Source: Erysipelotrichaceae bacterium MTC7 (GTDB taxonomy: Bacteria > Bacillota_I > Bacilli_A > Erysipelotrichales > Erysipelotrichaceae). Taken from it: a stretch of DNA of 32,000 nt. The notes beneath the pieces are model-generated. The model was not told where the DNA came from, ran no database searches, and saw only the letters and a program-made list of their open reading frames with translations. This document shows positions 1-32,000 of the stretch, in pieces (position 1 is the stretch's first letter; each line of letters begins with the position of its first letter). The stretch lies in the NCBI GenBank assembly GCA_001695645.1, contig LVZN01000078.1, positions 1 through 32,000 on the forward strand, read 5' to 3'. A program made the position numbers and the translations under genes.

Positions 1-22
1 TTTCACAAATAAATTATACCAA

Positions 23-63
23 AAATAACGCCTATTCTCTTACGAGTTTAGGCGTTATTTTTA
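23..63 (+). terminator. Rho-independent terminator hairpin (looks bidirectional) ending a gene upstream of the window
   Basis: Arms AAATAACGCCT (23-33) and AGGCGTTATTT (50-60) are complementary. An A-run precedes the stem and a T-run follows it. Confidence 0.6.
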
Positions 64-104
64 TGATTTGAAGCTGTACTAAGTGTCACAGCCCCTTTTC
101 TGTG

Positions 105-157
105 TGTGTTTATAAAGGGATAGAAATGTATGTAATAGGGATAACATACATGCAAGG
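105..157 (+). repeat. Copy A of a ~53-bp intergenic repeat with an internal hairpin ATGTATGT..ACATACAT
   Basis: About 47/53 identical to 1391-1443, with a shared 24-nt perfect core ATGTATGTAATAGGGATAACATAC. Lies ~170 bp upstream of the mutY start. Confidence 0.7.
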
Positions 158-327
158 CTCTCGCCTTACTCATAGATAATACGATAGTTATATATCGTAA
201 ATATCGCAGAATTATGGAAAAAAATGGGATATGCATATGTATTTGCATTCTTCATCATATGGTAAAATATATGTTGCAAAAATTCTTTATTTACCGCATG
301 ATATGTATAAAACAGGAGATATTATTA

Positions 328-1368
328 ATGTATTCACATATAGAAAGAAATTCCCAATTATTGGCTTGGTATGGGGATGTAAAACGCTTGCTTCCTTGGC
401 GAATTACCAAAGACGCGTATAGAATATGGATTAGTGAGATTATGCTTCAACAAACACGAGTGGAAGCAGTGATTCCATATTTTGAAAGATTTATCACAAA
501 ATTACCAACACTAGAAGCTTTAGCGATGGTGGATGATGAAACGTTGTATAAATTGTGGGAAGGTCTTGGTTATTATCGTCGTGCACGCTTTTTAAAAGAA
601 GCAGCAATTGTTTGTGTGGAGCACTTTGAAGGAAAGTTACCGCGTACGTATGAAGCGTTATTAAGTTTGCCGGGAGTTGGAATGTATACAGCAGCAGCAA
701 TTGCTTCTATTGCATTTGATGAAGCGGTGCCAGCAGTCGATGGCAATGTGTTACGTGTATATATGCGCGTCCATGCACTTGATAATGACATTGCAAAAGA
801 AAAGACGAAAAAGTGGGTTTTTGAAAAATTGTTAGAAGAAATGGATCATGTACAACCAGGAGATTTTAATCAAGCGTTGATGGATTTAGGTTCACAAATT
901 TGTATTGGCAATGGTTCACCAAGATGTAACATATGCCCAATTTCGACAACATGCAAAGCTTACCAAGAAGGACGTCAAAATCAACTGCCAATCAAAAGCA
1001 AACTGAAGGCAAGAAGAATTGAGAAACGAACAATTCTCATTTTACGTAACGATCAGATGTACTATGTACATAAACGTCCAAGTGAAGGATTGATGGCAAA
1101 TCTATATGAATTTGTTAATATCGAAGGTCATCTTTTAAAGAAGGATATCATTCATCAAGTCAGCGAAAATTACACAATTCAAACGATTTCTAAACTTTCG
1201 AATTATACACATGTCTATTCCCATGTGGAATGGAAGATGCAAGCGTACTTAATAGATGTGGCTCAAATAAATGAAAACTTTGTATCTTGGAAAACAATCA
1301 AAATGCAAATACCGATGGCTGGAGCGATGCAAGATTTTATCAAACAAATAGAAAAAAAGACTTCATAG
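328..1368 (+). CDS. mutY: A/G-specific adenine DNA glycosylase MutY
   Basis: HhH-GPD glycosylase motifs (ISEIMLQQTRVEAV, LPGVGMYTAAAI), a 4-Cys Fe-S loop (CxxxxxxCxxCxxxxxC) and a NUDIX-like C-terminus. Start trimmed to the ATG at 328, which has AGGAG at 314-318; the longer 214 start has no RBS. Confidence 0.9.
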   Translation: MYSHIERNSQLLAWYGDVKRLLPWRITKDAYRIWISEIMLQQTRVEAVIPYFERFITKLPTLEALAMVDDETLYKLWEGLGYYRRARFLKEAAIVCVEHFEGKLPRTYEALLSLPGVGMYTAAAIASIAFDEAVPAVDGNVLRVYMRVHALDNDIAKEKTKKWVFEKLLEEMDHVQPGDFNQALMDLGSQICIGNGSPRCNICPISTTCKAYQEGRQNQLPIKSKLKARRIEKRTILILRNDQMYYVHKRPSEGLMANLYEFVNIEGHLLKKDIIHQVSENYTIQTISKLSNYTHVYSHVEWKMQAYLIDVAQINENFVSWKTIKMQIPMAGAMQDFIKQIEKKTS

Positions 1369-1387
1369 GGGTTGAAGTCTTTTTTTC
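1358..1387 (+). terminator. mutY terminator
   Basis: AGACTTCA (1358-1365) pairs with TGAAGTCT (1373-1380), followed by T7. Confidence 0.75.
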
Positions 1388-1390
1388 ATA

Positions 1391-1443
1391 TTGTGTTTAT
1401 AAGGGGATTCTAATGTATGTAATAGGGATAACATACTTGCAAG
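1391..1443 (+). repeat. Copy B of the ~53-bp intergenic repeat
   Basis: See copy A. Lies ~200 bp upstream of the degV start. A weaker third relative is at about 1597-1625 (GTGTTTTTATAAAGGATATAATG). Confidence 0.7.
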
Positions 1444-1642
1444 AAATTATCTCTTGCAGGCTATAATATATTAAATATAAGTGTTTGAATTTTCGGTATA
1501 TTTTGTAAAAATATGTGATAGAATATTCTAAAGATAAATCCCTTTATCAAGGTGCATTCTTACAACATTGACTCACACGTGTGGTAATTTGTTGTATGGT
1601 GTTTTTATAAAGGATATAATGGTAAAGTACAAGGAGGTTTGT

Positions 1643-2518
1643 ATGGGAAATTATCTTATTGTCAGCGATGTAACTGCTGATTTACACATGGATGTCATAA
1701 AAACATATGATGTCAAAATGATTCCAATGATGTTCCGTTTGGATGAAAAGGAATACCAACAAGAGGCAGATTTTAAAGTGTTTCATGAAATCGATTTTTA
1801 CAATCAATTAAGAAATGGATCAACGGGATCGACTTCGCAAATTACACCGTATACGTATATTGAATATTTTACACCACTGCTTGAAGCTGGTCATGATGTT
1901 CTATATATTGCGTTTTCTAGTGGGTTAAGTAATACGTATCAAAGTTCACTGGTTGCACTAGAAGAACTGAAAGAAAGCTTTCCTGATCGAAAGATTCATT
2001 TCATAGATAGTTTAGCGGCAAGTGCCGGTGAAGGATTGATGATTTACTATGCTTGCTTGAATCGTGAAAAAGGTATGACAATTGAGGAGAATGAAGCTTG
2101 GTTACTTGATAATCGTTTGCATTTTGCGCACTGGGTTGCAGTTGATGATTTACATCATCTAGCAAGAGGCGGTCGCGTATCAGGTGCAACTGCAATTGTT
2201 GGTAGTGCACTGAGCATTAAACCAATCTTGCATGTCGATGATGAAGGTCATTTATTAAATGTCGCAAAAGCACGAGGACGTAAAAAATCACTGAACAAAC
2301 TTGTCGAAAAAATGAAAGAAACAGCGATTGACCCGCAAGATCAAGTAATTATGATTTCTCATGCAGATTCATTAGATGATGTAAAGTATCTAATTGATAA
2401 AATTAAAACGGATGTTGGTGTAAAAGATGTCATCGTTTCAGATATTGGGCCAGTCGTAGGTTCCCATGCAGGTCCAGGAACCATTGCTTTATTCTTCTTA
2501 GCCAAGACACGTTCATAA
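1643..2518 (+). CDS. DegV family fatty-acid-binding protein
   Basis: N-terminal IVSDVTADL, plus SSGLSNTYQS, GRVSGA and GPGTIALFF motifs typical of DegV. AAGGAGG at 1631-1637 supports the ATG at 1643. Confidence 0.9.
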   Translation: MGNYLIVSDVTADLHMDVIKTYDVKMIPMMFRLDEKEYQQEADFKVFHEIDFYNQLRNGSTGSTSQITPYTYIEYFTPLLEAGHDVLYIAFSSGLSNTYQSSLVALEELKESFPDRKIHFIDSLAASAGEGLMIYYACLNREKGMTIEENEAWLLDNRLHFAHWVAVDDLHHLARGGRVSGATAIVGSALSIKPILHVDDEGHLLNVAKARGRKKSLNKLVEKMKETAIDPQDQVIMISHADSLDDVKYLIDKIKTDVGVKDVIVSDIGPVVGSHAGPGTIALFFLAKTRS

Positions 2519-2533
2519 TGAGGTCACTTTAGT

Positions 2534-2914
2534 ATGAAAAAACACCTACCATATTCTCATCCTGCGCAACCGGATAGACCGAAGCAGATCTATCATATGT
2601 TGCCAACGGAAGTGTATGAGTGTATAAAAAACCAAGAATTCTATACACCAGAGGATTATGCAGATGATGGCTTTATTCATTTCTCATTAAAAGAACAACT
2701 AGTGGATGTTGCAACATCTTGCTATGGCATGCATCAAAAACTTTGCGTACTTGAAGTTCTTGTTGATGATAGCTTGATCAAATATTTGAAAATGGAAGGT
2801 GTTACAGCTGATAATTTGTATCCACATTTATACACACCGTTACCTTTGTGTAAGGTACATGCAGTACACCGAATGGTACAAAGTAAATTGTATGGGTTCC
2901 AGTTGATAATCTAA
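2534..2914 (+). CDS. DUF952 family protein
   Basis: IYHM..W-less variant, DGFIHFS..EQL, L.VL.VD...L and YPHLY..LP...V fit my recollection of the DUF952 pattern. Confidence 0.7.
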   Translation: MKKHLPYSHPAQPDRPKQIYHMLPTEVYECIKNQEFYTPEDYADDGFIHFSLKEQLVDVATSCYGMHQKLCVLEVLVDDSLIKYLKMEGVTADNLYPHLYTPLPLCKVHAVHRMVQSKLYGFQLII

Positions 2915-3294
2915 AGAATATCGATAGTACATGTGTTGTAAGGGGACACAAAGTATTAGTAAGCCTTCTTTTAATTGAAAAAAATCTATATTGAACTGTG
3001 ACTGTCGTTTAATAGATAAACAAATATGGTCCGTATGAATATCTGTATCATTTTGCATGCATATATTGATGTTTGAAACTATATTAGAGATCAGTTATCA
3101 ATATAACACACGGGCTACAAATTGAAAATAAAGTATATAAAGTGATTCCAGTATGGGTGAGCGACGATATAATGCGAATATATGTGGATAATTTTGAGAG
3201 TATTCAAAACAAAGACTATTAGATAAATTAAAAAAAATTCGTCATAAATTCGTCATAGAATAGGAAAATAGCATAATTTCATAAACAAAGAATA

Positions 3295-3334
3295 TAAAAA
3301 AAGCCCATGAACAACGAAGTTCATGGGTATTTTT
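3295..3334 (-). terminator. Hairpin terminator immediately 3-prime of the tRNA remnant (bidirectional in form)
   Basis: CCCATGAAC (3304-3312) pairs with GTTCATGGG (3319-3327). A/T runs on both sides. Confidence 0.6.
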
Positions 3335-3339
3335 CCAAA

Positions 3340-3387
3340 TGGTGGTCCCGGTCGGAATCGAACCAACGACACAAGGATTTTCAGTCC
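3340..3387 (-). tRNA. Partial tRNA-Phe(GAA): anticodon loop through CCA only. Probable att core (attL).
   Basis: The reverse complement reads GGA-CTGAAAA-TCCTT-GTGTC-GTTGG-TTCGATT-CCGAC-CGGGACC-A-CCA. This gives anticodon loop, variable loop, T arm, acceptor 3-prime strand and CCA. No matching GGTCCCG acceptor 5-prime strand or D arm lies upstream, and similarity breaks at 3387/3388. Confidence 0.75.
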
Positions 3388-3429
3388 GACTATTTAGTTG
3401 ATAGAAGTGCGATAAACAAAGGGTTTCGT

Positions 3430-4563
3430 TCAGTTTTGCAATGCGTTTGACACCAATTTGACACCATCTTGCTTTTCAATGTATGCATTTAGTTGATTAC
3501 CAACATCACTTTTTTCATGATCTAAGTGGGCATAAATATCTGCAGTAATACGTATCGACTTATGGCCCATGAGTCTTTTCGCTTCTTGTAATGGCACTCC
3601 GGCATAAAATAGCATTGTACAATAATTATGGCGAAATACATATGGTGTAAGCCCGTCGCTATTGGCTGGTGGACGATTCTCTTGTAGTGCATAACGATTC
3701 ATAGCGTTTATAATTGTCTCCCAAAACCGTCGATATGCTTGTCCTGTGATGAGTTGATTATCTTTTACATTACGAAAGAAATAATCATCTCCAATATTAG
3801 AAATATAGAACTTGAAAAATGGAACTAAGTTATTCAAGATTGGCAAGTACCTTTTTCCTGCATCTGTTTTAGTCTCTTTCAAAATTGGTCTATTCTTCTT
3901 AAACACAAGAGCACGTTGAATAACCAATATTTTTTTGTTGAAGTCAAAATCTTTTGTATGGATAGCACGAGCTTCTTCAGGTCGTAAACCGAAATATTTG
4001 ATTAGATATACGAATGCTTGTTGTCGTTCAGTGAATTCAGCATGATCAGATAAGTAATTTTCATTATCGTTAAGTGGTCTTTTATCACTAGCAACATACT
4101 TTGGAATAACTAATCCATTGCAAGGATTTTTGCTTATCCAACCATCAATGATAGCTAGTTCAAAGATTTGTTTTGCACATATCTTTATCTTTTGACATGC
4201 ACGTGGATGTGCAATGTTTTCATTAATGATAGTTTGAATATGTTGCCTAGTAATCTCATCAAGATTTAAGTGGTCAAGACTTGCAAGGTGATTTAGCGTT
4301 GTAAGGTACATGCTTTGAGTGGCGTCGGATATATTAATACACTTTATCTTATACCATTCTTCTTTATACTTTCCAAACTTCACTTTGCTATTAACGTTTA
4401 TTCCAGCTGCAATTGAGAACTTCAGTTGGTCAGCTTGTTGCTCAACTTCTTTCTTTGTTTTACCATAAACGGTTTTATAGTTTGATTTGTTCGTTGTAGG
4501 ATCTATTCCAACATTTACTTTTATTTGCCATCTTCCATCTTTTCTCTTGGTTGCTTTTGGCAT
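3430..4563 (-). CDS. int: Tyrosine site-specific integrase
   Basis: N-terminal KRKDGRWQIKV SAM-like arm-binding region. C-terminal catalytic signature: FRHNYCTMLF, MGHKSIRITADIYAHL (R..HxxR..Y). RBS GGAGG lies upstream. Confidence 0.95.
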   Translation of the reverse strand: MPKATKRKDGRWQIKVNVGIDPTTNKSNYKTVYGKTKKEVEQQADQLKFSIAAGINVNSKVKFGKYKEEWYKIKCINISDATQSMYLTTLNHLASLDHLNLDEITRQHIQTIINENIAHPRACQKIKICAKQIFELAIIDGWISKNPCNGLVIPKYVASDKRPLNDNENYLSDHAEFTERQQAFVYLIKYFGLRPEEARAIHTKDFDFNKKILVIQRALVFKKNRPILKETKTDAGKRYLPILNNLVPFFKFYISNIGDDYFFRNVKDNQLITGQAYRRFWETIINAMNRYALQENRPPANSDGLTPYVFRHNYCTMLFYAGVPLQEAKRLMGHKSIRITADIYAHLDHEKSDVGNQLNAYIEKQDGVKLVSNALQN

Positions 4564-4640
4564 TTGTGAATCCTCCTATAATTTGGTATTATAAGAGCAT
4601 AGAAAAACGATAGATGTCCGTCTATTAAATTCTATGCTCG

Positions 4641-4667
4641 CACCCAATTGCAGTTGGGTGTTTTTTA
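4641..4667 (+). terminator. Plus-strand terminator-like hairpin in the int upstream region
   Basis: CACCCAA..TTGGGTG stem followed by TTTTTTATTT on the plus strand only. Confidence 0.45.
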
Positions 4668-4709
4668 TTTCTTTTGCTTGCTAAACTATATCAAGTTATA
4701 TCAGGTTAG

Positions 4710-4737
4710 TTGACAAATATTGTGTATCAACTATAAT
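4710..4737 (+). promoter_or_regulatory. Near-consensus sigma-A promoter on the plus strand, antisense to the neighbouring genes
   Basis: TTGACA (4710-4715), 16 nt spacer, TATAAT (4732-4737). Confidence 0.5.
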
Positions 4738-4837
4738 ATAAGTAGGTCAACTCGTGATGGATATAGCTGGGTTCCCGAATGGGAGTAGATAGTGTTTAAC
4801 TATTTAGAATTCCTTTGCTCCTGGGGTTGACACCTTT

Positions 4838-5812
4838 TTATAAATTGCTTTTTATATGATTCAGAATATTTTCTGGATCTTTTTTTAATTCTTCAAATAT
4901 GAAATTGATTGCCTTGTTTGAGTAAGAATAGCTCGGAGAAGAATGAATTGTGTTCACGTAACAAAAATCAGTCTTTTCTTTTATCTCAAAATGTTTACAA
5001 AAATTCGAAAAATGATAACTGTTAAATTTTGCTTTTTTATTGTCTTTATACGTGAGATAGATTCCTTCTTTTTTTAGTTTTCCATTTATGAGCTCAATAC
5101 ATTTTTTTGTTGTATACGCATGAGTTTTATTAGGGTCTTGTAGTTTATTAATTATTTTAACTCCAGTCTCCGCATTGGCATCTATTTTGACTTTTGAGGT
5201 AGCCTTGCTTTCGCTTTTTGTTATATAGTGGTGGTGATTAATTGAAATTGCAAAGTTAGCATTATTATTTTCACTTAAGTCATCAATATCACCTTTGTTT
5301 TTAAGTAATTTTGTTGCTATTTCTTCTGGATACTTGGCTACAATTTTGCTTTCATCTAACGTTTTCATACTAACAGATAGAGTAAGAAAATTTTGGGGGA
5401 TTATGGTTGTCATATCAATTTCATGAAATTGCTCCATTTTTTCATTAAAGTTTAATACGCAGGCTTGAAACAAAGGGACATAAACCATTTCATATTCCTC
5501 GGTTATAAAGTGTGTACTTGTGTTTCGAAGCTCAATGATTTTTTCAAGATTTCTTCGTAGTGGGTCTTTATCGTTGGTAAAGACTTTTTTAATGCAATTT
5601 TCTAAAGAAATTGTTCTATCTGGATTATCTGTGAAATAAATATTCTCACGTTTGTTCAACATATGGGCCTTTAGCATTAATTCCCATGAATTACATATAA
5701 ATAATGCAAAGCCCTCTACTCTATACCGTATAGTTGGTTTGTTATATATTTCTATAGCCATTTCAAAAGCTTCTACACTTTTTTTGATTAAACGATTTCT
5801 AATATCTTCCAT
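4838..5812 (-). CDS. DUF3644-like protein with an N-terminal HEPN-like Rx4H motif (candidate RNase/abortive-infection effector)
   Basis: N-terminus AIEIYNKPTIRYRVEGFALFICNSWELMLKA matches my recollection of DUF3644. ELRNTSTH gives R-x4-H (codons at 5525-5527 and 5510-5512). Start set to the ATG at 5812, which has GGGAGG upstream. Confidence 0.6.
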   Translation of the reverse strand: MEDIRNRLIKKSVEAFEMAIEIYNKPTIRYRVEGFALFICNSWELMLKAHMLNKRENIYFTDNPDRTISLENCIKKVFTNDKDPLRRNLEKIIELRNTSTHFITEEYEMVYVPLFQACVLNFNEKMEQFHEIDMTTIIPQNFLTLSVSMKTLDESKIVAKYPEEIATKLLKNKGDIDDLSENNNANFAISINHHHYITKSESKATSKVKIDANAETGVKIINKLQDPNKTHAYTTKKCIELINGKLKKEGIYLTYKDNKKAKFNSYHFSNFCKHFEIKEKTDFCYVNTIHSSPSYSYSNKAINFIFEELKKDPENILNHIKSNL

Positions 5813-5822
5813 ATATTCCTCC

Positions 5823-6113
5823 CTATTCCATGTTAATACCATAATCTTGTAGATACTGATCAGCATATGGCATAATCATATCTACTTCTTTTTCACAATC
5901 ATCTTCTGAACTAATATCTGTATTAAAGTGATTCTTTAGTATATGAATTAATTCGTGTTTTAGTGATTGTTTATTTACTTCAATACTGTAATTCCAATTT
6001 AACAAAACATAATAAGTATCTTCTAGTAAGTAACAAAGCCCCTTTGTTGTTTTAGGTAAACAACACCTAGTTACACATATGTTATTTTGTCTACAAAAAT
6101 CCTCGAATCCCAT
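5823..6113 (-). CDS. Minimal ImmA/IrrE-family (M78-like) zinc metallopeptidase
   Basis: HELIH (HExxH) at 5943-5957, preceded by a G....YYVLLN context typical of ImmA/IrrE cores. The ATG at 6113 has GGGAGG at 6122-6127. Its stop lies 10 nt before the next gene start. Confidence 0.65.
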   Translation of the reverse strand: MGFEDFCRQNNICVTRCCLPKTTKGLCYLLEDTYYVLLNWNYSIEVNKQSLKHELIHILKNHFNTDISSEDDCEKEVDMIMPYADQYLQDYGINME

Positions 6114-6170
6114 AAGTATGTACCTCCCCAAGTTATCATACTTGAGAATGTTACATCTATTCTGTACTGA

Positions 6171-6204
6171 TAAATAAAAGGAACAACTCTACTAAAGTTG
6201 TTCC
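6171..6204 (-). terminator. Terminator between the XRE/PemK-like pair and the ImmA-like/HEPN-like pair
   Basis: On the minus strand, GGAACAACT-ttagtag-AGTTGTTCC is followed by TTTTATTTA. Confidence 0.65.
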
Positions 6205-6262
6205 AGTCCGTGGCGTATAGCCTTACTCTTGACATATGTCAGTCCGTGGCGCAATGGCCTTG
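6204..6262 (-). repeat. Two direct repeats with 36-nt period, flanking a 10-bp palindrome
   Basis: CAGTCCGTGGCG..GCCTT occurs at 6204-6226 and 6240-6262: 12 nt are perfect, plus GCCTT after a 1-nt indel. The perfect palindrome GACATATGTC sits at 6231-6240. Confidence 0.6.
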
Positions 6263-6301
6263 TACTAATATAATATCACGAAACGAATATTTGTAAACAA
6301 C

Positions 6302-6799
6302 TTAAAATGTAAAATATTTCTTTATCTCATCATCGATTTTGTTCATATGTAATGGTGGTGCGAGTAAATGAAATAATGGGTCATATTCATTTATAAAAGG
6401 CTTAATTCTAAATTTACTTATCGTTGTAATGTTTTGAATAAGCGCATACGATTGTTTGATTTTAGAATGATAGAAATCTAAATTTTCTTGTAATTTGTCA
6501 GTGACACCTAGTAATTGTGATTTTAAAGCAATCCCTCTATTAAAATCTCGAGCCACTCTTTTTAGATATTCCTCGGTACCTGAATAAACTAAGGCAAATA
6601 TCATATTCTTTAATGGTAGATAATAACGCTTAGATTTAGAACTTAAAGGAATGACTGTAAGGACACCGTTAAAATTTGAGTCCTTTTTAGTTAGGACGAT
6701 AGCAAAATGTATTCCGCTTAATTCATTCCCAACTCCCTTGCCAAAATCCACAGATACTATTTGACCTCTTTTATAAGTTTGATATTTGATTGGTTTCAC
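6302..6799 (-). CDS. PemK/MazF-fold toxin-like protein with a ~50-aa insertion
   Basis: RGQIVSVDFGKGVGNELSGIHFAIVLT...VIPLSSKSK and ALIQNITTISKFRI align by eye to MazF GDLIWVDFDPTKGSEQAGHRPAVVLS...VPCTTQSK and DQVKSIAWRAR. GTG start directly abuts the upstream stop (TAAGTG). Confidence 0.65.
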   Translation of the reverse strand: MKPIKYQTYKRGQIVSVDFGKGVGNELSGIHFAIVLTKKDSNFNGVLTVIPLSSKSKRYYLPLKNMIFALVYSGTEEYLKRVARDFNRGIALKSQLLGVTDKLQENLDFYHSKIKQSYALIQNITTISKFRIKPFINEYDPLFHLLAPPLHMNKIDDEIKKYFTF

Positions 6800-7288
6800 T
6801 TAGTCCATACCTCTTTCAGCTCTTATACCCTTGATGACAGTTAGAATACGCTCCATGTCTTCAGGACTTAGATCCTTTGTTTTATCAAATAATAAGACTA
6901 AATTGTCATTTTCTCGAATAGAGTTATATATTTCTAATAATTCTGGATTGTTCTTTTCTAGATATTCGGTAGTGGGGTTAGATGGCTTGATAATGTCTGA
7001 GAATGATTTGTAATCATCATTTTCTTTATCGTTAAAATCAAAATAGAACATACCTTTGGAAAGTAATTCATCAATATCCAAATCAAGTGCCTTGCATATT
7101 AACTCCAAGGTATCCATGTCTACACGAGATTTACCATCCTCATATCTTTTGAGTGTGCTTTTTGTTTTCACTCCACCGATTGCTTCGCTTAATCGATCCA
7201 AACTTATATCTTTTTCTATTCTACGTTCTTTAAGAACTTTTCCGAGTTGCTTGTACAATTCCATATCAAATTTGTTAAGAGCAGTCAT
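6800..7288 (-). CDS. XRE-family HTH repressor (CI/ImmR-like, no S24 peptidase domain)
   Basis: N-terminal HTH_XRE pattern (LKERRIEKDISLDRLSEAIG...STLKRYEDG). Divergent from a cro-like gene across an operator-rich region. Confidence 0.85.
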   Translation of the reverse strand: MTALNKFDMELYKQLGKVLKERRIEKDISLDRLSEAIGGVKTKSTLKRYEDGKSRVDMDTLELICKALDLDIDELLSKGMFYFDFNDKENDDYKSFSDIIKPSNPTTEYLEKNNPELLEIYNSIRENDNLVLLFDKTKDLSPEDMERILTVIKGIRAERGMD

Positions 7289-7440
7289 GGTCCATTTCCC
7301 CCTTATATAAATGCATTATACCATAAAAATGGTACACTTCAATATAAAAACCATTTTTTTGGCACATTTCTCTTGCAATAAGAAAATCTTTGTTTTATAC
7401 TTTGGATGTGCCACATAAATGGCACATGAAAGGAGAAACA
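7289..7440. promoter_or_regulatory. Divergent promoter/operator switch region
   Basis: Minus strand: TTGAAG (7342-7337), N16, TGgTATAAT (7323-7315). Plus strand: TTGCAA (7373-7378), N17, TATACT (7396-7401). Related 20-bp operators sit at 7318-7337, 7348-7367 and 7408-7427, with consensus roughly GTGCCAtAAAAAtGGCACAc. Confidence 0.7.
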
Positions 7441-7635
7441 ATGGAAGATAAAATCACAGTAAAAGAAGCACGTGAAAAAGCAGGATACTCTATAAGAGAA
7501 ATGGCTGAATTGATGGGTTGGGTTAAAACAACATATGTTAACAAAGAGAATGGAATTAGTAAGTTCTATGTGGATGAGGCAGTAAGATTTAGTAGAATAG
7601 TCAAGGTTCCAATGAGCAATATCATTTTTTTTTGA
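7441..7635 (+). CDS. Cro-like XRE-family HTH protein
   Basis: ITVKEAREKAGYSIREMAELMG is an HTH. AAAGGAG RBS precedes the ATG at 7441. Confidence 0.8.
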   Translation: MEDKITVKEAREKAGYSIREMAELMGWVKTTYVNKENGISKFYVDEAVRFSRIVKVPMSNIIFF

Positions 7636-7642
7636 ACATGAT

Positions 7643-7662
7643 GTGCCATAAAAACGGAACAC
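7643..7662. promoter_or_regulatory. Fourth operator-like site
   Basis: GTGCCATAAAAACGGAACAC matches the 7318-7337 operator at 16/20 positions. Confidence 0.55.
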
Positions 7663-7686
7663 TTACACAATAAGAAAGGAGGAAGT

Positions 7687-7893
7687 ATGGAAAAGATAAT
7701 GCGTGTAACTGAACTAGTAGAACTAGGATATGACCGCGCTACTTTAGTTAGATGGATGGATGAACCTGATTTTCCAAAAATCAAACTAGGGTTAAATCAA
7801 AAGTCGCCCTGGGGCATACCGGTAAAGTCATTTAAGAAATGGCAAGAAAAACATGGGATGTTACATGGCGACATAAAAAAAGATGATTCCTAA
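7687..7893 (+). CDS. Small HTH DNA-binding protein (excisionase/AlpA-like HTH_17)
   Basis: MRVTELVELGYDRATLVRWMDEPDFPKIK resembles excisionase-family HTH. Strong AGGAGG RBS. Confidence 0.5.
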   Translation: MEKIMRVTELVELGYDRATLVRWMDEPDFPKIKLGLNQKSPWGIPVKSFKKWQEKHGMLHGDIKKDDS

Positions 7894-7972
7894 TGCCCTG
7901 GAAAGCGAAGAATCATCAAAACAAGTAATGGCTAACTAGCCTTACTTATTATAACACAAATGAGGTAAAAAT

Positions 7973-8170
7973 ATGAAAATTGGAAATACAAACTATACAC
8001 AAGCAGAAGATGATTGCTTTGGATATTACTTAAAAAAGCATCCACTACTATGGTTCAACATTATCGCAATTATTGTGTGTGCTTGTTTGTATGGTAGCCA
8101 AGAAATTGAAAAGGCACATGCAAAGACAGTCGAACAAGATGCAATTGTAGAAGTTACACAAAGCGAATGA
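7973..8170 (+). CDS. Small membrane-anchor protein; probably the N-terminal part of an interrupted 3D-domain protein
   Basis: One hydrophobic helix (LLWFNIIAIIVCACLYG). Ends at TGA 8168-8170, which is in frame with the following 3D-domain ORF. Confidence 0.55.
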   Translation: MKIGNTNYTQAEDDCFGYYLKKHPLLWFNIIAIIVCACLYGSQEIEKAHAKTVEQDAIVEVTQSE

Positions 8171-8245
8171 GTACCTGCTGCCAAAGTAAGTAACAGTTTA
8201 GCACCTGTTGAAGAAACGGTAGGAGAACAAAATGCGCTTACAAGT

Positions 8246-8509
8246 TTGGGAACGTTCAAAATTACGTACTATTGGCCTGGTGAAGACCAGTATGGACATG
8301 CAACATCAACGGGAGCATATGCTACTGAAGGAACTACTATTGCCGTGGATCCAACAGTAATACCTTATGGGACTGAAGTGGTAATTGATGGACACACATA
8401 CGTTGCGCAAGATTGTGGCGGAGCCGTAAAGGGAAATGTGATTGACATCTTTGTGGAAAGTCCACATATGGATGCATATTTCGCAGAAGTATATATGAAG
8501 GAGGAGTAA
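8246..8509 (+). CDS. 3D domain (MltA/RlpA-like double-psi beta-barrel) protein; C-terminal part
   Basis: GTFKITYYWPGE...GTTIAVDPTVIPYGT...DCGGAVKGNVIDIF is the 3D-domain pattern. Only a TTG start without RBS is available. The frame is open back to the TGA at 8168. Confidence 0.65.
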   Translation: MGTFKITYYWPGEDQYGHATSTGAYATEGTTIAVDPTVIPYGTEVVIDGHTYVAQDCGGAVKGNVIDIFVESPHMDAYFAEVYMKEE

Positions 8510-8511
8510 TT

Positions 8512-8841
8512 ATGCAAGAAGGGAAAGTGACGAGAGTGAAACCAGGTGATTGGATCATTTACAAAAAAGGTGAAGAATACTGGGAAATCGGACTTGTAAA
8601 AAAAGAAATCCAAACTGGTAAAGGTTGTATGGCTTGGTATCACTGTGGTGGCACTGTGGCATCAACCCCATATGAAGTTATTATTTTTAGAAGTGAACAT
8701 ATTGAAGAAATAGTTGCCTATTTCTATAGATATAACAAACGAATTTTTAATAGATATGCAATTACAAGTTTGTTAGTCCGTAAGTATGCATTAATGAGTG
8801 AAAGCAAAATAATCGATATAACAGATTTAATAGATTTTTAA
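8512..8841 (+). CDS. Hypothetical phage protein
   Basis: ORF with GGAGGAG RBS, tightly packed in the early operon. Confidence 0.7.
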   Translation: MQEGKVTRVKPGDWIIYKKGEEYWEIGLVKKEIQTGKGCMAWYHCGGTVASTPYEVIIFRSEHIEEIVAYFYRYNKRIFNRYAITSLLVRKYALMSESKIIDITDLIDF

Positions 8842-8855
8842 AGGAGAAACATTAA

Positions 8856-9080
8856 ATGAAAGTAAAAGTAATAGAAATAAATAGTCTTAAAGACTTAGAT
8901 TCAGCATTGGATGAAGTGATTGAAGAAATTCGTAATGCATCAGATGAGAATGAGGCAGTAGAGGATGAACATGATTGTGAAACGATTACTGCATTGCGAA
9001 AAGAAAACGAAGAATTGCGATTGGAACTAAGTACATATAAAGCGAAGTTACGTCATGTGCAAGAAATCGTGAATAGTTAA
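8856..9080 (+). CDS. Hypothetical acidic coiled-coil protein
   Basis: ORF with AAAGGAG RBS. Confidence 0.65.
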   Translation: MKVKVIEINSLKDLDSALDEVIEEIRNASDENEAVEDEHDCETITALRKENEELRLELSTYKAKLRHVQEIVNS

Positions 9081-9095
9081 TGAAAGGGGAACAAT

Positions 9096-10403
9096 ATGAA
9101 CGAGCAAATTAAAATTAACAAACTCGAGATTGAAAATGTCAAACGAGTAAAGGCAGTAGTTATTGAACCGACTGCAGAAGGTTTGACGGTAATCGGCGGA
9201 AAGAACTCCCAAGGAAAAACAAGCGTGCTGGATGCCATAGCATGGGCCTTAGGTGGGAACAAATTCAAACCTAGCAAAGCAGAACGAGAAGGGTCTACAA
9301 TTCCACCTCATTTACGTTTAGAACTAAGCAACGGGCTAATTGTAGAACGCAAGGGTAAAAATAGTGACTTGAAGGTTACTGATCCACAGGGCAACAAAGG
9401 TGGCCAACAACTGCTAGATTCATTTGTAGAACAACTTGCATTGAACTTACCGAAGTTCATGGAAGCAACGAACAAAGAAAAAGCAGATACACTACTACAA
9501 ATTATTGGAGTAGGTGATAAGTTGTACGAATTAGAGATGCAAGAAGAGAAGATATACAACGAACGTCATGCTATTGGACAAATTGCTGATCAGAAGAAAA
9601 AGTTTGCTGAAGAACTTCCATTCGATCCTACAGCACCAAAAGAACCAGTAGCAGCTAGTGAATTGATTCAAAAGCAACAAGAGATTCTAGCGCGTAATGG
9701 TGAGAACCAACGCAAAAGACAAAACGTTGAGTATCTAAGAAGTAACCACGTTTCATTGTTGAGTCAAAAAGAGCAATTAGAAAAGCAACTTGCTGAATTA
9801 AATGAAAAAGTAAATGCAAGCACAATTGATTTAGCTACAGCAGAAAAAAGTGCATTAGATCTTCATGATGAGTCAACTGAAGAACTAGAAAAAAATATTC
9901 AAGAAGTTGAAGCAATTAATGTGAAGGTACGTGCAAATCTCGACAAAGAAAAGGCTGAAGGCGAAGCAATTGAGTACAAAGAAAAGTACGATGCACTTAC
10001 TGAGCAAATTGAAGAAGTACGTAAACAAAAAGCTGACTTATTACAAGGTGCAGATTTACCACTACAAGGTTTGATGGTCGAAAATGGTGTGCTTATCTAT
10101 AACGGCCAACAATGGGACAACATGTCATCAAGTGAGCAACTACGAGTTGCTACAGCAATTGTACGTAAATTGAAACCACAATGCGGATTCGTATTGCTTG
10201 ATAAGTTGGAAATGATGGACATTGATACGTTGAACGAATTTGGTAAATGGCTTGAAGGTGAAGGCTTACAAGCAATCGCAACTCGAGTAAGTACTGGAGA
10301 AGAATGTAGCATCATTATCGAAGATGGATATGCAGTTGATGCGATTCCACTAGCTACTAAAGCACCAGTTGAACAGCCGACATGGAAGGCAGGTGAATTC
10401 TAA
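9096..10403 (+). CDS. SMC/Rad50/RecF-like ATPase (AAA_23-type)
   Basis: Walker A GGKNSQGKTS at the N-terminus, a long coiled-coil middle, an ABC-signature-like SSSEQLR and Walker B FVLLDKLE at the C-terminus. Confidence 0.8.
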   Translation: MNEQIKINKLEIENVKRVKAVVIEPTAEGLTVIGGKNSQGKTSVLDAIAWALGGNKFKPSKAEREGSTIPPHLRLELSNGLIVERKGKNSDLKVTDPQGNKGGQQLLDSFVEQLALNLPKFMEATNKEKADTLLQIIGVGDKLYELEMQEEKIYNERHAIGQIADQKKKFAEELPFDPTAPKEPVAASELIQKQQEILARNGENQRKRQNVEYLRSNHVSLLSQKEQLEKQLAELNEKVNASTIDLATAEKSALDLHDESTEELEKNIQEVEAINVKVRANLDKEKAEGEAIEYKEKYDALTEQIEEVRKQKADLLQGADLPLQGLMVENGVLIYNGQQWDNMSSSEQLRVATAIVRKLKPQCGFVLLDKLEMMDIDTLNEFGKWLEGEGLQAIATRVSTGEECSIIIEDGYAVDAIPLATKAPVEQPTWKAGEF

Positions 10404-10582
10404 TGGGATTAGTTATTACAGTAATCAAAGAAGATAAAACACCTAAATCAAGACACGTAGGAGTATCTGATAACACTTATGAAAAGTTAGTTGAATTATC
10501 AAAGAAAACGAATAGAAACAAGAGTGAGTTAGCAAACATGTTGATTGAATACGCTCTTGATAATGTCGAGGTGAAAAAATAA
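10403..10582 (+). CDS. Ribbon-helix-helix (CopG/Arc-like) small protein, 59 aa
   Basis: Below the ORF-track cutoff. TAATG-type overlaps at both ends. VGVSDNTYEKLVELSKKTNRNKSELANMLIEYAL fits a strand-helix-helix pattern. Confidence 0.6.
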   Translation: MGLVITVIKEDKTPKSRHVGVSDNTYEKLVELSKKTNRNKSELANMLIEYALDNVEVKK

Positions 10583-11649
10583 TGAATATTACAAAAGGAA
10601 AAATTGAAAGTGCAAAAAAAACTGTAGTATACGGACCTGAAGGGATCGGTAAATCAACGCTAGCAGCACAATGGCCTGACCCACTGTTTATTGATACAGA
10701 GGGTGGAACAAAGAGTTTAGATGTCGCTCGTTTAGATAAACCAACGTCCTACACAATGTTGCTACAACAAATACAATTTGTTAAACAAAACAGACCATGT
10801 GGAACATTGGTCATTGACACGATTGATTGGGCCGAACGGTTAGTAACCGACTTTATTTGCCAACGAGTAAACAAGACAAGTATTACACAATTCGGATACG
10901 GTGAAGGGTTCTTACAGCTTGAAGAAGAAATTGGTCGCTTGTTGAACAACTTATCTGATTTAACCGAAATAGGAATCCATGTGGTGTTAGTTGCGCATGC
11001 TAAAATCAATAAATTTGAGCAACCGGACGAAATGGGAGCTTACGACCGCTACGAATTGAAGTTAGGAAACAAAACAACTGCTAAGACTGCATCATTAGTA
11101 AAAGAGTGGGCTGATATGGTTCTATTCTGCAATTACAAAACAATTTCGGTGGCTACTGATGATAAAGGTAAGAAGTTTAAAGGACAAGGTGGTAAACGTG
11201 TGATCTATACAACTCATGCACCAGCATGGGATGCGAAGAACCGTGATGGTCTTCCTGATTTTGTAGACATGGATTACAAGAACATCGAACATGTAATTAA
11301 AACGTTTAATGTTGCAGCTCCTGTTGAACCAGTGGCACCACCTGTTACACAACAAGCACCTGTTCAAGAAGTTAAACACGAACCTGTACAGCAAGCAGCA
11401 CCAACTGAGACCCCATTGACTATCGCAATTGATGAAAGCGATTATGTCGGATTACCACAAGCTCTCGTTGACTTGATGAAACCTGAGCAAGTGAGTAAGG
11501 CAATGGTTGAAGATGTGGTTTCAGAAAAAGGGTATTTCCCTAAAGGGACACCTATCACGAATTATCCACAGGAATTTATCGATGGTGTCTTGATTGCAGC
11601 GTGGCCACAAGTATTAGAAATGATTAATGAGAAAAGGATAACATTCTAA
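10582..11649 (+). CDS. Sak4-like RecA-fold ATPase (AAA_24) with a P/Q-rich linker and C-terminal domain
   Basis: VVYGPEGIGKSTLAAQWPDPLFIDTEGG Walker A context and HVVLVAHA Walker B context, typical of AAA_24. Confidence 0.8.
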   Translation: MNITKGKIESAKKTVVYGPEGIGKSTLAAQWPDPLFIDTEGGTKSLDVARLDKPTSYTMLLQQIQFVKQNRPCGTLVIDTIDWAERLVTDFICQRVNKTSITQFGYGEGFLQLEEEIGRLLNNLSDLTEIGIHVVLVAHAKINKFEQPDEMGAYDRYELKLGNKTTAKTASLVKEWADMVLFCNYKTISVATDDKGKKFKGQGGKRVIYTTHAPAWDAKNRDGLPDFVDMDYKNIEHVIKTFNVAAPVEPVAPPVTQQAPVQEVKHEPVQQAAPTETPLTIAIDESDYVGLPQALVDLMKPEQVSKAMVEDVVSEKGYFPKGTPITNYPQEFIDGVLIAAWPQVLEMINEKRITF

Positions 11650-12116
11650 TGAAAACAGTGAATTTTAATTGTAATTGTTTAAGTATTCAAGAGACGGGTT
11701 ATTCTGAAAATGTAGAGATTAATTTTGATGGTGAAGCACCAATTGAATATACTCTTGAACAAATTGAACTGCTTAAATCTTTTTATGAAGACATTAAGTT
11801 GATTAATCAAATATCTGAATATATTGAGGATTTATTGTTAGATGCTACACAAAAAGGCTATGAAACTGGCTATCATCTTGAAATGAAAGTAACTGGTAGA
11901 AGAACTGTTAACAATGAGAATGCAGTTATTGAATGGTTTGATTCACAAGGCATTAACAAAAATGAATTGTATTGTAAAAAAATGAAAACGATTAGTGAGT
12001 TAAAAGAACTATCAAAAATGACTTACAAAGAATTTTATGAAGTGTTTGAAAATAGTATTTACGTAAAAAATGAAATAGTCAAAGAAGTATTAGTTAAAGA
12101 TGAAGGAGAAAACTAA
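11649..12116 (+). CDS. Hypothetical phage protein
   Basis: ORF with a TAATG overlap to the upstream gene. Confidence 0.65.
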   Translation: MKTVNFNCNCLSIQETGYSENVEINFDGEAPIEYTLEQIELLKSFYEDIKLINQISEYIEDLLLDATQKGYETGYHLEMKVTGRRTVNNENAVIEWFDSQGINKNELYCKKMKTISELKELSKMTYKEFYEVFENSIYVKNEIVKEVLVKDEGEN

Positions 12117-12117
12117 C

Positions 12118-12678
12118 ATGACACAACAACAAAACAACCAACAAGTAGTAGAACGTGAATTTGGGTGGGATGACACCCTTACAGAAGACCCGAAGGAGTT
12201 TGTCCTATTACCAGCAGCCGATTATGATTTTAGAATTTTGAGTTTTGAAAGAGGAAGGTATACACCTGGACCAACATCAAAAATGCCAGCTTGTAATGAA
12301 GCGAATCTAAAAGTAGAAATTATCAATCCAATGGATCCAACAGGAGAAAGTAACCCTGTGTTGAAATATCGATTATTTTTACATTCAAGAACCGAAGGAA
12401 TGTTATCTGCATTTTTTGCGAGTATTGGGCTAAAAGAAAAAGGACAACCTGCTCAAATGAATTGGAATCTAGTACCTGGAGCAACAGGAAAATGTTCTGT
12501 AAAAATCAAATTGTACAACGGTAACCAATACAACGAAGTCGCTAAATTTATTCCAAGATATGACCTTGAACCACAAACGCAACAAGTAGGATATCAGGCT
12601 CCTGTACAACAAACTGCACAACCTGTTCAAACTGCGCCTACAACTCCAACTGGTAATTTCACATCTGGAAAATTTTAG
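12118..12678 (+). CDS. DUF669-like protein (SSB-like accessory of Sak4 modules)
   Basis: Sits between AAA_24 and the helicase. LPAADYDFRILSFE...KMPACNEANLKVEI pattern. GAAGGAG RBS supports the ATG at 12118. Confidence 0.6.
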   Translation: MTQQQNNQQVVEREFGWDDTLTEDPKEFVLLPAADYDFRILSFERGRYTPGPTSKMPACNEANLKVEIINPMDPTGESNPVLKYRLFLHSRTEGMLSAFFASIGLKEKGQPAQMNWNLVPGATGKCSVKIKLYNGNQYNEVAKFIPRYDLEPQTQQVGYQAPVQQTAQPVQTAPTTPTGNFTSGKF

Positions 12679-12688
12679 GTAAAAATAT

Positions 12689-14275
12689 ATGGAGTTACGA
12701 ACATATCAAGAAGAAAGCAAAAGCGCAGTCCTGACTGAATGGGAAAACGGAAATAAGAAAACATTGTTAGTCTTGCCCACGGGATGTGGGAAGACTATCG
12801 TGTTTAGCAAAATCATTGAAGAACGGGTCCGCGATGGAGGTCGGGGGCTCGTTCTTGCACATAGAGGCGAGCTACTCGAACAAGCAGCTGACAAGTTGTA
12901 CCAATCAACAGGACTTAAATGCGCTACTGAAAAGGCGAGTGAGACTTGCTTGGATAGTTGGTATCGTGTAGCCGTTGGCTCGGTTCAATCACTACAAAGG
13001 CCACAGCGTTTAGCAAAATTTCCTAAAGACTTCTTCGACTTTATTGTCATCGATGAAGCACATCATGCTATCAGTGATGGCTACCAACGTGTACTCGAAC
13101 ATTTTGATGAAGCGGATGTATTAGGTGTAACGGCTACTCCTGATCGTGGAGACATGAAGAATCTAGGTAGTTATTTTGAATCATTAGCATATGAATACAC
13201 ATTACCTAAAGCAATTAAGGAAGGTTATTTGTCACCAATTAAAGCGATAACAATTCCACTGAAAATTGATTTGAGTAGTGTTGGTCAACAAGCTGGTGAT
13301 TTTAAAGCTAGCGAAGTTGGAACAGCACTGGACCCTTATCTAGAAGGAATTGCAGAAGAAATGAAAAAGCAATGTGCTGATCGAAAGACAGTAGTCTTCC
13401 TTCCACTAATTGCGACAAGTCAAAAGTTTTGTAAATTACTAAATGAGATGGGATTCAATGCGGTTGAAGTAAATGGAAATAGTGAGGACCGTGCAGAAAT
13501 TCTTGAAGACTTCGACAAAGGAAAATACAACATACTGTGCAATTCGATGCTTCTAACAGAAGGTTGGGACTGTCCATCTGTCGATTGCGTAGTTGTGCTT
13601 CGACCAACAAAGGTACGAAGTCTATACAGTCAAATGGTAGGGCGTGGAACGCGTTTATATCCAGGTAAGGAAGAATTACTATTATTGGATTTCTTGTGGC
13701 ACACAGAACGACACGAGTTATGCCATCCTGCGCATCTCATTTGCGAAAATGAAGAAGTAGCGAAGAAAGTTACACAGAATCTAGAAAACGCTCCAGGAGT
13801 CCCTATGGACCTTGAAATGCTTGAAGAAAAAGCAAAGAGCGATGTTGTAGAAGAACGTGAAGCAGCTCTTGCAGCACAGTTGGCTGAAATGAAGAAACGT
13901 AAGCGTAAACTTGTAGATCCATTGCAATTTGAAATGAGTATACAAGCGGAAGATTTATCTAGTTATGTACCTTCGTTTGGGTGGGAGATGAGTCCGCCAA
14001 GTGAAAAACAAGTTAAAGCATTAGAAAAAATGGGAATCTTCGCGGATGAAATAGACAACGCTGGGAAAGCCAATTTGCTACTCGATAGACTACAAAAACG
14101 CCGTGTAGAAGGCTTGGCTAGTCCGAAACAAATACGATTCCTTGAAGGTAGGGGATTCCAACATGTCGGTAGTTGGAATGGTGAAAGTGCAAGAAAATTA
14201 ATCGATAGGATTGCTGGAAACAATTGGCGCATTCCTAGCGACATAAACCCAAGAGAATATGAACCGAAAAATTAA
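12689..14275 (+). CDS. DEAD/DEAH-box (ResIII-type) superfamily 2 DNA helicase
   Basis: PTGCGKT (motif I), VIDEAHH (motif II), TATP (III), helicase_C motifs (LTEGWDCP, QMVGRGTR). Confidence 0.9.
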   Translation: MELRTYQEESKSAVLTEWENGNKKTLLVLPTGCGKTIVFSKIIEERVRDGGRGLVLAHRGELLEQAADKLYQSTGLKCATEKASETCLDSWYRVAVGSVQSLQRPQRLAKFPKDFFDFIVIDEAHHAISDGYQRVLEHFDEADVLGVTATPDRGDMKNLGSYFESLAYEYTLPKAIKEGYLSPIKAITIPLKIDLSSVGQQAGDFKASEVGTALDPYLEGIAEEMKKQCADRKTVVFLPLIATSQKFCKLLNEMGFNAVEVNGNSEDRAEILEDFDKGKYNILCNSMLLTEGWDCPSVDCVVVLRPTKVRSLYSQMVGRGTRLYPGKEELLLLDFLWHTERHELCHPAHLICENEEVAKKVTQNLENAPGVPMDLEMLEEKAKSDVVEEREAALAAQLAEMKKRKRKLVDPLQFEMSIQAEDLSSYVPSFGWEMSPPSEKQVKALEKMGIFADEIDNAGKANLLLDRLQKRRVEGLASPKQIRFLEGRGFQHVGSWNGESARKLIDRIAGNNWRIPSDINPREYEPKN

Positions 14276-14289
14276 AAGGAGAACTAAAA

Positions 14290-15285
14290 ATGCAAAAAGT
14301 AATAAACATTAATGTAATTGCACCACATGAGAATAACCCTCGTGTAGACTTAGGTGATTTAACAGAATTGATTGACAGTATTAAAGAAAACGGAATTTTA
14401 CAACCGATAACAGTTGTTGAAGATGGCTTCTTATTCAAAGTGATAATGGGTCACAGACGTTTGGCAGCTGCTAAGGAAGCAGGTCTTACTGAATTAACGT
14501 GCGAAGTAGTGGCGATGGATGATAAGAAACAAGCAGCAACAATGTTACTTGAAAACATGCAACGTAAAGACCTTACTCCATATGAAGAAGCACGTGGCTT
14601 CCAAATGTGTTTGGATTTAGGTATCGAAGAAGATGAATTGAAACAACGTACTGGATTAAGTAAAAAGAAAATTAGACATCGACTTAAGATGCTTGAACTT
14701 GATCAGGACCGAGTTGAAAAGGCAAGTGGTGGTTCTATTGAAGAATATATTGCATTAGAAGAAATCAAAAACTTAGAAGAACGAAATCGATTAGTAGAAT
14801 TCGTAGGGACAGACAACTTTAATATGGAATTATTAAAAGCAAAAGAAAAGCAAAGTAAACCAATCGCACCGAACGTTGAAGTTACAGACGATGAAACGTC
14901 AATTGAACCTATTGACAAAGTCACTGATGAACCAAAATATGATTTAGATTTGATGTTTAAATTACGTATTAACTTCATGCAAAAAGTCTTTGAACGAAAA
15001 ATTGACAAAAATGAATTTGCTGAAGCAACAACTTTTCTAACTTCTGCACAACTAAAAAACAACTTCTCAATCAAAGGCAATTTCTCAACATTTGAAAAAG
15101 TGTGTGATGGAACTCCTGTAGATGAAGAAGAAATTGCAAAACATACAATCAATTACTTTGTTGTCACCGTATATTCGGGGATGGAACAACTAAAAGATGC
15201 AACTGTATACAATTATCTTAAAATTTTTGGCTACAAACTTAGTGATGATGAAAAGGCTTTCGTAAAAGAATTTAGCGAGGAATAG
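14290..15285 (+). CDS. ParB N-terminal domain (ParB-like nuclease/CTPase fold) protein
   Basis: NPRVDLGDLTELIDSIKENGILQPITV and GHRRLAAAKEAGL motifs. Confidence 0.85.
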   Translation: MQKVININVIAPHENNPRVDLGDLTELIDSIKENGILQPITVVEDGFLFKVIMGHRRLAAAKEAGLTELTCEVVAMDDKKQAATMLLENMQRKDLTPYEEARGFQMCLDLGIEEDELKQRTGLSKKKIRHRLKMLELDQDRVEKASGGSIEEYIALEEIKNLEERNRLVEFVGTDNFNMELLKAKEKQSKPIAPNVEVTDDETSIEPIDKVTDEPKYDLDLMFKLRINFMQKVFERKIDKNEFAEATTFLTSAQLKNNFSIKGNFSTFEKVCDGTPVDEEEIAKHTINYFVVTVYSGMEQLKDATVYNYLKIFGYKLSDDEKAFVKEFSEE

Positions 15286-15287
15286 TT

Positions 15288-15659
15288 ATGAAAATAGTAG
15301 ATGACTATCACGCATATGGGAAGGCAGTGTCATACATTAAGGCGATTGCTGAACATTTAATTAACAAAGCGAAAAATGATCCGCTGTTGCAAGAAACGTT
15401 AAATAAACCAAACAAATCTTTAAAAGGGATGTTTGAATACGTGAAAAGTGAAGCCAGAAAACTGGCAAAAGATGGATGCGCTGTAGTTGAAGACGAAAAA
15501 GTATATGCTTTAGCACAACATTATTATGATGAAGATTCGTTGGATTTCGAACCGAAGGAAAAAAAGGAAGTAAATCCAAAAACACCACAAGAAAAAAAAG
15601 TAAAGAAAGTAGATAAAATCGAACTTCCGGAAATGGATATGGATGATTTTGAGTTTTAG
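15288..15659 (+). CDS. PcfK-like protein (family that includes AcrIIA9-type Cas9 inhibitors)
   Basis: KSLKGMFEYVKSEARKLAKDGCAVVEDEKVYALAQHYYDEDSLDFE matches my recollection of the PcfK-like pattern. Immediately precedes a PcfJ-like gene. Confidence 0.55.
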   Translation: MKIVDDYHAYGKAVSYIKAIAEHLINKAKNDPLLQETLNKPNKSLKGMFEYVKSEARKLAKDGCAVVEDEKVYALAQHYYDEDSLDFEPKEKKEVNPKTPQEKKVKKVDKIELPEMDMDDFEF

Positions 15660-15661
15660 TT

Positions 15662-17002
15662 ATGGCAAAAAAAAGTGAGCTAGAGATTTTGGCTAAACTT
15701 AAATTAAAGCAGCCAAAAGGACTAAAGAAGTTTATCTATCATGAAACGGATTATCAAAAAATAAGTTTAGATAGGCGTTGTTATAGGCGTTATGGATATG
15801 TAGAAGTGATAGAAAAATGGAGAGGTAAATTACTGTTAAGGGTATTCGCATATAAAAACTATTCACAAAAAGAGAAAAGGACCTACAAAAATATCATGAT
15901 CCAAGAAGTAAACCGAAAGCTTCAAGGTTATAAATCATTTTTAGCAGGAAATATGTCTGCCAACATGAGTGGACGAACAATTTATTTTGAAGATGAATTG
16001 TACTTTGGAGAAGTGAAAAACTCATGGGAATGTTATGGTTACGAAATGTATGATAAAGAATCAATTATACAAGATTTGAATATTCCTTACTGCTCATATG
16101 ATTTGTATCAAAAACACTTAACTACTGAAATCAAAGAATATTGGACAAATAAATATAAGCATAGCATCCGATTTTTTGATTACATATGTTTGTATTTGGA
16201 AGAACCAAAAATTGAGTTGCTTGTAAAAGCAGAGCTTGATCACTTTATAACATCGATTAGATATTTAGATCTAAGTCAAAAAAGTTTATCGAAAATATTT
16301 AAAGTTGATGCTAAATGGATTCCTTTTTTACATGAAATCGATATAAACGATTTACTCGTGATAAGAAAAATGAAGGATTTAAGAAACCTTGATGATTTAC
16401 AATCGCTTAAAACTTTCAATGATTATGATTTTATAAAGAAATATTGGAAATTTCCACAAACATTTGATTATTTTTCTGATACTGGAAACGGATCTAAAAG
16501 AAACCGGTTATTTTCTAATGTTTCTATTTACAATGATTATTTAAGATTTGCGGAAGAACTAGGCATTGATTTGCATAGAAATAAAAATCTATTTCCTGAA
16601 AATTTGATAAAAGAGCACAACCACTTAGAAAAACTAATTAATAGAAAGAAGAGTGAAAAGAGTCAAAAAGCCTTCACTAAATTTTTTGCTAAACATAAAA
16701 AACATATTTTTAAAAACAATGAATATGTTATTAGGCCAGTTAAAAGTGAAGAAGAATTAATTGTAGAAAGTAAAGTGTTAAGTCATTGTGTGCGTACTTA
16801 TGCCAAGCAGGTTGCTGATGGGGAAACAGAAATCTTATTTGTACGAAAAGTAAGTAGTATAAACGTTCCGTTTGTAACTGTGGAAGTTAGAAACAAGAAA
16901 ATAATTCAAGTACGTGCAAAATATAATGGTTCACCACCTGATGGTGTTAAAGAATTTTTAAAAGACTGGAGTAGAAAGAACAAGATTCAATGTTCTTATT
17001 AG
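15662..17002 (+). CDS. PcfJ-like protein
   Basis: C-terminal LSHCVRTYAKQVADGETEILFVRK....PFVTVEV...IIQVRAKYN resembles the PcfJ domain. Paired with the PcfK-like gene, as in pCF10-type elements. Confidence 0.55.
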   Translation: MAKKSELEILAKLKLKQPKGLKKFIYHETDYQKISLDRRCYRRYGYVEVIEKWRGKLLLRVFAYKNYSQKEKRTYKNIMIQEVNRKLQGYKSFLAGNMSANMSGRTIYFEDELYFGEVKNSWECYGYEMYDKESIIQDLNIPYCSYDLYQKHLTTEIKEYWTNKYKHSIRFFDYICLYLEEPKIELLVKAELDHFITSIRYLDLSQKSLSKIFKVDAKWIPFLHEIDINDLLVIRKMKDLRNLDDLQSLKTFNDYDFIKKYWKFPQTFDYFSDTGNGSKRNRLFSNVSIYNDYLRFAEELGIDLHRNKNLFPENLIKEHNHLEKLINRKKSEKSQKAFTKFFAKHKKHIFKNNEYVIRPVKSEEELIVESKVLSHCVRTYAKQVADGETEILFVRKVSSINVPFVTVEVRNKKIIQVRAKYNGSPPDGVKEFLKDWSRKNKIQCSY

Positions 17003-17064
17003 CGACCGAATATGTTTGCTATTCATAAAAGCAAACAAAATTGGTTGCACTTACTGGAGGGTAC

Positions 17065-19338
17065 ATGCAAGAGTATGAAAACGATTTATTAGAAATATTA
17101 GAGAGTGTTGATCCATCCACTCTCAATTACCAAGAATGGACGAATATAGGGATGGCCCTCAAGCATGAAGGCTATACCGCGATGGATTGGGACCAATGGA
17201 GCAGTAAAGATTCCAGTAGATACCATGCTGGTGAATGTTTCAAGAAGTGGGATACTTTTCAAGGAACAGGAACACCAGTTACTGGAGGCACCATTGTTCA
17301 ATATGCAAAAGAGAATGGATGGACACCACCATATAGAAGTGGTGGTCCTGATTATGAATTGGATTGGGATTCTACAATTAACGCTAAAGATGAATTAGTA
17401 GTTGTGGATCCTGCGTGGGTTGAAGGTAAGGAAATAAAAGAACCTAAGTACTGGAAACCGGTTAAGGATTTGATTACTTACTTATCAACTTTATATGAGT
17501 CTACTGACAATGTTGGTTATGTCACAACTTCCTATCAAAATGATGCAGGAAAGTACGTACCGACAAAAGGGAATTACGATCGTACAGCTGGAGAATTAAT
17601 TGAACAATTAAACAAATGCAATGAAGATATTGGAGCTGTATTGGGTGATTATCAAGAAGAAGTAGGTGCTTGGATTCGATTCAATCCGTTAGACGGTAAT
17701 GGAATCAAGAACGACAACGTTAGTGAGTATCGATATGCATTAGTAGAATCTGATGCAATGGAATTAGAGAAACAATATGCAATTATTACCGAATTAGAAT
17801 TACCTGTCGCATGTTTGGTCCATAGTGGAAAGAAATCAATACATGCAATCGTTAAAGTGCATGCTGCAAATTACGATGAGTATAGAAAGCGTGTTAATTA
17901 CCTTTACGATGTTTGTAAAAAGAATGGATTAAAGGTAGATGAACAGAACAAAAATCCAAGTCGATTGTCTCGTATGCCTGGAGTTACTCGTAATGGTCAC
18001 AAACAATTTCTTATTGCAACTAACATAGGAAAAGAAAGTTGGCAAGAATGGCAAGAGTGGATTGAAGCGGTGAATGATGATTTGCCTGAACCTGAAGCAA
18101 TTGAAGATATTTGGGAAAATCTTCCTGATTTATCTCCAGTATTAATCGATGGAATCCTTAGACAAGGACATAAGTTGCTTATGGCTGGACCAAGTAAGGC
18201 AGGGAAGTCATTTGCACTTATTGAGTTGTGCATTGCAATCGTTGAAGGACAAAAGTGGCTTGGTTTCCAATGTACACAAGGGCGTGTGCTGTATGTCAAT
18301 TTAGAGCTTGATCGAGCGTCATTGTTGCATCGTATTAAAGATGTGTACACTGCATTAGGAATACAGCCTAGCAATCTTAAAAACCTTGATGTATGGAACC
18401 TTAGAGGTAAATCAGTACCGATGGACCAACTTGCTCCTAAACTCATTAGAAGAGCTCAAAAGAAGAACTATATTGCAATTGTGATTGACCCTATTTATAA
18501 GATCCTAACTGGTGATGAAAACAGCGCAGATCAAATGGCACACTTCACCAATCAATTCGATAAGGTATGTACAGAATTAGGCAGTGCAGTTATCTATTGT
18601 CACCACCATAGTAAAGGTGGACAAGGTAATAAACGTTCAATGGACCGTGCTTCAGGAAGTGGAGTATTTGCTCGTGATCCTGATGCATTGCTTGACTTGG
18701 TTGAGTTGGAATTACCAAACACATTAGTTGGCCAATTACAAAATGAAGAACTACGTAAATATTATGGAAAGGTTCTTAACGATAAGGCTTCAGAATATGC
18801 ATCTAGTTCAGTAGAAAATGATGACTATATGAATTATAGGAAGCTGTATGATCATCTGCAGATGGTACTAAATGCGAACAGCTTGGCCGAAGTGGATAGA
18901 CAAACTGAATTAATTAAAGAGAAGGTAAACGGACGTACAGGATGGAGAATCGAAGGAACTCTCAGAGAGTTCGCTAGGTTCAAACCGCTCAACTTATGGT
19001 TCGATTACCCAATACATTCAATTGATACAATTGGCCACCTTAAGGATATAGATCCTGAGGGTGCATACCCATATAAACAGAAAGAGAAGCGTAAAGATAA
19101 AGCTGAGAAAGAAAAAGAGAAAGCAGTTAATAATTTTGTAGTAGAATATGAAAATTTGGCATTTAATGGCGAAGAAGTTTCAGCTAATGACTTAAGTGAG
19201 TCTCTGGATGTGAATCAAAAAACACTATTAGCGTGGCTTGGTAAAGGTCAAAAGCAAAAGAAGCAATTAGCAGACATGTACGAGAAATATATGGGAGAAG
19301 ATGGTAGGAGTTATATACGAAAAAAAGAAAAAAAATAG
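17065..19338 (+). CDS. Primase-helicase: PriCT-like N-terminus, AEP primase-polymerase core, AAA_25/RepA-like ATPase
   Basis: YQEWTNIGMALKHEGYTAMDWDQWS (PriCT-like). VHSGKKSIHAIVKV (AEP-type SGxxxH). AGPSKAGKSFALIELC Walker A and AIVIDPIYK Walker B. GGAGG RBS precedes the ATG at 17065. Confidence 0.85.
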   Translation: MQEYENDLLEILESVDPSTLNYQEWTNIGMALKHEGYTAMDWDQWSSKDSSRYHAGECFKKWDTFQGTGTPVTGGTIVQYAKENGWTPPYRSGGPDYELDWDSTINAKDELVVVDPAWVEGKEIKEPKYWKPVKDLITYLSTLYESTDNVGYVTTSYQNDAGKYVPTKGNYDRTAGELIEQLNKCNEDIGAVLGDYQEEVGAWIRFNPLDGNGIKNDNVSEYRYALVESDAMELEKQYAIITELELPVACLVHSGKKSIHAIVKVHAANYDEYRKRVNYLYDVCKKNGLKVDEQNKNPSRLSRMPGVTRNGHKQFLIATNIGKESWQEWQEWIEAVNDDLPEPEAIEDIWENLPDLSPVLIDGILRQGHKLLMAGPSKAGKSFALIELCIAIVEGQKWLGFQCTQGRVLYVNLELDRASLLHRIKDVYTALGIQPSNLKNLDVWNLRGKSVPMDQLAPKLIRRAQKKNYIAIVIDPIYKILTGDENSADQMAHFTNQFDKVCTELGSAVIYCHHHSKGGQGNKRSMDRASGSGVFARDPDALLDLVELELPNTLVGQLQNEELRKYYGKVLNDKASEYASSSVENDDYMNYRKLYDHLQMVLNANSLAEVDRQTELIKEKVNGRTGWRIEGTLREFARFKPLNLWFDYPIHSIDTIGHLKDIDPEGAYPYKQKEKRKDKAEKEKEKAVNNFVVEYENLAFNGEEVSANDLSESLDVNQKTLLAWLGKGQKQKKQLADMYEKYMGEDGRSYIRKKEKK

Positions 19339-19580
19339 GGTGCTCCAAATAAGAGAGAGCGCACCGGAGCACGGGTGCGATTACATATCAAAATATAGGT
19401 GGAGCACCTATGCGCTTTTATGTTCTTAGCGCACCGGAGCACGGGTGGTGCGCCGACCTATATATATACATATAAGTTGCTGACGCACCCACTCTCGTAG
19501 GTGTAGTAAGTCTAGCGTACGCTCTCGCTAGACGACTCACTACAACCGACGAAAAGAGAGTACCAACATGGAGCACCCAA
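19338..19580. repeat. GC-rich repeat and hairpin island (candidate ori iterons or structured RNA)
   Basis: 20-nt perfect direct repeat AGCGCACCGGAGCACGGGTG at 19358-19377 and 19428-19447. Five GGAGCAC copies and eight GCACC/GGTGC copies. Hairpin GTCTAGCG..CGCTAGAC at 19509-19532. Confidence 0.7.
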
Positions 19581-19598
19581 ATGAAGGAGAAAAATAAA

Positions 19599-19805
19599 AT
19601 GAAAAATTTTATAAAAGTAGAAATTGAAGAAGTTGATTTTAAAGAAATAGAGACGACTTATAAACTAATCAACTCATCGTGTGTAGTTGAATTAGACGAA
19701 GATTCAAAGACAATTATTGTTCTATACGGAAGTGACGTTGCAGTATACGGTTTGACCACAGAGTCTTTTGACAAGGTTTGGAAAACGTTACTCGGTGAAT
19801 GCTAA
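19599..19805 (+). CDS. Hypothetical phage protein
   Basis: GAAGGAG RBS 9 nt upstream of the ATG at 19599. Confidence 0.65.
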   Translation: MKNFIKVEIEEVDFKEIETTYKLINSSCVVELDEDSKTIIVLYGSDVAVYGLTTESFDKVWKTLLGEC

Positions 19806-20200
19806 TGAGAATCTATTTAGCCGGTCCTATTACAGGAACTGATGATTATGTGGAACGTTTCAAAGAAGTTGAAGAGTCGCTAACAAGTCCTGGTATAGAA
19901 GTTGTGAATCCAGTTACTGATCTGATACTAGATTATGAAGAGTACATCATTCGTGGATTGAAGATGCTAGCTGAATGTGATTGGATCTTTATGCTAGATG
20001 GTTGGGAAAATAGCAACGGAGCAAAACTAGAATACCAATATGCGAAAACAGTAGGAAAGAAGATTGTGTTTCAAGGTGATGACAACATGAATTTCTTTAT
20101 CGAAAAAAGTTTAGCAGGAATAACTGGCTTCTTTCAAAACTTAGCAAATGCAGTTGGTAGATCCTTTCCACTAGATTCACAGGAGTTAGATGATGAGTAG
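19805..20200 (+). CDS. DUF4406 (nucleoside 2-deoxyribosyltransferase-like) protein
   Basis: IYLAGPITG...F...E..L...G..V.NP and CDWIFMLDGWENSNGAKLEYQYA patterns. TAATG overlap start; an alternative ATG is at 19799. Confidence 0.7.
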   Translation: MRIYLAGPITGTDDYVERFKEVEESLTSPGIEVVNPVTDLILDYEEYIIRGLKMLAECDWIFMLDGWENSNGAKLEYQYAKTVGKKIVFQGDDNMNFFIEKSLAGITGFFQNLANAVGRSFPLDSQELDDE

Positions 20201-20594
20201 CATGAGCTTCTTTCTTCCGATGAAGAAAATCCCAACAGTAACACATCAGCAAAAGAAAGTGTCAGTCGTAAAAGGCAAACCAGTTTTCTATGAGGAAGAT
20301 GATTTGAAAGCTGCACGATCTAAATTCATGGCAATGCTTGGCCAAAAAGCTCCAAGCGATAAATTCAAAGGACCTATCCGGTTGACTACTTGGTGGTGTT
20401 TCCCTGTGACTAAGAATAAAAGCGATGGAGAGTACAAAGTCACTAAGCCCGATACAGACAACCTAGTAAAACTCTTTAAGGACTGTATGACTGCTGTGGG
20501 ATTTTGGAAGGATGATGCAGAAGTGGCTAGTGAAGTGATTGAAAAGTACCATGCTGACATCGTGGGTATTTGGGTGAAGGTAGAAGAGTTATGA
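20190..20594 (+). CDS. rusA: RusA-family Holliday junction resolvase
   Basis: KPDTDNLVKLFKDCMTAVGFWKDDAEV is the RusA catalytic-region pattern. Confidence 0.85.
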   Translation: MMSSMSFFLPMKKIPTVTHQQKKVSVVKGKPVFYEEDDLKAARSKFMAMLGQKAPSDKFKGPIRLTTWWCFPVTKNKSDGEYKVTKPDTDNLVKLFKDCMTAVGFWKDDAEVASEVIEKYHADIVGIWVKVEEL

Positions 20595-20815
20595 AGGTGA
20601 TTGTACTTGAGAAAGGTGATGGCCGAGCAAAGATCACACGCGTCATTAAGAATGGATTCCTGGTAACTAAGCGTAATGGTAGAGTTCAAGAAACTTACGA
20701 TATAAAAGGTCGTGAAGAAGCTACTGCTCAATCACTTATTAGCAAAGGTTATAAAGTTATAGAACATAATGAAAATGGAGTAGATGACCCTGTTATGCAG
20801 GGAAGTCTATTCTAG
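20591..20815 (+). CDS. Hypothetical phage protein
   Basis: ATGA overlap with the rusA stop. Confidence 0.6.
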   Translation: MKVIVLEKGDGRAKITRVIKNGFLVTKRNGRVQETYDIKGREEATAQSLISKGYKVIEHNENGVDDPVMQGSLF

Positions 20816-20865
20816 AAGATTTGGACAAATTAGACACCCTAAGGGTTTTGAAAGGAAAATAAATT

Positions 20866-21105
20866 ATGAATTATAAGTTAGTAAACATAGTAGGCGAAGA
20901 TGTTTTAGCAAAGTACGAGAAATTACTTGGTGAAGAATGTGAAATAGTTGGTTACTTCAATGTGGGAACCAGTATGAGCTTAATGTTTGAAGATGGAGTA
21001 CTACAAACTTCGCCTATCGAAGGTGTAGTAGAAGAACCTGAACAAATAATTATTCACACAAAGAACTCAATTTACACGTTAGGAAAGAATTTGGAGGAAA
21101 AATGA
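20866..21105 (+). CDS. Hypothetical phage protein
   Basis: ORF with GAAAGGAAA RBS. Confidence 0.6.
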   Translation: MNYKLVNIVGEDVLAKYEKLLGEECEIVGYFNVGTSMSLMFEDGVLQTSPIEGVVEEPEQIIIHTKNSIYTLGKNLEEK

Positions 21106-21230
21106 TGTTTACTATGTTTGATACATTGATTACATTTATATACACACTTGGTATTGTGTTTATTTCAACATTGATTATCATAATTGTTTATAGCGTGTAC
21201 AAATTTATCAAAACGGATTTGAAGAAGTAG
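21102..21230 (+). CDS. Small single-pass membrane protein, 42 aa
   Basis: Below the ORF-track cutoff. ATGATG overlaps the upstream TGA and GGAGG lies upstream. Hydrophobic core LITFIYTLGIVFISTLIIIIVYSV. Confidence 0.45.
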   Translation: MMFTMFDTLITFIYTLGIVFISTLIIIIVYSVYKFIKTDLKK

Positions 21231-21251
21231 GAAGGTAGGAAGAGGGGATAC

Positions 21252-21842
21252 ATGAACGAAATCGAACAACTAAAAAGAGATCTGCAAAGTTATGGCTATT
21301 ACAAGAAGTTATTAACAGAGTTGGATATACACATTTATAGCCTGAAGCAAAAGATAAAACGCGAGGAAAGCCCTCACGCAATTTCATACAGTGGCGAAAT
21401 AACAACGTACATATGCAATACATGTGGGCATATGGAATTAGTCCCTAGTGGGCTTAAAAACGTCGAATGTAGGAAATGTGATTCGACTATGATGATGTTG
21501 AAAGGTCAACAAGAATCAATAGCAAAAGCGAAACTAATCAAAGTGGATGCAGGGAAGAATGTTAGCAGCCTGATCATTACTCTAGCTTCATTGGAAAAAC
21601 TAAAAGAAGAATACAAAAAGGATATAGACAGGTTAGGTCTTGATAAAGGGCTCTCTATGCTTGAAGATGAGCAACGCATTATAATCGAAAAACATTACTT
21701 CGAAGGCATTTGTTATGAACATGTGGGGATGATGTTACATAAATCACGCAAAGCAGTTAGATATGCAAATCAAAAAGCACTCAAGGTTATTTACAACAAC
21801 TCGCAAAAAAGGGCCTACATGCCCTTCGATTTTGATGTATAA
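21252..21842 (+). CDS. Late-gene transcriptional regulator with sigma-70 region-4-like HTH (ArpU/RinA-like position) and an inserted CxxC..CxxC zinc ribbon
   Basis: C-terminal EDEQRIIIEKHYFEGICYEHVGMMLHKSRKAVRYANQKALKVI resembles region 4. CNTCGH...CRKCDS zinc ribbon. It is the last gene before the packaging module. Confidence 0.6.
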   Translation: MNEIEQLKRDLQSYGYYKKLLTELDIHIYSLKQKIKREESPHAISYSGEITTYICNTCGHMELVPSGLKNVECRKCDSTMMMLKGQQESIAKAKLIKVDAGKNVSSLIITLASLEKLKEEYKKDIDRLGLDKGLSMLEDEQRIIIEKHYFEGICYEHVGMMLHKSRKAVRYANQKALKVIYNNSQKRAYMPFDFDV

Positions 21843-21883
21843 TGGTCATAGGTCGCAAGTGTGACCAATCAAAACAAATAACT

Positions 21884-21911
21884 AGCACTCTATCATTAGA
21901 GTGCTTTTTTA
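21884..21911 (+). terminator. Terminator after the late regulator
   Basis: AGCACTCTA-tcat-TAGAGTGCT followed by T6. Confidence 0.8.
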
Positions 21912-22236
21912 ATGCAGATACCTGATGTTTCATCTCATCCCCTACACAAATTGAGATGATCCTTTTTGCATATTATGTTTCTCCTTACTTACATAAATAC
22001 ATTCATACTTTATTTGCTCGCATCAGGTATCGGCGTTAGAAAAATTGACATGGTGGACCTCCACTAAAGATAATTCCTCAACCAGCAAAAGAGTCTAGAA
22101 AATGAATGATAAATGGTCGAAAATGATAAGAAAAGTTTATAATAATACAAGAAAAGTTGAATTTTAATAAGAAAAAGTTTAATTATTTTGGGCTATTTTG
22201 TTGATTTGCCGGGGAGAACCATGGTAATATACGTGT

Positions 22237-22298
22237 GTAAAGAAACTGTACCGGTTTCTCGACAAAGTAAAAGACAGGATTGCCGTCCTGTCTTTTTT
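22237..22298 (+). ncRNA. Candidate ~60-nt small RNA (antisense regulator of the adjacent small ORF)
   Basis: Extended -10 promoter TTGATT (22201-22206), N18, TGgTAATAT (22222-22230). Stem-loop AGAAAC-tgtaccg-GTTTCT. Terminator at 22272-22298. No ORF. Confidence 0.45.
22268..22298. terminator. Bidirectional terminator shared by the convergent small RNA and small-ORF mRNA
   Basis: AGACAGGA (22272-22279) pairs with TCCTGTCT (22286-22293). An A-run precedes the stem and a T-run follows it. Confidence 0.75.
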
Positions 22299-22321
22299 AT
22301 GTATATTTGTCTTTTTGAAAC

Positions 22322-22471
22322 CTAGTTAATTAATCTCTTGTTAATAAGTAAAGCATTACCATAAAGATAATAACTTCGCTCATATAACTCCTGATTTAAT
22401 GTTGTACCGGTTTCTCGACAAATATACATGGTTGTTGGTGCAAAAGCACCGAGATAAATGTTTTTAAACAT
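22322..22471 (-). CDS. Small protein, 49 aa, unknown function (candidate type I toxin-like ORF)
   Basis: AAGGAGG RBS 6 nt upstream of the ATG at 22471. Extended -10 promoter TGaTATAAT at 22590-22582 (minus strand). The 65-aa track ORF was trimmed to the RBS-supported start. Confidence 0.5.
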   Translation of the reverse strand: MFKNIYLGAFAPTTMYICRETGTTLNQELYERSYYLYGNALLINKRLIN

Positions 22472-22784
22472 ATTATCCTCCTTCTTGTTTTTATTAAAGA
22501 GCCACAAGAAAGGAAACAAAAAATGGATAGGCTACACAATAACCTAGATCCTGAAGTGAAGAAATCTTCAAGAACAACTGTATTATATCATGCAATATAT
22601 GTCTTTTTTTGAGAAAAAACTGAAAACTTTTAGTTTTTTTTCATTTGTTTTCAAGATTTTTCCTGGATTTCAAAAAAAGACGATAAATAAAGGATTTTCA
22701 TCACTTTTTACCAATAAACACTAAAACGAAAAGCGGTTATCACACAATTTCACATAATTAACAAATTGAAAGGAGGTAGATACT

Positions 22785-23246
22785 ATGGCAAAGCAAAGTA
22801 AATGGGATACAAACGTAAAACCTAATCTAGAATTAATCGAAGCATGGGCTAGACGTGGAGCAATTGAAGCGGACATTGCTAAGAACCTAAACGTGGCACG
22901 GTCTACCTTCGAGAATTACAAACGTGATTATCCTGAATTAAGAGAAGCGTTACGAAACGGAAAAGAACCTGCTGATCTACAAGTAGAAGCTGCATTGTTT
23001 AAAAAAGCAGTTGGATACGAATATAAAGAAGTACGAAATGAAGTGACAGATGGTGGATGGAAAGAAGTTGTTACTACTAAACAGGTGGCACCTGACACTA
23101 CTGCACAAATCTTTTGGTTGAAGAATAGACGACCAGATTTATGGCGTGATAAACAAGATGTTGAGTTGAGTGGTGAAGTGAACAATCCATTCGAAGGACT
23201 TACTACAGAGGAGTTGAAGGCGCTTGCTAAAGAAGCAAATGATTAG
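22785..23246 (+). CDS. terS: Terminase small subunit
   Basis: N-terminal HTH (ADIAKNLNVARSTFENYKR) and TTAQIFWLKNRRPDLWRDKQ motif, typical of Firmicute phage TerS. Precedes TerL. Confidence 0.85.
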   Translation: MAKQSKWDTNVKPNLELIEAWARRGAIEADIAKNLNVARSTFENYKRDYPELREALRNGKEPADLQVEAALFKKAVGYEYKEVRNEVTDGGWKEVVTTKQVAPDTTAQIFWLKNRRPDLWRDKQDVELSGEVNNPFEGLTTEELKALAKEAND

Positions 23247-24615
23247 ACAAGGAGCAAAGATAGAACTTGCAAAGCGCGAGTTCTTTTCTTTTTGTAACTT
23301 GCTTGCACCAGACTTCTACAAGGAGGATCGTGAATATCTTGTGACTTTATGCAATACACTTCAAGAGTTCTATGAAGGTGATGATGATGTAATTATTATC
23401 AATATGCCACCACGTCATGGGAAATCGCGTACTGCATCTAATTTTGTTGAATGGTTATTTGGTATCAACAGGCAACTAAAGGTGATGACTGGTTCGTATA
23501 ATGAAACACTATCAACTACTTTTTCAAAAGCAGTAAGAAATACGATATCTGAAAGAAAAGCGGATCCAAACATTCCGGTGTATAGTGATGTGTTCCCTGG
23601 AACAAAAATCAAATGGGGAGATGGTGCAATGAACTTATGGAGCCTAGAGGGTGGATTTAATAGTTATCTAGCAACTTCTCCTGGAGGAACTGCAACAGGA
23701 TTTGGGGCCAACTATCTTATCATTGATGACTTGATTAAGAATGCAAAAGAAGCAAACAATGCTCGTATTCTTGAAGAACAATGGGAGTGGTTTGTTAATA
23801 CAATGCTTTCACGAACGGAGGCAGGATATAAAATTATTATCATCATGACTAGATGGCATACAAAGGACCTTGCTGGTCGTGTACTTGATTGGTGCAAAGA
23901 AGAGCATAAAAAGTACAAACACATCAATATGCCAGCATTTGATGAAGATGGCAACATGCTTTGTGATGAAGTGCTTCCCAAACACGAGTACTTGGATAAG
24001 GTAGCTACAATGGGTGAAGATATTGCATCAGCCAACTATCAACAAAAGCCAATTGATATCAAGGGTAAATTATATACATCGTTCAAAACATACGAACGTA
24101 TCCCAGTTGATTCAACAGGACAACCACTTTTTACAAGTATACGTTCTTATACGGATACTGCAGATGAGGGTAGTGATTATTTATGCACAATCATTTGGGG
24201 GATATATGAACATTACTCATATGTACTAGATGTCATATATACTCAATTACCTATGGAAGAAACGGAGCCGATGGTAGCAGCTGCTTTAGACAGTAATAAA
24301 GTAATGACTGCACGTTTTGAGTCCAACAATGGTGGTAAAGGATATGCACGGCAAGTGGCAAGCATATTGGAAGATGATTTGCGAAATTATACGTGTGATG
24401 TGTCTTGGTTTCATCAAAGTTCAAACAAAGTGGCTCGTATACTAACTGCAGCACCATATATTATGAGAAATGTATTGTTTCCAGTTGATTGGAAGAGTCG
24501 TTGGCCTGATTATTATGAAGCAATGAATACATATCAACGAAAAGGAAAGAACGAACACGATGATGCACCGGATGCAACATCAGGAATAAAAGAAACGAAT
24601 GAATTACTTGATTAG
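23239..24615 (+). CDS. terL: Terminase large subunit
   Basis: Walker A-like MPPRHGKSRTAS, Walker B YLIIDDL, C-terminal nuclease region with DTADEGSDY and HDDAPDA. The ATG at 23239 overlaps the terS end; an alternative TTG is at 23224. Confidence 0.9.
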   Translation: MIRQGAKIELAKREFFSFCNLLAPDFYKEDREYLVTLCNTLQEFYEGDDDVIIINMPPRHGKSRTASNFVEWLFGINRQLKVMTGSYNETLSTTFSKAVRNTISERKADPNIPVYSDVFPGTKIKWGDGAMNLWSLEGGFNSYLATSPGGTATGFGANYLIIDDLIKNAKEANNARILEEQWEWFVNTMLSRTEAGYKIIIIMTRWHTKDLAGRVLDWCKEEHKKYKHINMPAFDEDGNMLCDEVLPKHEYLDKVATMGEDIASANYQQKPIDIKGKLYTSFKTYERIPVDSTGQPLFTSIRSYTDTADEGSDYLCTIIWGIYEHYSYVLDVIYTQLPMEETEPMVAAALDSNKVMTARFESNNGGKGYARQVASILEDDLRNYTCDVSWFHQSSNKVARILTAAPYIMRNVLFPVDWKSRWPDYYEAMNTYQRKGKNEHDDAPDATSGIKETNELLD

Positions 24616-24626
24616 GAGGAAGAAAG

Positions 24627-26138
24627 ATGGGGTGGTTTAAAAACATGTTACGATCATGGCTAAATATTCAAAATCTAAATGGACGTCAATTCTACATTCA
24701 AAACATGATGGACTTTGATGCTAACGTTTTCAAAAATTATATGTGGTATCGTGGGGATCCTGAAGAACTACATCAATTCTTCCAACAAGTAGGAAGTGAA
24801 GATGCATCTTTTTGGGCAACAGCTACACGTGGAGTGCGCAAAATCCATACAGGGATACCTGCACTTATTGCAGATGTATTATCGGATATTGTCATTCAAG
24901 ATATGAACGAAGTCACAGCAACTACTAGACAAGTTGACGTTGACTATATTTGCAACAAAAACGATATTGAAAACCTGTTAAGCAATTCACTGCCATACGT
25001 ATTGGTAAAAGGTGATGGTGCTTTCAAGATATCGTTTGATTTGAAAGTAGGAGATTATCCTATTATCGAATTCTACGAAGCCGATAAGGTCGAGTTCAAA
25101 TATGAACGAAGCAAGTATAGTGAAACTATATTCAAGAATTATATTGAACATGATAATCGTCATTATGTTCATAAAGAAATCTACGGATATGGCTATATAA
25201 AGAACGAACTCTACACATTGGATGATAACAAAAAGGTCCCTATGAATACTGTACCTGAATTAGCTGATGTCAAAGATTTCATTTTTGCTGGAGCTGAAGT
25301 TGATAAGCAAGGAATTATTTCAAAATATGGAACGCTGAACATGGCTGTTCCTTTTTTAATATTCAAAAGTGCTAAGTTCAAATATCGTGGGAAATCGATT
25401 TTTGAAACAAAACAAGGTAACTTCGATGCGTTAGATGAAGTTGTATCGCAATGGATAGATGCAATTCGCAAAGGGCGTACTACAAGATACATTCCTGAAC
25501 GTTTATTACCTAGAAACCCTAAAACGGGTGAGACATTAATGAAGAATGATTTTGAATCATCATATATTCAAACCAAAGGTGATATCTCTGAAGGCGGTAA
25601 TAAGATTCAAGTTGAAACACCTAATATCCAAGCTGAACAGTATTTACAAACATATGTGACAGTATTGGACCTGTGCTTGCAGGGGTTAATCAGTCCATCT
25701 ACTTTAGGAATTGATAACAAGAAGTTAGATAACGCTGAAGCACAACGTGAGAAAGAGAAAGCGACTCTTTATACACGTGGAAAAATCGTAGAAGCCTTAC
25801 TTAAGGTGATTCCAAAATTATTGAATGTATCGATAAAAGCGATGGATGTATATCATATGAAATCTATTACTGAAGATGATATCGAAATCTCAATTGCATT
25901 TGGTGAATATGCCAACCCTTCATTTGAATCAGTTGTAGAAACTATGGCAAAAGCTCGCCAAGGTCAATCGATGAGTACGGAGAAGATCGTTGATGAAATG
26001 TATGGTGATTCGCTAACTGCTGAAGAAAAAGAAGAAGAAGTAAAACGTATCAAAGAAGAGTATGGTCTAGTGCAAATGGATGAACCAGGAATGTTTAATT
26101 CTGATGTTCCTGACCCAACGTTGGAGGAGAATGTATGA
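24627..26138 (+). CDS. Portal protein (SPP1 gp6-like)
   Basis: Size, position after TerL, and an N-terminal WYRGDPEELHQFF pattern. Confidence 0.85.
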   Translation: MGWFKNMLRSWLNIQNLNGRQFYIQNMMDFDANVFKNYMWYRGDPEELHQFFQQVGSEDASFWATATRGVRKIHTGIPALIADVLSDIVIQDMNEVTATTRQVDVDYICNKNDIENLLSNSLPYVLVKGDGAFKISFDLKVGDYPIIEFYEADKVEFKYERSKYSETIFKNYIEHDNRHYVHKEIYGYGYIKNELYTLDDNKKVPMNTVPELADVKDFIFAGAEVDKQGIISKYGTLNMAVPFLIFKSAKFKYRGKSIFETKQGNFDALDEVVSQWIDAIRKGRTTRYIPERLLPRNPKTGETLMKNDFESSYIQTKGDISEGGNKIQVETPNIQAEQYLQTYVTVLDLCLQGLISPSTLGIDNKKLDNAEAQREKEKATLYTRGKIVEALLKVIPKLLNVSIKAMDVYHMKSITEDDIEISIAFGEYANPSFESVVETMAKARQGQSMSTEKIVDEMYGDSLTAEEKEEEVKRIKEEYGLVQMDEPGMFNSDVPDPTLEENV

Positions 26139-26389
26139 TCGTAAATGTACCAAGTAAAAACGGTGAAGTGAGAAGTTATAACATGAAGCCTAAAAAAGCA
26201 AAAGAGACTGTGCAAATGATTCGAGAAGCACATAAAGGACAAAACATGATTATTGCTCTTGAAAAGGGTAGTGTTATGGAACTTCGCAACGATAAATATG
26301 ACACTGCAATCGAAGTGTTAGATGCAGTAAAAGACTGGATTAAGAAAGGCTATAAAGTCTATTCAGTCAAAAACATTATGAAGGTGTAA
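26135..26389 (+). CDS. Hypothetical phage protein
   Basis: ATGA overlap with the portal stop. Confidence 0.6.
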   Translation: MIVNVPSKNGEVRSYNMKPKKAKETVQMIREAHKGQNMIIALEKGSVMELRNDKYDTAIEVLDAVKDWIKKGYKVYSVKNIMKV

Positions 26390-26390
26390 T

Positions 26391-28109
26391 ATGGACGAGT
26401 ACAACATCTCCGAGATATACAAAGAGATGGAGAACTACCTAATCGAATCCGTGATGCGTAATATGAAGCGTCATACCGATTGGGAAACTACTGAAGATTT
26501 TAAGTGGGATGCATGGCAAGTAAGACAACTAGAAGCATTAGAAGAATATCGCAAACGAAACCTTTCGTATGTAAATAAACGCAGTAACACCGTGAATATT
26601 AAGCTTGAAGAATTAATCAAGCAATCATATGAGCATGGTGGCATGGAAGAAGAAATAAAGATTCTGAATGCTATTAAGAAAGGTGCTAAATTAAAACGTT
26701 CTAAAGGTATTGATGCAAACTTCTTTAAGATTAACGATCGTAAACTTTCAGCATTGATAAAAGCAACTCAAAAAGACTTAACAAAAGCATCACATGCAAT
26801 GTTGAGAAAATCGAATGATGAATATCGTAAAGTAATTCATAAAGCTGCGATGTTTGCAAATACAGGAACGACTACAGTGGGTCAAGCAATTGATATGGCT
26901 ACAAAAGACTTTGTAAAGAAAGGTATTAATTGCATCCAGTATTCAAATGGACGAGTTGTTAATATCAACACGTATGCAGAGATGGCTATTCGAACTGCGA
27001 ACAAGCGTGGGTATTTAAGTGGTGAAGGTGATAAACGGAAGGAATGGGGAATCCATACTGTTCTTGTAAGCCAATATGGCGCATGTAGTCCTACTTGCTT
27101 GCCGTGGCAAGGAAAAGTATACGTTGATGATGTTTGGTCGGGAGGTGCGGCCAAAGAGGCTGAGGAGCAGGGTTATCCACTTCTAAGTCAAGCAATTGCT
27201 GATGGTCTTTATCATCCAAACTGCAAACATAGTCACACAACGTACTTCCCTGGTATTACCGAAATGCCTAAAGCAGCTGATGTTGCAAAAACTCAAGAAA
27301 ATTCACAAGCAGTTGCTCAACAACGATATAACGAACGACAAATCAGGAGTTATAAACGATTAGAAGAAAATACATTAGATCCAGATAATCGTGAGAAATA
27401 TGCAACTCAAAAGAGATTTTGGCAAGCTAAACAAAGAAAACTTGTTGATGATACTGATGGAATGAAACGCAACTATAAACGCGAATCGATTGAGGGGAAG
27501 GGTTATCGGAAAACTGATAATTCAACTGAAAAAGCCACAGTAAATAACGTTAAACGAATTGGCACTAATGCAGTTAACCAAGATATAGTAAAATCGGAAG
27601 ACTATAAATCGAAATTCCAACAACTTAGTAATAATCAAACGTTGAATAGCGCTATTCATAAACAGACTACACATATACTAGCAAAAGCAAACAACACTGA
27701 TACTGAGTATTTGAGGATATTAGATGCTAAAACCGGTGAAACTATCATAAGTGCACAAGGTAAAAAAGATGCACTTGAAGTAGGTTTAAATGAAGCACAA
27801 AAGAAAATATTAAGCAATCATAAAGGTCAAGTTGTAGCAATACACAATCACCCTACGAATATATTGCCAACAGGTTCTGATTTTGTCGTTTCCGGAGCAC
27901 GTAATTATGATTTTGGTATAGTGGCCACTCATTATGGGGATTTGTATAAATATAGTCATGGTAAAAGAAGATTCACATCAACATTTTATGCCAAACAAAT
28001 TGACAAGTATTCTAGTGCACCCTATAATATGGGTGTAAAAGAAGCACAAGAAAAGACACTTGATTTATTGAGAAAGGAGTATGGTATATTATGCGAAAAA
28101 ATAAAATAG
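26391..28109 (+). CDS. Head morphogenesis protein (MuF/SPP1 gp7 family) fused to a C-terminal JAB/MPN-like domain
   Basis: MuF core (YAEMAIRTANKRGY, CSPTCLPWQGKVY, LYHPNCKHSHTTY). About 280 extra C-terminal residues contain HNHPTNILPTGSD (27843-27881), resembling the RadC/JAMM HxHPx6-7(S/T)xxD signature. Confidence 0.8.
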   Translation: MDEYNISEIYKEMENYLIESVMRNMKRHTDWETTEDFKWDAWQVRQLEALEEYRKRNLSYVNKRSNTVNIKLEELIKQSYEHGGMEEEIKILNAIKKGAKLKRSKGIDANFFKINDRKLSALIKATQKDLTKASHAMLRKSNDEYRKVIHKAAMFANTGTTTVGQAIDMATKDFVKKGINCIQYSNGRVVNINTYAEMAIRTANKRGYLSGEGDKRKEWGIHTVLVSQYGACSPTCLPWQGKVYVDDVWSGGAAKEAEEQGYPLLSQAIADGLYHPNCKHSHTTYFPGITEMPKAADVAKTQENSQAVAQQRYNERQIRSYKRLEENTLDPDNREKYATQKRFWQAKQRKLVDDTDGMKRNYKRESIEGKGYRKTDNSTEKATVNNVKRIGTNAVNQDIVKSEDYKSKFQQLSNNQTLNSAIHKQTTHILAKANNTDTEYLRILDAKTGETIISAQGKKDALEVGLNEAQKKILSNHKGQVVAIHNHPTNILPTGSDFVVSGARNYDFGIVATHYGDLYKYSHGKRRFTSTFYAKQIDKYSSAPYNMGVKEAQEKTLDLLRKEYGILCEKIK

Positions 28110-28246
28110 TGAAGTACTTCGACGGAATCATTTTGACTGACAGAACTCCTGAAGAGATAGAAGCATCTATCCAAGAAGAATTAGAAAAAATGAAAAATTT
28201 TGATAGTTGGCAAGAAATCGCTGAACATGAAGGAATAGATTATTAA
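28091..28246 (+). CDS. Small acidic protein, 51 aa, overlapping the end of the MuF fusion gene
   Basis: Below the ORF-track cutoff. AAGGAG lies 11 nt upstream of the ATG at 28091. A terminator follows. Confidence 0.45.
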   Translation: MRKNKIVKYFDGIILTDRTPEEIEASIQEELEKMKNFDSWQEIAEHEGIDY

Positions 28247-28265
28247 TACGAATACATTAACTAAT

Positions 28266-28292
28266 GCACTCTTTAAACAGAGTGCTTTTTTT
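28266..28292 (+). terminator. Terminator inside the late region
   Basis: GCACTCT-ttaaac-AGAGTGC followed by T7. Confidence 0.75.
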
Positions 28293-28311
28293 ATACCCGA
28301 AAGGAGGAATC

Positions 28312-28479
28312 ATGAAAGTAAAGTGTATCAAGGAATACTTCGATAAACTTCAAAGCGACTATATTAAGCCAGGAAGTGTATTCGATACTACTGAAGGAAG
28401 GGCGAAAGTTCTCATTGATCAAAAAGTAGTTGAAGAAGTAAAAGAAAAACCTAAACCAATAAAAGAAGGCGCTAAGTAG
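28312..28479 (+). CDS. Small hypothetical protein, 55 aa
   Basis: AAAGGAGG RBS precedes the ATG at 28312. Bracketed by hairpin/T-run elements. Confidence 0.55.
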   Translation: MKVKCIKEYFDKLQSDYIKPGSVFDTTEGRAKVLIDQKVVEEVKEKPKPIKEGAK

Positions 28480-28587
28480 AGCGCTTTTCTTTTTGCCCAA
28501 TCCGCTCATGGCTTAAAAAGGTGCGAGAAGATGGTGAGACACACCTAAAACTGATAAGCGTGAGACACACGAAAAACAGGAGGAAAT

Positions 28588-29235
28588 ATGAAAGAACAAA
28601 ACAAGTATCCATTAAACATTCAATTATTTGGAGGTGGTGACCCAGCAGGAGGGGCAGATGGAGGTGCAGGAGCACCTAATCCACAATCTCAAACACAGCC
28701 AAGTGCAACACCGGAAATTGACTACAACAAGTTAAGTGAAGTTGTTGCTGGCAGACAAGCTAATGCGGGAGATTCTGCACTTAAAGGTTTCTTTAAAAGC
28801 CAAGGCCTAACTGAAGAGCAAGCAAAAGAAGCTATGACTAAGTACAAGGCGGACCAAGCAGCTGCAAAAGAAGCTGAAGCCAATAAGTACAAAGAACTTG
28901 AAACTGAAAACGCAAAGCTTAAAGCACAAATATTGAATCGTGAGCTTGATGCGTCATTAACAACTTTAGCTGCTGCTGAAGGGGTTGATGCACAAAAAGT
29001 CGGACGTTTACTAAAGTTAGTAGAACGCGAAGGTTTAGTAGGTGAAGACGGAAAAATCATTGATGATAAAGCAAAAACTGCCATCAATGACGTTTTAAAA
29101 GATTTCCCTGAATTTAAGTCAAATCCAAACGGAACAGGAGGGTTCCAACCTATCGGAACTCCAGGAACTGATGGTGGTTCAGGAAGTGAGACCAGAATTC
29201 AAGATGGTCGAATTATTTTACCAAGTAAAAAATAG
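28588..29235 (+). CDS. Scaffolding protein (DUF4355-like)
   Basis: N-terminal PLNIQLFGGG motif, Ala/Glu/Lys coiled-coil core, position before the capsid gene. Confidence 0.8.
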   Translation: MKEQNKYPLNIQLFGGGDPAGGADGGAGAPNPQSQTQPSATPEIDYNKLSEVVAGRQANAGDSALKGFFKSQGLTEEQAKEAMTKYKADQAAAKEAEANKYKELETENAKLKAQILNRELDASLTTLAAAEGVDAQKVGRLLKLVEREGLVGEDGKIIDDKAKTAINDVLKDFPEFKSNPNGTGGFQPIGTPGTDGGSGSETRIQDGRIILPSKK

Positions 29236-29249
29236 GAGGAAGAAATTTT

Positions 29250-30140
29250 ATGATTAACTATGTATCACAGTTTTACAATCAAATTATGGAATTGTATGGA
29301 TCTGATTTAAAGTCAGTAAAACTATTCAATTCTAACCCAACGATTAAAATTATTAACACAAAAGATATTCGCTTGCCGAAAATCAAAACAAGTGGATATA
29401 AGGACCATACGCGTGGTTCACTTGGTTTCAATTCCGGAACATATGAAAACGAGTTTGAAACAAAAACTCTTGATCATGACCGTGACATTGAGTTTGTAGT
29501 AGATCCAATGGATGTAGATGAAACAAACCAAGTTCTATCAATTGGAAATATTCAACACGACTTTGACCGCCGTCAATCAATTCCTGAACTTGACTGCTAC
29601 ACATTCTCTAAACTATATAGTGAATTAAACCGCGTTGCACCTGCTAACATTTCTACTGATGTCATTACAAAAACAAACATTCTTGCTGACTTTGATGCTG
29701 TTGTGGAAAAACTAGAAAATGATGGTGTGCCAATTTCGCGCTGCATTATCTACTGTACATCTACATACAAAAAGATTTTGAAAAATGCTGAAGGTATCCA
29801 ACGTACGTTAGATGTTTCAAAAGGGAACGGATTGGACCGTCGTGTTACTTCTATGGAAAATTTCGACGAAATTGTAACAGTACCATTAGAACGTTTCAAA
29901 ACAGCATACGACTTCTCTGATGGTTATGCAGTTGCGACAACTGGAAAACAAATCAACTACATTATCGTAGATCCTGATGCACAGGTTTCTCGTGTGAAAT
30001 ATTCATACATTCACATGTTTGCACCTGGTAGTGATTCACGTACAGCTGATAATTACCTGTACCAAAATCGTCGTTTCAATGGAACGTTTGCTTTAGATGA
30101 TTTCTTAAGCAAAGCTTGTTACATGAACGTAGAAGCGTAA
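29250..30140 (+). CDS. Major capsid protein
   Basis: Size, position after the scaffold gene, strong RBS, high-expression-style codon usage. Confidence 0.75.
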   Translation: MINYVSQFYNQIMELYGSDLKSVKLFNSNPTIKIINTKDIRLPKIKTSGYKDHTRGSLGFNSGTYENEFETKTLDHDRDIEFVVDPMDVDETNQVLSIGNIQHDFDRRQSIPELDCYTFSKLYSELNRVAPANISTDVITKTNILADFDAVVEKLENDGVPISRCIIYCTSTYKKILKNAEGIQRTLDVSKGNGLDRRVTSMENFDEIVTVPLERFKTAYDFSDGYAVATTGKQINYIIVDPDAQVSRVKYSYIHMFAPGSDSRTADNYLYQNRRFNGTFALDDFLSKACYMNVEA

Positions 30141-30155
30141 GAGGGAGGGTTGACT

Positions 30156-30488
30156 ATGTATTTCGCAAGAAAAGAAAATCGTGAATATAAAGTTGATGAA
30201 GCAAGTAAAAAAACTTACTTGGAAAAAGGCTTTGATATTTACAATGACAAAGGTGAAGTGGTAGAAAGATCACCTTTGTCAAAAATCACCGTTGCTGAAC
30301 ATGAAAAGAAAGTGGCCGATGCAGTTGCAGAGGCAACTAAAGGTGCAGTAAGCGCGGAAGAACTAAAAGCGAAAGATGATGCTATTGCACAATTAACTGA
30401 AGCTAATAAAGCGAAAGATGAAGCAGTTGCAGATTTAAAAGCAAAATTAGCAAAAGCAGAAAAAGAATTAAAAGCTGCAGCGAAGTAG
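30156..30488 (+). CDS. Hypothetical head-associated protein with an Ala/Lys-rich coiled-coil tail
   Basis: GAGGGAGGG RBS 6 nt upstream of the ATG at 30156. Confidence 0.6.
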   Translation: MYFARKENREYKVDEASKKTYLEKGFDIYNDKGEVVERSPLSKITVAEHEKKVADAVAEATKGAVSAEELKAKDDAIAQLTEANKAKDEAVADLKAKLAKAEKELKAAAK

Positions 30489-30497
30489 GAGGTGCCT

Positions 30498-30884
30498 ATG
30501 CCCTACCAACCATATGTAGATGAAAACTACTACAAAGAAACTTACGAGGGAGTAGTGAAAGATGTTTACTCTCTTGGAAAATTACTCAAAAAGGCAAGTC
30601 GTCACATTGATACATTAACTTTCAACCGAATTATAGGTAAGTTTGATGATCTAAGTGATTTTCAACAAGAAATTATAAAGGATGTTATATGTGAACTTGT
30701 CGATTTTGAGTATACAAACAAAGATGCTCTTGAAACAATTCTTAGTGAGTATTCAATCAACGGTGTAACAATGCATTTTGGAGAGTCCTGGACAGTAAAA
30801 GTTGAGAATGGTATTCCAATACCAACTGAACTTTTTTCGCTCCTAGAACAGACAGGATTAACTACTAGGAGCTTTTACTATTAA
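30498..30884 (+). CDS. Head-tail connector (gp6/gp15-like) protein
   Basis: N-terminal YVDENYYKETYEG pattern and its position. AGGAGG precedes the ATG at 30498. Confidence 0.6.
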   Translation: MPYQPYVDENYYKETYEGVVKDVYSLGKLLKKASRHIDTLTFNRIIGKFDDLSDFQQEIIKDVICELVDFEYTNKDALETILSEYSINGVTMHFGESWTVKVENGIPIPTELFSLLEQTGLTTRSFYY

Positions 30885-31221
30885 GTATCCACAGTTAGTC
30901 CCCGATTCAGTATGCACCACACCGATTGAAGTAACGATTTACAAAGAAGAGTTAGGGCCTACAGGTGGGCCACAAGTTGCGATAGATGCAACATCATTGA
31001 AATGTAATTTCCAAGATGAAGCCTATCAAATATTAAATGCTGAGAAGAGTCTTATCACTTTAAATGGTAAGGCTCTTTTTAATGGAGATATTGCACCTGG
31101 ATTAGCAACTATCTCAAATGGTTTTGTAATTGTACATGGCGAAAAAAGACAAATTTACAAAGGTCGAAAATCACGCAATCCTGATGGTTCAGTGAATTTC
31201 ACGACATTGGAGTTGAAGTGA
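30880..31221 (+). CDS. Head closure/head-tail adaptor-like protein, probably starting at a non-canonical ATT
   Basis: The frame is open from 30862 with plausible protein sequence. AGGAG (30867-30871) lies 8 nt before the ATT at 30880. The first canonical start (TTG 30997) has no RBS and would leave 113 nt unexplained. Confidence 0.45.
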   Translation: MKYPQLVPDSVCTTPIEVTIYKEELGPTGGPQVAIDATSLKCNFQDEAYQILNAEKSLITLNGKALFNGDIAPGLATISNGFVIVHGEKRQIYKGRKSRNPDGSVNFTTLELK

Positions 31222-31601
31222 TGGCTGTAGCAAAAACAAAGTTGAAGTTATTTCCATCAAAATTAAAGCAATTGGATATAGATGGTCAAAGAGCACTTGC
31301 TATGACAGCTGAAGAATTGAACACTCGAGTTCGAAATGCACAAGTAATGCCCTTTGATAATGGAACCATGCAAAATGAAAATACAGATGTTGATGATACG
31401 AAAGCGGCAAATGGAAAAGTGACGATAATCACTACAAGTCCCCAAGCGCGTCGTTTATATTTTCATCCTGAATACGATTTTCAAACCATTAACAACCCTA
31501 ACGCAAAGGGTAATTGGTATGAAGATTGGTTACCAGGTGGAACGAAACAAAAAGATGCAGCAAAGATTTTCGGTCAGTTCTACAAAAGGCTTATCGGCTA
31601 G
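31221..31601 (+). CDS. Neck/tail-completion protein (HK97 gp10-like position)
   Basis: The ATG at 31221 overlaps the upstream TGA; an alternative GTG is at 31218. Position in the head-tail joining cluster. Confidence 0.6.
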   Translation: MAVAKTKLKLFPSKLKQLDIDGQRALAMTAEELNTRVRNAQVMPFDNGTMQNENTDVDDTKAANGKVTIITTSPQARRLYFHPEYDFQTINNPNAKGNWYEDWLPGGTKQKDAAKIFGQFYKRLIG

Positions 31602-31610
31602 GAGGTAAAG

Positions 31611-32000
31611 ATGCTTACATTAACAAACATAAGGGAGTGGCTAGAAGGAATGGAACTAGGATTTGATTTCTACTATGAAGGTAAACTTGATAGTAAGAAA
31701 GAAAAATCACTAGGAGTCTATCAACTAGAAACTAGCAACGTGCCTCATGTTGCTTTAGGTGGATTAGCCAATACAAGATACAAAACCAAACCAATTAGTT
31801 TGCTGGTCCATTGGGACATGTATCATGACCATACTGAGAAAAAGGCATTGGAATTGTACAGTAAACTAGAAAGATTGGAACAATTCAATTTAAATGATAC
31901 ACGTGTGTATTATGTTGAGTTGTTGAATAACGAACCTGTAGACGTCCACACGGATGATACAGGTATTTATGAGCGTGTGATTCAGCTCATAATTTATTAT
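31611..32000 (+). CDS. Head-tail joining/minor capsid-like protein, 3-prime end outside the window
   Basis: TAGGAGG RBS precedes the ATG at 31611. The frame is open for 130 codons to the window edge. Not in the ORF track because there is no stop. Confidence 0.65.
   Translation, partial: MLTLTNIREWLEGMELGFDFYYEGKLDSKKEKSLGVYQLETSNVPHVALGGLANTRYKTKPISLLVHWDMYHDHTEKKALELYSKLERLEQFNLNDTRVYYVELLNNEPVDVHTDDTGIYERVIQLIIYY

Follow-up and report, generated by a model that had tools for sequence, protein, structure and literature searches.

The Lysogeny Region and Its Backbone

The DNA studied, hereafter called the window, is a 32,000-nt stretch from Erysipelotrichaceae bacterium MTC7 (LVZN01000078.1:1-32000; GCA_001695645.1). 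The block of interest (4838–7288) carries, all on the minus strand, the genes for an XRE/ImmR-like repressor (6800–7288; 162 aa), a MazF/PemK-fold protein (6302–6799; 165 aa), a small HExxH protein (5823–6113; 96 aa) and a HEPN (DUF3644) protein with a C-terminal EC042_2821 domain (4838–5812; 324 aa), beyond which lies the gene for a tyrosine integrase, int (3430–4563, minus strand; Phage_integrase, E = 4.6e-18; phrog_1). The features listed in a preliminary description of this DNA were all found in the sequence, on the minus strand and where it had put them.

The switch region (7321–7657) was found by a repeat search to contain four copies (7321–7339, 7351–7367, 7406–7422 and 7641–7657) of a 17-nt operator-like site, ATGTGCCAnAnAAAnGG. 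A gene for a Cro-like HTH protein (7390–7635, plus strand; HTH_3, E = 2.4e-5; phrog_3) is divergent from the repressor operon, for which a promoter scan indicates a promoter-like site on the minus strand inside the switch region (7342–7315). The XRE gene is that of the switch repressor: its product has an N-terminal HTH domain (Pfam HTH_3, E = 9e-12) and, in agreement with the preliminary description, no S24 domain was detected in the Pfam search.

The 96-aa protein had been described as an HExxH peptidase in an ImmA/IrrE context. The motif is there (HELIH), but the family assignment, which held for the other three proteins, did not hold for this one, the match to Peptidase_M78 being below threshold (E = 0.0098; 16.1 bits at a cut-off of 22). 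There is a match to phrog_87 (E = 2e-4), and sequence relatives in the PDB were not found. The protein is thus weakly M78-like and, judged from sub-threshold matches and context, a candidate minimal ImmA-like partner of the repressor. Its sole homologue (P0086, 84% identity) is encoded directly after a related repressor in three loci (L139–L141), in which the two genes are adjacent and inherited as a pair; no DUF3644 gene is found nearby. The last ~56 residues of the window repressor are ~95% identical to those of the L139 repressor, whereas the HTH part has diverged. The backbone is of the immR-immA-int type, as had been proposed. It resembles the ImmR/ImmA modules of ICEBs1 and Firmicute phages in its gene order, with an HTH repressor that lacks an S24 domain, next a small HExxH protein and finally int, and in the joint conservation of the HExxH protein and the C-terminal part of the repressor in spite of divergence in the HTH part. 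It differs in that the HExxH protein has only 96 aa, scores under the Peptidase_M78 threshold and is split from the repressor by an insertion (cassette 1, see below). The backbone is a lysogeny module of XRE repressor with operators, small HExxH protein and integrase, in which the HExxH protein co-varies with the repressor C-terminal domain in an ImmR/ImmA-like manner. Membership in the RosmerTA family was considered and rejected: the RosmerTA antitoxin is a fused HTH and M78 protein of ~380 aa, whereas here the HTH and HExxH proteins are separate, and the PADLOC RmrA matches (E = 0.03 and E = 7.6e-5) cover the HTH part only.

Two Insertions at Gene Boundaries

Prophage L139, a relative, shares with the window the repressor C-terminus, the 96-aa gene and the DNA upstream of int but has neither toxin-like gene, and in blastn the window matches it only at 6973–6800, 6161–5831 and 4674–4558. 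Since L139 shares the backbone without either toxin, the window contains two independent insertions. Cassette 1 (6162–6799, minus strand) consists of the MazF-like gene and a small RNA gene, RNA#1; compared with L139 the cassette is an insertion of 638 bp, homology ending at 6800 and resuming at 6161, and it separates the 96-aa gene from the repressor gene. Cassette 2 (4675–5830, minus strand) consists of the HEPN gene and a second small RNA gene, RNA#2; homology ends at 5831 and resumes at 4674, and L139 has a gene for a 151-aa protein in its place. The block is therefore a mosaic rather than the single four-gene composite system that had been suggested: two independent cassettes, each a gene for a ribonuclease-fold protein with a dedicated small RNA gene, sit in the backbone. 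The comparison with L139 illustrates clearly how cassettes insert at gene boundaries, here in the int-repressor hot spot.

The MazF-Like Protein

The 165-aa open reading frame begins with a GTG that abuts the stop codon of the XRE gene (TAAGTG). Its product had been called MazF-like, which is borne out. PemK_toxin (PF02452) is the sole Pfam family found and matches only the N-terminal half (E = 7.6e-10), and the AF2 model (pLDDT 90.9) has as its top Foldseek matches MazF from Staphylococcus aureus, Bacillus subtilis and Mycobacterium tuberculosis (E = 1e-5; TM ~0.74 on the target), the best 50 matches all being MazF-family toxins (MazF, MoxT, YdcE). A profile search of PDB sequences gave MazF-mt9 (E = 0.006), and PHROG also supports the assignment. 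A helical hairpin of ~45 residues is inserted at residues 66–111. Invariant in an alignment of homologues (A1) are F19, E26, H31, D40, P51, S54, K55, T126, S128 and K129. It should be noted that the catalytic pair of MazF (Arg and Thr/Ser) is incomplete: in the alignment to the top hit MazF-mt9 (5hjz, labelled MazF-mt1 in the fold library), the invariant His31 falls on the catalytic Arg, and Ser53/Ser54 take the position of the catalytic Thr. RNase activity is not assured, because the catalytic Arg is a His. The family is large (856 clusters at 50% identity, E ≤ 1e-10) and occurs in clinically relevant prophages of S. aureus, pneumococci and group A streptococci, where its members are annotated as “PemK-like phage protein” or, wrongly, as “mazE-like antitoxin”.

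RNA#1

The two repeats and the terminator that had been noted after the 165-aa gene are present, and what was listed there as scenery is the conserved partner of the MazF-like gene. The intergenic region (6132–6301) contains the direct repeats ACAAGGCCATTGCGCCACGGACTG (6263–6240) and GTAAGGCTATACGCCACGGACTG (6226–6204). These are the two units of RNA#1 (6172–6263, minus strand; about 92 nt): unit 1 forms the hairpin GGC-CAUUGC-GCC and unit 2 the hairpin GGC-UAUAC-GCC, and both are followed by an intrinsic terminator (6204–6180) and a U-run (T-run in the DNA). The promoter (6270–6297, minus strand) has TTTACA, a 16-nt spacer and the extended −10 element TGaTATTAT, with 10/12 matches plus TG in the scan. 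The window copy is matched by a covariance model (R2) at 6174–6267 on the minus strand (E = 1e-5), and its MFE z-score is −2.37.

Immediately 3′ of MazF-like genes a promoter, two hairpins and a terminator recur: at least 57 of 71 distinct downstream sequences have them, and RNA#1 follows the gene in about 60 distinct loci, although the genes, which include those of S. aureus phage SA13 and pneumococcal phage 040922, are only 30–50% identical; equivalent near-consensus promoters are present in homologous loci, and in all loci examined RNA#1 lies 3′ of the gene with its own promoter. The stems vary between loci but the pairing is kept, the 71 units having 40 distinct stem pairs. In a structure-blind MAFFT alignment (A2), 90.8% of the cells are paired as compared with 37–53% when the partners are slid, 11 pairs change on both sides, and the covariation score is reached by none of 500 shuffles. 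Model R2 has 24 hits (E < 1e-3) in 0.9 Mb, all of them shortly downstream of MazF-like genes, whereas random viral loci included in the same search yielded none; a second model (R1) behaves in the same way. Every one of the 33 full-length copies that the S. aureus version has in a phage database comes from a temperate phage of the S. aureus group, and in the nine phage records shared with the MazF-like matches listed, RNA#1 lies 8–22 nt from the gene.

The tandem units and the terminator are conserved; as sequences, the repeats are weak at many loci. On average the best 12-mer match is 9.1 as against 7.6 in shuffles, repeats are individually significant in only 16 of 52 loci, and the folding-energy signal across loci is modest (mean z = −1.59). 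Because of the weak repeats and the modest folding energy, RNA#1 is less ToxI-like than the window copy suggests. Neither window RNA has a match in Rfam 15 at E ≤ 1, nothing in the whole window exceeds the Rfam gathering thresholds, and the RNA#1 sites of seven other loci are without an Rfam match.

The HEPN Protein and RNA#2

The ATG of the HEPN gene, at 5812, follows the stop codon of the 96-aa gene after 10 nt. This gap and the R-x4-H motif RNTSTH had been described correctly, the length had not (324 rather than 325 aa); the motif residues are numbered R96/H101 in the protein as annotated and R114/H119 when the longer open reading frame is used. The suggested HEPN-like nature is supported by the match to DUF3644 (E = 4e-60), which is the EC042_2821 HEPN family (PMC3710099), by the invariance of R96 and H101 in 40 homologues and by the model of the N-domain, which matches the HepT/SO_3166 and sacsin HEPN structures. 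The C-terminal domain matches EC042_2821 (Pfam, E = 5.5e-33), is an alpha/beta domain in the model (residues 235–324) and is, from its sequence, predicted to be REase-like. The whole protein matches PDC-S19 in PADLOC (E = 1e-139), where PDC-S19 has the status of a candidate system only. The family comprises more than 3,400 clusters at 90% identity.

RNA#2 (4744–4849, plus strand; ~100 nt; model R3, E = 4.8e-21) has a perfect promoter, TTGACA-16-TATAAT (4710–4737, plus strand), and is convergent with the HEPN gene, its U-run being antisense to the last codons and the stop codon. It is a compact multi-helix RNA with helices P1–P4, a variable hairpin and long invariant single-stranded stretches. 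Model R3 gives 52 hits (E ≤ 4e-15), every one convergent to a DUF3644 gene and among them those in phages Chenonceau, LP-HM00113468 and Javan254; the only DUF3644 loci without a match end at a contig edge. In a MAFFT alignment (A10) 99.4% of the cells are paired, nine pairs change on both sides and none of 500 shuffles reaches the score. Many G-U pairs fix the strand. Promoters with at least 11/12 matches were found at a fixed distance and in the same orientation in 31 of 44 unique loci, as compared with 3 of 44 in the sense-strand control.

Relation to Known Systems

Endoribonuclease-fold toxins paired with RNA are found in type III systems (ToxIN, AbiQ-antiQ, CptIN, TenpIN), and ToxN-type toxins have a Kid/MazF-like superfold. 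Cassette 1 resembles these systems in combining such a protein with a short, two-unit non-coding RNA, predicted to be strongly transcribed, and an intrinsic terminator, in the spacing of the RNA#1 units (26–37 nt, as against 35–45 nt for known antitoxin repeats), and in being carried on a mobile element. However, type III toxins belong to the ToxN/AbiQ, CptN or TenpN families and the toxin here to Pfam PemK/MazF, and the RNA#1 units are simple hairpins with weak sequence repetition rather than near-identical pseudoknot repeats. The defining layout of type III is promoter-repeats-terminator-toxin, whereas RNA#1 lies downstream of the toxin gene with its own promoter, an order unlike that of every described type III locus (PMC12283969).

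The best functional analogue of both cassettes is AbiF(Cd)/RCd22 of the Clostridioides difficile prophage phi027 (abiF RNA motif RF03085), which is likewise prophage-borne and combines a HEPN toxin with a ~100-nt RNA. RCd22, which is preceded by a sigma-A promoter, contains a hairpin motif in two copies and ends in a terminator, neutralises the toxin by direct binding (PMC12373285). The AbiF HEPN family is Abi_2, that of the window protein DUF3644; RCd22 lies upstream of the toxin gene and is co-transcribed with it, whereas RNA#2 is convergent with its gene and is built differently, with several helices; and neither window RNA matches RF03085 or another Rfam family.

With MazEF/PemIK the window protein shares the fold and the conserved motifs GSE...(R/H)..IV, P(L/V)(T/S)S and T(I)(D/S)K. 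It differs in the helical insertion, in the His at the position of the catalytic Arg and in having no MazE/PemI-type partner: no gene for a cognate small protein antitoxin was found beside it, the upstream neighbours being heterogeneous or absent and the downstream space being occupied by the RNA, which, unlike in MazEF/PemIK, is the constant neighbour.

PDC-S19, HEC-08 and the Ishtar anti-plasmid proteins all have an N-terminal DUF3644 HEPN domain with Rx4H. HEC-08, of which the H128 mutant loses defence, has C-terminal zinc-finger domains, unlike the window protein; Ishtar, by its description, is comparable in having a HEPN domain and a small C-terminal alpha/beta domain, and acts as one gene; PDC-S19 shares the full architecture. 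All three are described as single-protein systems with no RNA partner reported, but at every PDC-S19 homologue with enough flanking sequence a convergent RNA gene was found.

Proposed Mechanism and Alternative Readings

In the lysogeny-control region of this prophage there are thus two toxin-like RNase genes, for a MazF-like and a HEPN protein, that are mobile separately, and each travels with its own conserved small RNA gene, which probably keeps the RNase in check. We favour, with reasonable though by no means full confidence, the interpretation that the cassettes are two type III-like RNase/RNA-antitoxin modules, serving in abortive infection or addiction, in an immR/immA-like/int backbone. 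In cassette 1, the MazF-fold protein would be translated from the end of the repressor operon, and the ~92-nt RNA with its two hairpin units would be made directly after the gene from its own strong promoter. In cassette 2, the HEPN+REase-like protein (PDC-S19) would be held by the convergent, strongly promoted ~100-nt RNA, which would share the terminator of the gene. In both, the RNA would bind and neutralise a toxic protein, and the RNase would be freed when the RNA supply collapses, triggered by transcription shut-off by a superinfecting phage (abortive infection) or by prophage loss (addiction). What the sequences show are the identities of the genes, the protein folds, the limits of the cassettes, the conserved and covarying RNAs and their strict linkage with the proteins; toxicity, binding and trigger are inferred.

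That all four proteins instead form one composite system, in which the XRE protein is a type II antitoxin of the MazF-like toxin and the HExxH and HEPN proteins are an induction-triggered effector pair, is very improbable in our view. Xre-COG2856 pairs such as RosmerTA are toxin-antitoxin-like modules, the MazF-like GTG start abuts the XRE stop, an HTH gene precedes about half of the MazF-like homologues, and a metalloprotease gene lies upstream of the DUF3644 gene in phage Chenonceau and a few viral contigs. However, L139 has the same repressor C-terminal domain and the 96-aa gene with neither toxin, the 96-aa protein and the Chenonceau protease are not similar, and the RmrA match in PADLOC reaches only E = 0.03. 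The neighbourhoods, in which co-occurrence of both toxin-like genes with XRE/ImmA genes had been expected, are heterogeneous. Upstream of MazF-like homologues an HTH-domain gene is found in only 22 of 48 distinct contexts, 14 of the 22 being S24 self-cleaving CI types; the remaining contexts have an ImmA, Ltp, PH-domain or housekeeping gene upstream or, like L020, lack a co-directional neighbour. Upstream of DUF3644 genes, M78 accounts for 3 of 30 distinct neighbours, and an HExxH neighbour occurs at 8 of 78 loci. Comparative genomics largely refutes the composite model, and with it the proposals of a repressor doubling as antitoxin and of a peptidase/HEPN pair.

Least credible of all is that the RNAs act in cis, RNA#1 as a leader or attenuator of the next gene, typically int, and RNA#2 as no more than the other face of a bidirectional terminator that has a promoter by chance. 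It is true that int is often the next same-strand gene in prophages, that genes downstream of this layout are attenuated by it in type III and AbiF loci, and that RNA#2 and the HEPN gene overlap at their 3′ ends. Yet among 59 evaluable contexts RNA#1 is followed by a same-strand int in only 17 (in 21 the next gene is a different one on the same strand, in 18 it lies on the opposite strand, and 3 have none), so that 21 have no co-directional downstream gene, and RNA#1 of the window belongs to the inserted cassette, not to int. In RNA#2 the terminator is preceded by four covarying helices, and in most loci there is a promoter at a fixed distance; since a terminator needs neither, the bidirectional-terminator reading is disfavoured. 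To be taken more seriously, even if on the whole unlikely, is that the RNAs are real partners of the proteins without being antitoxins: the MazF-like protein might process or bind a regulatory or decoy RNA, and RNA#2 might be a sensor, guide or stabilising cofactor required by the HEPN/REase-like effector. A decoy or regulatory RNA of this kind would act on phage or host transcripts; an effector dependent on RNA#2 would be a ribonucleoprotein rather than part of a toxin-antitoxin pair. The strict protein-RNA linkage, the His at the MazF catalytic site and the structure of RNA#2, which is more elaborate than that of known RNA antitoxins, are consistent with this, and Cas13 HEPN nucleases use RNA cofactors. 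Also in its favour, the action of Ishtar HEPN proteins is accompanied by little decrease in viability (bioRxiv 10.64898/2026.07.06.735840). Against it, a strong constitutive RNA promoter versus weak distal protein expression is the classic design for antitoxin excess, the closest experimental precedents, ToxIN and AbiF/RCd22, have neutralising RNAs, and no complementarity of RNA#2 to the 5′ region of its own mRNA, the sole target tested, was found.

Significance

To our knowledge, RNA-antitoxin systems are known from few toxin families only, and the usual search rule, repeats and a terminator upstream of a toxin gene, would miss both arrangements described here. If the RNAs are the missing partners, the tolerance of orphan toxins would be explained, cloning and testing would have to change, since RNA-less constructs could be toxic or inactive, two RNA families would be added to annotate, and a testable prophage abortive-infection or addiction system would be wired into the lysogeny operon. 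With somewhat less than even confidence, we propose two widespread, unrecognised protein-RNA toxin/immunity families: a “toxin-first” type III-like MazF/RNA family and an obligate two-component PDC-S19 ribonucleoprotein with a ~100-nt structured RNA. The former, in which a downstream two-hairpin RNA with a promoter of its own would control a MazF-family RNase, is, if real, common in Firmicute prophages, where it sits in the lysogeny module, phages of S. aureus and S. pneumoniae being among the examples, and the partnership with RNA#2, if real, makes the “single-gene” defence candidate PDC-S19 a HEPN/REase-like two-component system. Single RNA#1 units are also found away from any MazF-like gene, which counts against the RNA-antitoxin interpretation, and the phages with such solo units may use them as pseudo-antitoxin decoys.

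Gene Map and Switch Region

The window is a prophage of Erysipelotrichaceae bacterium MTC7, to whose annotated proteins the 165-aa and 324-aa products are identical, and the gene map of the preliminary description (positions and strands) was correct as re-read from the sequence. The XRE repressor gene (6800–7288, − strand) encodes only an HTH_3 domain and no S24 domain, and a Cro-like HTH gene recognized by a profile match is located at 7390–7635 (+). A repeat search revealed four 17-nt operator-like sites, ATGTGCCAnAnAAAnGG (7321–7339, 7351–7367, 7406–7422, and 7641–7657), three in the interval that separates the repressor gene from cro and one just past cro, as is typical of a switch. The GTG start of the 165-aa ORF (6302–6799, −) directly abuts the XRE stop codon and is followed by two repeats and a terminator (6263–6180, −; from sequence reading and a promoter/terminator scan), by the called 96-aa HExxH ORF (5823–6113, −), by the 324-aa ORF (4838–5812, −), which starts 10 nt past the 96-aa gene, and by int (3430–4563, −; profile matches). 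ARAGORN found no tRNA genes in the window, and megablast of 3400–7900 against phage genomes yielded no match. A 54-aa ORF at 6071–6235 (−) that spans the small RNA gene RNA#1 and its terminator is almost certainly spurious.

Two Cassettes in an Ordinary Backbone

The repressor gene and the three genes between it and int had been proposed to form one composite system of novel arrangement. They do not: this order of four genes is a chance by-product of two insertions, and what has been shown is two mobile cassettes, each composed of a gene for an RNase-fold protein and a tightly linked, strongly promoted gene for a structured small RNA. A related prophage, L139, has a related repressor gene and the 96-aa gene but neither toxin-like gene. 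The window DNA matches that of L139 only at 6973–6800, 6161–5831, and 4674–4558, and therefore differs from it by two discrete cassettes. Cassette 1 (6162–6799; 638 bp), carrying the 165-aa gene and RNA#1, is inserted exactly after the stop codon of the repressor and before the ribosome-binding region that serves the 96-aa gene; cassette 2 (4675–5830), carrying the 324-aa gene and the second RNA gene, RNA#2, stands in for a 151-aa gene of L139. A strong terminator-like hairpin at 4640–4661 (+; GCACCCAATTGCAGTTGGGTGT followed by a T-run), which has the RNA#2 promoter on one side and the start of int on the other, falls within the DNA common to both prophages.

Surveys of gene neighborhoods point the same way. 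The gene upstream of the MazF-like gene, as the 165-aa gene will be called, encodes an HTH protein in 22 of 48 distinct contexts (14 of these 22 also with S24); otherwise it encodes ImmA, Ltp, a PH-domain protein, or a housekeeping protein, or there is nothing co-directional. Upstream of DUF3644 genes, the homologues of the 324-aa gene, HTH was found in 9/30, S24 in 3/30, and M78 in 3/30 contexts, the remainder including endolysins and methylases. Many streptococcal phages and satellites have the DUF3644 gene beside int, without a MazF-like or ImmA gene.

The last ~56 residues of the L139 repressor are ~95% identical to those of the window XRE protein (window 6800–6970 versus L139 926–1099), while the HTH part has diverged (52% identity overall), a pattern which suggests that the operator specificity was swapped and the interface for the HExxH partner kept. 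The 96-aa protein carries the motif HELIH, and a search of 5.8 billion proteins yielded just one cluster of homologues; this sole homologue (84% identity) is found in L139–L141 directly past an XRE repressor gene and before the 151-aa gene and int. Since the repressor C-terminus and the 96-aa protein are both shared with L139, the two are regarded as a conserved ImmR/ImmA-like pair. The 96-aa protein is a candidate ImmA-like peptidase on the basis of the HExxH motif and of its position after a related repressor in L139–L141; its similarity to M78 (Pfam) is sub-threshold. A PDB sequence search with the 96-aa protein found nothing. Kinship with the protease of phage Chenonceau was rejected because there is no similarity, and membership of the window genes in RosmerTA was ruled out by a PADLOC search.

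The MazF-Like Protein

The 165-aa protein had been described as PemK/MazF-like, and structure bears this out. In sequence, the PemK_toxin match (Pfam) covers the first 50 residues (E 7.6e-10), and phrog_1412 (PHROG) matches over the full length (E 2e-45). The AlphaFold2 model (pLDDT 90.9), when searched with Foldseek, superposes on MazF of Staphylococcus aureus, Bacillus subtilis, Escherichia coli, and Mycobacterium tuberculosis (E ~1e-5, TM 0.7–0.78 on target). It shows a two-helix insertion at residues 66–111, which is why the PemK sequence match is split. The MazF motifs are kept in 45 homologues, with an invariant His at the position of the catalytic Arg. It should be noted that PHROG 1412 and many phage records name the family "antitoxin mazE-like," a label that is probably wrong, given that the protein folds like the MazF toxin.

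The family comprises 856 clusters at 50% identity (E ≤ 1e-10) and was found in 112 phage records, including those of S. aureus phages 92, 77, SA13, and phiMR25 and of pneumococcal, S. suis, and S. pyogenes prophages. Among the matches listed, those in records that break off at the integrase have the MazF-like gene within ~2.3 kb of a record end; in the two phage loci examined it belongs to the lysogeny module and adjoins int. In the group B loci (L014–L035; MAGs of Bacilli, Mycoplasma, and Tenericutes), the MazF-like gene and RNA#1 are chromosomal, past housekeeping genes (SHMT, class I tRNA synthetase, Mn catalase; sometimes with an adjoining tRNA gene), and the module is therefore not confined to prophage lysogeny operons.

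RNA#1, the Partner of the MazF-Like Gene

RNA#1 (~92 nt; 6172–6263, −) is directly 3′ of the MazF-like gene and is preceded in the window by the promoter TTTACA-16-TGaTATTAT. Its layout begins with a near-consensus sigma-70 promoter, continues with a pair of short hairpins that are GC-rich and have A-rich 5′ leaders, and closes with an intrinsic terminator; it recurs in at least 57 of 71 distinct sequences downstream of MazF-like genes, also where these are only 30–50% identical to that of the window; S. aureus phage SA13 and pneumococcal phage 040922 are examples. The exceptions are mostly contig ends, pseudogenes, and three-hairpin variants. The latter (L049, L051, L053, L054, L055), in which each hairpin follows ATACG or ATTCG, were missed by the terminator finder used.

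The stems vary widely yet stay complementary (40 distinct stem pairs in 71 units). When 13 group B RNAs were aligned by MAFFT, blind to structure, 90.8% of cells paired, versus 37–53% with slid partners; 11 pairs change on both sides, and the covariation score was reached by 0/500 shuffles. The folding-energy signal is modest, and sequence-level repetition is significant in only 16/52 loci.

To test the co-occurrence in reverse, the collected loci were searched with covariance models, and the phage set was searched by BLAST for the S. aureus RNA#1. Both models match only directly downstream of MazF-like genes. R1, built from group B loci, gave 16 matches at E ≤ 2e-7, detects other subfamilies weakly, and misses the window copy; R2 gave 24 matches at E < 1e-3, including window 6174–6267 (−), and 0 among the random viral loci included in the search. 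None of the models by itself covers every RNA#1 subfamily. The phage database contains 33 full-length copies of the S. aureus RNA#1, every one in a temperate phage of the S. aureus group; in the nine records also present among the MazF-like matches listed, the RNA is 8–22 nt from the MazF-like gene. A degenerate DNA pattern for the group B RNA in viral contigs gave at least 120 stretches, none a true RNA#1 among the matches listed, the pattern being too loose. That RNA#1 is an int leader was ruled out by context counts, since the next gene is variable and not co-directional in 21/59 contexts.

The HEPN Protein and Its Convergent RNA#2

The 324-aa protein consists of DUF3644 (E 4e-60) and EC042_2821 (E 5.5e-33) in Pfam and matches PADLOC PDC-S19 (E 1e-139); DUF3644 has been classed as the EC042_2821 HEPN family (Anantharaman et al., PMC3710099). 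Its HEPN-like nature, already proposed from the sequence, is supported by the DUF3644 match, by the Rx4H motif (R96 and H101 invariant across 40 homologues), and by the N-domain of the model, which matches HepT/SO_3166 and sacsin HEPN structures. The architecture is common to >3,400 clusters at 90% identity. Homologue loci were gathered with an alignment query; a single-protein query returned no loci.

A perfect promoter, TTGACA-16-TATAAT, at 4710–4737 (+) is directed toward the 3′ end of the HEPN gene and precedes RNA#2 (~100 nt; 4744–4849, +). A promoter with at least 11 of 12 positions is present in this orientation in 31 of 44 distinct homologue loci, mostly ~117–119 nt from the HEPN stop codon, versus 3/44 on the sense strand. 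The transcribed ~100 nt are strongly conserved and fold into helices P1–P4 plus a variable hairpin. With 31 sequences aligned by MAFFT, pairing holds in 99.4% of cells, both sides differ at nine pairs, and the covariation score was reached by 0/500 shuffles; G-U pairs are frequent and fix the strand. The covariance model R3 found 52 copies (E ≤ 4e-15), all 52 convergent to a DUF3644 gene, including those of phages Chenonceau, LP-HM00113468, and Javan254 and of satellite JavanS344. Only DUF3644 loci ending at a contig edge are without a match, and there are no confident matches elsewhere in the 0.8 Mb searched. The HEPN gene ends in Lys codons and a stop codon, to which the terminator U-run of RNA#2 (4838–4856) is antisense, and this is conserved across loci; thus one hairpin probably terminates both convergent transcripts.

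Some other roles of RNA#2 were rejected. Computed duplexes between RNA#2 and the 5′ region of the HEPN mRNA were no better in energy than shuffled (mean z −0.19) or non-cognate ones, contrary to a type I-like antisense RNA; tRNA-like or T-arm mimicry was rejected, as was a small ORF, the ATG of which is not conserved.

Proposed Mechanism and Relation to Known Systems

We have high confidence in the anatomy of both cassettes and moderate confidence in the mechanism, namely that they are protein-RNA (type III-like) toxin/immunity modules. Each RNA would bind its own protein directly and so neutralize it. Among systems studied by experiment, the nearest precedents are type III systems, the definition of which calls for repeats and a terminator ahead of the toxin gene (PMC12283969), and AbiF/RCd22, in which a prophage HEPN toxin is neutralized by an RNA of ~100 nt that has a sigma-A promoter, two copies of a motif, and a terminator (PMC12373285). 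The distal position of the MazF-like gene in the repressor operon and its GTG start imply low expression in the lysogen, and the extended −10 promoter implies high expression of RNA#1. The RNase would be freed when the RNA supply collapses, which could be triggered by a superinfecting phage shutting off host transcription or by prophage loss. One may speculate that the two units per RNA#1 fit a MazF dimer with two active sites. Insertion of cassette 1 puts a terminator between immR and the immA-like gene, and the genes downstream may now rely on transcription that starts at the RNA#1 promoter and reads through.

The proteins are members of known families (MazF/PemK; PDC-S19/EC042_2821 HEPN), set in a backbone that is itself ordinary. 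By contrast with type III systems, in which the repeats precede the toxin, RNA#1 has a promoter of its own and follows the gene of its MazF-family partner, a toxin-first order; and whereas PDC-S19 is catalogued as a single-gene system, the HEPN protein is here paired with a convergent multi-helix RNA. Neither RNA has a match in Rfam 15, and a search of openly accessible literature found no prophage PemK-like/sRNA module or DUF3644-associated RNA. The two RNA partners and their layouts thus appear to be undescribed in Rfam 15 and in the literature searched.

Further Small Elements Near RNA#1

Directly 3′ of the two-unit RNA of L005 there is a second small gene (4642–4744) that has a −10 box and a terminator of its own and a single repeat unit, TACAACGACTTAGCGTCACTG; L012 and L013 likewise have a second small gene just past RNA#1. 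In pneumococcal phage 040922 (L138), a sub-threshold match to RF02589 Spy779816 (3257–3337, −; 42 bits versus a gathering score of 67) falls on the opposite strand, in the interval that separates RNA#1 from int. The 26-nt unit of the S. aureus RNA#1, ACAAGTCGCTGAAATATTTGCGACAT, occurs exactly and alone in phages 55, 29, 3MRA, StauST398-5, SA97, and Henu2. In phage 55, for example, the lysis-int region carries the solo unit (L262, 2501–2526), with a terminator after it and no adjacent MazF-like gene. Such a solo unit could be a pseudo-antitoxin decoy or a remnant.

What the first reader, a model, noticed from the sequence alone, without database searches (positions are those of the whole stretch)
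6171..6300. Promoter-repeats-terminator unit upstream of the peptidase/HEPN-like pair, resembling type III TA antitoxin architecture
**Seen in sequence (minus strand).** After the PemK-like stop there is a possible promoter: TTTACA, N16, TATTAT (about 6294-6267). Two direct repeats follow with a 36-nt period (core CGCCACGGACTG plus AAGGC, at 6262-6240 and 6226-6204). They flank the perfect palindrome GACATATGTC (6231-6240). A clean terminator (6204-6171) comes next, then the ImmA-like and HEPN-like genes.

**Established knowledge.** ToxIN, CptIN and TenpIN loci consist of promoter, short tandem repeats (36 nt in ToxI), terminator and an endoRNase toxin gene.

**Inference.** The repeats could encode a processed RNA antitoxin or regulator for the downstream putative RNase. 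Alternatively they are protein-binding sites or simply a 3-prime UTR. There are only two imperfect repeats, so this is tentative.
Basis: partly seen in the sequence, partly recalled or inferred. Interest (0 to 1): 0.55.

Follow-up and report, generated by a model that had tools for sequence, protein, structure and literature searches.

The report
Small RNA partnered with MazF-like toxin
The repeats are real and belong to a small, unannotated RNA gene that always sits just after a MazF/PemK-like toxin gene in prophages of gut Firmicutes, staphylococci and streptococci; it is probably that toxin's RNA antitoxin, not a regulator of the genes downstream.

Summary
On the minus strand, 6297-6172 carries a promoter-like site (TTTACA-16-TGaTATTAT), two ~23-26-nt repeat units, a palindromic linker and a clean terminator.

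It looks like an RNA-antitoxin gene, but its partner is the upstream PemK-like gene (6799-6302), not the downstream ImmA-like/DUF3644 pair.

- **Conservation.** In about 120 related loci, the PemK-like gene is followed by the same module: its own near-consensus promoter, usually two hairpin units, and a terminator. This includes S. aureus, S. arlettae, S. equi and S. agalactiae phages.
- **Flanks.** The neighbouring genes on both sides vary. None of these loci encodes the window's XRE, ImmA-like or DUF3644 proteins.
- **RNA structure.** Stems covary strongly in one clade and between staphylococcal phages.
- **The toxin.** It has a MazF fold, and no conserved protein antitoxin sits next to it.
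- **Databases.** No Rfam family matches, including the pemK motif.

Best reading: a type III-like toxin-antitoxin or abortive-infection module with a MazF-fold toxin and a 3'-encoded, separately transcribed two-unit sRNA. The mechanism is inferred, not shown.

Caveat: the window's own copy has only 3-bp stems, no energy signal, and only modest profile E-values (0.009 and 0.03).

The parts
6302..6799 (-). PemK/MazF-like gene (165 aa, GTG start abutting the stop of the XRE repressor gene); the proposed toxin and the conserved partner of the sRNA
   Evidence: Pfam PF02452, E 7.6e-10, N-terminal 50 residues. PHROG 1412, E 2e-45. AF2 model pLDDT 87. The Foldseek PDB hits listed (top 50) are all MazF/PemK-family toxin structures (S. 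aureus, B. subtilis, Mtb, E. coli MazF; MoxT; YdcE), best E 1.8e-5, TM(target) about 0.73, with an inserted two-helix hairpin at residues 66-111. Family size: 766 clusters at 50% identity with E<=1e-10.
6270..6297 (-). Promoter-like site of the sRNA: TTTACA, 16 nt, TGaTATTAT (extended -10). Predicted start near A6263.
   Evidence: 10/12 matches plus TG. Relatives carry TTGACA-17-TGnTAnAAT at the same place relative to the toxin stop.
6241..6266 (-). Repeat unit 1: AGU-ACAA-GGC-CAUUGC-GCC-ACGG-ACU. Inner stem 6259-6257/6250-6248, loop 6256-6251.
   Evidence: folds as drawn when isolated, -4.0 kcal/mol, z about 0. nhmmer with a profile that excludes the window gives 6262-6243, E 0.0093, the best hit in the window. 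GGCCATTGCGCC also follows the PemK-like gene in L050/L051.
6231..6240 (-). Perfect palindrome GACAUAUGUC in the linker between the units; role unknown. Its first G (6240) is also the last base of the exact 12-mer repeat CGCCACGGACUG (6251-6240).
   Evidence: I9. Not conserved in relatives.
6205..6227 (-). Repeat unit 2: AGU-AA-GGC-UAUAC-GCC-ACGG-ACU. Inner stem 6222-6220/6214-6212, loop 6219-6215.
   Evidence: nhmmer 6224-6207, E 0.03, second-best hit. CM R2 local hit 6224-6210, E 0.28. GGCTATACGCC recurs after PemK-like genes in 6 loci.
6172..6204 (-). Intrinsic terminator: 11-bp stem GGAACAACUUU/AGAGUUGUUCC, 3-nt loop, UUUUAUUU. It ends both the sRNA and the XRE-PemK transcript.
   Evidence: In the crude scan, 73 of 75 non-identical relatives have a terminator-like hairpin in the scanned region, and 69 of 75 pair one with a promoter-like site 45-130 nt upstream. 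9 of 10 terminator pairs covary in clade A.

Best explanation
Positions 6297-6172 (minus strand) are a small RNA gene of about 90 nt with its own promoter and terminator. It is the conserved genetic partner of the MazF/PemK-like gene immediately upstream.

**Proposed mechanism (inferred).**
- The RNA acts as a type III-like antitoxin. Its two similar units (5'-ACAA-like flank, short GC stem, 5-6-nt loop, CA-rich 3' flank) bind the two RNA grooves of the MazF-like dimer as pseudo-substrates and keep it inactive.
- A strong separate promoter would give the RNA in excess. The units are also present in cis, as the 3' UTR of the repressor-toxin transcript.
- When transcription collapses, for example on phage infection or loss of the prophage, the labile RNA decays and the stable toxin is freed. 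This would give abortive infection or addiction.

**Shown.** The unit exists; it is linked to the toxin gene across about 120 loci; RNA-level covariation is present in relatives; the toxin has a MazF fold; there is no conserved protein antitoxin.

**Inferred.** Expression, direct binding, neutralisation, toxicity and the trigger.
For: 1. **Linkage.** Right after the PemK-like stop, 69 of 75 non-identical loci from genomes and metagenomes have a promoter-like site and a terminator 45-130 nt apart. Many have TTGACA-17-TGnTAnAAT. The same holds in all four phage records inspected: S. aureus B236, S. arlettae BM31, S. equi Javan178 and S. agalactiae JX01.
2. **Variable flanks.** Downstream genes include integrases, serine recombinases, tRNAs, typA and others. 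Of 43 distinct toxins with enough upstream DNA, 16 have no same-strand upstream ORF; the other 27 have unrelated ones (CI-like repressors, membrane proteins, glyA). The window's XRE, ImmA-like and DUF3644 proteins have 0 hits in these loci.
3. **RNA structure in relatives.** In clade A (19 sequences), 95% of cells are paired and 14 of 24 pairs carry compensatory changes; 0 of 500 shuffles reach this, and G-U pairs are present. S. aureus versus S. arlettae phages show 4 compensatory stem changes with conserved loops and flanks.
4. **The window's units belong to the family.** A profile built without the window places its two best hits in 64 kb on the two units (E 0.0093 and 0.03; next best 1.7). 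The exact hairpins GGCTATACGCC and GGCCATTGCGCC recur after other PemK-like genes. L057 has the same CGCCACGAGACUG-type tails.
5. **Two similar units** are significant in 10 of 24 sRNA classes, with offsets of 26-38 nt.
6. **Toxin.** MazF fold, with invariant E26, H31, S54 and K55.
7. **Position.** It lies in the repressor operon next to int, typical for prophage exclusion or TA morons.
8. **Precedent.** RCd22, a prophage ncRNA with two motif copies, neutralises AbiF by direct binding (PMC12373285).
Against: - There is no expression or binding data.
- The window's own units have only 3-bp GGC/GCC stems and fold no better than shuffles (z about 0).
- The two-unit covariance model built from clade B does not find the window's element at significance (E 0.28 and 0.86).
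- Clade B stems are nearly invariant, so covariation there is not significant.
- The clade A alignment was fitted to the structure.
- MazF's catalytic Arg aligns to a His in this family, so RNase activity and toxicity are unproven.
- The order toxin then RNA, with a separate promoter, differs from every characterised type III system.
- In phages the unit also lies just upstream of int, so a role in the lysogeny module is conceivable.
- In this window the XRE protein abuts the toxin gene and could in principle be a local protein antitoxin.
Confidence: 0.55

Rival explanations
1. The sRNA regulates the toxin, or another gene, by base pairing (type I-like or classical trans-acting sRNA) rather than by binding the protein.
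For: It is a short RNA that is independently transcribed and terminated next to a toxin gene. One of 11 loci (L057) shows strong complementarity to the toxin's translation-initiation region.
Against: Across 11 diverse loci, the best sRNA:toxin-mRNA duplex is no better than for shuffled sRNAs; z-scores scatter around 0. The complement of the 12-mer repeat, allowing up to 2 mismatches, occurs nowhere else in the window. The RNA is co-directional with the toxin gene, so there is no cis-antisense overlap. The toxin is a 165-aa MazF-fold protein, not a small membrane peptide.
Confidence: 0.15
2. It is only the 3' UTR and terminator of the repressor-PemK operon. The hairpins would stabilise or insulate the transcript, and the promoter match is chance.
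For: The window's promoter match is unremarkable in AT-rich DNA (20 found against 17.9 expected). No terminator separates the toxin stop from the repeats, so the units are necessarily part of the operon's 3' UTR. The window's hairpins are weak.
Against: Relatives carry near-perfect, position-conserved promoters between the toxin stop and the hairpins; in L057 the promoter lies inside the toxin ORF's 3' end. Repeat sequence and 5'/3' flanks are conserved beyond what a terminator needs. The hairpins and flanks differ between the sRNA classes found in different toxin-bearing loci.
Confidence: 0.12
3. The RNA is a cofactor, guide, sensor or substrate of the MazF-like protein (activating or targeting it), or it belongs to lysogeny control such as int expression, rather than being an antitoxin.
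For: The linkage to the protein is the same as for the antitoxin model. In phages the unit sits directly upstream of int. The catalytic Arg to His change leaves the protein's activity open.
Against: The unit also occurs where no int follows, for example L005, L009, L014 and L015. A MazF-fold protein with no protein antitoxin needs some form of neutralisation if it is active.
Confidence: 0.1
4. One reading: the repeats encode the antitoxin or regulator of the downstream ImmA-like/DUF3644 ('HEPN-like') pair, as in ToxIN.
For: In this window the physical order promoter-repeats-terminator-genes exists. No strong promoter was seen between the terminator and the ImmA-like start, so read-through is possible.
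Against: 0 of about 119 loci carrying the sRNA's partner gene encode relatives of these two proteins. In three phages with DUF3644 homologues, another gene lies directly upstream of the DUF3644 gene or the metalloprotease-DUF3644 pair, and the two sRNA profiles give no significant hit there.
Confidence: 0.04
5. The repeats act at the DNA level, as protein-binding or recombination sites near int.
For: Direct repeats plus a perfect palindrome, close to the lysogeny switch and int.
Against: The orientation is fixed relative to the toxin gene. The flanking promoter and terminator are conserved. Stems keep pairing through compensatory changes and G-U pairs, which would be C-A mismatches on the other strand. 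The palindrome itself is not conserved.
Confidence: 0.03

Closest known systems
Type III toxin-antitoxin systems ToxIN, CptIN and TenpIN (Blower et al. 2012, PMC3401426; PMC5086642)
   Same: A protein toxin of the Kid/MazF-like structural class is paired with a short repeated non-coding RNA bounded by a terminator. The repeat period is about 36 nt. These systems occur on mobile elements and have an abortive-infection role.
   Different: The toxin here is a PF02452 MazF/PemK-family protein, not ToxN, CptN or TenpN. The RNA lies downstream of the toxin gene and has its own promoter. It has only two imperfect units separated by a linker, not head-to-tail tandem repeats. Binding and processing are untested.
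AbiF-RCd22 of a C. difficile prophage (PMC12373285)
   Same: A prophage-encoded toxin is neutralised by an adjacent ncRNA that carries two copies of a conserved motif and binds the protein directly. It was first seen only as a bioinformatic RNA motif.
   Different: That toxin is an Abi_2/HEPN-like protein, and the RNA motif is unrelated in sequence and structure.
Type II MazEF/PemIK
   Same: Toxin fold and family.
   Different: No conserved MazE/PemI-like protein gene is adjacent. The toxin carries a 45-residue helical insertion and, in most relatives, a 50-70-aa N-terminal extension.
Rfam pemK RNA motif RF02913 (from the Weinberg et al. 2017 motif set, PMC5737381; its existence in Rfam is confirmed by bioRxiv 10.1101/2021.11.03.467129)
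   Same: A bioinformatically defined RNA motif named for its association with pemK genes in Firmicutes.
   Different: No match to RF02913 in the window or in 22 related loci; 11 of these and window 6100-6400 were also scanned at E<=10. I could not read its consensus, so a conceptual relationship is not excluded.
Exclusion genes in prophage repressor operons, such as lambda cI-rexAB (own knowledge)
   Same: A defence or toxin module co-transcribed with the prophage repressor, lying between the repressor and int.
   Different: Unrelated proteins; no RNA component.

Membership tests
Type III TA (ToxIN/CptIN/TenpIN) | Toxin belongs to the ToxN/AbiQ, CptN or TenpN protein families | tested here: not met
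   Pfam at E<=0.1 gives only PF02452 PemK_toxin. PADLOC gives no hit. The top 50 Foldseek hits listed are all MazF/PemK-family toxin structures.
Type III TA (ToxIN/CptIN/TenpIN) | [quoted passage not shown] | tested here: not met
   The repeats lie downstream of the toxin stop, behind their own promoter-like site. The same order holds in relatives.
Type III TA (ToxIN/CptIN/TenpIN) | At least two repeats of about 34-45 nt | tested here: inconclusive
   There are two units with a 36-37-nt period, but they are imperfect and separated by a 14-nt linker (6240-6228). A significant internal repeat is present in 10 of 24 sRNA classes.
Type III TA (ToxIN/CptIN/TenpIN) | The RNA binds and inhibits the toxin protein, and the toxin processes the repeats | not testable with these tools
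   Needs co-expression, EMSA or co-purification, and Northern blots.
Type II MazEF/PemIK | Toxin with MazF/PemK fold | tested here: met
   PF02452, E 7.6e-10. PDB profile search finds MazF9, E 0.002. Foldseek finds MazF with TM(target) about 0.73.
Type II MazEF/PemIK | Conserved adjacent protein antitoxin gene (MazE/PemI-like) | tested here: not met
   Upstream ORFs are absent in 16 of 43 distinct toxins and unrelated to each other in the remaining 27. XRE_162 has 0 hits in the related loci. In this one window an XRE gene abuts the toxin gene, so a local type II pairing is not excluded.
Rfam pemK motif (RF02913) | Match to the family's covariance model | tested here: not met
   No hit at gathering score in the window or in 20 loci. 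No hit at E<=10 in window 6100-6400 or in 11 loci, which include the phage loci L119 and L120 (L119/L120 also at E<=1).
Type I TA | Antisense RNA complementary to the toxin mRNA; small hydrophobic toxin | tested here: not met
   No excess complementarity in 10 of 11 loci. The RNA is co-directional with the toxin gene. The toxin is a 165-aa soluble MazF-fold protein.
The PemK-like-associated sRNA family defined here | Lies within about 100 nt 3' of a PHROG-1412-type PemK-like gene, on the same strand, between a promoter and a terminator | tested here: met
   for the window. for relatives.
The PemK-like-associated sRNA family defined here | Sequence or structure match of the units to models built from relatives without the window | tested here: inconclusive
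   nhmmer gives the two best hits in the window on the two units (E 0.0093 and 0.03), and exact shared 11- and 12-mers exist. However, CM R2 gives E 0.28 and 0.86, and the clade A CM R1 finds nothing there.

The most novel reading that the evidence does not exclude
A new family of type III-like toxin-antitoxin/abortive-infection modules. In it the archetypal type II toxin fold (MazF/PemK, PHROG 1412) is neutralised by a two-unit small RNA instead of a protein. The RNA is encoded 3' of the toxin gene and transcribed separately. The module is widespread in the repressor-integrase region of temperate phages of S. aureus, streptococci and gut Erysipelotrichales, and is currently mis-annotated as 'antitoxin mazE-like' with the RNA unannotated.
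Probability: 0.45. Interest if true: 0.8.

Novelty: new variant of a known kind. Interest (0 to 1): 0.68.

Why it matters
- MazF/PemK toxins are the textbook type II toxins, neutralised by proteins. A sizeable subfamily kept in check by an RNA would blur the type II/III boundary. This subfamily comprises 766 clusters at 50% identity with E<=1e-10.
- It would add a new type III-like family with an inverted gene order.
- It would explain 'orphan' MazF-like genes in prophages.
- The module sits in well-studied S. aureus phages (85, 92, phiMR25, B236, SA12/13), where it can be tested at once. It may act in superinfection exclusion or prophage maintenance, which is relevant to phage therapy and to annotation. 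GenBank and PHROG currently call the protein 'antitoxin mazE-like' and do not annotate the RNA.

Tried and rejected
- **Exact double-repeat pattern in IMG/VR.** The one hit, L001, is a coding 12-nt tandem repeat and is unrelated.
- **Single-protein scans of IMG/VR** with the PemK-like and the 342-aa proteins found nothing.
- **Megablast of the lysogeny module against phages** found no match.
- **Rfam.** There is no family on the element. PK-HAV and snoRNA hits at E of 0.06-7 are chance matches to the terminator or AT-rich DNA.
- **CM R1 from clade A** finds only clade A members, not the window.
- **CM R2 from clade B** is not significant on the window, probably because the window's linker is about 10 nt longer.
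- **Sequence profiles of clades A and B** do not recognise the staphylococcal and streptococcal phage versions. The family is held together by position and architecture, not by sequence.
- **Minimum-free-energy folding** of the window's RNA body gives no signal.
- **Antisense pairing with the toxin mRNA** has no support.
- **A 54-aa ORF (6235-6071)** starting in the palindrome was rejected: it has no RBS, runs through the terminator, and is not conserved.
- **Supplement of Weinberg 2017** for the pemK motif is not held.
- **Literature searches** for a PemK/MazF toxin with an RNA antitoxin found nothing specific. Subscription journals are not covered.

Full report
**1. What is in the window**

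The window is a prophage lysogeny region of Erysipelotrichaceae bacterium MTC7; the PemK-like protein is 100% identical to A4S06_05195. Gene order on the minus strand:
- an XRE/CI-like repressor (7288-6800), divergent from a Cro-like gene (7390-7635, plus strand);
- a PemK-like ORF (6799-6302) abutting the repressor's stop;
- a 188-nt gap;
- a small ImmA-like ORF with an HELIH motif (ATG 6113 to 5823);
- a 342-aa DUF3644/EC042_2821 protein (5866-4838);
- the integrase (4563-3430).

- TTTACA-16-TGaTATTAT at 6297-6270;
- two units that share the exact 12-mer CGCCACGGACTG (6251-6240 and 6215-6204) and an AAGGC 5' part;
- the palindrome GACATATGTC (6240-6231);
- an 11-bp terminator with a U-run (6204-6172).

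An exact 12-mer repeated directly within 60 nt is rare. There are three places in 32 kb against 0.37 expected, and 0 of 200 shuffles of the RNA body reach the observed repeat.

**2. Which gene does it belong to?**

I collected relatives of the upstream PemK-like protein. There were 85 protein clusters, 37 loci from GTDB genomes, 80 from metagenomes and 111 phage records.

Reading the DNA after each stop codon shows the same module almost everywhere. It consists of a promoter, often a perfect TTGACA-17-TGnTAnAAT; then 50-80 nt that usually hold two hairpin units; then a terminator. A crude scan finds a promoter-like site and a terminator 45-130 nt apart in 69 of 75 non-identical loci.

All four phage records I opened have the order repressor, PemK-like, sRNA unit, integrase:
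- S. aureus phage B236: ACAAGCCGCUGAAAUAUUUGCGGCAAG and ACAAGUCGCUGAAAUAUUUGCGACAUG.
- S. arlettae phage BM31.
- S. equi phage Javan178.
- S. agalactiae phage JX01.

The S. aureus version is at least 98.6% identical in 32 records. It is nowhere annotated as an RNA.

What follows the terminator varies: integrases, serine recombinases, tRNAs, typA and genes on the other strand. What precedes the toxin gene also varies or is absent. Of 43 distinct toxins, 16 have no same-strand upstream ORF; the rest have CI-like repressors, membrane proteins or glyA.

tblastn with the window's XRE, ImmA-like and DUF3644 proteins finds none of them in any of these loci. Conversely, three phages with DUF3644 homologues have another gene directly upstream of the DUF3644 gene (or of the metalloprotease-DUF3644 pair), and the two sRNA profiles give no significant hit there.

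The unit therefore goes with the upstream PemK-like gene.

**3. Is it an RNA, and is the window's copy a member?**

*Clade A.* These sRNAs read AACAAAGG...CCAUUUGUU, AAUCAAAGGNC...GNCC, then a terminator. A covariance model recovers 19 members at E of 1e-8 to 5e-16. On the resulting alignment:
- 95% of cells are paired;
- 14 of 24 pairs have compensatory changes;
- 0 of 500 shuffles reach this;
- slid controls collapse to 37-54% paired;
- G-U pairs occur, which indicates RNA on this strand.

The caveat is that this alignment was fitted to the model's structure. RNAalifold on the unfitted MAFFT alignment still finds helix 1 and the terminator, with 9 covarying pairs.

*Staphylococcal phages.* The B236 and BM31 sRNAs differ by four compensatory stem changes, while loops and the ACAAG/CA flanks are kept.

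*The window's clade (B).* The stems are an almost invariant GGC/GCC, and covariation is not significant. Evidence that the window's copy is a member is therefore weaker.
- For: a profile built from 11 clade B sequences without the window puts its two best hits in the whole window exactly on the two units, on the correct strand (E 0.0093 and 0.03; next best 1.7).
- For: the hairpins GGCUAUACGCC and GGCCAUUGCGCC occur verbatim after other PemK-like genes.
- For: L057 has the same CGCCACGAGACUG tails and a terminator that starts at the last G of unit 2.
- Against: the two-unit CM scores it at only E 0.28 and 0.86.
- Against: the clade A model does not see it.
- Against: its units fold no better than shuffles (z about 0).

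I rate membership as very likely on position, architecture and shared hairpins, but it is not proven by a single statistic.

**4. The protein**

Pfam matches only the N-terminal 50 residues to PemK_toxin. An AlphaFold model built from 26 homologues (pLDDT 87) matches MazF structures: S. aureus, B. subtilis, M. tuberculosis and E. coli, with TM(target) about 0.73 and best E 1.8e-5. It has an extra two-helix hairpin at residues 66-111. The top 50 hits listed are all MazF/PemK-family toxin structures.

Residues E26, H31, S54 and K55 are invariant in the family. MazF's catalytic Arg aligns to H31, so activity is plausible but unproven.

PHROG 1412 and RefSeq call the family 'antitoxin mazE-like', which contradicts the fold. 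PADLOC has no model for it. The family comprises 766 clusters at 50% identity with E<=1e-10. Most members carry a 50-70-aa N-terminal extension that the window's protein lacks.

**5. Mechanism**

A MazF-fold protein without a conserved protein antitoxin is always accompanied by a strongly promoted, terminated small RNA. That RNA's sequence differs from one group of toxin-bearing loci to the next. This pattern is best explained by an RNA antitoxin that acts on the protein, meaning it works like a type III system.

Two units per RNA would fit a two-fold symmetric MazF dimer. Many units begin with ACAA, and ACA is the core of several MazF recognition sites (my own knowledge). This suggests a pseudo-substrate, but the flank is not universal.

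Because no terminator separates the toxin stop from the units, the repressor-toxin mRNA also carries them in cis. All steps beyond linkage and structure are inference.

The antisense (type I-like) alternative has no support. sRNA:mRNA duplex energies are no better than shuffles in 10 of 11 loci, and the complement of the repeat occurs nowhere else in the window. The other rivals are a plain 3' UTR, a cofactor or lysogeny role, and DNA sites. They are listed with their evidence.

**6. Comparison with known systems**

It works like ToxIN, CptIN and TenpIN (PMC3401426, PMC5086642) and like AbiF-RCd22 (PMC12373285). It is not a member of those families, for three reasons:
- the toxin family differs;
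- the RNA is downstream of the toxin gene, with its own promoter;
- the units are two imperfect copies separated by a linker.

It shares the toxin fold with type II MazEF but lacks the protein antitoxin. Rfam 15, including the pemK motif RF02913, does not match it in the window or in 22 related loci. Full-text searches found no description of a PemK/MazF toxin with an RNA antitoxin. The library lacks most subscription journals, so prior description cannot be excluded.

**7. Verdict**

The finding is real and more interesting than flagged, but for a different partner gene. I file it as a new variant of a known kind: a type III-like TA module with a MazF-fold toxin.
- Confidence that the sRNA gene is the conserved partner of the PemK-like gene: about 0.9.
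- Confidence that it is an RNA antitoxin acting by direct binding: about 0.5.

Noticed in passing
window 4710-4842 (+): A perfect sigma-70 consensus (TTGACA-16-TATAAT, 12/12) is followed by about 95 nt closed by a GGUCAAC/GUUGAC stem and a U-run. It lies between int and the 3' end of the DUF3644 gene and converges on that gene. It may be a second small RNA gene. There is no Rfam hit, and the folding z-score is only -1.2.
   Followed up: partly
window 4838-5866 (-) and 5823-6131 (-): The 342-aa DUF3644 plus EC042_2821 protein matches the PADLOC candidate defence family PDC-S19 (E 1e-139) and PHROG 9605. A metalloprotease plus DUF3644 pair also occurs in Flavonifractor phage Chenonceau, so the small ImmA-like ORF may be its partner. 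In other phages the DUF3644 gene directly follows the cI-like repressor or the endolysin.
   Followed up: partly
window 6302-6799 (-); phage records: PHROG 1412 and many RefSeq phage records name this family 'antitoxin mazE-like' (one record says 'repressor protein'). The predicted fold is that of the MazF toxin, so this looks like a propagating mis-annotation.
   Followed up: yes
window 6302-6799 (-), residue 31: The catalytic Arg of MazF (for example in MazF-mt9, 'QRPAVV') aligns to a His that is invariant in this family ('kHFAIVL'). S54 and K55 in PLSSK are also invariant. The family may use a different catalytic set, or may bind RNA without cleaving it.
   Followed up: no
window 28822/28864 and 30366/30408 (+): Apart from the finding itself, these are the only short-range exact direct repeats of 12-14 nt in the window. 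Both have a 42-nt period, probably a repeated 14-residue protein motif in late genes.
   Followed up: no
L057 2420-2509 versus 3074-3132: This is the only one of 11 loci in which the sRNA is strongly complementary to the region around the toxin's start codon (z -3.5). It may be chance or a clade-specific second layer of control.
   Followed up: no
L030 4436-4772; L111 3291-3361; L120 2694-2780: Other RNA genes lie just beyond the PemK-like/sRNA unit: RatA and rli28 (type I TA RNAs) in Apilactobacillus, a skipping-rope RNA in L111, and S. pyogenes sRNA 779816 (opposite strand) before int in phage Javan178. These spots seem to collect small RNA and TA cargo.
   Followed up: no
homologues: Most family members are 230-300 aa, with a conserved 50-70-aa N-terminal helical extension (EKIRLDKSYNNYHKII..LPYKFSYLDEWLLKKSKLL). 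The window's 165-aa protein lacks it. Its function is unknown.
   Followed up: no
L001 6830-7560 (IMG/VR UViG_3300031965_000069): The window's 12-mer recurs many times here inside a long coding tandem array of 12-nt units (…GACTGCGCCACC…). This is an unrelated chance match.
   Followed up: yes

What the first reader, a model, noticed from the sequence alone, without database searches (positions are those of the whole stretch)
7973..8509. Membrane anchor and 3D domain separated by a single in-frame TGA
**Seen in sequence.** ORF 7973-8170 (one TM helix) and the 3D-domain ORF share a frame and are separated only by TGA at 8168-8170. The 25 codons between them (8171-8245) contain no stop. The 3D-domain part has no ATG/GTG start and no RBS, only a TTG at 8246. 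A TM anchor plus linker plus 3D domain is the normal architecture for secreted 3D-domain proteins. TGA is a genuine stop elsewhere in this window (int at 3430-3432; 31219-31221).

**Inference.** This is a recent nonsense pseudogene, a sequencing error, or low-level programmed read-through making an anchored cell-wall-active protein from an early phage operon.
Basis: partly seen in the sequence, partly recalled or inferred. Interest (0 to 1): 0.45.

Follow-up and report, generated by a model that had tools for sequence, protein, structure and literature searches.

The report
Conserved leaky stop splits phage wall-enzyme gene
A single in-frame TGA between a membrane anchor and a cell-wall-cutting domain in this prophage is conserved in a diverged relative and recurs across a large family of gut-phage genes, so it is probably a deliberate "leaky stop" that makes a small membrane protein and a little anchored enzyme from one gene.

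Summary
ORF 7973-8167 (65 aa, one TM helix), TGA at 8168-8170, 25 open codons and a 3D/YuiC-like domain ending at 8509 share one frame.

It is neither a sequencing error nor a recent nonsense mutation. A Breznakia prophage orthologue (80% aa identity, about 10 contigs) has the same TGA at the same codon. Its 3D domain is under strong purifying selection (dN/dS 0.135, dS 0.69). No downstream start codon is conserved between the two.

Intact homologues are single TM/signal + linker + 3D proteins. About 90 related phage loci (at least 18 clusters at 80% identity) also carry one gene-specific in-frame TGA. These include cultured Clostridium phage Maintenon and a common Faecalibacillus prophage. 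There the TGA replaces a conserved Trp codon and is always followed by A. TGA is a normal stop in the neighbouring genes I examined.

In the window lineage the TGA lies 23 codons further upstream. It is followed 4 nt later by a hairpin (8175-8225) with three compensatory pairs.

Best reading: programmed UGA read-through, so far untested. It would give a 65-aa membrane peptide plus a minor 178-aa anchored lytic-transglycosylase-like protein. The main rival is separate initiation of the 3D ORF.

The parts
7962..7966 (+). Shine-Dalgarno (GAGGT) for the N-terminal ORF, 6 nt before ATG 7973
   Evidence: Read from the sequence. The 5' UTR and the first ~117 nt of the gene are nearly identical in L002.
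7973..8167 (+). N-terminal ORF of 65 codons. It would be the termination product, a small type-II-oriented membrane peptide (TM roughly at residues 25-41, nt 8045-8095).
   Evidence: dN/dS 0.11 against L002. AlphaFold predicts a helix over residues 24-64. Annotated as a 65-aa hypothetical protein in MTC7 and Breznakia.
8168..8170 (+). In-frame TGA (context GAA TGA GTA), the proposed read-through site
   Evidence: The same codon is TGA in L002/L038. In the AlphaFold model it sits at the end of the helix and the start of a disordered linker (pLDDT below 50 for residues 65-78).
8171..8245 (+). 25-codon linker, open in frame 0 only. The protein sequence evolves freely.
   Evidence: dN/dS about 1.0 with no indels against L002. 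Frames 1 and 2 have 2-3 stops each in both sequences.
8175..8225 (+). Predicted two-helix RNA hairpin starting 4 nt after the TGA (8th nt counted from its U). Arms are 8175-8182/8218-8225 and 8191-8196/8205-8210. The 3' arm contains AGGAG.
   Evidence: The same fold is predicted in the window and L002 (-14.3 and -15.2 kcal/mol). All 12 shared pairs are kept, 3 of them by changes on both sides. Slid controls give 25-62% paired. The conserved nucleotide islands of the linker are the stem arms. Only two sequences are available, so this is suggestive.
8246..8509 (+). 3D (YuiC/MltA-like lytic transglycosylase) domain, with stop TAA 8507-8509. Asp codons are at 8348-8350 (D126), 8411-8413 (D147) and 8444-8446 (D158).
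   Evidence: Pfam PF06725, E 5e-13. PDB YuiC by sequence, E 5e-8. AlphaFold plus Foldseek matches YuiC and MltA. dN/dS 0.135. The Asp residues map to YuiC D129/D151/D162 (PMC4499186).
8232..8360 (+). Out-of-frame 42-aa ORF whose ATG sits 6 nt after AGGAG. Probably not a gene.
   Evidence: In L002 the ATG is absent and that frame closes at once.
6800..7635 (.). Lysogeny switch upstream: cI-like HTH repressor (6800-7288, minus strand) and cro-like HTH (7438-7635, plus strand). The TM-3D gene lies in the early rightward operon.
   Evidence: Pfam. No terminator-like site in 7200-9200 and promoter-like hits at background level, none within 7973-8509. The same synteny is seen in L005, L007, L119 and Maintenon.

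Best explanation
The stretch 7973-8509 is one functional gene interrupted by a conserved, leaky UGA, that is, programmed translational read-through. Most ribosomes would terminate at UGA 8168 and release a 65-aa membrane peptide. A minority would decode UGA with a near-cognate tRNA, most likely tRNA-Trp(CCA), which is the tRNA reported to misread UGA in B. subtilis and E. coli. Those ribosomes would continue through a disordered linker into the 3D domain. The product would be a 178-aa type-II membrane-anchored, extracytoplasmic YuiC/MltA-like peptidoglycan lytic transglycosylase, made at low dose from the early phage operon. A hairpin beginning 4 nt after the UGA may raise read-through.

Shown here: the anatomy; conservation of the TGA; purifying selection on the downstream domain; the lack of a conserved start; the family architecture; and the recurrence of a gene-specific TGA in relatives.

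Inferred: that read-through occurs, which amino acid is inserted, the ratio of the two products, the role of the hairpin, and the biological role of the enzyme.
For: (1) The orthologue in Breznakia (L002/L038, 80% aa identity) has TGA at the identical codon and the same 25-codon open linker.
(2) dN/dS is 0.135 for the 3D domain at dS 0.69. D126, D147 and D158 are retained.
(3) No start is conserved. Window TTG 8246 is TTA in L002, and L002's GTG is GCG in the window.
(4) All intact homologues (155-185 aa) are TM or signal peptide + linker + 3D, and none is a bare cytoplasmic 3D domain.
(5) About 90 related loci in at least 18 clusters at 80% identity carry one in-frame TGA between the anchor and the 3D domain. 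It sits exactly at a Trp that is TGG in sister lineages, only two codons before the conserved LGxFxITYYW motif, so no independent start is possible there.
(6) Those loci are not code 4. Neighbouring genes have no in-frame TGA and use TGG for Trp. In Maintenon, TGA is the commonest annotated stop (31 of 71).
(7) All W-site TGAs are followed by A. PMC5289835, citing Engelberg-Kulka 1981, describes that context as especially prone to misreading by tRNA-Trp. PMC7918605, citing Karow 1998, reports 6% UGA read-through in B. subtilis.
(8) A rough NJ tree interleaves TGA and TGG lineages, with TGA lineages as low as 41% aa identity to each other, and the window lineage has moved the TGA to another site. 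Both points argue that the stop itself is selected.
(9) A covarying hairpin follows the UGA. In 11 of 18 W-site lineages a hairpin forms 7-10 nt after the UGA. Among the 11 lineages with the LGQ motif, the Gly codon is GGC in 7 against an 11% background.
(10) The TGA maps to the start of a disordered linker, where any inserted residue should be tolerated.
Against: There is no experimental evidence of a fused product. The window's +4 base is G, not the A reported as leaky for tRNA-Trp. Only two sequences exist for the window-type site, so the hairpin statistics are weak (58 of 500 shuffles reach the observed score; fold z-scores are -1.3 and -1.75). The hairpin's 3' arm is also a good Shine-Dalgarno sequence, and in L002 an in-frame GTG follows it at ideal spacing, so separate initiation cannot be excluded there. 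The lineage counts are not phylogenetically independent.
Confidence: 0.72

Rival explanations
1. There are two separate genes. The 3D ORF would be translated on its own, from TTG 8246 or by termination-coupled initiation. In the coupled version, the ribosome stopping at UGA melts the hairpin, exposes AGGAG (8221-8225), and a new initiation follows.
For: AGGAG is conserved inside an otherwise free-evolving linker. L002 has an in-frame GTG 8 nt after it, and gene callers call a 91-aa ORF there. The hairpin would sequester the SD sequence.
Against: The start is not conserved: the window has GCG where L002 has GTG, and L002 has TTA where the window has TTG. Window TTG is 20 nt from AGGAG. The well-spaced ATG 8232 is out of frame and not conserved. 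The product would lack any export signal, whereas every intact homologue has one. In the W-site lineages the conserved domain starts two codons after the TGA. The Leu codon there is CTT, TTA, CTA, CTC, CTG or TTG, so reinitiation cannot be general.
Confidence: 0.13
2. The gene is an inherited pseudogene. A nonsense mutation arose in the common ancestor of the MTC7 and Breznakia prophages, and the 3D part is decaying.
For: Prophage genes are enriched for in-frame stops, many of which are taken to be pseudogenes (PMC7918605). TGG or other codons to TGA is a common mutation.
Against: dN/dS is 0.135 with 26 synonymous against 18 non-synonymous differences over 87 codons. There are no indels or stops, and all catalytic Asp and family-invariant residues are kept. 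The same architecture recurs in at least 18 other clusters, including a cultured viable phage.
Confidence: 0.04
3. The UGA is specifically recoded as selenocysteine, directed by the downstream hairpin acting as a bacterial SECIS element.
For: A hairpin lies immediately 3' of the UGA, as in bacterial SECIS elements.
Against: Rfam finds no match at 8168-8230. The site is in a variable, disordered linker with no Cys or conserved residue in homologues. In the sister lineages the TGA replaces Trp, not Cys. Host Sec machinery was not examined.
Confidence: 0.03
4. The TGA is a sequencing or assembly artefact, or the phage or host uses a TGA=Trp genetic code (code 4).
For: Some public gene calls translate the family's TGA as W, for example P0031 and P0087.
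Against: Independent assemblies agree. TGA terminates int, the portal-like gene and others in the window, and no other gene needs it. No suppressor tRNA is present in the window. Genome-wide recoded phages have in-frame stops in 26-71% of genes, whereas here it is one gene.
Confidence: 0.02

Closest known systems
Programmed UGA read-through of the Q-beta coat gene giving the A1 protein (near-cognate tRNA-Trp); the Q-beta details are from my own knowledge
   Same: One in-frame leaky UGA separates a major short product from a minor C-terminally extended one. Near-cognate tRNA-Trp decoding is the likely route. In the sister lineages the UGA-A context matches the context reported as leaky (PMC5289835).
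   Different: This is a dsDNA temperate phage of Erysipelotrichales. The gene is early and non-structural, and the extension is an enzyme domain. The window's context is UGA-G, and a 3' hairpin may be involved. No product has been demonstrated.
3' RNA structure-stimulated read-through in eukaryotic viruses (alphaviruses and others; PMC3159437)
   Same: A stem-loop starts a few nucleotides after a UGA. There is nucleotide conservation and covariation inside a region whose protein sequence is unconstrained.
   Different: The system is bacterial, and to my knowledge no such stimulator has been described for standard-amino-acid read-through in bacteria. The evidence here rests on two sequences.
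Sps / 3D-domain proteins of Firmicutes (YuiC, YocH, YabE; SP-beta prophage YorM) and MltA
   Same: The C-terminal domain has the three-Asp motif and the YuiC/MltA fold. The secreted or anchored architecture is shared. A prophage-borne member (YorM) is known (PMC1084345).
   Different: Those genes are uninterrupted. Here the anchor and the catalytic domain are joined only across a stop codon.
Genome-wide stop-codon recoding in gut phages (code 4 / code 15; Borges et al., 10.1101/2021.08.26.457843)
   Same: These are gut phages in which TGA aligns with Trp. Recoding is proposed there as a way to regulate expression.
   Different: In those phages 26-71% of genes, mainly late genes, carry in-frame stops, often with suppressor tRNAs. 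Here exactly one early gene carries an in-frame TGA, and TGA is otherwise a normal and frequent stop.
In-frame stop codons under purifying selection in bacterial genes (Belinky et al. 2021, PMC7918605)
   Same: This is the general phenomenon: conserved in-frame stops with a constrained downstream sequence, over-represented in the mobilome.
   Different: That survey is statistical and treats many prophage cases as pseudogenes. In the passages I searched it did not mention this family, its Trp-site specificity, its context or its structure.

Membership tests
Pfam 3D domain (PF06725) / Sps-MltA-type lytic transglycosylase | Profile match above the curated threshold | tested here: met
   49.5 bits against 23.8, E 5e-13. 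PDB profile hit to YuiC, E 5e-8.
Pfam 3D domain (PF06725) / Sps-MltA-type lytic transglycosylase | Three conserved aspartates, including the catalytic one (YuiC D129/D151/D162) | tested here: met
   D126, D147 and D158 are invariant in alignment A1 and align to the YuiC motifs. Residue roles are from PMC4499186.
Pfam 3D domain (PF06725) / Sps-MltA-type lytic transglycosylase | Double-psi beta-barrel fold like YuiC/MltA | tested here: met
   In the AlphaFold model the domain block averages are mostly pLDDT 85-95. The top Foldseek hits are YuiC (4wlk, 4wjt, 4wli) followed by MltA.
Pfam 3D domain (PF06725) / Sps-MltA-type lytic transglycosylase | Export signal or membrane anchor giving access to peptidoglycan | tested here: inconclusive
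   An anchor is present only if the TGA is read through. The ORF after the TGA has no signal.
Pfam 3D domain (PF06725) / Sps-MltA-type lytic transglycosylase | Muralytic activity producing a 1,6-anhydro product | not testable with these tools
   Needs biochemistry.
Programmed stop-codon read-through | In-frame stop conserved among diverged orthologues | tested here: met
   The window and L002 share the TGA codon at dS 0.4-0.7. A family-wide TGA is present in at least 18 other clusters.
Programmed stop-codon read-through | Downstream in-frame ORF under purifying selection and without its own conserved start | tested here: met
   dN/dS 0.135. The candidate start codons are not conserved between the window and L002.
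Programmed stop-codon read-through | Leaky stop context (UGA followed by A for tRNA-Trp) | tested here: not met
   The window and L002 have UGA-G. All W-site relatives have UGA-A. This lowers confidence in efficient Trp read-through at the window site but does not bear on whether read-through happens.
Programmed stop-codon read-through | Stimulatory 3' RNA structure | tested here: inconclusive
   The hairpin at 8175-8225 keeps 12 of 12 pairs, with 3 compensatory changes, but only 2 sequences are available and z-scores are weak.
Programmed stop-codon read-through | Both the short and the extended protein are detected | not testable with these tools
   Needs mass spectrometry, western blot or ribosome profiling.
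Genome-wide TGA reassignment (code 4 phage or host) | Many genes with in-frame TGA, and TGA not used as a stop | tested here: not met
   There is one in-frame TGA in 32 kb. TGA ends int, the portal-like gene and others. The same holds in the relatives examined.
Genome-wide TGA reassignment (code 4 phage or host) | Suppressor tRNA (anticodon UCA) | tested here: not met
   No tRNA is found in the window. Maintenon carries tRNA-Trp with the normal CCA anticodon.
Bacterial selenoprotein gene | SECIS element, and Cys in homologues at the UGA position | tested here: not met
   No Rfam match. The position is variable and non-Cys in homologues. Host Sec genes were not examined.
Pseudogene | Relaxed selection, indels or stops downstream of the nonsense codon | tested here: not met
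   dN/dS 0.135, no indels, frame intact.

The most novel reading that the evidence does not exclude
Temperate phages of Erysipelotrichales carry a conserved translational-recoding module. In it, a UGA placed at the boundary between a membrane anchor and a YuiC-like lytic transglycosylase is read through at a set, low frequency, assisted by a 3' RNA hairpin. In most lineages it replaces a Trp codon in a UGA-A context; in the window lineage it has been relocated. This would be the first structure-assisted read-through with a standard amino acid described in a bacterial dsDNA-phage system. It may exploit unusually permissive UGA-to-Trp decoding in the sister group of the code-4 Mollicutes. All four named hosts of TGA-bearing lineages are Erysipelotrichales, and Maintenon even carries its own tRNA-Trp(CCA).
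Probability: 0.3. Interest if true: 0.85.

Novelty: new variant of a known kind. Interest (0 to 1): 0.7.

Why it matters
Programmed read-through with a standard amino acid is thought to be very rare in bacteria. The textbook case is RNA phage Q-beta.

A gene-specific, deeply conserved UGA in a widespread family of human-gut prophage genes would add a natural, testable bacterial system. It comes with a cultured phage (Maintenon on C. innocuum) and a very prevalent Faecalibacillus prophage. The system has clear cis-elements: the UGA-A context, the hairpins and the relocated stop.

It also has practical consequences. Standard annotation misses the enzyme domain. In Maintenon the region is covered by spurious minus-strand ORFs, and in MTC7 and Breznakia only a 65-aa hypothetical protein is called. 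Metagenomic gene callers silently switch to code 4 and write W at the stop.

Biologically, it suggests phages titrate a potentially dangerous wall-cutting enzyme against a small membrane partner from a single message.

Tried and rejected
- Megablast of 7600-9100 against GenBank phages found no match.
- Exact look-ups of the 65-aa and 109-aa window proteins in the contig index found nothing on record, although the 65-aa protein is in the protein collection.
- The genome-contig scan returned only one distant locus.
- A DNA pattern across the TGA found only the Breznakia UViG in IMG/VR. The metagenome scan found no closer orthologue. The window-type site therefore rests on two lineages.
- P0035 (Breznakia PFB2-30) looked like a third lineage, but its gene is cut by a contig end.
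- P0137, a 124-aa 'member' of the P0087 cluster, turned out to be the unrelated downstream neighbour gene.
- Crude ORF-length totals under alternative codes were uninformative. I replaced them with the same-frame junction analysis.
- RNAalifold over all W-site lineages gave no consensus structure.
- Rfam found nothing relevant.
- No terminator-like site was found in 7200-9200, and promoter-like hits were at background level with none inside the gene.
- Considered and rejected: transcriptional slippage (the A-runs are too short, and the downstream ORF is in frame); ATGA-type coupling at the W site (the overlapping ATG or TTG is in the wrong frame); and a 4-bp anticodon-stem tRNA-Trp in Maintenon (its stem is canonical).

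Full report
**1. The observation.**
- ATG 7973 is preceded by GAGGT at good spacing and opens a 65-codon ORF that ends at TGA 8168-8170.
- The same frame stays open for 25 more codons and runs through a 3D domain to TAA 8507-8509. Reading through gives 178 aa.
- Between the TGA and the domain there is no ATG or GTG. The only candidate start is TTG 8246, 20 nt after the nearest AGGAG.
- The C-terminal part is a bona fide 3D domain (PF06725, 49.5 bits against a cutoff of 23.8).
- TGA is an ordinary stop elsewhere in the window. It ends the integrase gene, the portal-like gene (ATGA overlap), the gene ending at 20594 and the ORF ending at 31221. No other gene in the 32 kb needs an in-frame TGA.
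- GC content is 35.8%.
- The region is a prophage lysogeny switch and early operon. It contains int, a DUF3644/restriction-like gene, a PemK-like gene, a cI-like repressor on the minus strand and a cro-like gene on the plus strand. Then come this gene and a recombination and replication module.
- No terminator-like site lies in 7200-9200. Promoter-like hits are at background level and none lies inside the gene.

**2. Source and orthologue.** The 65-aa product is identical to OCN03561.1 of Erysipelotrichaceae bacterium MTC7. Its 90% cluster also holds a 65-aa protein from four unclassified Breznakia strains, seen on 10 contigs.
- The Breznakia copy (IMG/VR UViG_2940359323; loci L002 and L038) matches all 178 residues at 80% identity. 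It has TGA at the identical codon (...VEVTQSE*VPAA...), followed by the same 25 open codons.
- This rules out a sequencing error and a recent nonsense mutation.
- Nei-Gojobori estimates between the two: N-terminal ORF dN/dS 0.11; linker about 1.0; 3D domain 0.135 at dS 0.69.
- The domain downstream of the stop has therefore been under strong purifying selection for the whole time the stop has existed.
- The candidate start codons are not conserved. Window TTG 8246 is TTA in L002, and L002's in-frame GTG is GCG in the window.

**3. Family architecture.** Homologues in the 5.8-billion-protein collection are 155-185 aa single proteins with an N-terminal TM helix or signal peptide, a helical or variable linker, and the 3D domain. 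The 117-128-aa versions have a short signal peptide or are 5'-truncated gene calls. A bare cytoplasmic 3D domain was not seen among them. The profile hits B. subtilis YuiC in the PDB. D126, D147 and D158 correspond to YuiC D129, D151 and catalytic D162 (PMC4499186).

An AlphaFold model shows:
- a helix over residues 24-64;
- a disordered stretch with pLDDT below 50 at residues 65-78, so the TGA is codon 66, at the helix-linker junction;
- a confident beta-barrel over residues 89-176, whose best Foldseek matches are YuiC and then MltA.

**4. The unexpected part: the in-frame TGA is a family trait.** I fetched related loci from genomes, metagenomes and IMG/VR.
- I read about 90 loci that fall into at least 18 clusters at 80% aa identity. 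In all of them the anchor and the 3D domain are separated by one in-frame TGA.
- The TGA sits exactly at a conserved Trp (K-W-x-S/A-L-G-x-F-x-I-T-Y-Y-W). That is two codons before the conserved domain begins, so an independent start is impossible there.
- Sister lineages have TGG at that codon (L119, L147, L148, Amboise, L123, L125).
- These loci are not code-4 phages. Neighbouring genes, such as the SMC-like 452-aa and AAA_24 364-aa genes syntenic with window 9096-11649, have no in-frame TGA and use TGG for Trp. The only consistent same-frame TGA junction on the coding strand is this gene. In L147 and L148, TGA ends 11 of 26 and 9 of 27 called genes.
- A cultured phage carries the trait. In Clostridium phage Maintenon (ON453900, host [Clostridium] innocuum), a 113-aa 'hypothetical protein' ends at TGA 6204. 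The 3D ORF behind it is unannotated and covered by spurious minus-strand calls.
- In Maintenon, TGA is the commonest annotated stop (31 of 71) and the annotated late genes are full-length CDSs.
- A very prevalent Faecalibacillus intestinalis prophage has the same arrangement.
- The public proteins that show 'W' here (for example P0031 and P0087) are evidently code-4 gene calls of this TGA.
- The named hosts of TGA lineages are MTC7, Breznakia, C. innocuum and Faecalibacillus. By my own knowledge of taxonomy all four are Erysipelotrichales. That is only four data points.

**5. Signs that the stop itself is selected.**
- A rough neighbour-joining tree of the domain interleaves TGA and TGG lineages. 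TGA lineages diverge down to 41% aa identity, yet none of the ~90 loci shows TGG inside a TGA cluster.
- Every W-site TGA is followed by A, although the next residue varies among K, R, T and I. The TGG lineages I read have C, G or T at that position. PMC5289835, citing Engelberg-Kulka 1981, states that UGA followed by A is especially prone to misreading by tRNA-Trp. PMC7918605, citing Karow 1998, reports 6% UGA read-through in wild-type B. subtilis.
- The window/Breznakia lineage has lost the Trp (Ala or Val at that position) and carries the TGA 23 codons further upstream, still between the anchor and the domain. A relocated stop is hard to explain unless having a stop there is the selected feature.

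**6. RNA structure.**
- In the window and in L002 the 63 nt beginning at the TGA fold into the same two-helix hairpin. It starts at the 8th nt counted from the U of the TGA (window 8175-8225; -14.3 and -15.2 kcal/mol).
- The linker's protein sequence is unconstrained, but its conserved nucleotide islands (CCTGCTGC, CAG, CTG, GTAGGAG) are exactly the stem arms.
- All 12 shared pairs are standard in both sequences. Three are kept by changes on both sides (C-G/U-A, U-G/G-C, A-U/U-G). Slid controls give 25-62% paired.
- With two sequences the shuffle control is weak (58 of 500), and the fold z-scores are only -1.3 and -1.75. This is a lead, not a demonstration.
- In 11 of 18 W-site representatives a different hairpin forms 7-10 nt after the TGA, pairing GGCCA in the LGQ codons with UGGCC in the YWP codons. 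Among the 11 lineages with LGQ, the Gly codon is GGC in 7, against an 11% background use (46% GGA). TGG lineages show no such fold. This is also suggestive only, because the lineages are not independent.

**7. Mechanism proposed.** Most ribosomes would stop at UGA 8168 and release a 65-aa membrane peptide. With KK before the TM helix, it would be oriented N-in and C-out. A minority would insert an amino acid, most likely Trp through tRNA-Trp(CCA), and continue. That would produce a membrane-anchored, extracytoplasmic YuiC-like lytic transglycosylase at low dose from the early operon. The hairpin may favour read-through. Read-through, the inserted residue, the product ratio and the role of the enzyme are all inferred. 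I put this reading at about 0.72.

**8. Rivals.**
- Separate initiation of the 3D ORF, possibly coupled through unmasking of AGGAG in the hairpin's 3' arm. This is viable for L002, which has GTG at 8-nt spacing. It is not viable for the window, which has GCG there, an out-of-frame ATG 8232, and TTG 20 nt away. It would yield an unexported enzyme and cannot apply to the W-site lineages. About 0.13.
- Inherited pseudogene. Contradicted by dN/dS and the intact motifs. About 0.04.
- Selenocysteine. There is no Rfam hit, the linker position is variable, and relatives have Trp rather than Cys at their TGA site. About 0.03.
- Artefact or code 4. About 0.02.

**9. Novelty.** I found no description of this family's in-frame UGA in the searched literature.
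- Borges et al. describe genome-wide recoding in 26-71% of genes, mostly late genes. That is a different phenomenon.
- Belinky et al. describe conserved in-frame stops statistically.
- Read-through as a mechanism is known. This would be a new variant: a dsDNA temperate phage, an early enzyme gene, a Trp-site UGA-A or a relocated UGA, and possible 3' hairpins.

**10. Caveats.** All evidence is comparative and computational.
- The window-type site is supported by two lineages only.
- The lineage counts are not phylogenetically corrected.
- The NJ tree is rough, being built on about 100 aa.
- The host generalisation rests on four named hosts.
- The parse of Maintenon's tRNA-Trp as U11:A24 ('Hirsh-like') is my reading of the predicted cloverleaf.
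- That B. subtilis tRNA-Trp shares this feature is from memory.

Noticed in passing
L040-L105, L108-L113, L116, L117, L121, L133, L134, L141, L142, L001, L005-L010, L154-L156 (TGA 10 codons before YYW): About 90 phage or prophage loci in at least 18 clusters carry one gene-specific in-frame TGA exactly at a conserved Trp between the TM/coiled-coil part and the 3D domain. It is always followed by A and preceded by AAA, AAG or AAT. Sister lineages have TGG there.
   Followed up: yes
L149/L153 (Clostridium phage Maintenon ON453900.1) 5865-6490 and 29137-29616: In this cultured phage the 3D ORF behind TGA 6204 is unannotated and is replaced by two small minus-strand CDS calls. The phage also encodes tRNA-Trp(CCA), tRNA-Gln(TTG) and tRNA-Met. 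The tRNA-Trp has a canonical anticodon stem and, by my parse, a U11:A24 pair like the E. coli Hirsh UGA suppressor.
   Followed up: partly
L106, L107, L109, L114, L115, L118 (around locus nt 2960-3000): Six loci from different samples carry the W-site TGA and also a 1-nt insertion just after YYW-P (TGG CCC A GGA GAA GAT). The intact, still-conserved 3D domain is therefore in the +1 frame. A +1 shift at CCC-AGG would restore ...YYWPGED.... This is either a second recoding event or a pseudogene lineage.
   Followed up: partly
Protein collection entries P0031, P0081, P0087, P0056, P0065 and others: Full-length 175-178-aa 'proteins' with W at the junction correspond to loci where the codon is TGA. 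Metagenomic gene callers evidently chose code 4 for these short contigs, hiding the stop. The P0087 cluster also mixes in the unrelated downstream neighbour (P0137, WP_270590929.1).
   Followed up: partly
window 7930-8090 against L002 5958-6118: The 5' UTR from about 7948 and the first ~117 nt of the gene are almost identical between the MTC7 and Breznakia prophages. The rest of the gene differs by about 15-45%. This mosaic pattern suggests recent recombination at the 5' end. The TGA lies outside the near-identical block.
   Followed up: no
window 4838-5866 (-), 6302-6799 (-): The lysogeny module carries a DUF3644 + EC042_2821 restriction-endonuclease-like protein. It also carries a PemK/MazF-like toxin-domain protein directly downstream of, and abutting, the cI-like repressor gene (6800-7288). 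These are possible prophage defence or addiction cargo.
   Followed up: no
window 8232-8360 (+): An out-of-frame ATG sits 6 nt after AGGAG (an ideal RBS spacing) and opens a 42-aa ORF inside the 3D gene. It is not conserved in L002, so it is probably fortuitous, but it could compete for ribosomes.
   Followed up: partly
L002 3018-3094: tRNA-Arg(CCG) lies next to the integrase end of the Breznakia element and is the likely attachment site. The window prophage has no tRNA in the 32 kb seen.
   Followed up: no

What the first reader, a model, noticed from the sequence alone, without database searches (positions are those of the whole stretch)
22201..22600. Convergent small RNA and 49-aa ORF sharing a bidirectional terminator and a 20-nt direct repeat: par/Fst-like type I TA architecture
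**Seen in sequence.**
1. An extended -10 promoter on the plus strand (22201-22230) drives about 60 nt with a stem-loop, ending at terminator 22272-22298.
2. An extended -10 promoter on the minus strand (TGaTATAAT, 22590-22582) drives a ~100-nt leader. A 49-aa ORF with AAGGAGG follows (22471-22322), ending at the same terminator.
3. TGTACCGGTTTCTCGACAAA occurs as a perfect direct repeat at 22247-22266 (in the small RNA) and 22403-22422 (inside the ORF). The two opposite-strand transcripts are therefore 20-nt complementary away from the terminator.
4. In the mRNA leader, CCUUUCUUGU (22513-22504) can pair with ACAAGAAGG of the SD region: 9 bp including one G-U.
5. mRNA 22429-22417 (AUGUAUAUUUGUC, overlapping the target site) is perfectly complementary to 22311-22299 in its 3-prime UTR.

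**Established knowledge.** In the pAD1 par (Fst) locus, RNA I and RNA II are convergent. They share a bidirectional terminator and interact through direct repeats, and toxin mRNAs commonly sequester their SD.

**Inference.** This is a type I TA-like or antisense-controlled module in the phage. The peptide is not an obvious membrane toxin, so its activity would be new.
Basis: partly seen in the sequence, partly recalled or inferred. Interest (0 to 1): 0.68.

Follow-up and report, generated by a model that had tools for sequence, protein, structure and literature searches.

The report
Antisense-controlled small gene in prophage
A prophage of an Erysipelotrichaceae bacterium carries a small cassette in which a roughly 62-base RNA and a 49-codon gene face each other, and matched sequence changes in the one related phage found show that they base-pair, as in RNA-controlled toxin-antitoxin systems, although the peptide resembles no known toxin.

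Summary
The 20-nt direct repeat (22247-22266 / 22403-22422) is far beyond chance.

The main new evidence comes from the only relative I could find, a Breznakia prophage (L081). It has the same layout with a different repeat. Six of the 20 repeat positions differ between the two phages, and both copies changed identically in each phage. Three further helices also covary:
- the 5' hairpin of the small RNA;
- a small hairpin at codons 8-12;
- the long-range stem between codons 15-19 and the 3' UTR, where 3 of 13 pairs changed on both sides.

Cognate small-RNA/mRNA duplexes are about -36 kcal/mol. Non-cognate pairs are at background (-17 to -20 kcal/mol). Both mRNAs are unusually structured (z = -7.6 and -10.0) and share one helix plan.

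This is therefore very probably a real antisense-RNA/small-ORF cassette with the logic of pAD1 par and a hok-like 3' lock. It is not a member of the Fst family. The repeat lies inside the ORF rather than over the ribosome-binding site, and the peptide is an orphan, not hydrophobic, and only about 28% identical between the two phages. Toxicity is untested. I rate it a new variant of a known kind, of moderate interest.

The parts
22201..22230 (+). Predicted promoter of the small RNA: -35 TTGATT (22201-22206), 15-nt spacer, TG-extended -10 TGGTAATAT (22222-22230).
   Evidence: Sequence. In L081 the -35 is 100% and the extended -10 is 89% identical while the spacer is 47% identical. Below the threshold of the generic scan.
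22237..22300 (+). Predicted small RNA of about 62-64 nt: 5' hairpin, single-stranded CGACAAAGUA, terminator hairpin, U-run. The 5' end is inferred, not mapped.
   Evidence: Folds of -24.3 kcal/mol (window) and -22.9 kcal/mol (L081) with the same shape. The RNAalifold consensus keeps both hairpins. No Rfam family matches.
22241..22259 (+). 5' hairpin of the small RNA (AGAAACUG / CGGUUUCU). Its loop and 3' arm are part of the repeat.
   Evidence: In L081 it is AGAGAUU / AGUCUCU. One pair changed on both sides (A-U to G-C), two pairs changed on one side and were kept, and none was broken.
22247..22266 (+). Direct repeat copy 1 (TGTACCGGTTTCTCGACAAA), the pairing region of the small RNA.
   Evidence: The L081 counterpart is ATTAAGCAAGTCTCTCGACAA at 4064-4084.
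22269..22296 (.). Shared bidirectional intrinsic terminator (11-12 bp stem, 4-6 nt loop).
   Evidence: Called on both strands. The stem is identical in L081, but the loop is its reverse complement (TTGCCG versus CGGCAA; one search gives a 28/28 minus-strand match).
22299..22322 (-). 3' UTR lock of the mRNA. GACAAAUAUACAU (22311-22299) and GGUUUC (22322-22317) pair with codons 15-21, which include the small-RNA target site. The sequence resembles the small RNA (GGUUUC..GACAAA).
   Evidence: Inverted repeat I4. Present in the MFE and centroid folds. The L081 equivalent is 16 bp with 3 pairs changed on both sides. It raises the cost of opening the target site from 3.3 to 17.4 kcal/mol.
22322..22471 (-). 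49-codon ORF: MFKNIYLGAFAPTTMYICRETGTTLNQELYERSYYLYGNALLINKRLIN.
   Evidence: It is open only in this frame, with shuffle p = 0.016. The L081 counterpart of 46 codons has p = 0.007. No homologues or families.
22403..22422 (-). Direct repeat copy 2. On the mRNA this is the 20-nt site complementary to the small RNA (codons 17-23).
   Evidence: It is the best trans target of the small-RNA 5' part in the whole window (-36.0 kcal/mol, next best about -23).
22417..22429 (-). 5' arm of the long-range stem (AUGUAUAUUUGUC, codons 15-19). It overlaps the small-RNA site by 6 nt.
22437..22450 (-). Small hairpin inside codons 8-12 (GGUGC UUUU GCACC).
   Evidence: In L081 it is GGUAC CACG GUACC at the same place, with one pair changed on both sides.
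22477..22513 (-). SD AAGGAGG (22483-22477) and the anti-SD CCUUUCUUGU (22513-22504) that pairs with ACAAGAAGG (22488-22480).
   Evidence: MFE and centroid folds. In L081 a different leader sequence sequesters the SD and the AUG.
22549..22575 (-). Predicted 5' end of the mRNA and its 5'-terminal hairpin.
   Evidence: Together with the promoter it forms a block that is 88% conserved between flanks that are about 40% identical.
22582..22590 (-). TG-extended -10 promoter of the ORF mRNA (TGATATAAT; TGGTATAAT in L081).
22045..22074 (+). Near-consensus sigma-70 promoter (TTGACA-18-GATAAT) that could give a longer isoform of the small RNA, about 218 nt, ending at the same terminator.
   Evidence: 11 of 12 consensus positions; 90% identical in L081. 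No conserved ORF lies downstream of it.

Best explanation
This is an accessory ('moron'-type) cassette in a temperate phage. It consists of two convergent transcription units that share one bidirectional terminator.

- The minus strand gives an mRNA of about 310 nt for a 49-aa peptide.
- The plus strand gives a small RNA of about 62 nt, and possibly also a form of about 218 nt from the promoter at 22045.
- The two RNAs are complementary at the terminator overlap. Because of the 20-nt direct repeat, they are also complementary at a second site inside the ORF (codons 17-23).

The mRNA is built to be silent. Its SD is paired with an upstream anti-SD. Its small-RNA target site is paired with a 3' UTR segment that imitates the small RNA.

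Inferred mechanism. The small RNA binds the site while the mRNA is still being made, or after the 3' lock is removed. The resulting duplex of 20 bp or more leads to cleavage or decay (RNase III type) or blocks elongation, so no peptide is made in the lysogen. Full-length locked mRNA forms an inert pool, as in hok and aapA1. The peptide would be made when the small RNA is no longer supplied.

What is shown and what is inferred. Shown by comparative sequence: the pairings are under selection and are allele-specific. Inferred: the existence and ends of the transcripts, the consequence of pairing, and above all that the peptide is harmful (my estimate for that is about 0.35). The confidence given here is for the antisense-controlled small-ORF cassette as a whole, not for toxicity.
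For: - Same layout, different repeat. L081 has the same layout with a different repeat. Six of 20 positions differ between the phages, with zero differences between the two copies within each phage.
- Allele-specific pairing. Cognate duplexes are -36.0 and -35.2 kcal/mol. Non-cognate duplexes are -20.2 and -17.2. Shuffled controls give -14.4 +/- 2.5. The site is the best target in the window.
- Long-range stem. Three of 13 pairs changed on both sides and none was broken. Two of these changes alter the peptide (Y16C, I17Y).
- Other helices. The small-RNA 5' hairpin and the hairpin at codons 8-12 each have a pair changed on both sides.
- mRNA structure. The mRNA folds have z = -7.6 and -10.0 and share the same helix plan.
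- Target-site lock. The site costs 3.3 / 4.8 kcal/mol to open in the nascent mRNA and 17.4 / 21.9 in the full-length mRNA.
- ORF. It is open in both phages (p = 0.016 and 0.007) and has a strong SD at the correct spacing.
- Conservation. Conserved islands fall exactly on the promoters, the repeat core and the terminator, while the ORF and leader are 29-53% identical.
- Accessory position. The cassette lies in about 860 nt inserted between a conserved late-promoter/terminator unit and terS. Relative L112 lacks this insert.
- Known parallels. The par architecture is defined in PMC7472228. Locking of a toxin mRNA by its 3' end is described in PMC5416894.
Against: - Only two independent sequences exist, so every covariation count rests on one comparison.
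- There are no transcript data. The promoters are weak matches to consensus.
- The peptide has no transmembrane segment. Its best 15-aa hydropathy window is 0.94, against 2.7 for Fst (the Fst sequence is quoted from memory).
- The peptide has no homologues and is about 28% identical between the two phages, much of that forced by the repeat. This is not what a conserved toxin looks like.
- The pairing site is 49 nt past the AUG, so it cannot block initiation directly.
- Blocking the site in silico does not change SD sequestration in a conserved way.
- The AlphaFold model is uninformative (pLDDT 68).
Confidence: 0.6

Rival explanations
1. A purely RNA-level switch. The two RNAs form a phage-specific regulatory or incompatibility pair, comparable to c4 RNA of P1/P7. 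The ORF is translated only as part of the control, or not at all, and its product has no activity of its own.
For: - RNA structure is clearly under stronger constraint than the peptide. Compensated stem changes alter residues 16-17, and the peptides are about 28% identical.
- The peptide has no homologues and no hydrophobic segment.
- The variable half of the repeat gives orthogonal pairs, as in heteroimmune P1/P7 (from my own knowledge).
Against: - The frame is kept open over 46-49 codons in two sequences that have otherwise diverged almost to saturation (p = 0.016 and 0.007).
- A strong SD sits at the right spacing in both, and both invest in SD sequestration. That is pointless if translation does not matter.
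- No downstream gene on the minus strand could be the regulated target.
Confidence: 0.2
2. An insulator or terminator element of the late operon. In this reading the cassette mainly stops read-through into terS in the lysogen. The convergent minus-strand transcript and the small RNA are by-products or modulators of termination and antitermination.
For: - The cassette lies between a conserved late-promoter/terminator unit (motif TATAATGGTCATAGGTC in six phages) and terS.
- It carries the strongest terminator of the region.
- Antiterminated late transcription would run antisense across the whole ORF.
Against: - A terminator needs neither a 20-nt repeat 156 nt away, nor an SD-led ORF, nor a 3' UTR lock, and all of these covary.
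- Relatives such as L112 manage with the first terminator alone.
Confidence: 0.1
3. DNA-level sites. In this reading the three related sequences (repeat copy 1, repeat copy 2, and the inverted arm at 22299-22311) are binding or recombination sites, for example for packaging or for an invertase, and are not RNA pairing elements.
For: - The location just upstream of terS is where pac or cos sites often lie (from my own knowledge).
- Copy 2 reads like a hybrid of copy 1 and the inverted arm around the shared core GACAAA.
- The terminator loop between copy 1 and the inverted arm is inverted in L081.
Against: - The N-terminal HTH half of TerS is identical in both phages, while the repeat differs at 6 of 20 positions.
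- No recombinase is nearby.
- The sites sit exactly in a frame of promoter, hairpin and terminator and of SD and ORF. Additional helices that are not part of the sites also covary.
- A palindromic stem alone can explain the loop inversion.
Confidence: 0.06
4. A chance repeat or a decaying duplication with no function.
For: Only the weak consensus score of the promoters.
Against: - No matches in shuffles, and none of this length in 444 kb of related DNA.
- Identical parallel changes in both copies in a second phage.
Confidence: 0.02

Closest known systems
par locus of Enterococcus faecalis plasmid pAD1 (RNA I / Fst toxin and RNA II) and par-like loci of Firmicutes
   Same: Convergent promoters and one shared bidirectional intrinsic terminator. 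DNA direct repeats transcribed in opposite directions give a second region of complementarity. The antisense RNA is short. An intramolecular stem hides the SD, and there is a hairpin at the extreme 5' end of the mRNA. (Definition from PMC7472228; features here.)
   Different: There is one repeat of 20-21 nt instead of DRa and DRb. It lies inside the ORF (codons 17-23, 49 nt past the AUG), not over the SD and start codon. A 3' UTR segment locks the target site, and par is not described as having this. The peptide is not an Fst/Ldr peptide: no hydrophobic helix, no PXXXG motif, no Pfam hit. No YUNR U-turn is evident in the loops.
hok/sok of plasmid R1 and aapA1/IsoA1 of Helicobacter pylori
   Same: The full-length toxin mRNA is folded so that it is inert. 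A 3'-end element is involved, and removing or lacking it changes both access for the antisense RNA and translatability (PMC5416894). Here the 3' UTR raises the cost of opening the small-RNA site by 14-17 kcal/mol in both alleles.
   Different: In hok and aapA1 the 3' end pairs with the 5' end and controls the SD. Here it pairs with the middle of the ORF, and the SD is hidden by a separate local stem that does not respond in silico. In those systems the antisense RNAs overlap the 5' region. Those toxins are membrane peptides.
Prophage-borne type I systems of Bacillus subtilis (txpA/RatA, bsrG/SR4, yonT/SR6)
   Same: They are carried on prophages. The RNAs are convergent and overlap at their 3' ends. 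The antitoxin acts away from the ribosome-binding site by promoting RNase III-dependent decay (PMC3531473 and PMC5848175, listed).
   Different: Those systems rely on long continuous 3' overlaps, not on a separate repeat-encoded site. Their toxins are hydrophobic.
c4 antisense RNA and icd/ant of phages P1 and P7 (from my own knowledge)
   Same: It is a phage-encoded antisense RNA whose short recognition sequences differ between related phages, with matching changes in the target. This makes each RNA specific for its own phage. The controlled gene is a small ORF.
   Different: c4 and its targets lie on the same strand and the same transcript. It controls a downstream antirepressor by translational coupling, and it has no shared terminator.

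Membership tests
par / Fst-RNA II type I TA family | Convergent promoters for the toxin mRNA and the antisense RNA | tested here: inconclusive
   TG-extended -10 motifs lie on both strands in the right places, and their hexamers are conserved over a diverged spacer. They fall below the generic scan threshold, and there are no transcript data.
par / Fst-RNA II type I TA family | Shared bidirectional intrinsic terminator giving complementary stem-loops | tested here: met
   The hairpin at 22269-22296 is called on both strands, and its stem is conserved in L081.
par / Fst-RNA II type I TA family | Direct repeats transcribed in opposite directions that give a second complementary region | tested here: met
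   A 20-nt perfect repeat. Both copies covary in L081. Cognate duplexes are about -36 kcal/mol and non-cognate duplexes are at background. There is one repeat, not two.
par / Fst-RNA II type I TA family | Repeat pairing covers the SD and initiation codon of the toxin | tested here: not met
   The site is at codons 17-23, 49 nt downstream of the A of the AUG.
par / Fst-RNA II type I TA family | Intramolecular 5' stem-loop hiding the SD, and a helix protecting the 5' end | tested here: met
   Predicted in the MFE and centroid folds of both alleles, with different sequences. This is prediction only.
par / Fst-RNA II type I TA family | Fst/Ldr-type toxin: about 30 aa, hydrophobic transmembrane helix with a PXXXG(C) motif, charged C-terminal tail | tested here: not met
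   No Pfam hit at E <= 1. The best 15-aa hydropathy window is 0.94 (window peptide) and 0.76 (L081 peptide). The motif is absent.
Type I toxin-antitoxin systems in general | Small protein whose expression stops growth or kills | not testable with these tools
   The peptide is an orphan. The structure model has low confidence.
Type I toxin-antitoxin systems in general | Antisense RNA that base-pairs with the toxin mRNA and prevents its expression | tested here: inconclusive
   Pairing is supported by allele-specific covariation. Its effect on expression has not been tested.
hok/sok-type mRNA control | 3'-end element that keeps the full-length mRNA closed to both antisense RNA and ribosomes | tested here: inconclusive
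   The 3' UTR closes the antisense site in both alleles, but it has no predicted influence on the SD.

The most novel reading that the evidence does not exclude
This would be a new family of phage-borne type I toxin-antitoxin or exclusion modules. The effector would be a fast-evolving, soluble (non-membrane) peptide of about 47 aa. The mRNA would carry a built-in 3' UTR decoy of its own antitoxin RNA, so that the antitoxin can act only co-transcriptionally or after 3' processing. The variable half of the repeat would make each phage's RNA pair orthogonal to its relatives', and so serve as an allele-specific addiction or incompatibility determinant between related prophages.
Probability: 0.25. 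Interest if true: 0.75.

Novelty: new variant of a known kind. Interest (0 to 1): 0.58.

Why it matters
If confirmed, this cassette would extend the par-type design (convergent RNAs, shared terminator, repeat-encoded second contact) in three ways: to a new bacterial family (Erysipelotrichaceae), to a peptide that is not a membrane toxin, and to a target inside the coding region. It would also add a variation on mRNA locking, in which the 3' UTR imitates the antitoxin RNA. The two natural alleles form a ready-made orthogonal pair with six matched changes, so pairing and specificity can be tested directly by swapping them. It also shows that comparative covariation can validate a candidate small-RNA/small-ORF module that gene callers and homology searches miss entirely.

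Tried and rejected
**Searches for more relatives (all negative beyond MTC7 and Breznakia)**
- INPHARED phages, intergenic region: no match.
- IMG/VR, four DNA patterns: only the Breznakia contig.
- IMG/VR, TerS search: 80 loci at 57% identity or less, none with the cassette.
- Metagenome contigs, 20-mer: 6 chance hits in unrelated genes.
- GTDB genomes, sigma-like protein: nothing.
- GTDB genomes, minus-strand promoter block: 19 chance hits.
- Exact-protein look-ups for window proteins: not on record.
- Homologues of the sigma-like protein and of TerS: next best 45% and 66% identity. Their contigs L085 and L112-L114 lack the cassette.

**Peptide**
- Word-indexed search: nothing.
- Full HMMER scan of 1.84 billion representatives: only 2 spurious hits to long repetitive proteins.
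- Pfam and PHROGs: nothing.
- AlphaFold single-sequence model: pLDDT 68, so I ran no fold search.

**RNA families**
- Rfam gave only sub-threshold noise (best hit MicC, 26 bits against a gathering score of 90).

**Ideas considered and dropped**
- The plus-strand ORF 22188-22325 (45 aa) and its L081 counterpart. It has a TTG start with no SD, it runs through the promoter and the terminator, and the SD-like GGGGAG before the internal ATG is not conserved in L081.
- A CRISPR-like or mini-array reading. The repeat is 20 nt and the spacing is 156 nt.
- A transposon target-site duplication. It cannot explain parallel changes in both copies or the covarying inverted repeat.
- Small-RNA binding that exposes or further hides the SD. 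Constrained folds show no conserved rearrangement.

Full report
**Context.** The window is a prophage of Erysipelotrichaceae bacterium MTC7; the sigma-like protein and TerS match that genome at 100%. It is a temperate phage:
- integrase at 3430-4563(-), repressor at 6800-7288(-) and primase at 17041-19338;
- RusA at 20190-20594;
- a zinc-ribbon protein with sigma region 4 at 21252-21842;
- TerS at 22785-23246 and TerL at 23224-24615.

The finding lies in the 940-nt non-coding gap between the sigma-like gene and terS.

**Observation.**
- The repeat TGTACCGGTTTCTCGACAAA occurs at 22247-22266 and 22403-22422 and nowhere else, with none expected in shuffles.
- No perfect direct repeat of 20 nt or more at comparable spacing exists in 444 kb of TerS-related phage loci.
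- The hairpin at 22269-22296 is the best terminator-like site of the region on the plus strand and is also called on the minus strand.
- The 13-nt inverted repeat 22299-22311 / 22417-22429 is perfect.
- The ORF 22471-22322 has AAGGAGG 5 nt before its ATG.
- The two promoters are TG-extended -10 motifs that do not reach the generic scan threshold. On sequence alone they are the weakest part.

**The decisive comparison.** Only one independent relative could be found, a Breznakia sp. prophage (L081). L083 and L084 are identical to it in this region. Its sigma-like protein is 83% identical and its TerS 91% identical to those of the window.

Homology runs from the sigma-like gene to window position 22311. 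It then drops to near-random levels through the ORF and leader. It returns in a 32-nt block at 22566-22597 and again at the terS SD.

L081 nevertheless has the same layout:
- -35 and extended -10, then a 21-nt repeat copy (4064-4084), a terminator (4088-4115) and an inverted arm (4118-4133);
- a 46-codon minus-strand ORF (4280-4140) containing the second repeat copy (4216-4236) overlapped by the other inverted arm (4230-4245);
- an SD, a structured leader, and TGGTATAAT at 4383-4375.

**Covariation.**
- Repeat: over the 20 nt it differs from the window's at six positions (2, 3, 4, 6, 7, 10). In each phage the two copies are identical to each other.
- Long-range stem: 3 of 13 pairs differ on both sides and none is broken. 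L081 extends the stem to 16 bp.
- Small-RNA 5' hairpin: AGAAACUG/CGGUUUCU becomes AGAGAUU/AGUCUCU, with one pair changed on both sides and two pairs changed on one side and kept.
- Hairpin inside codons 8-12: GGUGC/GCACC becomes GGUAC/GUACC.

The base that changed at repeat position 10 is therefore matched in three places: repeat copy 2, the 5' arm of the small-RNA hairpin, and the mRNA target. Gene conversion between the two 20-nt copies cannot explain the inverted repeat or the hairpin arms that lie outside the repeat. Selection on RNA pairing explains all of them.

**Energetics.**
- The 5' part of each small RNA pairs with its own mRNA at -36.0 and -35.2 kcal/mol.
- With the other phage's mRNA the values are -20.2 and -17.2, which is within the range of shuffled targets (-14.4 +/- 2.5, minimum -22.7).
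- In a scan of the whole window, the repeat site is the best target apart from the small RNA's own antisense strand.
- Both mRNAs fold far better than shuffles (z = -7.6 and -10.0, with no shuffle as good).
- Both mRNAs show one helix plan: a 5'-terminal hairpin, a second hairpin, an SD-sequestering stem, the small hairpin at codons 8-12, a long-range stem closing the rest of the ORF, and the terminator.

The long-range stem continues beyond the 13 bp. In the window, GGUUUC (22322-22317, beginning in the stop codon) pairs with GAAACC of the target site. In L081, AUUAGGUAA pairs with UUGCUUAAU of its own, different, target.

The 3' UTR thus resembles the small RNA and occupies its binding site. 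Opening the site costs 3.3 / 4.8 kcal/mol in an mRNA transcribed only as far as the stop codon, but 17.4 / 21.9 kcal/mol in the full-length mRNA. The net gain of small-RNA binding falls from about -20 to between -7 and -2 kcal/mol.

This predicts that the small RNA acts on nascent or 3'-trimmed mRNA, and that the folded full-length mRNA is an inert pool. That is the logic described for hok and aapA1 (PMC5416894). Forcing the site open does not change SD sequestration in a conserved way. I therefore expect control by cleavage or decay of the duplex, or by a block to elongation, rather than by occlusion of the ribosome-binding site.

**Is the ORF real?** In both phages only this frame is open. 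The other two frames have 2-7 stops. The probability of staying open at this composition is 0.016 and 0.007. Both ORFs have a strong SD at correct spacing, both hide it in a stem, and both stop about 10 nt before the 3' lock.

On the other hand, the peptides share only about 28% identity. Part of that (C-R-E-T) is forced by the conserved half of the repeat. Compensated changes in the stem alter residues 16 and 17.

The peptide has no homologue in 5.8 billion clusters or 1.84 billion representatives (two spurious repetitive hits). It has no Pfam or PHROGs family and no hydrophobic segment. Its structure model is of low confidence. I conclude that it is translated, but its activity is unknown.

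**Placement.** A motif TATAATGG(G/T)CATAGG(G/T)C, followed by a short leader and an intrinsic terminator, lies upstream of terS in six divergent phages. In L112 this unit is about 50 nt from terS.

In the window and in L081, about 860 nt of extra non-coding DNA, including this cassette, sits between that terminator and terS. This makes the cassette look like an accessory insertion (a moron). Late transcription, if antiterminated, would run antisense through the whole ORF.

**Comparison with known systems.** The par locus is defined by five features (PMC7472228): convergent promoters, a bidirectional terminator, direct repeats DRa/DRb over the translation start, a 5' stem-loop and upstream helix, and an Fst-type hydrophobic toxin.
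- Met here: the terminator and the repeat principle. The SD-hiding stem and 5' hairpin are met in predicted folds only.
- Plausible but unproven: the promoters.
- Not met: the position of the repeat and the nature of the peptide.

The cassette therefore works like par, with a hok-like 3' lock, but is not a member of the Fst family. Rfam has no family for either RNA.

**Verdict.** This is a real, selected antisense-RNA/small-ORF cassette, and very probably a type I TA-like module of a new variant. Toxicity and the transcripts remain to be shown. The evidence base is one pairwise comparison, so the confidence is bounded accordingly.

Noticed in passing
window 22280-22285; L081 4099-4104: The loop of the shared terminator is the exact reverse complement in the two phages (TTGCCG versus CGGCAA) while the stems are identical. 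The whole 28-nt hairpin of one phage matches the minus strand of the other at 28/28. The loop that the small RNA carries in one phage is therefore carried by the mRNA in the other.
   Followed up: partly
window 21838-21911; L081 3623; L085 1201; L112 2427; L113 251; L114 485: The motif TATAATGG(G/T)CATAGG(G/T)C is conserved and is followed by a short leader. An intrinsic terminator was seen after the leader in the window, L085 and L112. The motif lies upstream of terS in six divergent phages, directly after a sigma-region-4/zinc-ribbon gene in the window, L081 and L085. It looks like a late promoter with a promoter-proximal terminator (similar to lambda PR'-tR'), which suggests antitermination control of the late genes.
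   Followed up: partly
window 21905-21927 and 22021-22043: A 23-nt inverted repeat is 100% conserved in L081, while the 93 nt between its arms are only 45% identical. On the minus strand the interior holds a conserved AAGGAGAA SD and ATG followed by a tiny ORF (MQKGSSQFV in the window, MQINHSCVRGGE in L081). Its function is unknown. It could be a second structured minus-strand element or a small element with terminal inverted repeats.
   Followed up: partly
window 22045-22200: A near-consensus sigma-70 promoter (TTGACA-18-GATAAT, 11/12) is followed by about 125 nt of non-coding sequence that is 84% identical in L081, more conserved than the ORF next to it. This stretch contains AAGAAAAGTT at 22128 and 22149 (21-nt spacing) and a third copy with a 1-nt insertion near 22171. 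No ORF is conserved there. It may be the 5' part of a longer isoform of the small RNA, or a protein-binding region.
   Followed up: partly
window 22311 and 22566: Sequence similarity to the Breznakia phage breaks off exactly at the end of the 3' UTR arm (22311) and resumes at the minus-strand promoter block (22566-22597). The ORF part of the cassette may therefore have been exchanged or may have diverged as a unit, while the small-RNA gene stayed and only its 10-nt variable half followed.
   Followed up: partly
window 21102-21230 (+): A 42-aa strongly hydrophobic ORF with a Lys-rich tail (MMFTMFDTLITFIYTLGIVFISTLIIIIVYSVYKFIKTDLKK) overlaps the stop of the preceding gene. It has the look of a small membrane peptide, more toxin-like in composition than the 49-aa ORF of the finding. 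There is only a weak FixQ hit.
   Followed up: no
L113 270-640: In this distant relative, the space between the conserved late-promoter motif and terS is filled by about 370 nt of comparatively G+C-rich sequence with no called gene and no Rfam match.
   Followed up: no
L073 433-725: There are three copies of GGTTCAAGATGTA, one of which forms half of a 10-bp hairpin, upstream of terS in an unrelated TerS-family phage. They may be iterons or another repeat-plus-hairpin arrangement.
   Followed up: no

Follow-up and report, generated by a model that had tools for sequence, protein, structure and literature searches.

The closest described systems to the one reported here are the MuF polymorphic toxins, in which proteins encoded next to the portal gene of prophage head modules begin with a MuF domain and carry a variable C-terminal enzymatic domain on otherwise homologous N-termini, and in which a small ORF follows directly downstream of the toxin domain (Zhang 2012, PMC3482391; Jamet 2017, PMC5576092). 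The small adjacent genes of these toxins represent immunity genes (PMC5576092), and the MuF toxins Apk2 and Bxa have been validated experimentally (PMC11699363, PMC12226406). MuF-fused effectors are proteins which the phage delivers with its DNA, and Apk2 and Bxa represent the two cargo types characterised. JAB domains as C-terminal toxin modules with dedicated immunity proteins are known from other systems, in which they belong to a divergent RadC-like clade with predicted non-Ubl substrates, are delivered by T2SS, T6SS, T7SS or TcdB/TcaC with RHS repeats, and are paired with Imm65 or NTF2-like immunity proteins (Zhang 2012, PMC3482391). RadC-like JAB domains in general (PF04002; represented by E. 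coli YicR and YeeS/YkfG/YfjY and by the structure 2qlc) are among the most widespread domains of mobile elements without a known biochemical function.

The window, i.e. the whole 32-kb stretch of DNA analysed here, contains a MuF gene which shares the general layout of these toxins, including the N-terminal MuF domain beside the portal, the variable C-terminal domain and the small downstream ORF. Its predicted cargo is of a JAB/RadC-like type outside the lists of nucleases, HExxH peptidases, ARTs, RelA-like enzymes and deaminases given for MuF delivery in the papers on MuF toxins cited above. In contrast to the characterised members Apk2 and Bxa, the protein, referred to as MuF-JAB, is a putative toxin known here from its sequence. 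The gene and its two main domains are located as follows.

26391..28109, + strand: gene of a MuF-type minor head protein with a C-terminal JAB-like cargo, 572 aa (ORF list)
26403..27449, + strand: MuF2 core (Phage_min_cap2), residues 5-353 (Pfam PF06152)
27531..28106, + strand: predicted RadC-like JAB/MPN-fold domain, residues 381-572 (AF2 model, Foldseek, hhalign)

The core matches PF06152 with an E value of 1.1e-52 and 179.7 bits (cut-off 26.3), which places the protein in the MuF superfamily, and the match to the 'minor head protein' family phrog_581 covers residues 3-549 (E 5e-96). The gene lies 3' of the portal gene in a packaging and head module of the order TerS (22785), TerL (23224), portal (24627-26138), a small 84-aa ORF, MuF (26391), scaffold (28588) and MCP (29250). 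As a minor head protein of the MuF2 type, the 572-aa product should sit in the capsid beside the portal. An integrase gene (3430-4563), a repressor gene (6800-7288) and adjoining host genes for MutY and DegV identify the element as a temperate phage or prophage. A nucleotide search of GenBank phages with the gene and with 20 kb of the window returned no close relative, the sole match being a helicase segment of 74% identity. The original prediction had placed the end of the MuF core near nt 27200-27250, the region of LYHPNCKHSHTTY (about nt 27205-27246 of the window), and had allotted some 280 residues to the extension behind it. The extension is real, but its length comes to about 220 residues, because the PF06152 match reaches residue 353; it consists of a linker of about 27 residues and a domain of about 192 residues.

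The AF2 model of this domain (pLDDT 95, pTM 0.89) predicts N-terminal helices, a JAB core and two C-terminal helices plus a strand. The best matches of the model in a Foldseek search of the PDB were RadC 2qlc (E 0.02) and PfJAMM1 5ld9 (probability 0.97, TM 0.55, rmsd 3.8 Å, 107 columns), followed by BRCC36, BubCD and AF2198 and then by deaminases of related fold; eight of the 12 top chains were RadC/JAMM/MPN or JAB-containing proteins, at modest E values of 0.02-0.2. The same search in BFVD yielded 'minor capsid proteins' of the same architecture with E values down to 5e-22 and, after these, RadC/MPN proteins. The modelled domain thus has the JAB/MPN (deaminase-like) fold.

On the level of sequence, the domain falls below every Pfam and NCBIfam cut-off, and NCBIfam has no model for the 572-aa protein, the JAB domain or the small ORF downstream. 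The gathering cut-off of the RadC family PF04002 was missed (14.2-14.7 bits vs 22.1), and RadC was the commonest weak Pfam match of the family (14 of 63 members, best E 0.0014). A local hhalign comparison of the JAB family with RadC gave a probability of 92.3% (P 5.6e-7) over 42 columns spanning the helix-strand-HNHP...D core, and the global comparison one of 62%, which indicates that the domain is a relative of RadC standing outside the RadC family as currently modelled. Since only one of the 63 members matched Toxin-JAB1, and weakly so (E 0.025), MuF-JAB is probably a family separate from Toxin-JAB1. An hmmsearch of the PDB sequences reached 2qlc only at E 0.48, and searches of PDB sequences with a single sequence and with a four-sequence profile yielded nothing meaningful; what they matched, namely regions with a His tag or thrombin site, FtsH and one SH3 domain, was discarded. 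Weak Pfam matches to PGDYG, BsuPI and CBM_5_12 and a PADLOC match to DrmMII (16 bits) were taken as chance.

Three elements of the domain are strongly conserved, the first two of which hold the predicted catalytic residues.

27705..27707, + strand: E439 codon; predicted catalytic Glu, opening the first core strand (99% Glu among 194 sequences of the family)
27843..27881, + strand: H485-N-H487-P-T-N-I-L-P-T494-G-S496-D497, predicted metal ligands and hydroxyl residue (family conservation)
27930..27932, + strand: H514 codon; conserved His (96% of 201 sequences) directly behind the strand formed by domain positions 128-133

The central motif lies exactly at the position originally proposed, with the flanking V-A-I and F falling just outside of nt 27843-27881. 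Among about 200 family representatives of at most 50% identity, H485, H487 and D497 are conserved to 100% and P493 to 99%, and position 494 is occupied by Thr in 55% and Ser in 39% (94% together), which settles the earlier concern over the Thr in place of the canonical Ser. The residues corresponding to the JAMM motif (E...HxH-x7-S-xx-D) are conserved to 94-100%, with a loop of x6 instead of x7 before the hydroxyl residue, and the spacing HxH-x9-D is kept in 195 of 199 sequences. A chance occurrence of the motif can be dismissed, because it is conserved throughout the family, in over 1,000 representatives of clusters, and the predicted catalytic set of E439, H485, H487, T494 and D497 is intact. 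A JAB/MPN-type fold and motif of the C-terminal domain, as first proposed from the window, are therefore supported by the structural matches, the profile alignment and the conservation of the motif.

MuF-JAB and the RadC-like JAB proteins share the fold, as judged by Foldseek, and the core motif Glu...HNHP...P-[ST]-x-x-D, and both are found as parts of mobile elements and of 'polyvalent' phage proteins (PMC5512222). H514, behind the next strand, may correspond to the His of the RadC 'DH' motif ('LDH' in YicR), although the profile alignment gave no confirmation of this equivalence. MuF-JAB differs from the RadC-like proteins by an HxH-to-Asp loop that is one residue shorter, by additional conserved helices at the N-terminus (R-x-G-T-N...Y-I-x-S...K-F) and a helical extension at the C-terminus, and by its fusion to MuF in place of an HhH/UPF0758 N-domain. 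The JAMM/MPN+ enzymes of the deubiquitinase type (Rpn11, AMSH, BRCC36, PfJAMM1, Cap3, BilC) likewise share the fold and the Glu/His/His/Ser(Thr)/Asp pattern, but contain x10 as the canonical spacing instead of HxH-x9-D, and the sequence affinity of MuF-JAB is with RadC rather than with the Ubl-specific JAMM clades.

The domain occurs in about 1,300 clusters (50% identity), in almost all cases as the C-terminal part of a MuF protein, and its main hosts are prophages of gut Firmicutes, e.g. of Lachnospiraceae, Eubacterium, Anaerostipes and Lactobacillus. Two apparent stand-alone JAB proteins of the protein database were rejected as free-standing members of the family, P0048 representing a gene cut by a contig end and P0035 a truncated chromosomal prophage remnant with a D497N exchange. 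Homologous head modules (portal 43-48%, MuF core 39-45% and MCP 30-53% identical) carry other cargo or none: the MuF cores end in JAB in the window and in AC844P2, in an HEFGH-containing domain in Javan351 and an HERAH-containing one in SMO_1P, and without any cargo in phiCp-A (414 aa). The C-terminal domain thus varies among homologous MuF N-termini and, conversely, is found on PF04233 as well as on PF06152 backbones, and in 144 pairs of proteins an identity of 55% or more between the JAB domains contrasts with one of less than 30% between the MuF N-termini. From these sequence comparisons it is argued that the JAB domain represents accessory cargo rather than assembly machinery.

The end of the gene is combined with a second, very small gene and its expression signals.

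28000..28028, + strand: predicted promoter of the sigma-70/sigma-A type, TTGACA-17 nt-TATAAT, lying within the JAB reading frame some 60 nt 5' of the small ORF
28074..28079, + strand: ribosome-binding site AAGGAG of the small ORF (read from the sequence)
28091..28246, + strand: 51-aa acidic gene, coding for a putative cognate inhibitor or immunity protein (ORF list; phrog_30750, E 1e-6)
28266..28293, + strand: intrinsic terminator GCACTCT-TTAAAC-AGAGTGC (hairpin 28266-28285) plus T-run after the small ORF (terminator scan)

The acidic ORF, its AAGGAG, its overlap with the gene end and the terminator behind it were all part of the original prediction and were recovered, with an overlap of 19 nt including the stop codon of the large gene. 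A positional equivalent of the small ORF was found in every one of 80 viral loci, on MuF1 as well as MuF2 backbones, and also in those bacterial-genome loci where the motif was located. Of the window sequence and those of the 80 loci, 81 in all, 72 are homologous by jackhmmer, comprising 34 distinct sequences which share [ST]PEE...L.EE....[ED]W and, C-terminally, the conserved motif [ED]-W-[PE]-E; the size of the partner varies between 31 and 69 aa across the family. The HMM of the small ORF did not match the downstream ORFs of three control phages with other or no cargo. The 51-aa ORF is thus a real gene, which directly follows the putative toxin domain as expected for a candidate immunity gene. 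Modelled alone, the protein reaches low confidence (AF2, pLDDT 65) and is predicted to form a β-hairpin and one long helix, and its charge is complementary to that of the JAB domain (pI 4.5 and -6 vs pI 9.4 and +8). A further small ORF at 28312-28479 was rejected as part of the cassette, as it matched only itself among the 80 loci and is unlinked to the JAB domain. Sequence identity among the small ORFs correlates with that of the JAB domains (rho 0.65) and less so with that of the MuF N-termini (rho 0.24). Co-inheritance of adjacent genes alone would yield part of the correlation with the JAB domain. As judged from their joint occurrence on different MuF backbones, the JAB domain travels with the overlapping 51-aa gene as a mobile cassette of two genes grafted onto these backbones. 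Compared to those of the known MuF toxins, the partner is of unusually small size and its gene overlaps that of the toxin, and it differs from the Imm65 and NTF2-like partners of the other JAB-fold toxins.

A perfect match to TTGACA-17-TATAAT occurs only here in the 32-kb window, against an expectation of 0.03. A promoter match is found at the same codons in 14 of 16 JAB clusters, with 10-12 of 12 positions matching, and the match is absent from one large lineage (633-aa proteins, L034 type) and from the high-GC Tractidigestivibacter locus. The Asp residue at the -35 codons is encoded by GAC in 20 of 22 cases, compared to 23% gene-wide, T is the third base of the preceding Ile or Val codon in 14 of 15 clusters (30-44% gene-wide), and the Asn codon in the promoter region is AAT in 28 of 28. 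As judged from this codon usage, the predicted promoter is held in most lineages by means of non-preferred synonymous codons. Equivalent hairpins 3' of the small ORF were detected in 23 of 38 distinct related loci by a strict search without mismatches. The small gene has its own promoter and terminator signals and should therefore be expressible when the late operon is silent, e.g. in a lysogen. Because the terminator lies midway in the late operon, expression of the scaffold and capsid genes would need read-through. The promoter written in the codons of the enzyme is a clean example of dual coding and predicts expression of the immunity gene in lysogens. The operons of nuclease colicins such as E3 and E9 have, behind the toxin gene, a small gene for an acidic immunity protein, which is transcribed both together with the toxin gene and from a promoter of its own in the 3' part of that gene. 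These colicins are plasmid-borne, SOS-induced and secreted, and are unrelated to MuF-JAB in fold and delivery route. For MuF polymorphic toxins, a promoter conserved within the toxin coding sequence is undescribed in PMC3482391, PMC5576092, PMC12226406 and PMC11699363.

Taken together, these data point to a virion-packaged JAB hydrolase with a separately transcribed cognate inhibitor, belonging to the MuF polymorphic toxins or effectors, a reading to which we assign a probability of roughly 60%. Points that weigh against it are the modest Foldseek E values, the RadC score below the cut-off, the shortened HxH-to-Asp spacing, the low-confidence model of the small protein, the lineages that lack the promoter match, the read-through demanded by the terminator and the share of the correlation owed to co-inheritance. 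The toxin/immunity pair had been offered as an alternative in the original prediction and now receives the strongest new support, from the co-occurrence of the small ORF with the JAB domain across MuF backbones and from its own promoter and terminator. The 51-aa gene is translationally coupled to the MuF-JAB gene in addition to having its own promoter and terminator, and its product would bind and block the JAB domain, protecting the producing and the lysogenic cell. By analogy to SPP1 gp7 and the MuF toxins, MuF-JAB would be packaged and ejected, enter a new, non-immune host cell along with the DNA and hydrolyse a cytoplasmic target there. Our best guess for the substrate, drawn from the RadC and Tox-JAB clades, would be a nucleic-acid/nucleotide or a peptide bond. 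The cassette defines a large, previously unannotated family of predicted virion-associated JAB/RadC-like enzymes with a genetically tractable partner, and a RadC-like version equipped with a putative cognate inhibitor and a delivery route offers a direct path to the substrate.

In a rival reading built on the isopeptidase function originally proposed, the injected enzyme would strip Ubl conjugates made by host systems such as type II CBASS (Cap2/Cap3), Bil or Bub, and the small protein of a prophage would inhibit the enzyme of superinfecting relatives. The JAB-type fold was borne out, and the Ubl-specific JAMM enzymes PfJAMM1 (5ld9/5lda) and BRCC36 and the Bub-system protein BubCD are indeed among the top structural matches of a domain with an intact predicted catalytic set; the cargo of MuF proteins presumably reaches the cell together with the DNA (PMC5512222), and an inhibitor expressed by the prophage would fit the exclusion of related phages. 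However, a conjugate as target found no support: the nearest sequence relative is RadC, whose clade has been argued to lack the Ubl-tail groove and may act on nucleic acids (Zhang 2012, PMC3482391; Iyer 2017, PMC5512222), and neither Ubl nor E1/E2 genes nor a defence context are linked to the cassette at the loci examined, in difference to the JAMM/MPN+ enzymes. Moreover, a harmless enzyme has no obvious need for a strictly co-inherited and translationally coupled partner, and literature searches turned up no precedent of a phage JAB protein in anti-defence. We consider this function distinctly unlikely, and its fuller version, in which the virion-delivered deconjugase is countered by a constitutive 51-aa inhibitor and lysogens disarm the counter-defence of superinfecting relatives, quite improbable. 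A role in morphogenesis, either as capsid-assembly or maturation protease or in self-cleaving release of MuF, with the small protein as assembly chaperone or timing inhibitor, would agree with the position of the gene between portal and scaffold, with the lack of a detectable separate prohead protease among the scanned head-module ORFs of the window, with the label 'capsid maturation protease' of some MuF homologues in SEA-PHAGES-style records and with the HExxH-type domains on related MuF proteins. It is nevertheless highly improbable, as homologous head modules assemble with unrelated C-terminal domains or, as in phiCp-A, with none, the domain and the small ORF shift as a unit between MuF1 and MuF2 backbones, and a constitutive-type promoter and a terminator for the partner are unexpected in a late assembly factor. 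A catalytically dead domain with a structural or DNA/portal-binding role, next to an unrelated moron, is hardly credible: the motif spacing is atypical and the MuF protein of phage Mu does carry an inactive BECR domain (PMC5512222), but the Glu, His, His and Asp residues are conserved to 99-100% and Thr/Ser at position 494 to 94% in the representatives mentioned above, and the small ORF tracks the domain and not the backbone.

The inhibitor function assigned to the small protein in the preferred reading of a packaged hydrolase with its cognate inhibitor has one further competitor, namely an obligatory cofactor, activator, packaging adaptor or substrate of the JAB domain, for which the internal promoter would merely raise the stoichiometry. 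Strict co-occurrence and translational coupling would fit any obligate partner, and the conserved [ED]-W-[PE]-E end could serve as a recognition element. This appears unlikely, since the location of a promoter inside the toxin gene is the arrangement of nuclease colicin immunity genes. In the closest characterised analogues, Apk2 and Bxa, the inhibitor is encoded by a small ORF next to the toxin gene (PMC11699363, PMC12226406). Finally, the remnant P0035 keeps the promoter, the small ORF and the terminator although the Asp ligand of its JAB domain has become Asn, a state which is easier to understand for an orphan immunity gene.

The minor head protein with a C-terminal JAB-like domain (MuF-JAB, domain in residues 381-572) and the small acidic ORF overlapping the end of its gene form a genuine and well-conserved cassette, which is best filed with the MuF polymorphic toxin/effector systems. 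The surrounding head module is of the standard siphovirus type and belongs to an integrated prophage, with the gene order TerS, TerL, portal, 84-aa ORF, MuF-JAB, two small ORFs, scaffold and major capsid protein (MCP):

214-2518, host mutY and DegV genes
3430-4563, integrase
6800-7288, repressor
start at 22785, TerS
start at 23224, TerL
start at 24627, portal
26135-26389, + strand, 84-aa ORF between portal and MuF genes, weak match to phrog_25639
26391-28109, + strand, MuF-JAB gene, 572 residues, from the ORF list
28091-28246, + strand, 51-aa ORF
28312-28479, + strand, second small ORF of 55 aa, ATG at 28312, RBS AGGAGG, phrog_2616 of unknown function
start at 28588, scaffold
start at 29250, MCP

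Homologues of the 84-aa ORF occur in 18 of the related loci with a MuF2-type (PF06152) backbone, indicating that this ORF tracks the backbone and not the JAB domain. The second small ORF, located between the partner and scaffold genes, is followed by a terminator-like hairpin of its own (28465-28488) and has no homologue among the 80 JAB loci recovered from viral contigs.

Residues 5-353 of MuF-JAB match Phage_min_cap2 (PF06152, 'MuF2', E 1e-52), and PHROG 581 'minor head protein' covers residues 3-549, so an architecture of this length is usual in a phage family. The original prediction had described an extension of about 280 residues beyond the MuF core; the extension is present but measures ~220 residues, made up of a linker and a domain of ~192 residues. 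The HxH motif proposed for it is found at nt 27843-27881 and reads H485-N-H-P-T-N-I-L-P-T-G-S-D497. The domain stays below the cut-off of every Pfam and NCBIfam model, the only recurring weak Pfam match being RadC (PF04002), which scores 14.5 bits on the window domain (cut-off 22.1) and weakly matches 14/63 family members (best E 0.0014); an Anaerostipes phage homologue also touches Prok-JAB. The AlphaFold2 model obtained with a 63-sequence alignment is very confident (pLDDT 95, pTM 0.89), and Foldseek against the PDB ranks RadC first (2qlc, E 0.02), followed by PfJAMM1 (5ld9/5lda, probability 0.97, TM 0.55), BRCC36, BubCD and AF2198, the lower matches being proteins of the cytidine-deaminase fold, the known sister fold. 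The search of viral models is headed by numerous 'minor capsid proteins' from gut viromes, 520-633 aa long and ending in this very domain (E down to 5e-22), ahead of RadC, MPN and 'metalloprotease' phage proteins. A profile-profile comparison of 195 JAB-family sequences with E. coli YicR plus 120 RadC homologues gave a local probability of 92.3% (P 5.6e-7) over the helix-strand-HNHP...D core. In 200 representatives, H485, H487 and D497 are conserved to 100%, E439 and P493 to 99% and H514 to 96%, with Thr (55%) or Ser (39%) at position 494; the HxH-x9-D spacing is fixed, one residue below the canonical spacing of JAMM. The core has conserved helices on its N-terminal side and a helical extension on its C-terminal side. 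As judged from sequence and model, we conclude that the domain represents a distinct family of the JAB/MPN superfamily, predicted to be catalytically intact and closest to RadC. An exhaustive profile search yielded 1,335 cluster representatives at E<1e-3 (1,007 at E<1e-10); in nearly all of them the domain forms the very end of a protein of 450-840 aa.

The 51-aa ORF was recovered as originally described, with a 19-nt overlap with the end of the MuF-JAB gene, AAGGAG at 28074-28079 and a terminator (hairpin plus T-run) at 28266-28293. An overlapping ORF of 31-69 aa is present in 80/80 viral-contig loci recovered with a JAB domain profile, starting 13-33 nt before the MuF-JAB stop codon; the distance is 18 nt in the window and in most loci. 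Loci from bacterial genomes have the same arrangement wherever the motif could be located (Eubacterium, Lachnospiraceae, Lactobacillus johnsonii, L. kalixensis, Anaerotignum and Tractidigestivibacter). Together with the window ORF, 72 of the 81 small-ORF sequences are homologous by jackhmmer; the 34 distinct ones are without exception acidic (pI 4.1-5.2) and have [ST]-P-E-E...L-x-E-E...[ED]-W in common, and the small-ORF HMM finds no match among the downstream ORFs of three control phages whose MuF proteins carry other cargo or none. Pairwise identities of the small ORF correlate with those of the JAB domain (rho 0.65), but only poorly with those of the MuF N-terminus (rho 0.24), and in 144 pairs the JAB domains are at least 55% identical while the MuF N-termini share less than 30%. 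Taken with the co-occurrence, these values indicate that the JAB domain and the small gene move as a unit, and the 51-aa ORF is, by these comparisons, a real and dedicated partner of the domain. A single-sequence model of its product is weak (pLDDT 65) and shows a hairpin and a long helix.

An additional point of interest is a codon-embedded promoter for the partner. TTGACA-17-TATAAT occurs without mismatch just once in the 32-kb window, against 0.03 expected, at 28000-28028 within the JAB coding sequence, ~60 nt upstream of the small ORF, and is spelled by the conserved codons [I/V]-D-K (xTT GAC Axx) and Y-N (TAT AAT). Matches at 10-12 of 12 bases, identically placed and spaced, are retained in 14/16 JAB clusters (70% identity); the match is absent from one lineage of 633-aa proteins and from a high-GC actinobacterial locus. 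Codon statistics indicate that synonymous choice holds the match: GAC encodes the Asp in 20/22 sequences and 6/7 [IV]DK clusters, compared with 23% in the remainder of these genes, T is the last base of the Ile/Val codon before it in 14/15 clusters (30-44% expected), and the Asn codon is AAT in 28/28. In 23/38 distinct loci, a strong terminator hairpin lies behind the small ORF. In nuclease colicin operons, the immunity gene is small and acidic, has its own promoter within the 3' part of the enzyme gene, and is followed by a terminator. The JAB cassette has the same layout, which predicts expression of the partner in the lysogen. With two terminators ahead of the scaffold and capsid genes, late transcription would have to proceed by read-through or antitermination.

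Phages with homologous head modules (identities to the window of 43-48% for portal, 39-45% for MuF core, 35-38% for scaffold and 30-53% for MCP) bear differing C-terminal domains on their MuF cores, or none. The closely related MuF2 proteins of Streptococcus phage Javan351 (locus L082, 2995-4764) and Solobacterium phage SMO_1P (L083, 2998-4545) end in unrelated domains with HEFGH and HERAH, respectively, which have no Pfam match; ORFs of 85 and 78 aa follow, and these are probably further uncharacterised cargo/partner pairs. The MuF protein of C. perfringens phage phiCp-A (414 aa) has no C-terminal domain, and that of Anaerostipes phage AC844P2 carries a JAB variant, HNHPQGLPPSLSD. The JAB domain is therefore dispensable for this type of head module and is cargo, not assembly machinery. 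It occurs on both PF04233 (MuF1) and PF06152 (MuF2) backbones, and such exchange of C-termini is characteristic of what has been described as MuF polymorphic toxins or 'polyvalent' cargo (Zhang 2012, PMC3482391; Iyer 2017, PMC5512222; Jamet 2017, PMC5576092). JAB as MuF cargo is not listed in the searched passages of these papers; the architecture class is already known, and the RadC-like JAB cargo family, which comes with a very small cognate partner, is new. Some members are ~250 residues longer (P0090, 812 aa; P0066, 837 aa; P0101, 811 aa), and a weak ATLF (anthrax-lethal-factor-like) match between MuF2 and JAB in P0090 (E 0.003) suggests the existence of two-cargo MuF proteins.

The fold and motif, the behaviour as a cassette and the promoter and terminator signals are observed features. 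In the proposed mechanism, the MuF fusion would place the JAB enzyme in the capsid and deliver it with the DNA, by analogy to SPP1 gp7 and MuF toxins. The acidic partner would bind and block the basic JAB domain (pI 9.4, charge +8), and the enzyme would hydrolyse a cytoplasmic target in non-immune cells. As for the substrate, the kinship with RadC and the charges would favour nucleic acids or nucleotides, whereas the HExxH domains that relatives carry in place of JAB would favour peptide bonds. The original prediction also proposed a deconjugase acting against CBASS or Bil defences, which is possible, but is backed by no genomic context in the loci examined. The JAB family is large, unannotated and biochemically unexplored, and the cassette gives tractable access to what RadC-like JAB domains do.

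A truncated MuF-JAB remnant in an uncultured Eubacterium chromosome (L098, 3780-4760; also L099 and L100) adjoins a tRNA-like sequence between spoIIR and a dehydrogenase gene. Retained in it are the JAB part, with Asn in place of the Asp ligand (D497N), the perfect internal TTGACA-17-TATAAT, a 50-aa partner ORF and the terminator. This may represent an orphan immunity gene outliving its toxin, recent decay being a possible alternative.

Several other ORFs were observed in passing. P0048 (336 aa, ending at a contig edge; L101, 1-1152) has a Pfam portal match (E 8.5e-10) directly upstream of its JAB domain, and an ORF of 47 aa overlaps the end of its gene; portal-containing or portal-MuF fusion proteins may be further carriers of the JAB cargo. 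In the window, a 164-aa ORF adjoining the repressor in the lysogeny module (6302-6799, - strand; PHROGs 'MazE-like antitoxin / MazF-like growth inhibitor', E 2.5e-45) and a 341-aa ORF between integrase and lysogeny-module ORFs (4838-5866, - strand; phrog_9605 of unknown function, E 1e-124) are candidate lysogen-expressed morons or defence genes. The replication module encodes a ParB-like nuclease/partition-type protein (14290-15285, + strand) and a small nucleoside 2-deoxyribosyltransferase/MazG-like protein (19799-20200, + strand), which may have a role in nucleotide manipulation.
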